The position numbers and the translations under genes are program-made. Below the pieces are notes generated by a model. The model worked only from the letters and a program-made list of their open reading frames with translations, made no database searches and had not been told where the DNA came from. 20,000 bases of DNA, from NCBI GenBank assembly GCA_010015585.1, contig ML975165.1; one strand, 5' to 3'. Source of the stretch: Eremomyces bilateralis CBS 781.70. Its lineage: Eukaryota. Below are positions 1-20,000 of this stretch, in pieces; position 1 is the stretch's first letter, and the number at the start of each line of letters is the position of its first letter.

Positions 1-1328
1 GCCGAGGGAGTCGAGGAGACGGGGAAGCGTGGCATTGGTGGGGAGCGGCAGCTTTAAGAAGAGGTGGAGGGTCGTGAGGGCGGTGACAGTTGAACGGAGC
101 TCGGCGCGGGTCTTGACTGCAATCATAGGAAATTTGAAGTTAGGGTTATCAAGGCGCTCGCCGATGACAGACTCGAGAGTAGGGATGAATTCTAGGGTTT
201 TCCACTGTCCGTCGAAGTTGATATTCTCCGGAATATGCGGGGGCTCCTTGAGTATGCCTTCTGAATGCGCCTTTCTCAGTGCTTTCACTATGCGGACCAG
301 GATATTCCGTGTTCGTGAAATGAGTACTTTCTTATTGGCATGCGGTTCGTAGAATTCGCACATGGTGAATTCTGGGTTGTGTGTAGCGTCAACTCCTTCA
401 TTCCGGAAGGCTGGTCCAATTTCGTAAACCGGTCCAATGTCGCCAACAATCATGCGCTTCAAAAAAAGCTCAGGGGCAATTCGGAGTCTTAAATCGACAT
501 TTGTCATCTCCGTAGCAATTGTTCGAAACGACCGAGCGGCAGCCCCTGATGCGCCGAAGCCGAGGATTGGAGTGTTGACTTCGGTGAAGCGGAAGCCGTC
601 GAAGTACGACCGCATGGTCTGCTGAATGATATGGCGTATTCTGATGGCGTTCGTGAGTTGTGGATCCGTCATCATAGCCACATGCCTGCGTCTGGCAAGA
701 GCCTCCTTCTTTGCGATCCCCTTCGGGATGAGGTGCAACGAGGGCGCAATGATCTCGGGTAGTTGGTTCGCTCGTAATCCAATTGTCCCGGGCATTCGCT
801 CAACTTCGTGTAAAGTGCCACGGACCCGAATATGATCACCGACGCGGAGGAGTTTATGTAGGTTTCGGAAATCATCCTTCAAAAGGAATTCCGGCATCGA
901 GGAGTAGCTCGCAGTCACCTGCGTATGTGTCTTTCCATCGGTGATGTGGATGAAATGGAGGTTCGAGCCGAGATGCGCAAGCTTTTCGATCCTGCCTAAC
1001 AAACATCAGCGGGGAATGGAAGCAGCTATCTCGACTATAGCGAACCGTGAACATAGACAGAATGAACCGGTGACGGCTCATCGGATTGTTGGCGTTGCTG
1101 AAGGTTGATAGAGGCATTGTAACGGTCCGGGAGGGTGGACAATTCTGTAGGATTGCTTAATATGCGAGGGTAAAGCCGTCGCAGGGGAGCATATTCCTTC
1201 AAATCTTCCACTCGCTTTTCATATTCCGCGGTCGTGGGACTGGACCTTTGTGTAGGAGGTTGTGGTTGAGGAGCGGTAGCATATTTTCGAATGGAGTTCG
1301 CAGCGCGTCGGACTACATATCTGCGCAT
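1..1328 (-). CDS. MSK1: Mitochondrial lysyl-tRNA synthetase (class II aaRS), 3'-truncated by window edge; exons 1328-1046 and 995-<1
   Basis: The R-rich, acid-poor N-terminus MRRYVVRRAANSIRKYAT resembles a mitochondrial presequence. A 50-nt intron (1045-996, GTTCGC...GCTGAT...TAG) joins in frame to a long exon missing from the ORF track. That exon reads ...FTEVNTPIL...GAAARSFRT...LRLRIAPELFLKRMIVGDIGPVYEIGPAFRNEGVDATHNPEFTMCEFY, which are LysRS motif 1 and motif 2 signatures. Confidence 0.92.
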
Positions 1329-1791
1329 ACTACAACGTCGTCAGCACTGTTGTCGTCTTCAGCAACATGGAACATGAGTGGAATCGATAAGGGGCCAGAA
1401 ATAAAACAGAAATGTAGTCATGCGATGAACATCGTCATACGCAGCGGTTCTGAATGTACGCAGTTTCACTAATTGCTGAGCGCAAATTGAGATTCGACTT
1501 ACTTGGCTTAAGAGGAACTCAGTATGAGCCCCCAGGCATTCCGATCAGCCAAAATTGACGACAATATGCTTCGACAACAAACCGGGAGTGAGTCAAGCTG
1601 TGGTCACATTCAATGTTAAAAAGGTTCAATTGGAGATCCTGATATTCATGACTACATTCCTGGTGGATGCGATCGAAGACCCCTGTCCCACCCCTGCTTG
1701 CTCCAAGAGCCTCAATATCGTAAACCTTAAAGAGTAACATTCAAGTTCTGACCAGCTTCTCCTCTTGACGATTTCACTTAATGAATTCGTC

Positions 1792-3429
1792 CTATCCATC
1801 TTTGTATATGTCAGAGTCGAATTTCGCGGGAAACCTATCCCTTCCTTCAGCACTCTTGCTGACCCAAACGCTGATGCTGATCCCAGGACATTTAAACAAC
1901 CCCCATCCCTCCTCATCAATCGTAACTTCGTCGGGCTGCCAGCCTAGCAAGTCGGTCCAAACTTCCCCAGCATGCTCGTTGCCCACGAGCATCTTCCGTT
2001 CCCCTGGACCTGCGTTGCTCATCACGCAAGCGAGTCCGTTTGGCCTGTCGCTCGTCCCCTGACGCACCCAGCCGATGCAGTTTTCCTCGTCGAAATAGTC
2101 ATTCTGCTCTCCATATCCATAAAGTTTGCGAGCAAGGATTAGATCGGGCAGCTTACCGCCGCAGGAGGGCGGTTCAGGGTGCTCGCCACCTATCCCGTAG
2201 AGGTCGCCGTAGAATACGCAAGGGTACCCGTCTTGCCGAAGAAGAATGAGGCTGTAGGCCAGCGGTTTGAAAAATCCTTCGATTGGAGTCTCCATTGTCT
2301 GCCCGGGTTGCGTATCATGGTTCATTACGCAAGTCTGAATGCGGTTTTCTGCGTCAGCTGAAGGGTATATACGTGGGTATTTAAGAAGTGACTTACAACA
2401 GCATTCATGGGCGCTTCCTGAACAAGACTGTTGTCGAGAACTTGCCTCAGGTCGGCATTTTCTGACGTCGATATTTGGGAGAAATTGTAGAGCAACGGCG
2501 AGTCAAAGAGGTGAAATTTTGGACCCATGGAGTCCAGCCACTCCTTCAGCGTCGACGTTTCACCAACCCAATACTCTCCCACCATGAAGATGTCGTCGCC
2601 GCATTCTTGTCTGACAAACGACACCCAATGATCGGTGAATGTCTCCGAGTAGTGCTGAACAGCATCCAGTCGAAATCCTTTCAAGCCAAGCTCTTTCGTA
2701 ATCCAAACCCCCCAGTTCTTGACATCGTCGGAGCACTCCTTGTGGTGGAAGTCGACGTCCGCAAACATCATATAATCCTCGTTCTTCGGGACAGTGTGGC
2801 TCCAATGCTTGTCGTCGCCGAGGATGCGGTAGATTGCCGTCTTTTCATTTGCGCCGTTGTAGTCAGTCCCGGTGAAATGATCCCAGTGATACTTCTGAGA
2901 ACTGTATGCGTCTCCTCGTCCAGGGAAGTCAAATCCCAACCATGCGTCTATCTCATACGGATCGGTCACTGCCTTCTCATGGTCTTCGGAGTCGACTTCA
3001 ACCGCTTGGCATTTCTCTTTGTGGTCCGCTCCGGCCTTGTGGTTCAGAACTGCGTCCCAATATAGGCCGACACCAACGTCTTTGGCCTTCTTGGCTAGTT
3101 CCATGAGTTCCTCTTTGCCGCCCCATTTCGTGCGTCGCGACCCTTTCTGTTCGAATTCGCCCAGATCATACAGGTCATAGATATCATAGCCGTTCCCCTC
3201 TGAGCTGGATGCTTTACATCCTGGAGGAAGCCATATGTTGTCTATGCCAACTGATTTGAGAGTATCGATCTTGGAGAGAAGTCGCTTCCAGTGGTTGCCA
3301 TCTGCTGGTACATTCCACTCAAAACCCTGAAGTAGAGTGGCATTTTCAGCAGTCGGGGTATCTGCTTGCAATTGTCATTAGTCGGCTGCCACAAATTAGT
3401 GGGAATATCAACGCACGTTGGGATCCCAT
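1792..3429 (-). CDS. Intracellular alpha-amylase, GH13 subfamily 5 (bacterial liquefying-type); exons 3429-3417, 3361-2397, 2334-1792; ~506 aa
   Basis: GH13 conserved regions are present: LLQGFEW, GYDIYDLYDLGEF, DAVLNHK, GFRLDAVQH (nucleophile Asp), VGEYW (acid/base Glu), VMNHDTQPGQ, GYPCVFYGDLYG. Introns 3416-3362 (GTGCGT..CAG, 55 nt) and 2396-2335 (GTAAGT..GCTGAC..CAG, 62 nt) restore the frame. The N-terminus MGSQHTPTAEN has no signal peptide. Confidence 0.93.
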
Positions 3430-4562
3430 TTCAAGTCTCGTTTATTTGCCTATCCGTTGGATTTTGAGGAAGAGAGGATCTCACTACCGTAACTGCAGCA
3501 TTTTCTATAATATGATTTGGGCCAGGAAAGCGCGAGCAATATGTCATACTGTTGCATCATGCCAAGCAGTGGTTCTCCCCAAACCTGCATTTTTTACGGA
3601 GCTATATCCAACCAATAGCACTACATACTATATTGGTAACACTAGCAAATAGCAATTTATGGGTTGGAATTAAGAGTTTGAAGTGTATCGCGAACCGTAA
3701 TGTTGATGACGTCGAAGGTTGAACAACATGGGGCTGGCGATCAAGGAAGATCGAAGCTGCGGTTTTGGATCTTTTAGTGCGCCAGATTAGGTATCAGCCT
3801 TGGTGCCTTGAGATTCGCCCCACCACGTGACTCCCTCCTACCAACTAGCCGGAGGAACCATCTCCGATTGGCCTCGTCACCCAACACCGCGGCTTGACTG
3901 ATGATTACTGATCACCTTTGCTGATAACGTTATGCTTGGTGCTGTGAAACCCTGCATTCATCACTCGCGAGCCGCGGAGCCTCGTATTCTTTGGTCGCAG
4001 GCTTGAAGGTTGAGCCGGTGAATTACGCCTTTCGTGGGGTCCTGATATTGTTAGGCACTCGTGGAAGCAACTGGGACTACCTGGCTATCGATCTTAAACT
4101 TCTGATCGTGTATCCTTCTATCTGACGTTTCCAACCTTCTAATTTAGTTAATATTGTTCATCCTTGAGTCTAGACTTCAGAATACAGTCCATCCCCAGTC
4201 AGCACTATGTATAGGAATTAGGAGGGTCTCCACCCTTCCAACCTTCCCATACGACAAGGCCGCCTGAATACGTCTTCTTTGGAACTTGCCATAGTTGAAA
4301 GGCCCTTGAGGATATATCTTACTCATCATTGACAGAGTCTTCGAATCGACTTCTAGAAGGGCGTGCCACCGCCTCTGCTGACAAAAGTCGCCTTGCGTGC
4401 TCTGGCTCCATTGAATGCCATTGCTACCCAGTATCCTGCCAACTACAAAGGAATATGCGAAGTAACGATATCAAACTGTGACAATAAAACTATTTCAAAC
4501 TACATTCAGCTTGTCTGCCTGAAGAGGTTCATAAGAGAAGGGCGACGTGGTGATCCGGCAAT
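3430..4562. promoter_or_regulatory. Divergent promoter region between the alpha-amylase and bZIP genes
   Basis: The two genes are head-to-head. Candidate motifs: CRE-like TGACGT 3707-3712, E-box CACGTG 3824-3829, and CGG-N11-CCG 3850-3866 directly followed by ATTGG (reverse CCAAT) 3867-3871. Each short motif could occur by chance. Confidence 0.5.
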
Positions 4563-6788
4563 ATGACATCCTCCGAAAGCGAAACAGGGGTTACGAGAAA
4601 GAGGCAACGGACTTCCTCTACCAAGTCCGCCGGCGCCGATGAAAGCAAAAGACATCGAGGAAGGCCTCGAGTCGACCCGCAAGACGAGACCGCAGCAGAT
4701 GTGAGTTACGATAATTCCCCTATTCCGTTTCGAATGGACATTACAAAGCATCCGAAGTTTGAACTTCGAGTAATCAGCTATCCCTCCAAGCGTTTGAAAT
4801 CTTGCCAATTGATACCCGTTACCCCGTTACCCTGTTGCCGTCCCAGAGCTCCTATTGACATTATGACAGAAACGGCGAACGCAAATTCGCTTGGCTCAGA
4901 GAGCATACCGGCAAAGGAAAGAGACCACTATCGGTTCGTTGAAAAAACAGGTCTCTGATCTTCAGTCGATCATTGAGGAAATGAACAAGTCATTCCTTAA
5001 CTTCAACGATACGGCCGTGAATCTAGGGATTCTTCAAGCAAAACCTGAACTAGCGCAAGCTTTAAGGAACGCAACGGAGCAATTCATCACCTTAGCGAAA
5101 ACCGCAAATAGCGGAGATGAAGAGAATGGAGACGATGCAGAAACCCCGGAGTCTAATGCAAGCAAAACAAAGTCTTCTCAGGACTCCGCGGCTATATCTG
5201 GAGGCGATCGAGAGCCGCCCAAGGAACCTACCCCGCAGAAACAGCGTACCGTGGACATCGGCATGGGATATACGAAGACATTTTATGATGCTTCGTCCTC
5301 CCCTCGTCCATCTAACCTGGAGTCGCATGATGCCTTCCCGTTGACAGGATCCCCCGATCAAAACTTCGTTCAAAGCAACGATGCATCAATCACCACGAGT
5401 AACAATTACAATCTCACCCAATATCACGCATTCATGCCATCTCCCCCAGGTTCACCGCTTGGAATGGCCCTTGATGCGTGGCATAAGACAGTATCCGTAC
5501 CACAGCCTCTTACATTCTCCTTCAATGAGACCACATTCGCTCGCCGCCTACATCGTGCTGCTATAGAGTCAGGGTACCAACTTCTTGCCAACGCCGATGT
5601 TCGTACCACGCTTTTCAAACATGTCTTCAAACTCTCTTTACTTTATAATACACCCGAACAAATCTTCCTCAAATTTCGGTCTATACTTCTGCGAGAGCCG
5701 ACCGCATCTCTGGAATTTTGGCAAACGCCTTTCATTCATCTTGGTGGTGCTGGCACTCATTATCCCCGACGGGACGAGACAGGCGCTCTCATAGGGCCAA
5801 AAAACAGTTGGCAAGTGCGGAGCATAGGACCTATGAGATCAAAGATCGGAAGAGCAAGATTGGAAAGCGGCCAAGGGGCTGGAGACGCTGGGATCGATCT
5901 TGATCTCGAAGGCTTTGATGGCGAATGGTTCGATTCCAACGATGTCCAAGGTTATCTCGAGGAGAAAGGGATCTTCATTCAACCTCGCGCTAGCTTTGCA
6001 GAAGCGGAATACGTGGATATTGATGGCTTGACTGGCACTGGTGATGGATTCTTGGTCAGCATGCCGACTGATGAGGAAGACCTCACTGTTGGCCGATCCT
6101 GTCTGCGTAACGCATCAATGAACTTAGGGTCGAGTGCAGATCAAGGGATGGACTATTTCTCACCAAACGAGTCGCCCCCGCCCACATTTTTAACAAAAGG
6201 AGCACAGATGGACCTTCTATCACAGCCGACGATAACAGGAGCTCCAGAATTGAAGTCATCTTCATTCACCCCGCCCTCTACCGACCTTGGCTTCGATCCG
6301 CAGATAGGTCTCCTTGGCGATGTGATGGATAATTCTAATCTGGAATTCGGCGACCTCGCCGCTGGTGTCCCCTCCCTCGGATCGTTCTCCAACATTGATA
6401 TCGACACGTCGGAGAAAATATCTAATGCATGGTTCGACGACTTCAGTCTGTACGAAGAATCCTCGATATCCAAAAGTGGGAGCAGTGTGTCAGCGGGCAC
6501 GTCAGCAGGCACACCATCACCTCCGGCCATTCGGATGCCGTTGCCGAGGGTCGGCGATTCTGCTTTTGCTGGCACAGGAAAGGATCGTGCAGTCAGGCGG
6601 AAGGTGGTGATTGATGTTCCTAGGTTTGTTGATGGTGAGTCGCGTATCAGGTTTCATACTCGTATTGAAGAAAGCTAACCACGCGCGCAGAACTGATCAT
6701 GCGTGCTGTTTGTCTTGGTCGTGCGCCGGGGTTCCGACGAAGAGATGTTGATCGAGCGTTTGAGCGATCTATCATACAAATGGGCTAG
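4563..6788 (+). CDS. Fungal bZIP transcription factor (AP-1/YAP-like basic region); exons 4563-4700, 4870-6634, 6691-6788; ~666 aa
   Basis: The spliced basic region RGRPRVDPQDETAAD|KRRTQIRLAQRAYRQRKE is followed by a zipper (LKKQVSDLQSIIEEMNKSF). Other blocks: TFSFNETTFARRLHR, GEWFDSNDVQGYL and C-terminal CLGRAPGFRRRDV. Introns are 4701-4869 (GTGAGT..CAG) and 6635-6690 (GTGAGT..GCTAAC..CAG). Confidence 0.88.
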
Positions 6789-7976
6789 CTGGCATTTGCG
6801 GTTTCGGCGGGCATTCTTGCAACCTGCTTGGACGAGATGCGTTTATGGAGTTTTGGATACTCCATCTAGGTTGATCCGGTTGGCGGGTGACTACGGTTCG
6901 ATGAAACATTCGCTCTGGATGGCGCACGTGTTTCGTAGGCCCTGCCTCTTAATCACTTGAGTTATATGTGTCAGATGATCGAGTCTCGACGCGTTCCTCA
7001 CTCTATGGGGAAAAGGGGATATGGGCATGATGAGAGACAGGGTCGGTTCGTGTATCATTATCGATGCAGACGCGACGAATGCCATCACTACGACAGTCGA
7101 CAGGAAATTCACCTTTCAAAATCGAAACTTCATTCAAGAGCGCACTTTTTCCAGTCTCCATCCAGGCGCGTTGCGGCGCTCGTCTCTGTTTTCATTTGCA
7201 AAACGCGCTGCGAACCTGGTTACCAAGCGACGGTTGCCGGGATTTATTGTTTCAAACGAAGGTTTAAATAATCAGCCACGTCCATACAAAGTTCCACACA
7301 GACCATAGCTAATTGTGACCTCTATCCATCCACTTTCTACCAAATTGGGATCTCAACGCCACGACTAACTTGTTCCTGACGCGTCTGTCGCGACAGATTT
7401 GATCAATAGACGCGACCTCCCCTGTAAGAACGGATTCGGCGGCGCAGTGCATGCGTTAGCGGCTGCCAAGTGCTGCAGCCAACCACACCGAACCTCCCCG
7501 CCATTGGCTGCCCCGGCTACACTCGAAACATCCAGCACATCCCCCCGCCTCTGCTCCCACTGACCGACCAAAGAACACGTCCAACACGCTCGATACTTAA
7601 TCGCACGACCGCGACATAGTCGCGATGCTGTTTAACACCATCCTGTTTTCGATTCCTGGTCGCGTTTTGGCTCACGGCCACACTGGCCAGCCGTTGCCGT
7701 TGAGTCATACTTGCATCGTACATGTTGTTTTCGACAGCCATCGCCCGCGTTCCTCACCGGACGGGTAGAAAAGATGGCGGGCATGGTGAATGAGTTGCCT
7801 GATGAACCTGAGATGCCCAGTTTTGCGATGTTGCGATCTAGATATCCAAGATTCCTCCATGCGCGTGGCTGTTTATCGTAGCAATCACTGTTATTAGCTA
7901 TCGTCAATCTTCGCTTCTTCTAATTCAATTGCTGGGTAAAGGCTCAGGGACTTGGTTGTTACGACTTACGAATGAA

Positions 7977-10285
7977 ATGAATTGCGAATCCTCAAATCCG
8001 TCCCTGCGTCGCACGGAGTCTGCGGAATCGGCCGGTCAGCAATCGGCGAAACGATTGTTGTTTGGCGAGATTGATACTAGTAGTTGTTCTACATTGTCGA
8101 CTGGTCGAAGATGTAAGCGCTTTTGGCTTTTGAGTCCCATCTGAATTTGCGCATTTATACGAAATCACTGCGGTGCCTTTCGAAAAGGGAGGTCTGGCTG
8201 GTTGCTGACTGGCTATCTGTAGCACGAACAAACAGCTCGGTCTGCGCCTTGGTGGACTCCAGAGACCGGTTCTTCAACCGCTTCTGGGCAGAAGAAAACT
8301 GTCGGGATTCCTTTTTGTCGCAGGTCGACAGGAAGACGTTGCCAAATCTCAGACTTGTTTGCCATGACTTTGGAGCGCGGGCAGCTCCAATTCTTTTCGA
8401 AGAGGTCAGTATCACTTTCAAGACCAGTACTTTCGCGCGGCCGACGCGACTCCTGGCCCTTGAAAGGATCGGGCATCATGTGAAGACTTTCAAGTTCAAT
8501 ATGCCTCATCTGCAGGAGACTTTCCTCCCGCCGCTCATTGACGACGTGACGGGAGAAGGGAGAAGCTTTGTCTACACCCCGCAGATACACAAGCCGGAAA
8601 CTCTCATCGGGAAAGTCAAACTGCCAAAGTATGGAAGTTGGGAGATGACGGATATGCTGATCAAACAGTATCCGCCCCTCTTCCATGCCGCTACCAACAT
8701 CCCTTCGTTTATTCGCGCTCTTGAGGCTTTGCCGACATTATCGCATTTAATTGTCAATTGCCCTGGTCAGACGGTTGGACAGCGCAATCGGCGCAGCACT
8801 GTTGACTACGCACTGATATCATTGCGCATTGCGGTTGAACGCGCGTCACTGCCTCTGCTATCGCGGTTGACCTTTGCCCATATCCATCCCGGGGGCCTTC
8901 TTTACATGCACCCGATGCTTGGCCTAGGTTCTCCTCCAGGAACGGCGAAGTGCTGGAGACAAATCAAGCACCTTAGCCTTACGGTGGACGCCATTTCCGT
9001 GGAACCAACACCAGCAAATATGAGAGGTGACGGGCTGGAGCACTTAAGGGTTCTTCACACCTTTTTTAGTGCCTTTTCACCACGCGTGAAGCAGCTCTAC
9101 TTCCAATGGTTAGGTGGAAAGGGCCCATGTCCATTATCGTTGGACCTGGAGCCTGCGTTGCAATCACAGCCGTCCGTTGATGGACCATCGCCGAAGCCGT
9201 CGTTGTCATCCTTACCGCCACCTACTCCCCCCAGGTTGCGAAAACCGCACGCAATATCTTCGACACCGCCGCCGCGTCAACCGCCGCGTCCGCAAACGCC
9301 GCCTGTGGATTTCTGCCCCTCCCCTTCTCTCTCTACAACTTCGACCTTCTCCAAGTCCTCCTCGATCTCTAACTCCTCTCCGAAGCGGTCAAATTCCACC
9401 AGGCGTGAGATGCCTCCTCTACCGCGCCTCGACACTGCGTTCTCCCGTGGCCCGAACCCCTACTTCCCACCTACCCCTCCCTCTTCTTCCTCATCCGTCA
9501 ACTCCTCCGGTTCCCGGGGTTCTTTCTCCCCTACCAGAGTGCCGTCCACAGCGAACACCACACCTTTAAGCCCCTCGCCTTCCCTACCCGCTGTCTACTT
9601 CCCTCGCCTCACCCATCTCAGTCTCCAGTCCCTTAGCACCCCAGCATCTCATCTCGCTGCTCTCATCACACGCCACCAACGGTCTCTCGAAGATTTTGCT
9701 TTCGAAGCGTGTCATCTAACCTCCGGCGACTGGGACGAGGCACTCGAGCCGCTCACCGCCATCACCGGCTCTTCCCGCTGGAAAGGTCGCGAGGTTGAGG
9801 TGTGGGACGTACCGCTCATCATCGACGGAGCCGGCGGCATGGGTGTCAGGAGTAGCATGGTGAGCTCTCGGAGTCGGAGAACGCCTGTGCCACGTGGTGT
9901 GCGGAACCAGGTAGTACTGGATGCAGCAAAGAAGGCGAAGGAATCCAAACGGCCGATGGAAGTGATGTTCAAGGAGGTGGCGCTGGAGACGGAAGCACCG
10001 CGGAGGGATGGCGGAGGTTGGAGACCTGCGCTTCCTCCGATCCCTCCCACGAAGATCTTCGATGGGGAGGGATTCACGGGCATTCCACGTCCTATGAGCC
10101 GGCTCGAGAGACACGCCTTGGGAATGTCGGACGAGGAAGGGAAGAAGAAAGGGAGGCTGGGGAGGTGGTTCGGCAGGAGGAAAAGGGATGCGGTTGGCGG
10201 GAGCAATGTTAACGGGACACTTCCGCCGATAAACGAGGAAGAGCCTGCCAGGAGGAATTGGTTAGGTGTATTGACTTGGAGGTGA
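7977..10285 (+). CDS. Fungal protein of unknown function with F-box-like N-terminal motif and long Pro/Ser-rich insert; proposed exons 7977-8112 and 8223-10285; ~732 aa
   Basis: The open frame 8123-10285 is 2.1 kb and contains an F-box-like segment (DSFLSQVDRKTLPNLRLVCHDFGARAAPILFEEVSI) and LRR-like LxxLxL stretches (LPTLSHLIV, LSRLTF, FPRLTHLSL). The ORF-track start is a TTG. ATG 7977 plus a 110-nt intron 8113-8222 (GTAAGC..GCTGAC..TAG, phase 1) joins in frame. The exact 5' end is uncertain. Confidence 0.75.
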
Positions 10286-10862
10286 TGAGAGATGTTTGCT
10301 TGACAGTATTGCACATATTCACCGGCTTCCTCTTGTACCAAAGAGGTTGCAACGGATTGTTATTACCATGCTTTATGGACGACGAACTTTGCATTCGTTT
10401 ATTTCACGACTCGGACGTCTCACGATCTTTACGATACTTCGTACCATTCAAGATTTATATCAATATTACGAAATATCTATATCTTCAATGTCTCGACCAC
10501 GTATTTATCTTTGTCTGAAGTGTTCTAGGATATTTATGAGCGAAACGGATTGTCACGTTCAACGCCACACACTTCCTAGCAATATAAAGGGATGTGGTTC
10601 AGGATCACGTTGTATGGTATGGCAGCACGGGGCTAGGGAGCTCGTCCATGTTTGCCAACATCCCACTTTCCTCTCACCTATACTTCACTTCCACACAATG
10701 GTCATCAACATACAACCCCGCATGTAACCAGCTTCTGATGGAATGAAGCGATCGTATTGCAGATTGATTACGAACCCCCCAAATGCCCATGAAAACCATT
10801 GCAGCTGTCACACATAGCACCAACGAGAAGCAGGCGCATGCATCGTAAGCTCGCCTCGCATC

Positions 10863-11018
10863 ATGGGGAGACTGGGGAGGTTGGCCCGAGGGTGGCCTAC
10901 TAGGACACTCGTGGCCACCATTGTCTTAGTGTTTGTTCTGCTACATTGGGCGTATATGTTTGAAGAGCGTGTGCGGTTTGAAATCGGAGGGAAACAGGTT
11001 GGAGAATGGGCGAAGTCG
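10863..11018 (+). other. Candidate alternative first coding exon of the GH31 gene (basic N-terminus plus transmembrane segment)
   Basis: It encodes MGRLGRLARGWPTRTLVATIVLVFVLLHWAYMF...WAKS and ends at a consensus GTGAGT donor (11019, phase 0). An in-frame acceptor CAG lies at 11451-11453, downstream of branch site GCTAAC 11426-11431. Confidence 0.45.
10974..10998 (+). promoter_or_regulatory. Tandem AmyR-type Zn2Cys6 binding element CGG-N8-CGG-N8-AGG upstream of the alpha-glucosidase
   Basis: CGGTTTGAAATCGGAGGGAAACAGG matches CGGN8(C/A)GG twice, overlapping, about 400 nt upstream of ATG 11394. CreA-type SYGGRG matches lie at 10872-10877 (+) and 10716-10721 (-). Confidence 0.5.
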
Positions 11019-11393
11019 GTGAGTGACGCTCTATTCAACCCAAGCTAGCATTGCATGTCAGGCCCACTGGGCAGCATCTCCATTATTGAAGGATAAATGT
11101 TTTTCGTAAAGTTGCAGACATAAAGGCACAGTCCCTTATCATGCCTTCTACAATGATATTTTCCGGGTTGATCTTGCCACCTTTTTTCCGACATGGCTGT
11201 TGTCCCTACTTTGAATCTTGTCTGTGCTACAGTACGGCATATGAAGCGCGTCATGGTAAGGAGATTCGGAGATCCAGTTATCGTAAGGAGCATATGCCAC
11301 GCGTTCAACTTTTAAGAGGCCAGTCTTTCGCATTTGGTCGAGTCATTTCCTGTTTCCCGACATGAAGTCGAAACTTTTGGTGTGAAGGAGTCA

Positions 11394-14300
11394 ATGGCAA
11401 CCATAACGAGTCTTTTAGCTGTTCTGCTAACAGTGGTTGTTGCGAATGCACAGGGAACACCTACTTGGAGCACACAGTATGAACCCCTATGTTGAATACC
11501 AGATGCGTGTTCGCAGTCTAACAACAGCAGGTCAACGCAGTTCACCGTTCCAGCTTCTGCCAATGAGGGAATGCTGTTGTTGCCGAATGTCCTTGACCCT
11601 CAGGCTGTGGATGCGCAAACTGTCTGTCCCGGCTACAAAGCCTCCGACGTGAAGGATACGGAACTGGGCTTTACGGCGACGCTGAGATTGGCGGCAGAGC
11701 CGTGTAATCTTTATGGGACCGATATCGAAGTCTTGAGTCTTGCAGTCGAATGTCAGTCCGCTGACAGGATCTCGGTGAACATCCAACCAGCATACATTGT
11801 ACGAATCCACTGTTAGCGCTCCCTGGGAGTGGAAATGCTGATGTATGGCTCAGGTTGATTCAAATGCCTCGCACTACATCCTTCCCGATCATTTGGTGAC
11901 AAGACCAACTGCAGATCCGGACGCAAAGATGTCGTGCAAATCCAATGACCTTGAGCTGACTTGGAGCAATGACCCGTCGTTCTCCTTTACTATCATGCGA
12001 AAATCCACGGGTGACGCCGTCTTTGATACCAGGGGTAAGGTCTTGGTGTACGAGAACCAATTCATTGAGTTCGTCACGTCGCTGCCAGAGAATTACAATT
12101 TATATGGGCTTGGAGAGCGTATCCACGAGTTGCGTCTGGGAAACAACTTCACTGCTACCATGTATTCTGCGGACTCTGGGGATCCTGTGGATTACAATAT
12201 CTACGGCCAACATCCGTTCTACCTGGATACACGGTACTACTCGGATGATGGGCACAACAAGAAACTCCTGCAAACAGCACCTGAGGACGACGCAGTCAAG
12301 TATGACACGTACTCACATGGCGTCTACCTTCGAAATGCCCATGGCCAGGAGGTGCTCCTCCGCGCCTCAAATCTGACATGGAGAACCCTGGGAGGGTCTA
12401 TCAATCTTTACTTTTACTCAGGCCCTTCTCAGCCAGAAGTCACAAAGCAATACCAGCTGAGCACCACGGGACTACCAGCGATGCAACAATATTTCTCGTT
12501 TGGTTACCACCAGTGTCGATGGGGCTATACGAGCTGGACACAGCTTCAAGAAGTTGTGGATAACTTCCGTCGCTTCGATATCCCCCTGGAAACAGTCTGG
12601 CTCGATATTGACTACATGAATCAGTACCGGGATTTTACGAATGACGAGAACGCCTTTCCTCTGGTAGAAGGACAAGAATTCCTGAAGAAACTGCATGATG
12701 GTCACCAGCACTGGGTCCCCATTGTAGATGCGGCGATCTACATTCCAAACCCGGAGAACGAAAATGATGCGTACAATACCTACAGTCGCGGTCATGAGAA
12801 CCAACTCTTCTTGCTGAATCCAGATGGCTCCGAGTACGTCGGATCTGTATGGCCGGGGTATACAGTGTTTCCAGACTGGCTTGCCCCTAATGCAGTGGAC
12901 TGGTGGGTTAAGGAAGTCGCGGACTGGTACAAGGAGTTGCAATTCGATGGGTTGTGGATCGACATGAACGAACCCTCGTCGTTCTGTGTCGGGTCTTGTG
13001 GCTCAGGAAATATGACGCTGAATCCTGTCCATCCTTCGTTTCAATTACCCGGAGAGCCAAGAAATGTCGACTATGATTTTCCAGAAGGCTTCGAGATCAC
13101 GAATGCTACGGAAGCAGCCTCAGCATCCGCGGCATCATCCTCTCAAGCTGCCACAACTTCGTCGACGAGCAACACGACGTCGACTTCTTATCTTCGAACC
13201 ACGCCAATACCAGGAGTACGAGATATCAATTATCCCCCGTACGTGATCAATCATGTAAATGGAGATCTCGCAGTTCATGGAGTTAGCCCAAATGCAACTC
13301 ACAACGATGGTGTGCATGAGTATGACGTACACGGCATATACGGGCATCAAATCCTCAATGCTACGTATCAGGCGCTTCTGAAGGTGCTTCCAGGGAAACG
13401 ACCGTTCATCATCGGTCGCTCCACGTTTGCTGGAAGTGGCAAATGGGCAGGTCATTGGGGCGGCGACAATGTAAGTCATATTTGAATCCTTCCTGAACCC
13501 TGTTAACACCACTGCAGTATTCTAAATTCTACTATATGTATGCCTCCATCCCGCAAGCCCTAACCTTCTCCCTATTCGGCATTCCCATGTTCGGCGTCGA
13601 CACCTGCGGCTTCTCCGGAAACGCCGACCTTGAGCTCTGCTCCCGCTGGATGCAACTCTCCGCCTTCTTCCCGTTCTACCGCAACCACAACATTCTGTCA
13701 GCCGCCCCGCAAGAGCCCTACGTCTGGGCTGCAGTTGCGGAGGCGTCCAGAGTTGCCATGAAAATTCGCTACGCTCTCTTGCCTCACCTGTACACCCTGT
13801 TCCATAAGGCTCACACGACGGGGTCGACAGTGATGCGGGCGTTATCATGGGAGTTCCCAGGGTATCCAGCATTAGCAATCGCAGATCGGCAGTTCCTGCT
13901 AGGCCCCGCGATCTTGATAACGCCTGTGTTGGAAGCTGGGGCGAAGGAGGTGATGGGCGTGTTCCCCGGGACAGGAGACGGGGAGGTCTGGTATGACTGG
14001 TACAACCAGACCGCCATCAGCGTCGCTCCTGGAGCGAATGTCTCAATTGCGGCACCATTGGGACACATTCCGGTGTATGTTAGGGGCGGACACGTCTTGC
14101 CGCTGCAGGAGCCAGGATACACGACGTATGAGTGCCGAAGGAATCCTTGGGCGCTGCTGGTGGCGTTGGGAAGCGATGGCTTCGCGAATGGAGAGCTGTA
14201 TATCGACGATGGGGAGAGTTTGGAGCCGGAGAGCAGCTTGATGGTAACATTTGACGCTCGAGGGTCCAGGCTTCAGGTGCGTTCACACGGGCAATTTGTG

Positions 14301-14492
14301 GATGGGAATCCTCTTGCGAATGTGACGATCATGGGAGTTTCCCAAGCACCACGAGAAGTGAAGCGGAACGGAAAGGCGTTAGACAAATTGTGGGAGTTCG
14401 ACTCTCGTGGCCATATCTTGAAAGTCACTGGGTTACAGGAGCTGACAAAAGGAGGCGCATGGAGTGACGATTGGGAGTTGGTGTGGTCTTGA
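11394..14492 (+). CDS. agdA: Secreted alpha-glucosidase, GH31 (AgdA-like); exons 11394-11476, 11531-11798, 11854-13470, 13518-14492; ~980 aa
   Basis: The signal peptide is MATITSLLAVLLTVVVANA. Family motifs: DAQTVCPGY, YGLGE, GYHQCRWGY, WLDIDYM, DGLWIDMNE (nucleophile), HWGGDN (acid/base), GVDTCGF, ELCSRWMQLSAFFPFYRNHN, YIDDGES. There is a Ser/Thr-rich insert near 13110-13200. Three GT-AG introns of 54, 55 and 47 nt maintain the frame. Confidence 0.95.
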
Positions 14493-15034
14493 TAGTCGAG
14501 CTTACTCTATGTACACTCATTTCAAATTCTATAAGATATTCATAAATATGATCTCCAAGTATCTAAGTATTTTAATACTTCTGTTAGGCTGCGGTAATAT
14601 ATTCGTTCTTGTCAAGAGTGAGAATGTGCAGTGTTCGTTGACAGTTGTGAGGAGCCTCACTGAGGAGAGGTGGGGTGCAAACCAGGCAAACACGTGGACT
14701 TAAGGGGACCCGGATCTTCCGCTGCCTGCCAACTTCCTCTCTACAACATCACCATCCACCCCACACTCGCCCACCATACCCACCCAACATCGACTTACCC
14801 CAGCCTCAATCTCTTCGAAACCGAGTCTCCTCGAATTGGAAGATAGTTTGGCAGAACAAATAGCGGTGCGCAAGCAATTTAGGGTCCGGCATCAAGCAGC
14901 GCAGTAGCTCTGGCATTGAGCATCGTATACCCCCCCGTTCGACTTCACCTCCTCAACACCTCTCACACTACGTCCATCTCTGGACCCATCACTCTCGCAA
15001 AGGAAAGCAACAGGCCTCTGAGTGCTCCGCAAAC

Positions 15035-16843
15035 ATGTCCAACCAGATAGTCGTGAGTTCTGAACGCCGCTCATCGGACGGCCTATCTGTCTTCCGCGTT
15101 TGCAAGATCGAGTGGCCAACTGAGCATCTCCGCTGACACACTTCTTCTCCTGTAGGGTCAAACGTATCAGGAGATCATCTCCAGGGTGATTACAGAGTCC
15201 CAGAGTGCCTTTGAAGAGGCCGGACTGCCTGCTGATGTTCTCAAAGAGCTGCGAGAGGTAAGTCACATCTCAAGTGTACTCTCTGTCCAGCCAAGCTGCA
15301 GTCTATTTCCATCCCCTTCATGTGCAAAAACCGTCATTTCATCTGCCTGTGGCGACATTCTCAATTTCTGGGTATTTCCAAGTCCAAAATCGAATTATTT
15401 GGGGTCGATATCGGGGTGGATGAGTCGTAAGTTGAGCAACGGCAAGACTGAGAGCGAGCGGTGCCAGCCGTGTGAGTCGGACGAGGGGCGGGTGTGCGGG
15501 CAGGGAATTGTTCAGAGGAAACGGACGAGGCAGCAGCTCGCTATTTGGGGCGTCTTTTTATCATTGCCGGAGCCTTCCCAGTCATTCGCGCACGGTTCAC
15601 TCGACGCACCGTTGTGACACCAAGCTGTTTTCCCCTGCACATTCTGCACGAATCCGCTCTTCCAGGCTTCCACAGAATATTATTGCCCACTGATTGGCTG
15701 CATGTTACATCGAATCGGTGCCCTGCTCTGGCAATCAGTTCATGGCTAATCTGTGTTTCATACATTTAGGAATGGCAACAAAGATTATCCGACCTCAAGG
15801 TTGCTCAGTTCCCTTGGGATCCTCCTCCCTCAGCTCAAAACCCTCCTACCCTCCCTTCTAATGCTAGAGCTCATGACCTAAAGACCGAGGAGGGGAAACA
15901 TCCTGGTCAGACCTCAGTGGTCTATGACACGCCTTCACGTCTCAAGCAAGGCTCTACCGTGAAACAAGAACCACTTTTCAAGCAGGACCCCGACTTTAAG
16001 CGAGAAGGAGCCTATGATTCACAACCTCCTGCACCCTCCGGGCCTCAGGCGAATGGCTACAATGCGGCCTTAACTGCCCAACAACGGGCTCAAGCCCAGC
16101 TGCAGAGAGAATATGGTCAGCATGCCAATGCTTCCATCGCTGCGATGAGTCAGGCTCAGGGCCGTCAGAATGGCATGCAGGGTCAACTGCCACAGCAGGG
16201 TCAGCCACAGCAAGGTCAACTGCCACAGCAGGGCCAACCGCCACAACAGCACCCACATCAGCAACAGCCACGCCCAGCCCAATCGCAACCCGCTCCACAG
16301 CAGCAGCATCCCTCCGTTGGCTCTGCGCAGACGGACGGCCCTGGAGATTTGCCTGAGCCTTTAGACAATCGCCGGTTGGAAGCGGATGCATCGATCCGGG
16401 ATCAAATCGAGGCGCTACGTGAACAGATGGACAATGGACTTCTCCTCCCGTATACCAGTAGCCGCCATGCCAAGCTCAAAGCCCGATCGAAGACCAGAAC
16501 GCCAAGGGCAGGACCTTCGCGCGAGGCTGGCCCGTCGCAGTTCGACGGTGGCGATGATGTTCTTAGGGAGGAGGAAGACGAGGATGCGATCAATTCGGAC
16601 TTGGACGACCCTGACGACGATCCTCAACGCCAGGAGGAGCAGGAAGAAGAGATCAAAGAGGTTATCCTTTGCACGTATGACAAGGTTCAACGCGTCAAGA
16701 ACAAGTGGAAGTGCACTCTCAAAGATGGGATTCTGACCACGAATGATAAAGAGTGGGTTTGCTCAAGCGTGCAGCTGACGAACCTATTGCTAATGGATGA
16801 TAGGTATCTCTTCCACAAAGGCACCGGCGAGTTCGAGTGGTAG
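15035..16843 (+). CDS. TOA1: Transcription initiation factor IIA large subunit (alpha/beta); exons 15035-15052, 15156-15257, 15770-16752, 16804-16843; ~380 aa
   Basis: The N-terminal helices read MSNQIV|GQTYQEIISRVITESQSAFEEAG...LKELRE|EWQQRL. The C-terminus reads EDAINSDLDDPDD...ILCTYDKVQRVKNKWKCTLKDGILT...E|YLFHKGTGEFEW. Introns are 15053-15155, 15258-15769 and 16753-16803, all GT-AG with branch sites. Confidence 0.95.
16178..16243 (+). repeat. Imperfect 33-nt tandem duplication encoding the Gln-rich repeat QGQLPQQGQP in the TOA1 linker
   Basis: CAGGGTCAACTGCCACAGCAGGGTCAGCCACAG is followed by CAAGGTCAACTGCCACAGCAGGGCCAACCGCCA. Confidence 0.8.
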
Positions 16844-17375
16844 AAACGAAGGATGAAGGTATCGGTTTCAAGGTCCAAGATTCCAGCACAAGCACGACAG
16901 TACGATGGATGAAATATTCCGCGGCTGCGGTTCATGCCGAGCTCCGTCCCAGGGTCTGATGAGGATGGGAGAGTCTTTTTTCATTGTTAACTCACAGGGA
17001 ACGTTTGCATGGAGGTAAGGGCGCTCGGGAACGTTTCCGGGGCCAACTAGAATGTGATGCGCAAGGCACGGTTGATTTTACATGCAAAACGATGGGTCAA
17101 TGCGGCCAACACGATACCAATGGATATATCAGTTCCAAGAGAAAACAGAGTCCATTCAAGCGCAACGCTTGAATTGCAGACTATTGCATGAAGTGCTACC
17201 ATTTTTTCTTCATGAAGTGCTCGACCTAACCTACATCCGTGCGTGGGTATCATTATCAACCAAACTCCAAGCCATGTCGCACTTTATCCATACATGCCAA
17301 GATGACGCGAATTTCACGCCCGAGTCTGAACGGCAACCATTGGCATGAACACGACCCAAATTCGACACCCCTCGG

Positions 17376-18794
17376 TCATTTGAATTGCTCCGGTTCAAGA
17401 TGCTGCATCATGGTTAGCAGAGCATGTCTCCTAGCGGGCCGAAATCCGAGAACTTACCGACCACTCCGGCACTTCCTTGATCTTCTGCCACATGAACTTC
17501 TCCAGCCGCGTCGCCGCCTTCGCATACGGTGTGCTCTCGTTATTATACTTCCGACAATTGTCGAAGATCAACTTCGAGTCCTTGATGAAGTCGTCCGGGT
17601 TCGGATACATATCCTTCTCGTGCTTCTCCTCCATGGTCGCCAGGTCCATCGGCTCCTTGATCACCTCGTAGTAGTCCGCCACGTCGTCCTTGTTGACGGG
17701 CTGTTGGAACGGCCAGCTATGCGTGTTGTTCACCATGTCGTTCAGCAGGTGCAGCAGCATGTTATAGTTCGGCCCGTGCCGCGGCGCGCGGGCCAGCGCG
17801 TCCATGTCTTCCGACCAGCCGGACTCCTTGATGGCCGGGATTGACTGCGGGTCGATCGACTTGACGCCGTTTTTCCATTCTTTCGGCGGCAGGTGGATGT
17901 GGTGGGACTTGGAGAGGGCGCGGATCTTCGCGCTGACGCATTCCTTCTGCTTGAGAAGCATGCGCCCGGATTCGAGGTACCGGATCTTCGGGACCATAGA
18001 GCATTGCATGATGGTGCCGCCTTCATAGTCTTTGATGTAGCCCATCCAGCGAGGCTTCTCGAGGGTAATTTCTTTGGTGAAGCCTTGTTTCTTGAAGTAG
18101 CCGATGGCGTAGTTGTCGGCGTAGGTGAGGAAGTGCATGACGTCCGAGGTCGCCTTGACGTAGTCTTTGAGATGAGACATCAGGTGCGCGCCGTAGCCTT
18201 TCACTTGTTGGTCGGTGGAGATGGCGCAGAAGACGATTTCGGCGAACTGCCGCCCTTTGAAGGGCCGGTATGTGATGCCCCCTACGACTTCCAGTGGCTT
18301 CTTTACAATCGCCATGGATACATGCGTTCGGTCGTATACAAGCCGCGCGATGTAGTCTTTCGGCATCTTGGGAAGCTGTTTCTGGAAGATGCATTTGAGG
18401 CCGGTCATGATGATACTGCTTTCGCGGGTGTTGTCGTTGTTGACAACGCGAAATTCGATATCGCCATTCCGTTCTTCGATGACAGCCGGCTATGGACATT
18501 GTCAGTACCCCGACCTTCATGCTCTAGTCAAGCTAAGCATCTCGTACCTTTTCGGGGAATGGGACCGGCTTGGGTGGCGGGGGATCGATCGGCTGTCCAT
18601 CGGGAAGGTCTTCGCTGGGCGATGATCGCAGTCTCTTCGATGGACTTGGGGCATCTAAAATGTCTACATCATCCGCCTTTCGCTTGCCTATGCTCAGTTA
18701 GTGGCTCGCAGTTCAGAACACTTGAGAATCCGGCGGTTGAAGCAACGGCATCCAGACCGAGAAGCATACCATCGTCTTTCTGGCTTATCGCCAT
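17376..18794 (-). CDS. GCN5: Histone acetyltransferase GCN5 (GNAT domain plus bromodomain); exons 18794-18770, 18687-18548, 18489-17458, 17402-17376; ~407 aa
   Basis: HAT motifs: [57 protein letters not shown]. Bromodomain: WPFQQPV...[12 protein letters not shown]...IFDNCRKYN. Introns of 82, 58 and 55 nt have consensus sites and keep the frame. Confidence 0.97.
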
Positions 18795-19572
18795 GGTGCC
18801 TCAGCCTTCTTTAGCACTTAGACAGACATTCCATGAAATCAATAAGCATGATAGAGAGTGTCTGTGGTATTTTTAGTAGAGAAGTTCAAGTAGAGTCTGT
18901 CTGGTATTAGAGACTGGAACTGCCCCAGTGTCCACTACAGCCTGAGTGAGGTCTCGATGGTGGGGACTGGGGAACGGCTGATGGTCTGTGCGCCGATATA
19001 ATGTCTAATCACTCTAATACTCTAATAATTATGGGAGCGTCCTCAAAACTGAGGATGAGTAAGCTTCAGCTGACGAACCAGGGGCGCGGATAGTTGTGTT
19101 TTTCGTAATTATAAAATTAAGTAATAACTAACTGCTCTAATTACTAATCACGCTAATTTCGTGCCTTATCGCCTTATCGCCCTATTGATATGTTCTGCAT
19201 GGTGTGTTGATGTTATCTCAGTTGGGACTCAGCCGGCAATGGTGCCCCCTAGCCAATATGGGGTTCCGCTATACCTAATAAAGCCCAGCCTCTTCTTTAG
19301 CATGCGCCACTAAATATTGACCAATCATATGCCATAAAGGCAGTTGGCACAACTGCCGTCTGAGAGACTCCTGCAGAGTTTGTATGTATGCGTAGAGGAT
19401 CATATCATGATATAGGTGAGAGAACTCCCATCGCTAAGCGTACTTGATACTAAAGGGCTATCGCTAATCTATTATCAGAAATTATTCTACGCGTTGACTT
19501 CTACATTTCATCAAGTTTGAGGACCAATCCAACCACTCTACTGTCTAGGAGCGCGTCATATTACCTTTTGCC

Positions 19573-20000
19573 ATGTCAACCGCGCCCTTCCTCTCAAACG
19601 AGATATCTTCTATACCGCCAGATGAGATGTATTTATCATCATCGCCCTCTATCTCGTCCACATCTTCAGATTCGACTCCCCGACCAAAACGTCCTTCCCC
19701 AAGACGATCCAAATCCCCTACTAGATATCGGCAGATTCGGCGTGTTGCAGGAAGAAAAAGGCTTCAGCCATTTGACAAATTACGCGAAACATTATACCTA
19801 TGGCGAGAGCAACAGTTCACATTTAAAAAATTTCTCCGCGCCTGGTTACTATCGGATAACCACCATGGTGCCTTGGGGAGGGCTACAAGGGTTGGATTAT
19901 TCCGGGAACTCTTAGAAGAGGAGGAAATCCGTGAGGTTGTTGGCCATCACCCCTCAAGCCGCCGTAATTGGCAACCTCTCCTCAAAGAACTTGATGGCTT
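19573..20000 (+). CDS. Hypothetical protein, 3'-truncated by window edge (not in ORF track)
   Basis: An ATG in good context (GCCATGT) opens a stop-free frame of 142 codons to the window end: MSTAPFLSNE...RKRLQPFDKLRETLYLWREQQFTFKKFLRAWLL...FRELLEEEEIREVV...WQPLLKELDG. No family is confidently recognised. Confidence 0.5.
   Translation, partial: MSTAPFLSNEISSIPPDEMYLSSSPSISSTSSDSTPRPKRPSPRRSKSPTRYRQIRRVAGRKRLQPFDKLRETLYLWREQQFTFKKFLRAWLLSDNHHGALGRATRVGLFRELLEEEEIREVVGHHPSSRRNWQPLLKELDG

Follow-up and report, generated by a model that had tools for sequence, protein, structure and literature searches.

The invertase gene SUC2 of yeast was reportedly shown by Perlman et al. in 1982 to yield two mRNAs that differ by the signal sequence. 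In this system, the alternative form has no signal at all and stays in the cytosol, and splicing is not known to play a part. Alternative starts with upstream-ORF leaders are also said to operate at enoA of Aspergillus oryzae and Mr-OPY2 of Metarhizium, leaving the protein unchanged and altering its output. Among GH31 enzymes, human sucrase-isomaltase and maltase-glucoamylase bear a WIDMNE-type signature and are described in PMC10030609 as membrane-held type II glycoproteins whose catalytic part lies outside; the same paper gives the GH31 signature pattern as [GFY]-[LIVMF]-W-x-D-M-[NSA]-E, in which Asp is the nucleophile. No fungal precedent for the arrangement reported here was found among the top-ranked open-access papers of the literature searches.

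Here, we report an upstream exon of a GH31 gene that is real, transcribed and used as an alternative 5' exon, and that is absent from the public annotation. By sequence match, the window (the whole 20,000-nt stretch of DNA that was analysed) belongs to Eremomyces bilateralis CBS 781.70, and the gene is the one annotated as encoding the 980-aa GH31 alpha-glucosidase XP_033532352.1. That model, the proximal form (P0001), starts at ATG 11394 with an N-terminal signal peptide. The features of the locus are as follows.

10583..10588, + strand, TATAAA, a possible but weak distal core promoter element from a motif scan, 135 nt upstream of where the distal-exon contig begins
10723..10862, + strand, distal 5' leader as far as the RNA contig (10723-11019) reaches, with five upstream ATGs
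10863..11018, + strand, coding stretch of 52 codons in the distal first exon, for an Arg-rich head, hydrophobic segment and short stem (from the ORF, RNA and likeness to protein P0121)
11019..11453, + strand, 435-nt intron of the distal form, a GT..AG contig joint, holding the annotated start and the signal-peptide codons
11394..11453, + strand, annotated start of the 980-aa proximal model and its 20 signal-peptide codons, which end in ANAQ, lost in the distal splice
11454..11476, + strand, shared 23-nt exon segment with the first mature-enzyme residues, between joints 11018^11454 and 11476^11531
11477..11530, + strand, 54-nt intron (RNA-contig joint)
11531..11798, + strand, exon for the N-terminal region of the enzyme (RNA contigs), used as the query for orthologues
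11799..11853, + strand, 55-nt intron (RNA-contig joint)
11854..13470, + strand, exon for the N-terminal GH31 domain and the greater part of the TIM barrel, with GLWIDMNE (PF13802, PF01055)
13471..13517, + strand, 47-nt intron (RNA-contig joint)
13518..14492, + strand, final coding exon, which completes the TIM barrel and adds the C-terminal domain and the stop (PF01055, PF21365)

The shared segment ends at 11476 and the GT of the next intron stands at 11477, so that its last Gln codon is split. Pfam searches of the enzyme part returned PF01055 in two exons (E 5.4e-75 and 3.5e-32), PF13802 (E 2.6e-6) and PF21365 (E 4.3e-21), and the proximal model carries both the nucleophile signature, as GLWIDMNE at residue 483, and the HWxGDN region, as HWGGDN at residue 651. 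Judged by names and homology, the gene product is predicted to be a fungal AgdA-type GH31 alpha-glucosidase. The enzyme part contains 12 N-glycosylation sequons and 10 Cys, which fits a lumenal or extracellular enzyme domain. These same residues, together with the secretory nature of all orthologues, led us to set aside a reading of the Arg-rich head as a mitochondrial presequence.

Evidence on transcription was taken from contigs of a single public run (X1), the kind of which was guessed ("RNA?"); the spliced joints in it, six GT..AG joints over three genes, point to RNA as its origin. Junction 11018^11454 (11017->11453 in table form, cut +1) is present in one contig with a mean word depth of 81.1; the shorter side of this contig has 26 letters, fewer than the 31 that the rule for bridge counting asks for. 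An exon contig, 10723-11019 (depth 71.9), ends at the donor, and a 3445-nt contig begins 24 letters ahead of junction 11476^11531, which places its start at the acceptor. No second joint from the 11018 donor was found among the X1 contigs, and arithmetic on the depth table showed that these contigs alone account exactly for the bin depths. A single contig, 10990-11478 (depth 11), is unspliced; it extends out of the distal exon past the donor and is the sole cover of the signal-peptide stretch 11394-11453. The X1 contigs give no cover at 10444-10722, between the end of the upstream gene's transcript and the distal exon, an observation to which no weight was given.

The initial annotation had proposed most of this structure. 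The ORF that it described at 10863, with an Arg-rich head, a hydrophobic stretch and a stem, was found as placed, and so were the splice signals: donor GTGAGT at 11019-11024, a branch-like GCTAAC at 11426-11431 and acceptor CAG at 11451-11453, the first usable AG, given that the sole nearer one (11432-11433) lies 2 nt past the branch A. The junction from 11018 to 11454, there a prediction, is present in the RNA-derived contigs with canonical GT..AG ends and 435 nt skipped. Both sites are in phase 0, as had been proposed, and joining 10863-11018 to the sequence from 11454 onward gives an open 3039-nt CDS of 1012 aa with a terminal stop only, bearing out the suggestion of a different N-terminus on the mature enzyme. 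The intron was also rightly called long, at least within the locus, where the five other introns in the RNA contigs measure 47, 54, 55, 103 and 110 nt.

The distal ORF opens with the ATG at 10863-10865 and runs for 52 codons to 11018; unspliced, the frame would stop at 11046. Scored for codon usage, the exon does best in frame 0 and exceeds all 480 non-coding windows of the locus, but each of the 487 in-frame windows in the large exon scores higher; the result is borderline. No Pfam family was detected in the 52-aa exon peptide, nor in the upstream 594-aa protein. When the 52-residue peptide was compared by phmmer with 1.84 billion representatives, a single match was obtained (P0121, encoded on a 1554-nt contig; E 1.4e-7). 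In the reverse direction, tblastn of P0121 against the window gave a sole match at 10908-11024, with 27/39 residues identical (E 1.8e-15), ending on two codons that spell the donor, and residues 41-91 of P0121 matched the intron in no frame. The likeness, which concerns the exon peptide, thus stops at the donor, which indicates that the exon is constrained as protein and the intron is not: the exon retains 69% identity with P0121, whereas the intron has diverged past recognition. Conservation of the exon peptide is seen in a single other organism and reaches only as far as the donor.

Further searches added no member to this pair. Word-based protein searches yielded no homologue with the 61-aa frame that reads through the donor (lengths 33-107), and for the 52-aa exon (lengths 92-2000) 22 candidates were scored, none of which passed; the ESM Atlas gave no usable match. 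Of 344 metagenome stretches matched by a two-sequence exon alignment, one (L001) was confirmed, and we judged it a false positive because this 2099-nt contig is G+C-rich with long overlapping bacterial-type frames and its match, 38% over residues 19-57, is built around a chance GGRQVGEW. The 61-aa frame was also considered as a separate small gene and rejected, given that the P0121 likeness stops at the donor and the sole joint of that donor leads to 11454. With exon 11531-11798 as the query, 192 matches were recovered at E <= 0.001, many of them named alpha-glucosidase or GH31. The 28 other full-length orthologues are all modelled with short N-terminal signals only. A crude core finder placed the signal core within the first 13 residues in 26 of them, the other two having weak or truncated N-termini, and two of the 28 also have long, unrelated predicted extensions. 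The distal-exon peptide occurs in none of the 28.

The account that we favour, and hold to be somewhat probable as a whole, is that a distal-start transcript is spliced over the signal peptide to give an anchored 1012-aa form, perhaps alongside a secreted one. Transcription begins no further downstream than 10723, a point some 670 nt ahead of the annotated ATG, and the contigs show the first exon, 10723-11018, joined to the acceptor at 11453/11454, with removal of the annotated ATG and all 20 signal-peptide codons. Translation would probably start at ATG 10863, which has the best context in the leader, and the predicted 1012-aa product would consist of the Arg-rich head, the 19-residue uncharged hydrophobic segment, a stem of about 20 residues and then the first mature residues. 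The hydrophobic segment may bring the protein into the ER. Preceded by four positive charges and followed by a net negative flank, it would most likely serve as an uncleaved N-in/C-out (type II) signal anchor, so that the glycosylated catalytic domain would face the lumen or the cell exterior while tethered to the membrane. A fuller version, in which one gene gives secreted and surface- or endomembrane-tethered forms by promoter choice, the signal-peptide DNA doubles as branch site and acceptor, and the arrangement is old and shared with at least one other organism, is offered tentatively and seems to us rather unlikely in its entirety.

Judged from its residues, the distal N-terminus could be an uncleaved type II anchor or another cleaved signal peptide. 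It has four Arg in residues 1-14, followed by 19 uncharged residues, TLVATIVLVFVLLHWAYMF (residues 15-33), and then EER; the charges flanking the hydrophobic segment are +4/0 before it and +3/-4 in the next 15 residues. According to the positive-inside rule, more positive charge is found facing the cytoplasm, and the distal head is more positive than the far flank, as in a type II arrangement. Signal-anchor h regions are longer than those of signal peptides, according to PMC2120157. The uncharged stretch is 19 residues long in the window, against a criterion of about 18-20 or more, but 14 in P0121, where a Lys in place of window residue T19 shortens it to signal-peptide length, so a cleaved alternative signal peptide is conceivable. 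The distal exon would then encode a second cleavable signal peptide on the same mRNA and protein, the enzyme would be secreted either way, and the only differences between the two forms would be some 20 added N-terminal residues and the promoter or translational control. This reading, which we regard as unlikely, draws on the strongly hydrophobic core of just 12 residues, LVATIVLVFVLL, on the similar Kyte-Doolittle maximum of the annotated signal peptide (2.06, compared with a best 19-residue mean of 2.15 for the distal N-terminus), and on the small-x-small-like A-Y-S that precedes the acidic stem of P0121 and, by the -3/-1 rule, would suit signal peptidase. It is opposed by the 19 uncharged residues of the window itself, coming after a 14-residue head with four Arg, and by H-W-A-Y-M-F after the core, which offers no good site under the same rule, although this was read by eye and is weak.

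The remaining alternatives accept or dispute the transcript itself. It is barely credible that contig assembly created the junction, for instance through a chimeric word path, and that no such RNA exists: the junction is seen in one contig of one contig-only run, with 26 letters on the shorter side, but the joint is a canonical GT..AG at exactly the donor and acceptor predicted beforehand, separate contigs end at the one and begin at the other, the junction word depth is 81, and all 10 contigs match the window at 99% or better. It is also quite improbable that the distal transcript is mainly regulatory, that is, a 5'-extended, poorly translated RNA that holds down the output of the proximal promoter through its transcription and its upstream ORFs, with the 52-codon frame minor as protein. 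Within the 140-nt leader there are five upstream ATGs (10738, 10743, 10783, 10789 and 10838), one with an ORF overlapping ATG 10863, and these would dampen translation from 10863. Two CGGN8(A/C)GG motifs, an activator-site consensus, at 10974 and 10985 in the distal exon lie where an activator site of the proximal promoter could sit, with about one match expected by chance on our estimate. Against this, the distal transcript is not a long undecoded isoform that carries the proximal ORF untranslated, as the splice drops the proximal ATG and supplies an in-frame ATG ORF instead. The exon peptide is conserved with a sharp edge at the donor, and of the start contexts in the leader that of ATG 10863, atcATGg with A at -3 and G at +4, alone is strong; the five upstream ATGs all lack A at -3, and four of them have no purine there. 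A more serious contender, which we place somewhat short of an even balance, is that the distal mRNA is the only real one, the annotated signal peptide being an ancestral relic in its intron, with no second promoter, and the unspliced contig being pre-mRNA. That contig does continue out of the distal exon past the donor, nine other ATGs separate the donor from the annotated one, which itself has T at -3, and GC3 is 0.35 in the signal peptide and 0.55 in the large exon, a weak difference given only 20 codons. Yet the signal-peptide ORF is intact, in frame and strongly hydrophobic, and ends in A-N-A-Q, when an unused one should have decayed over a distance that left the P0121 exon at 69% and the intron unrecognisable. 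Moreover, unspliced RNA is seen at only one of the four introns of the gene, the 435-nt one, the three small introns being joined across only, and the downstream contig has a mean depth of 234, well above the 81+11 of the two upstream paths. This excess could be due to coverage bias or to further transcripts starting near the annotated ATG; the depths are means that give no isoform ratio, and a transcription start within the intron is of a kind that contigs cannot reveal. The motif scan found TATAAA once per strand and CCAAT once, too few to assign promoters. The intact signal-peptide ORF within the intron suggests a shorter, intron-started transcript that makes the secreted form, the chances of which we consider evenly balanced.

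The public 980-aa model misses a transcribed and conserved coding exon, the junction words of which are common in the one RNA data set (depth 81). Guided by orthologues, gene models will settle on the ancestral signal peptide, so that exon swaps at the N-terminus that alter enzyme location stay hidden, and such hidden swaps matter for the prediction of fungal secretomes. If the N-terminus is an anchor, an ascomycete family treated as secreted would include a membrane-bound form that resembles the brush-border GH31 enzymes of animals in its build but arose by another route, exon exchange. Were the tethered form to exist, released glucose or inducing transglycosylation products could stay beside the cell's own transporters and sensors.

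Set beside the systems already described, the E. bilateralis enzyme shares with sucrase-isomaltase and maltase-glucoamylase the GLWIDMNE and HWGGDN motifs and, in its distal form, a positive head followed by a hydrophobic segment. The animal brush-border enzymes comprise two catalytic units on a constitutive anchor, whereas the fungal enzyme has one unit with a predicted anchor-like segment on an upstream exon, and protein searches found no sequence likeness between the animal anchors and the distal segment. The catalytic protein, with PF13802, PF01055 and PF21365, is orthologous to the AgdA/AgdB-type enzymes of Aspergillus and other ascomycetes, but the distal-exon peptide sets E. bilateralis apart from those 28 orthologues with a short N-terminal signal only. 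As at enoA and Mr-OPY2, a distal start adds an upstream-ATG leader, and the gene may possess a proximal start as well; unlike those genes, this one swaps the coding N-terminus. The likeness to SUC2 lies in transcripts of one gene whose different 5' ends decide the secretion signal, and the difference in that the E. bilateralis alternative brings its own hydrophobic segment, joined through a 435-nt intron that ends in signal-peptide DNA.

An alternative 5' exon of the alpha-glucosidase gene, spliced in frame into the enzyme and conserved once, is real. The initial annotation had proposed it from an Arg-rich head and hydrophobic stretch encoded from ORF 10863, a donor at 11019, and a GCTAAC and CAG inside the signal-peptide DNA, all of which are present in the window, as follows:

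10863-11018, + strand, distal first exon, coding part, 52 codons from the ATG (frame reading)
11019-11024, + strand, donor GTGAGT, directly 3' of the 52-codon frame
11394, + strand, annotated start ATG of the downstream gene
11426-11431, + strand, branch-like GCTAAC (sequence)
11451-11453, + strand, acceptor CAG (sequence)

Between GCTAAC and this CAG, the sole AG lies 2 nt past the branch A. The first 20 codons from ATG 11394 encode a hydrophobic signal ending in A-N-A-Q, and codon 21 starts at 11454. Read through the donor without splicing, the distal frame reaches a stop at 11046, whereas fusing 10863-11018 to 11454 and the exons beyond it yields an open frame of 3039 nt (1012 aa, terminal stop only), against 2943 nt and 980 aa for the annotated form.

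The RNA evidence comes from a single run, X1 (run type guessed, contigs only), placed on window positions 8000-15500. Ten contigs fit, each at least 99% alike, and because their six joints, spread over three genes, are all GT..AG, X1 carries spliced, RNA-derived sequence. The junction that was to be sought is among them, tabulated as 11017->11453 (with 1 added to each cut, 11018^11454; 435 nt skipped), in one contig with a word depth of 81.1 and a shorter side of 26 letters, below the 31-letter rule of the comparison tool. Two further contigs end in a manner that fits this joint: one (10723-11019, depth 71.9) stops at the donor, and the other (3445 nt, depth 234.4) has its first base 24 letters ahead of the next junction, at the acceptor. 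An unspliced path is represented by a contig covering 10990-11478 at depth 11; these depths are means, from which isoform ratios are not derivable. All depth bins, for example 40.3 (11263-11513) and 10.9 (10510-10760), were reproduced from these contigs by arithmetic, and thus no hidden contig exists in the region. No other joint leaving donor 11018 was found in the X1 contigs. Of the gene's four introns, an unspliced contig exists solely for the one of 435 nt; the three small introns are joined across only, and a retained contig would not fit their bin depths.

The best match of the 89-aa exon 3 query, among 192 proteins with E <= 0.001, is 100% identical: XP_033532352.1, a 980-aa "family 31 glycosyl hydrolase" of Eremomyces bilateralis CBS 781.70, identical to the annotated model; the next-best relatives reach only about 71% identity. 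The enzyme contains Pfam domains PF13802, PF01055 and PF21365, the GH31 signature (GLWIDMNE and HWGGDN), 12 N-glycosylation sequons and 10 Cys.

Several observations bear on whether the distal exon is coding. Its ATG is flanked by A at -3 and by G at +4, whereas none of the five leader ATGs 5' of it (10738, 10743, 10783, 10789, 10838) has A at -3; these would nonetheless reduce its translation. Start context matters in fungi, according to PMC7049704. The codon-usage score of the exon is intermediate, above non-coding and below coding windows. A phmmer search with the 52-residue peptide over 1.84 billion representative proteins returned exactly one match (E 1.4e-7), P0121, a 91-aa frame on a 1554-nt Logan contig. 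In the reverse direction, tblastn of P0121 matched the window only at 10908-11024 (27/39 residues identical, E 1.8e-15), stopping at the Val-Ser spelled by the donor, and its remaining 51 residues matched the intron in no frame. Such a sharp drop in likeness at the donor is expected where a protein-coding exon adjoins a free intron, and at 69% identity the distal exon has diverged about as far as exon 3 has from the closest relative with a name (71%). The conservation anticipated for this ORF is thereby found in one relative. The sole locus of the metagenome scan, L001 (1-2099), matched via a chance GGRQVGEW and was rejected as a relative; it is G+C-rich and of bacterial type, its two strands both carrying long open frames that overlap.

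Positions 1-14 of the distal peptide include four Arg and lack acidic residues; 19 uncharged residues (TLVATIVLVFVLLHWAYMF), EER and a short stem follow. We consider it slightly more likely than not that this segment is an uncleaved type II anchor, and rather unlikely that it serves as an alternative, cleaved signal. The 14-residue head with four Arg, the length of the uncharged segment, its Kyte-Doolittle mean of 2.15 over 19 residues and the net negative flank after it favor an anchor, as does the lack, judged by eye, of a small-x-small site past the core. Cleavage is favored by a strong hydrophobic core of only 12 residues and by P0121, in which Lys replaces window T19, leaving 14 uncharged residues, and A-Y-S precedes the acidic stem. 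According to PMC2120157, the h region is longer in signal anchors than in signal peptides, which again counts for the anchor. Either way, the segment should direct the enzyme to the secretory pathway, placing its catalytic part in the lumen or outside.

The unspliced contig is continuous with the distal exon, and some of it is therefore unspliced distal transcript; with nine ATGs between the donor and ATG 11394, such a long RNA is hardly translatable into the signal-peptide form, which would need a transcription start within the intron. The chances that such a start exists seem about evenly balanced. Indirectly in its favor are the intact, well-formed signal-peptide frame, its position, where all 28 other orthologues have their signal, an exon old enough for the relative's intron to be unrecognizable, and the greater mean depth downstream (234 versus 81+11). 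Two overlapping-spaced CGGN8(A/C)GG motifs, CGGTTTGAAATCGG and CGGAGGGAAACAGG, lie at 10974-10998 within the distal exon's coding part, ~400 nt 5' of the annotated ATG; this pattern is the consensus bound by AmyR, the starch regulator, and we estimate that chance alone would give about one match over the 1.1 kb searched.

Neighboring units are also transcribed in X1. The upstream gene (ORF 8501-10285, + strand) encodes a Pro/Ser-rich protein of 594 aa with no Pfam family and has a 110-nt GT..AG intron (8113-8222) 5' of its ATG; the contig covering this gene stops at about 10443, where sequencing-adapter letters follow. Just past the alpha-glucosidase mRNA begins a far deeper transcript (15028-15500), covered at a word depth of about 1500-1900 and containing a GT..AG intron of 103 nt (15053-15155), and the two units abut, given that the 3.4-kb alpha-glucosidase contig reaches 15053.

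Among the 28 other full-length orthologues, two, from a lichen-fungus MAG (P0101, 1083 aa) and Aureobasidium (P0115, 1046 aa), have long modelled N-terminal extensions in which additional hydrophobic segments precede a standard signal peptide. The extensions show no sequence relationship to the distal exon; they may be over-extended models or further upstream coding exons. Eremomyces bilateralis is mentioned in a paper on 101 Dothideomycetes genomes (PMC7082219), which might hold transcript-based models. The top-ranked literature matches included neither a fungal alternative first exon exchanging a signal peptide for an anchor nor a membrane-bound AgdA-type enzyme. From one yeast gene, SUC2, distinct mRNAs reportedly yield presecretory and cytoplasmic invertase (Perlman and colleagues, 1982), and enoA and Mr-OPY2 are cited as fungal cases of alternative starts altering output. 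The human enzymes sucrase-isomaltase and maltase-glucoamylase belong to GH31 and are membrane glycoproteins of type II (PMC10030609); the topology of the distal form would match theirs, but its anchor is unrelated and the enzyme has one catalytic unit. The initial annotation's reading of the window gene is supported in part: the splice is observed, whereas tethering to a membrane and a second promoter are inferred. Targeting changed by the choice of N-terminal exon or start and membrane-bound GH31 enzymes are both known kinds, and this gene is a variant of both.
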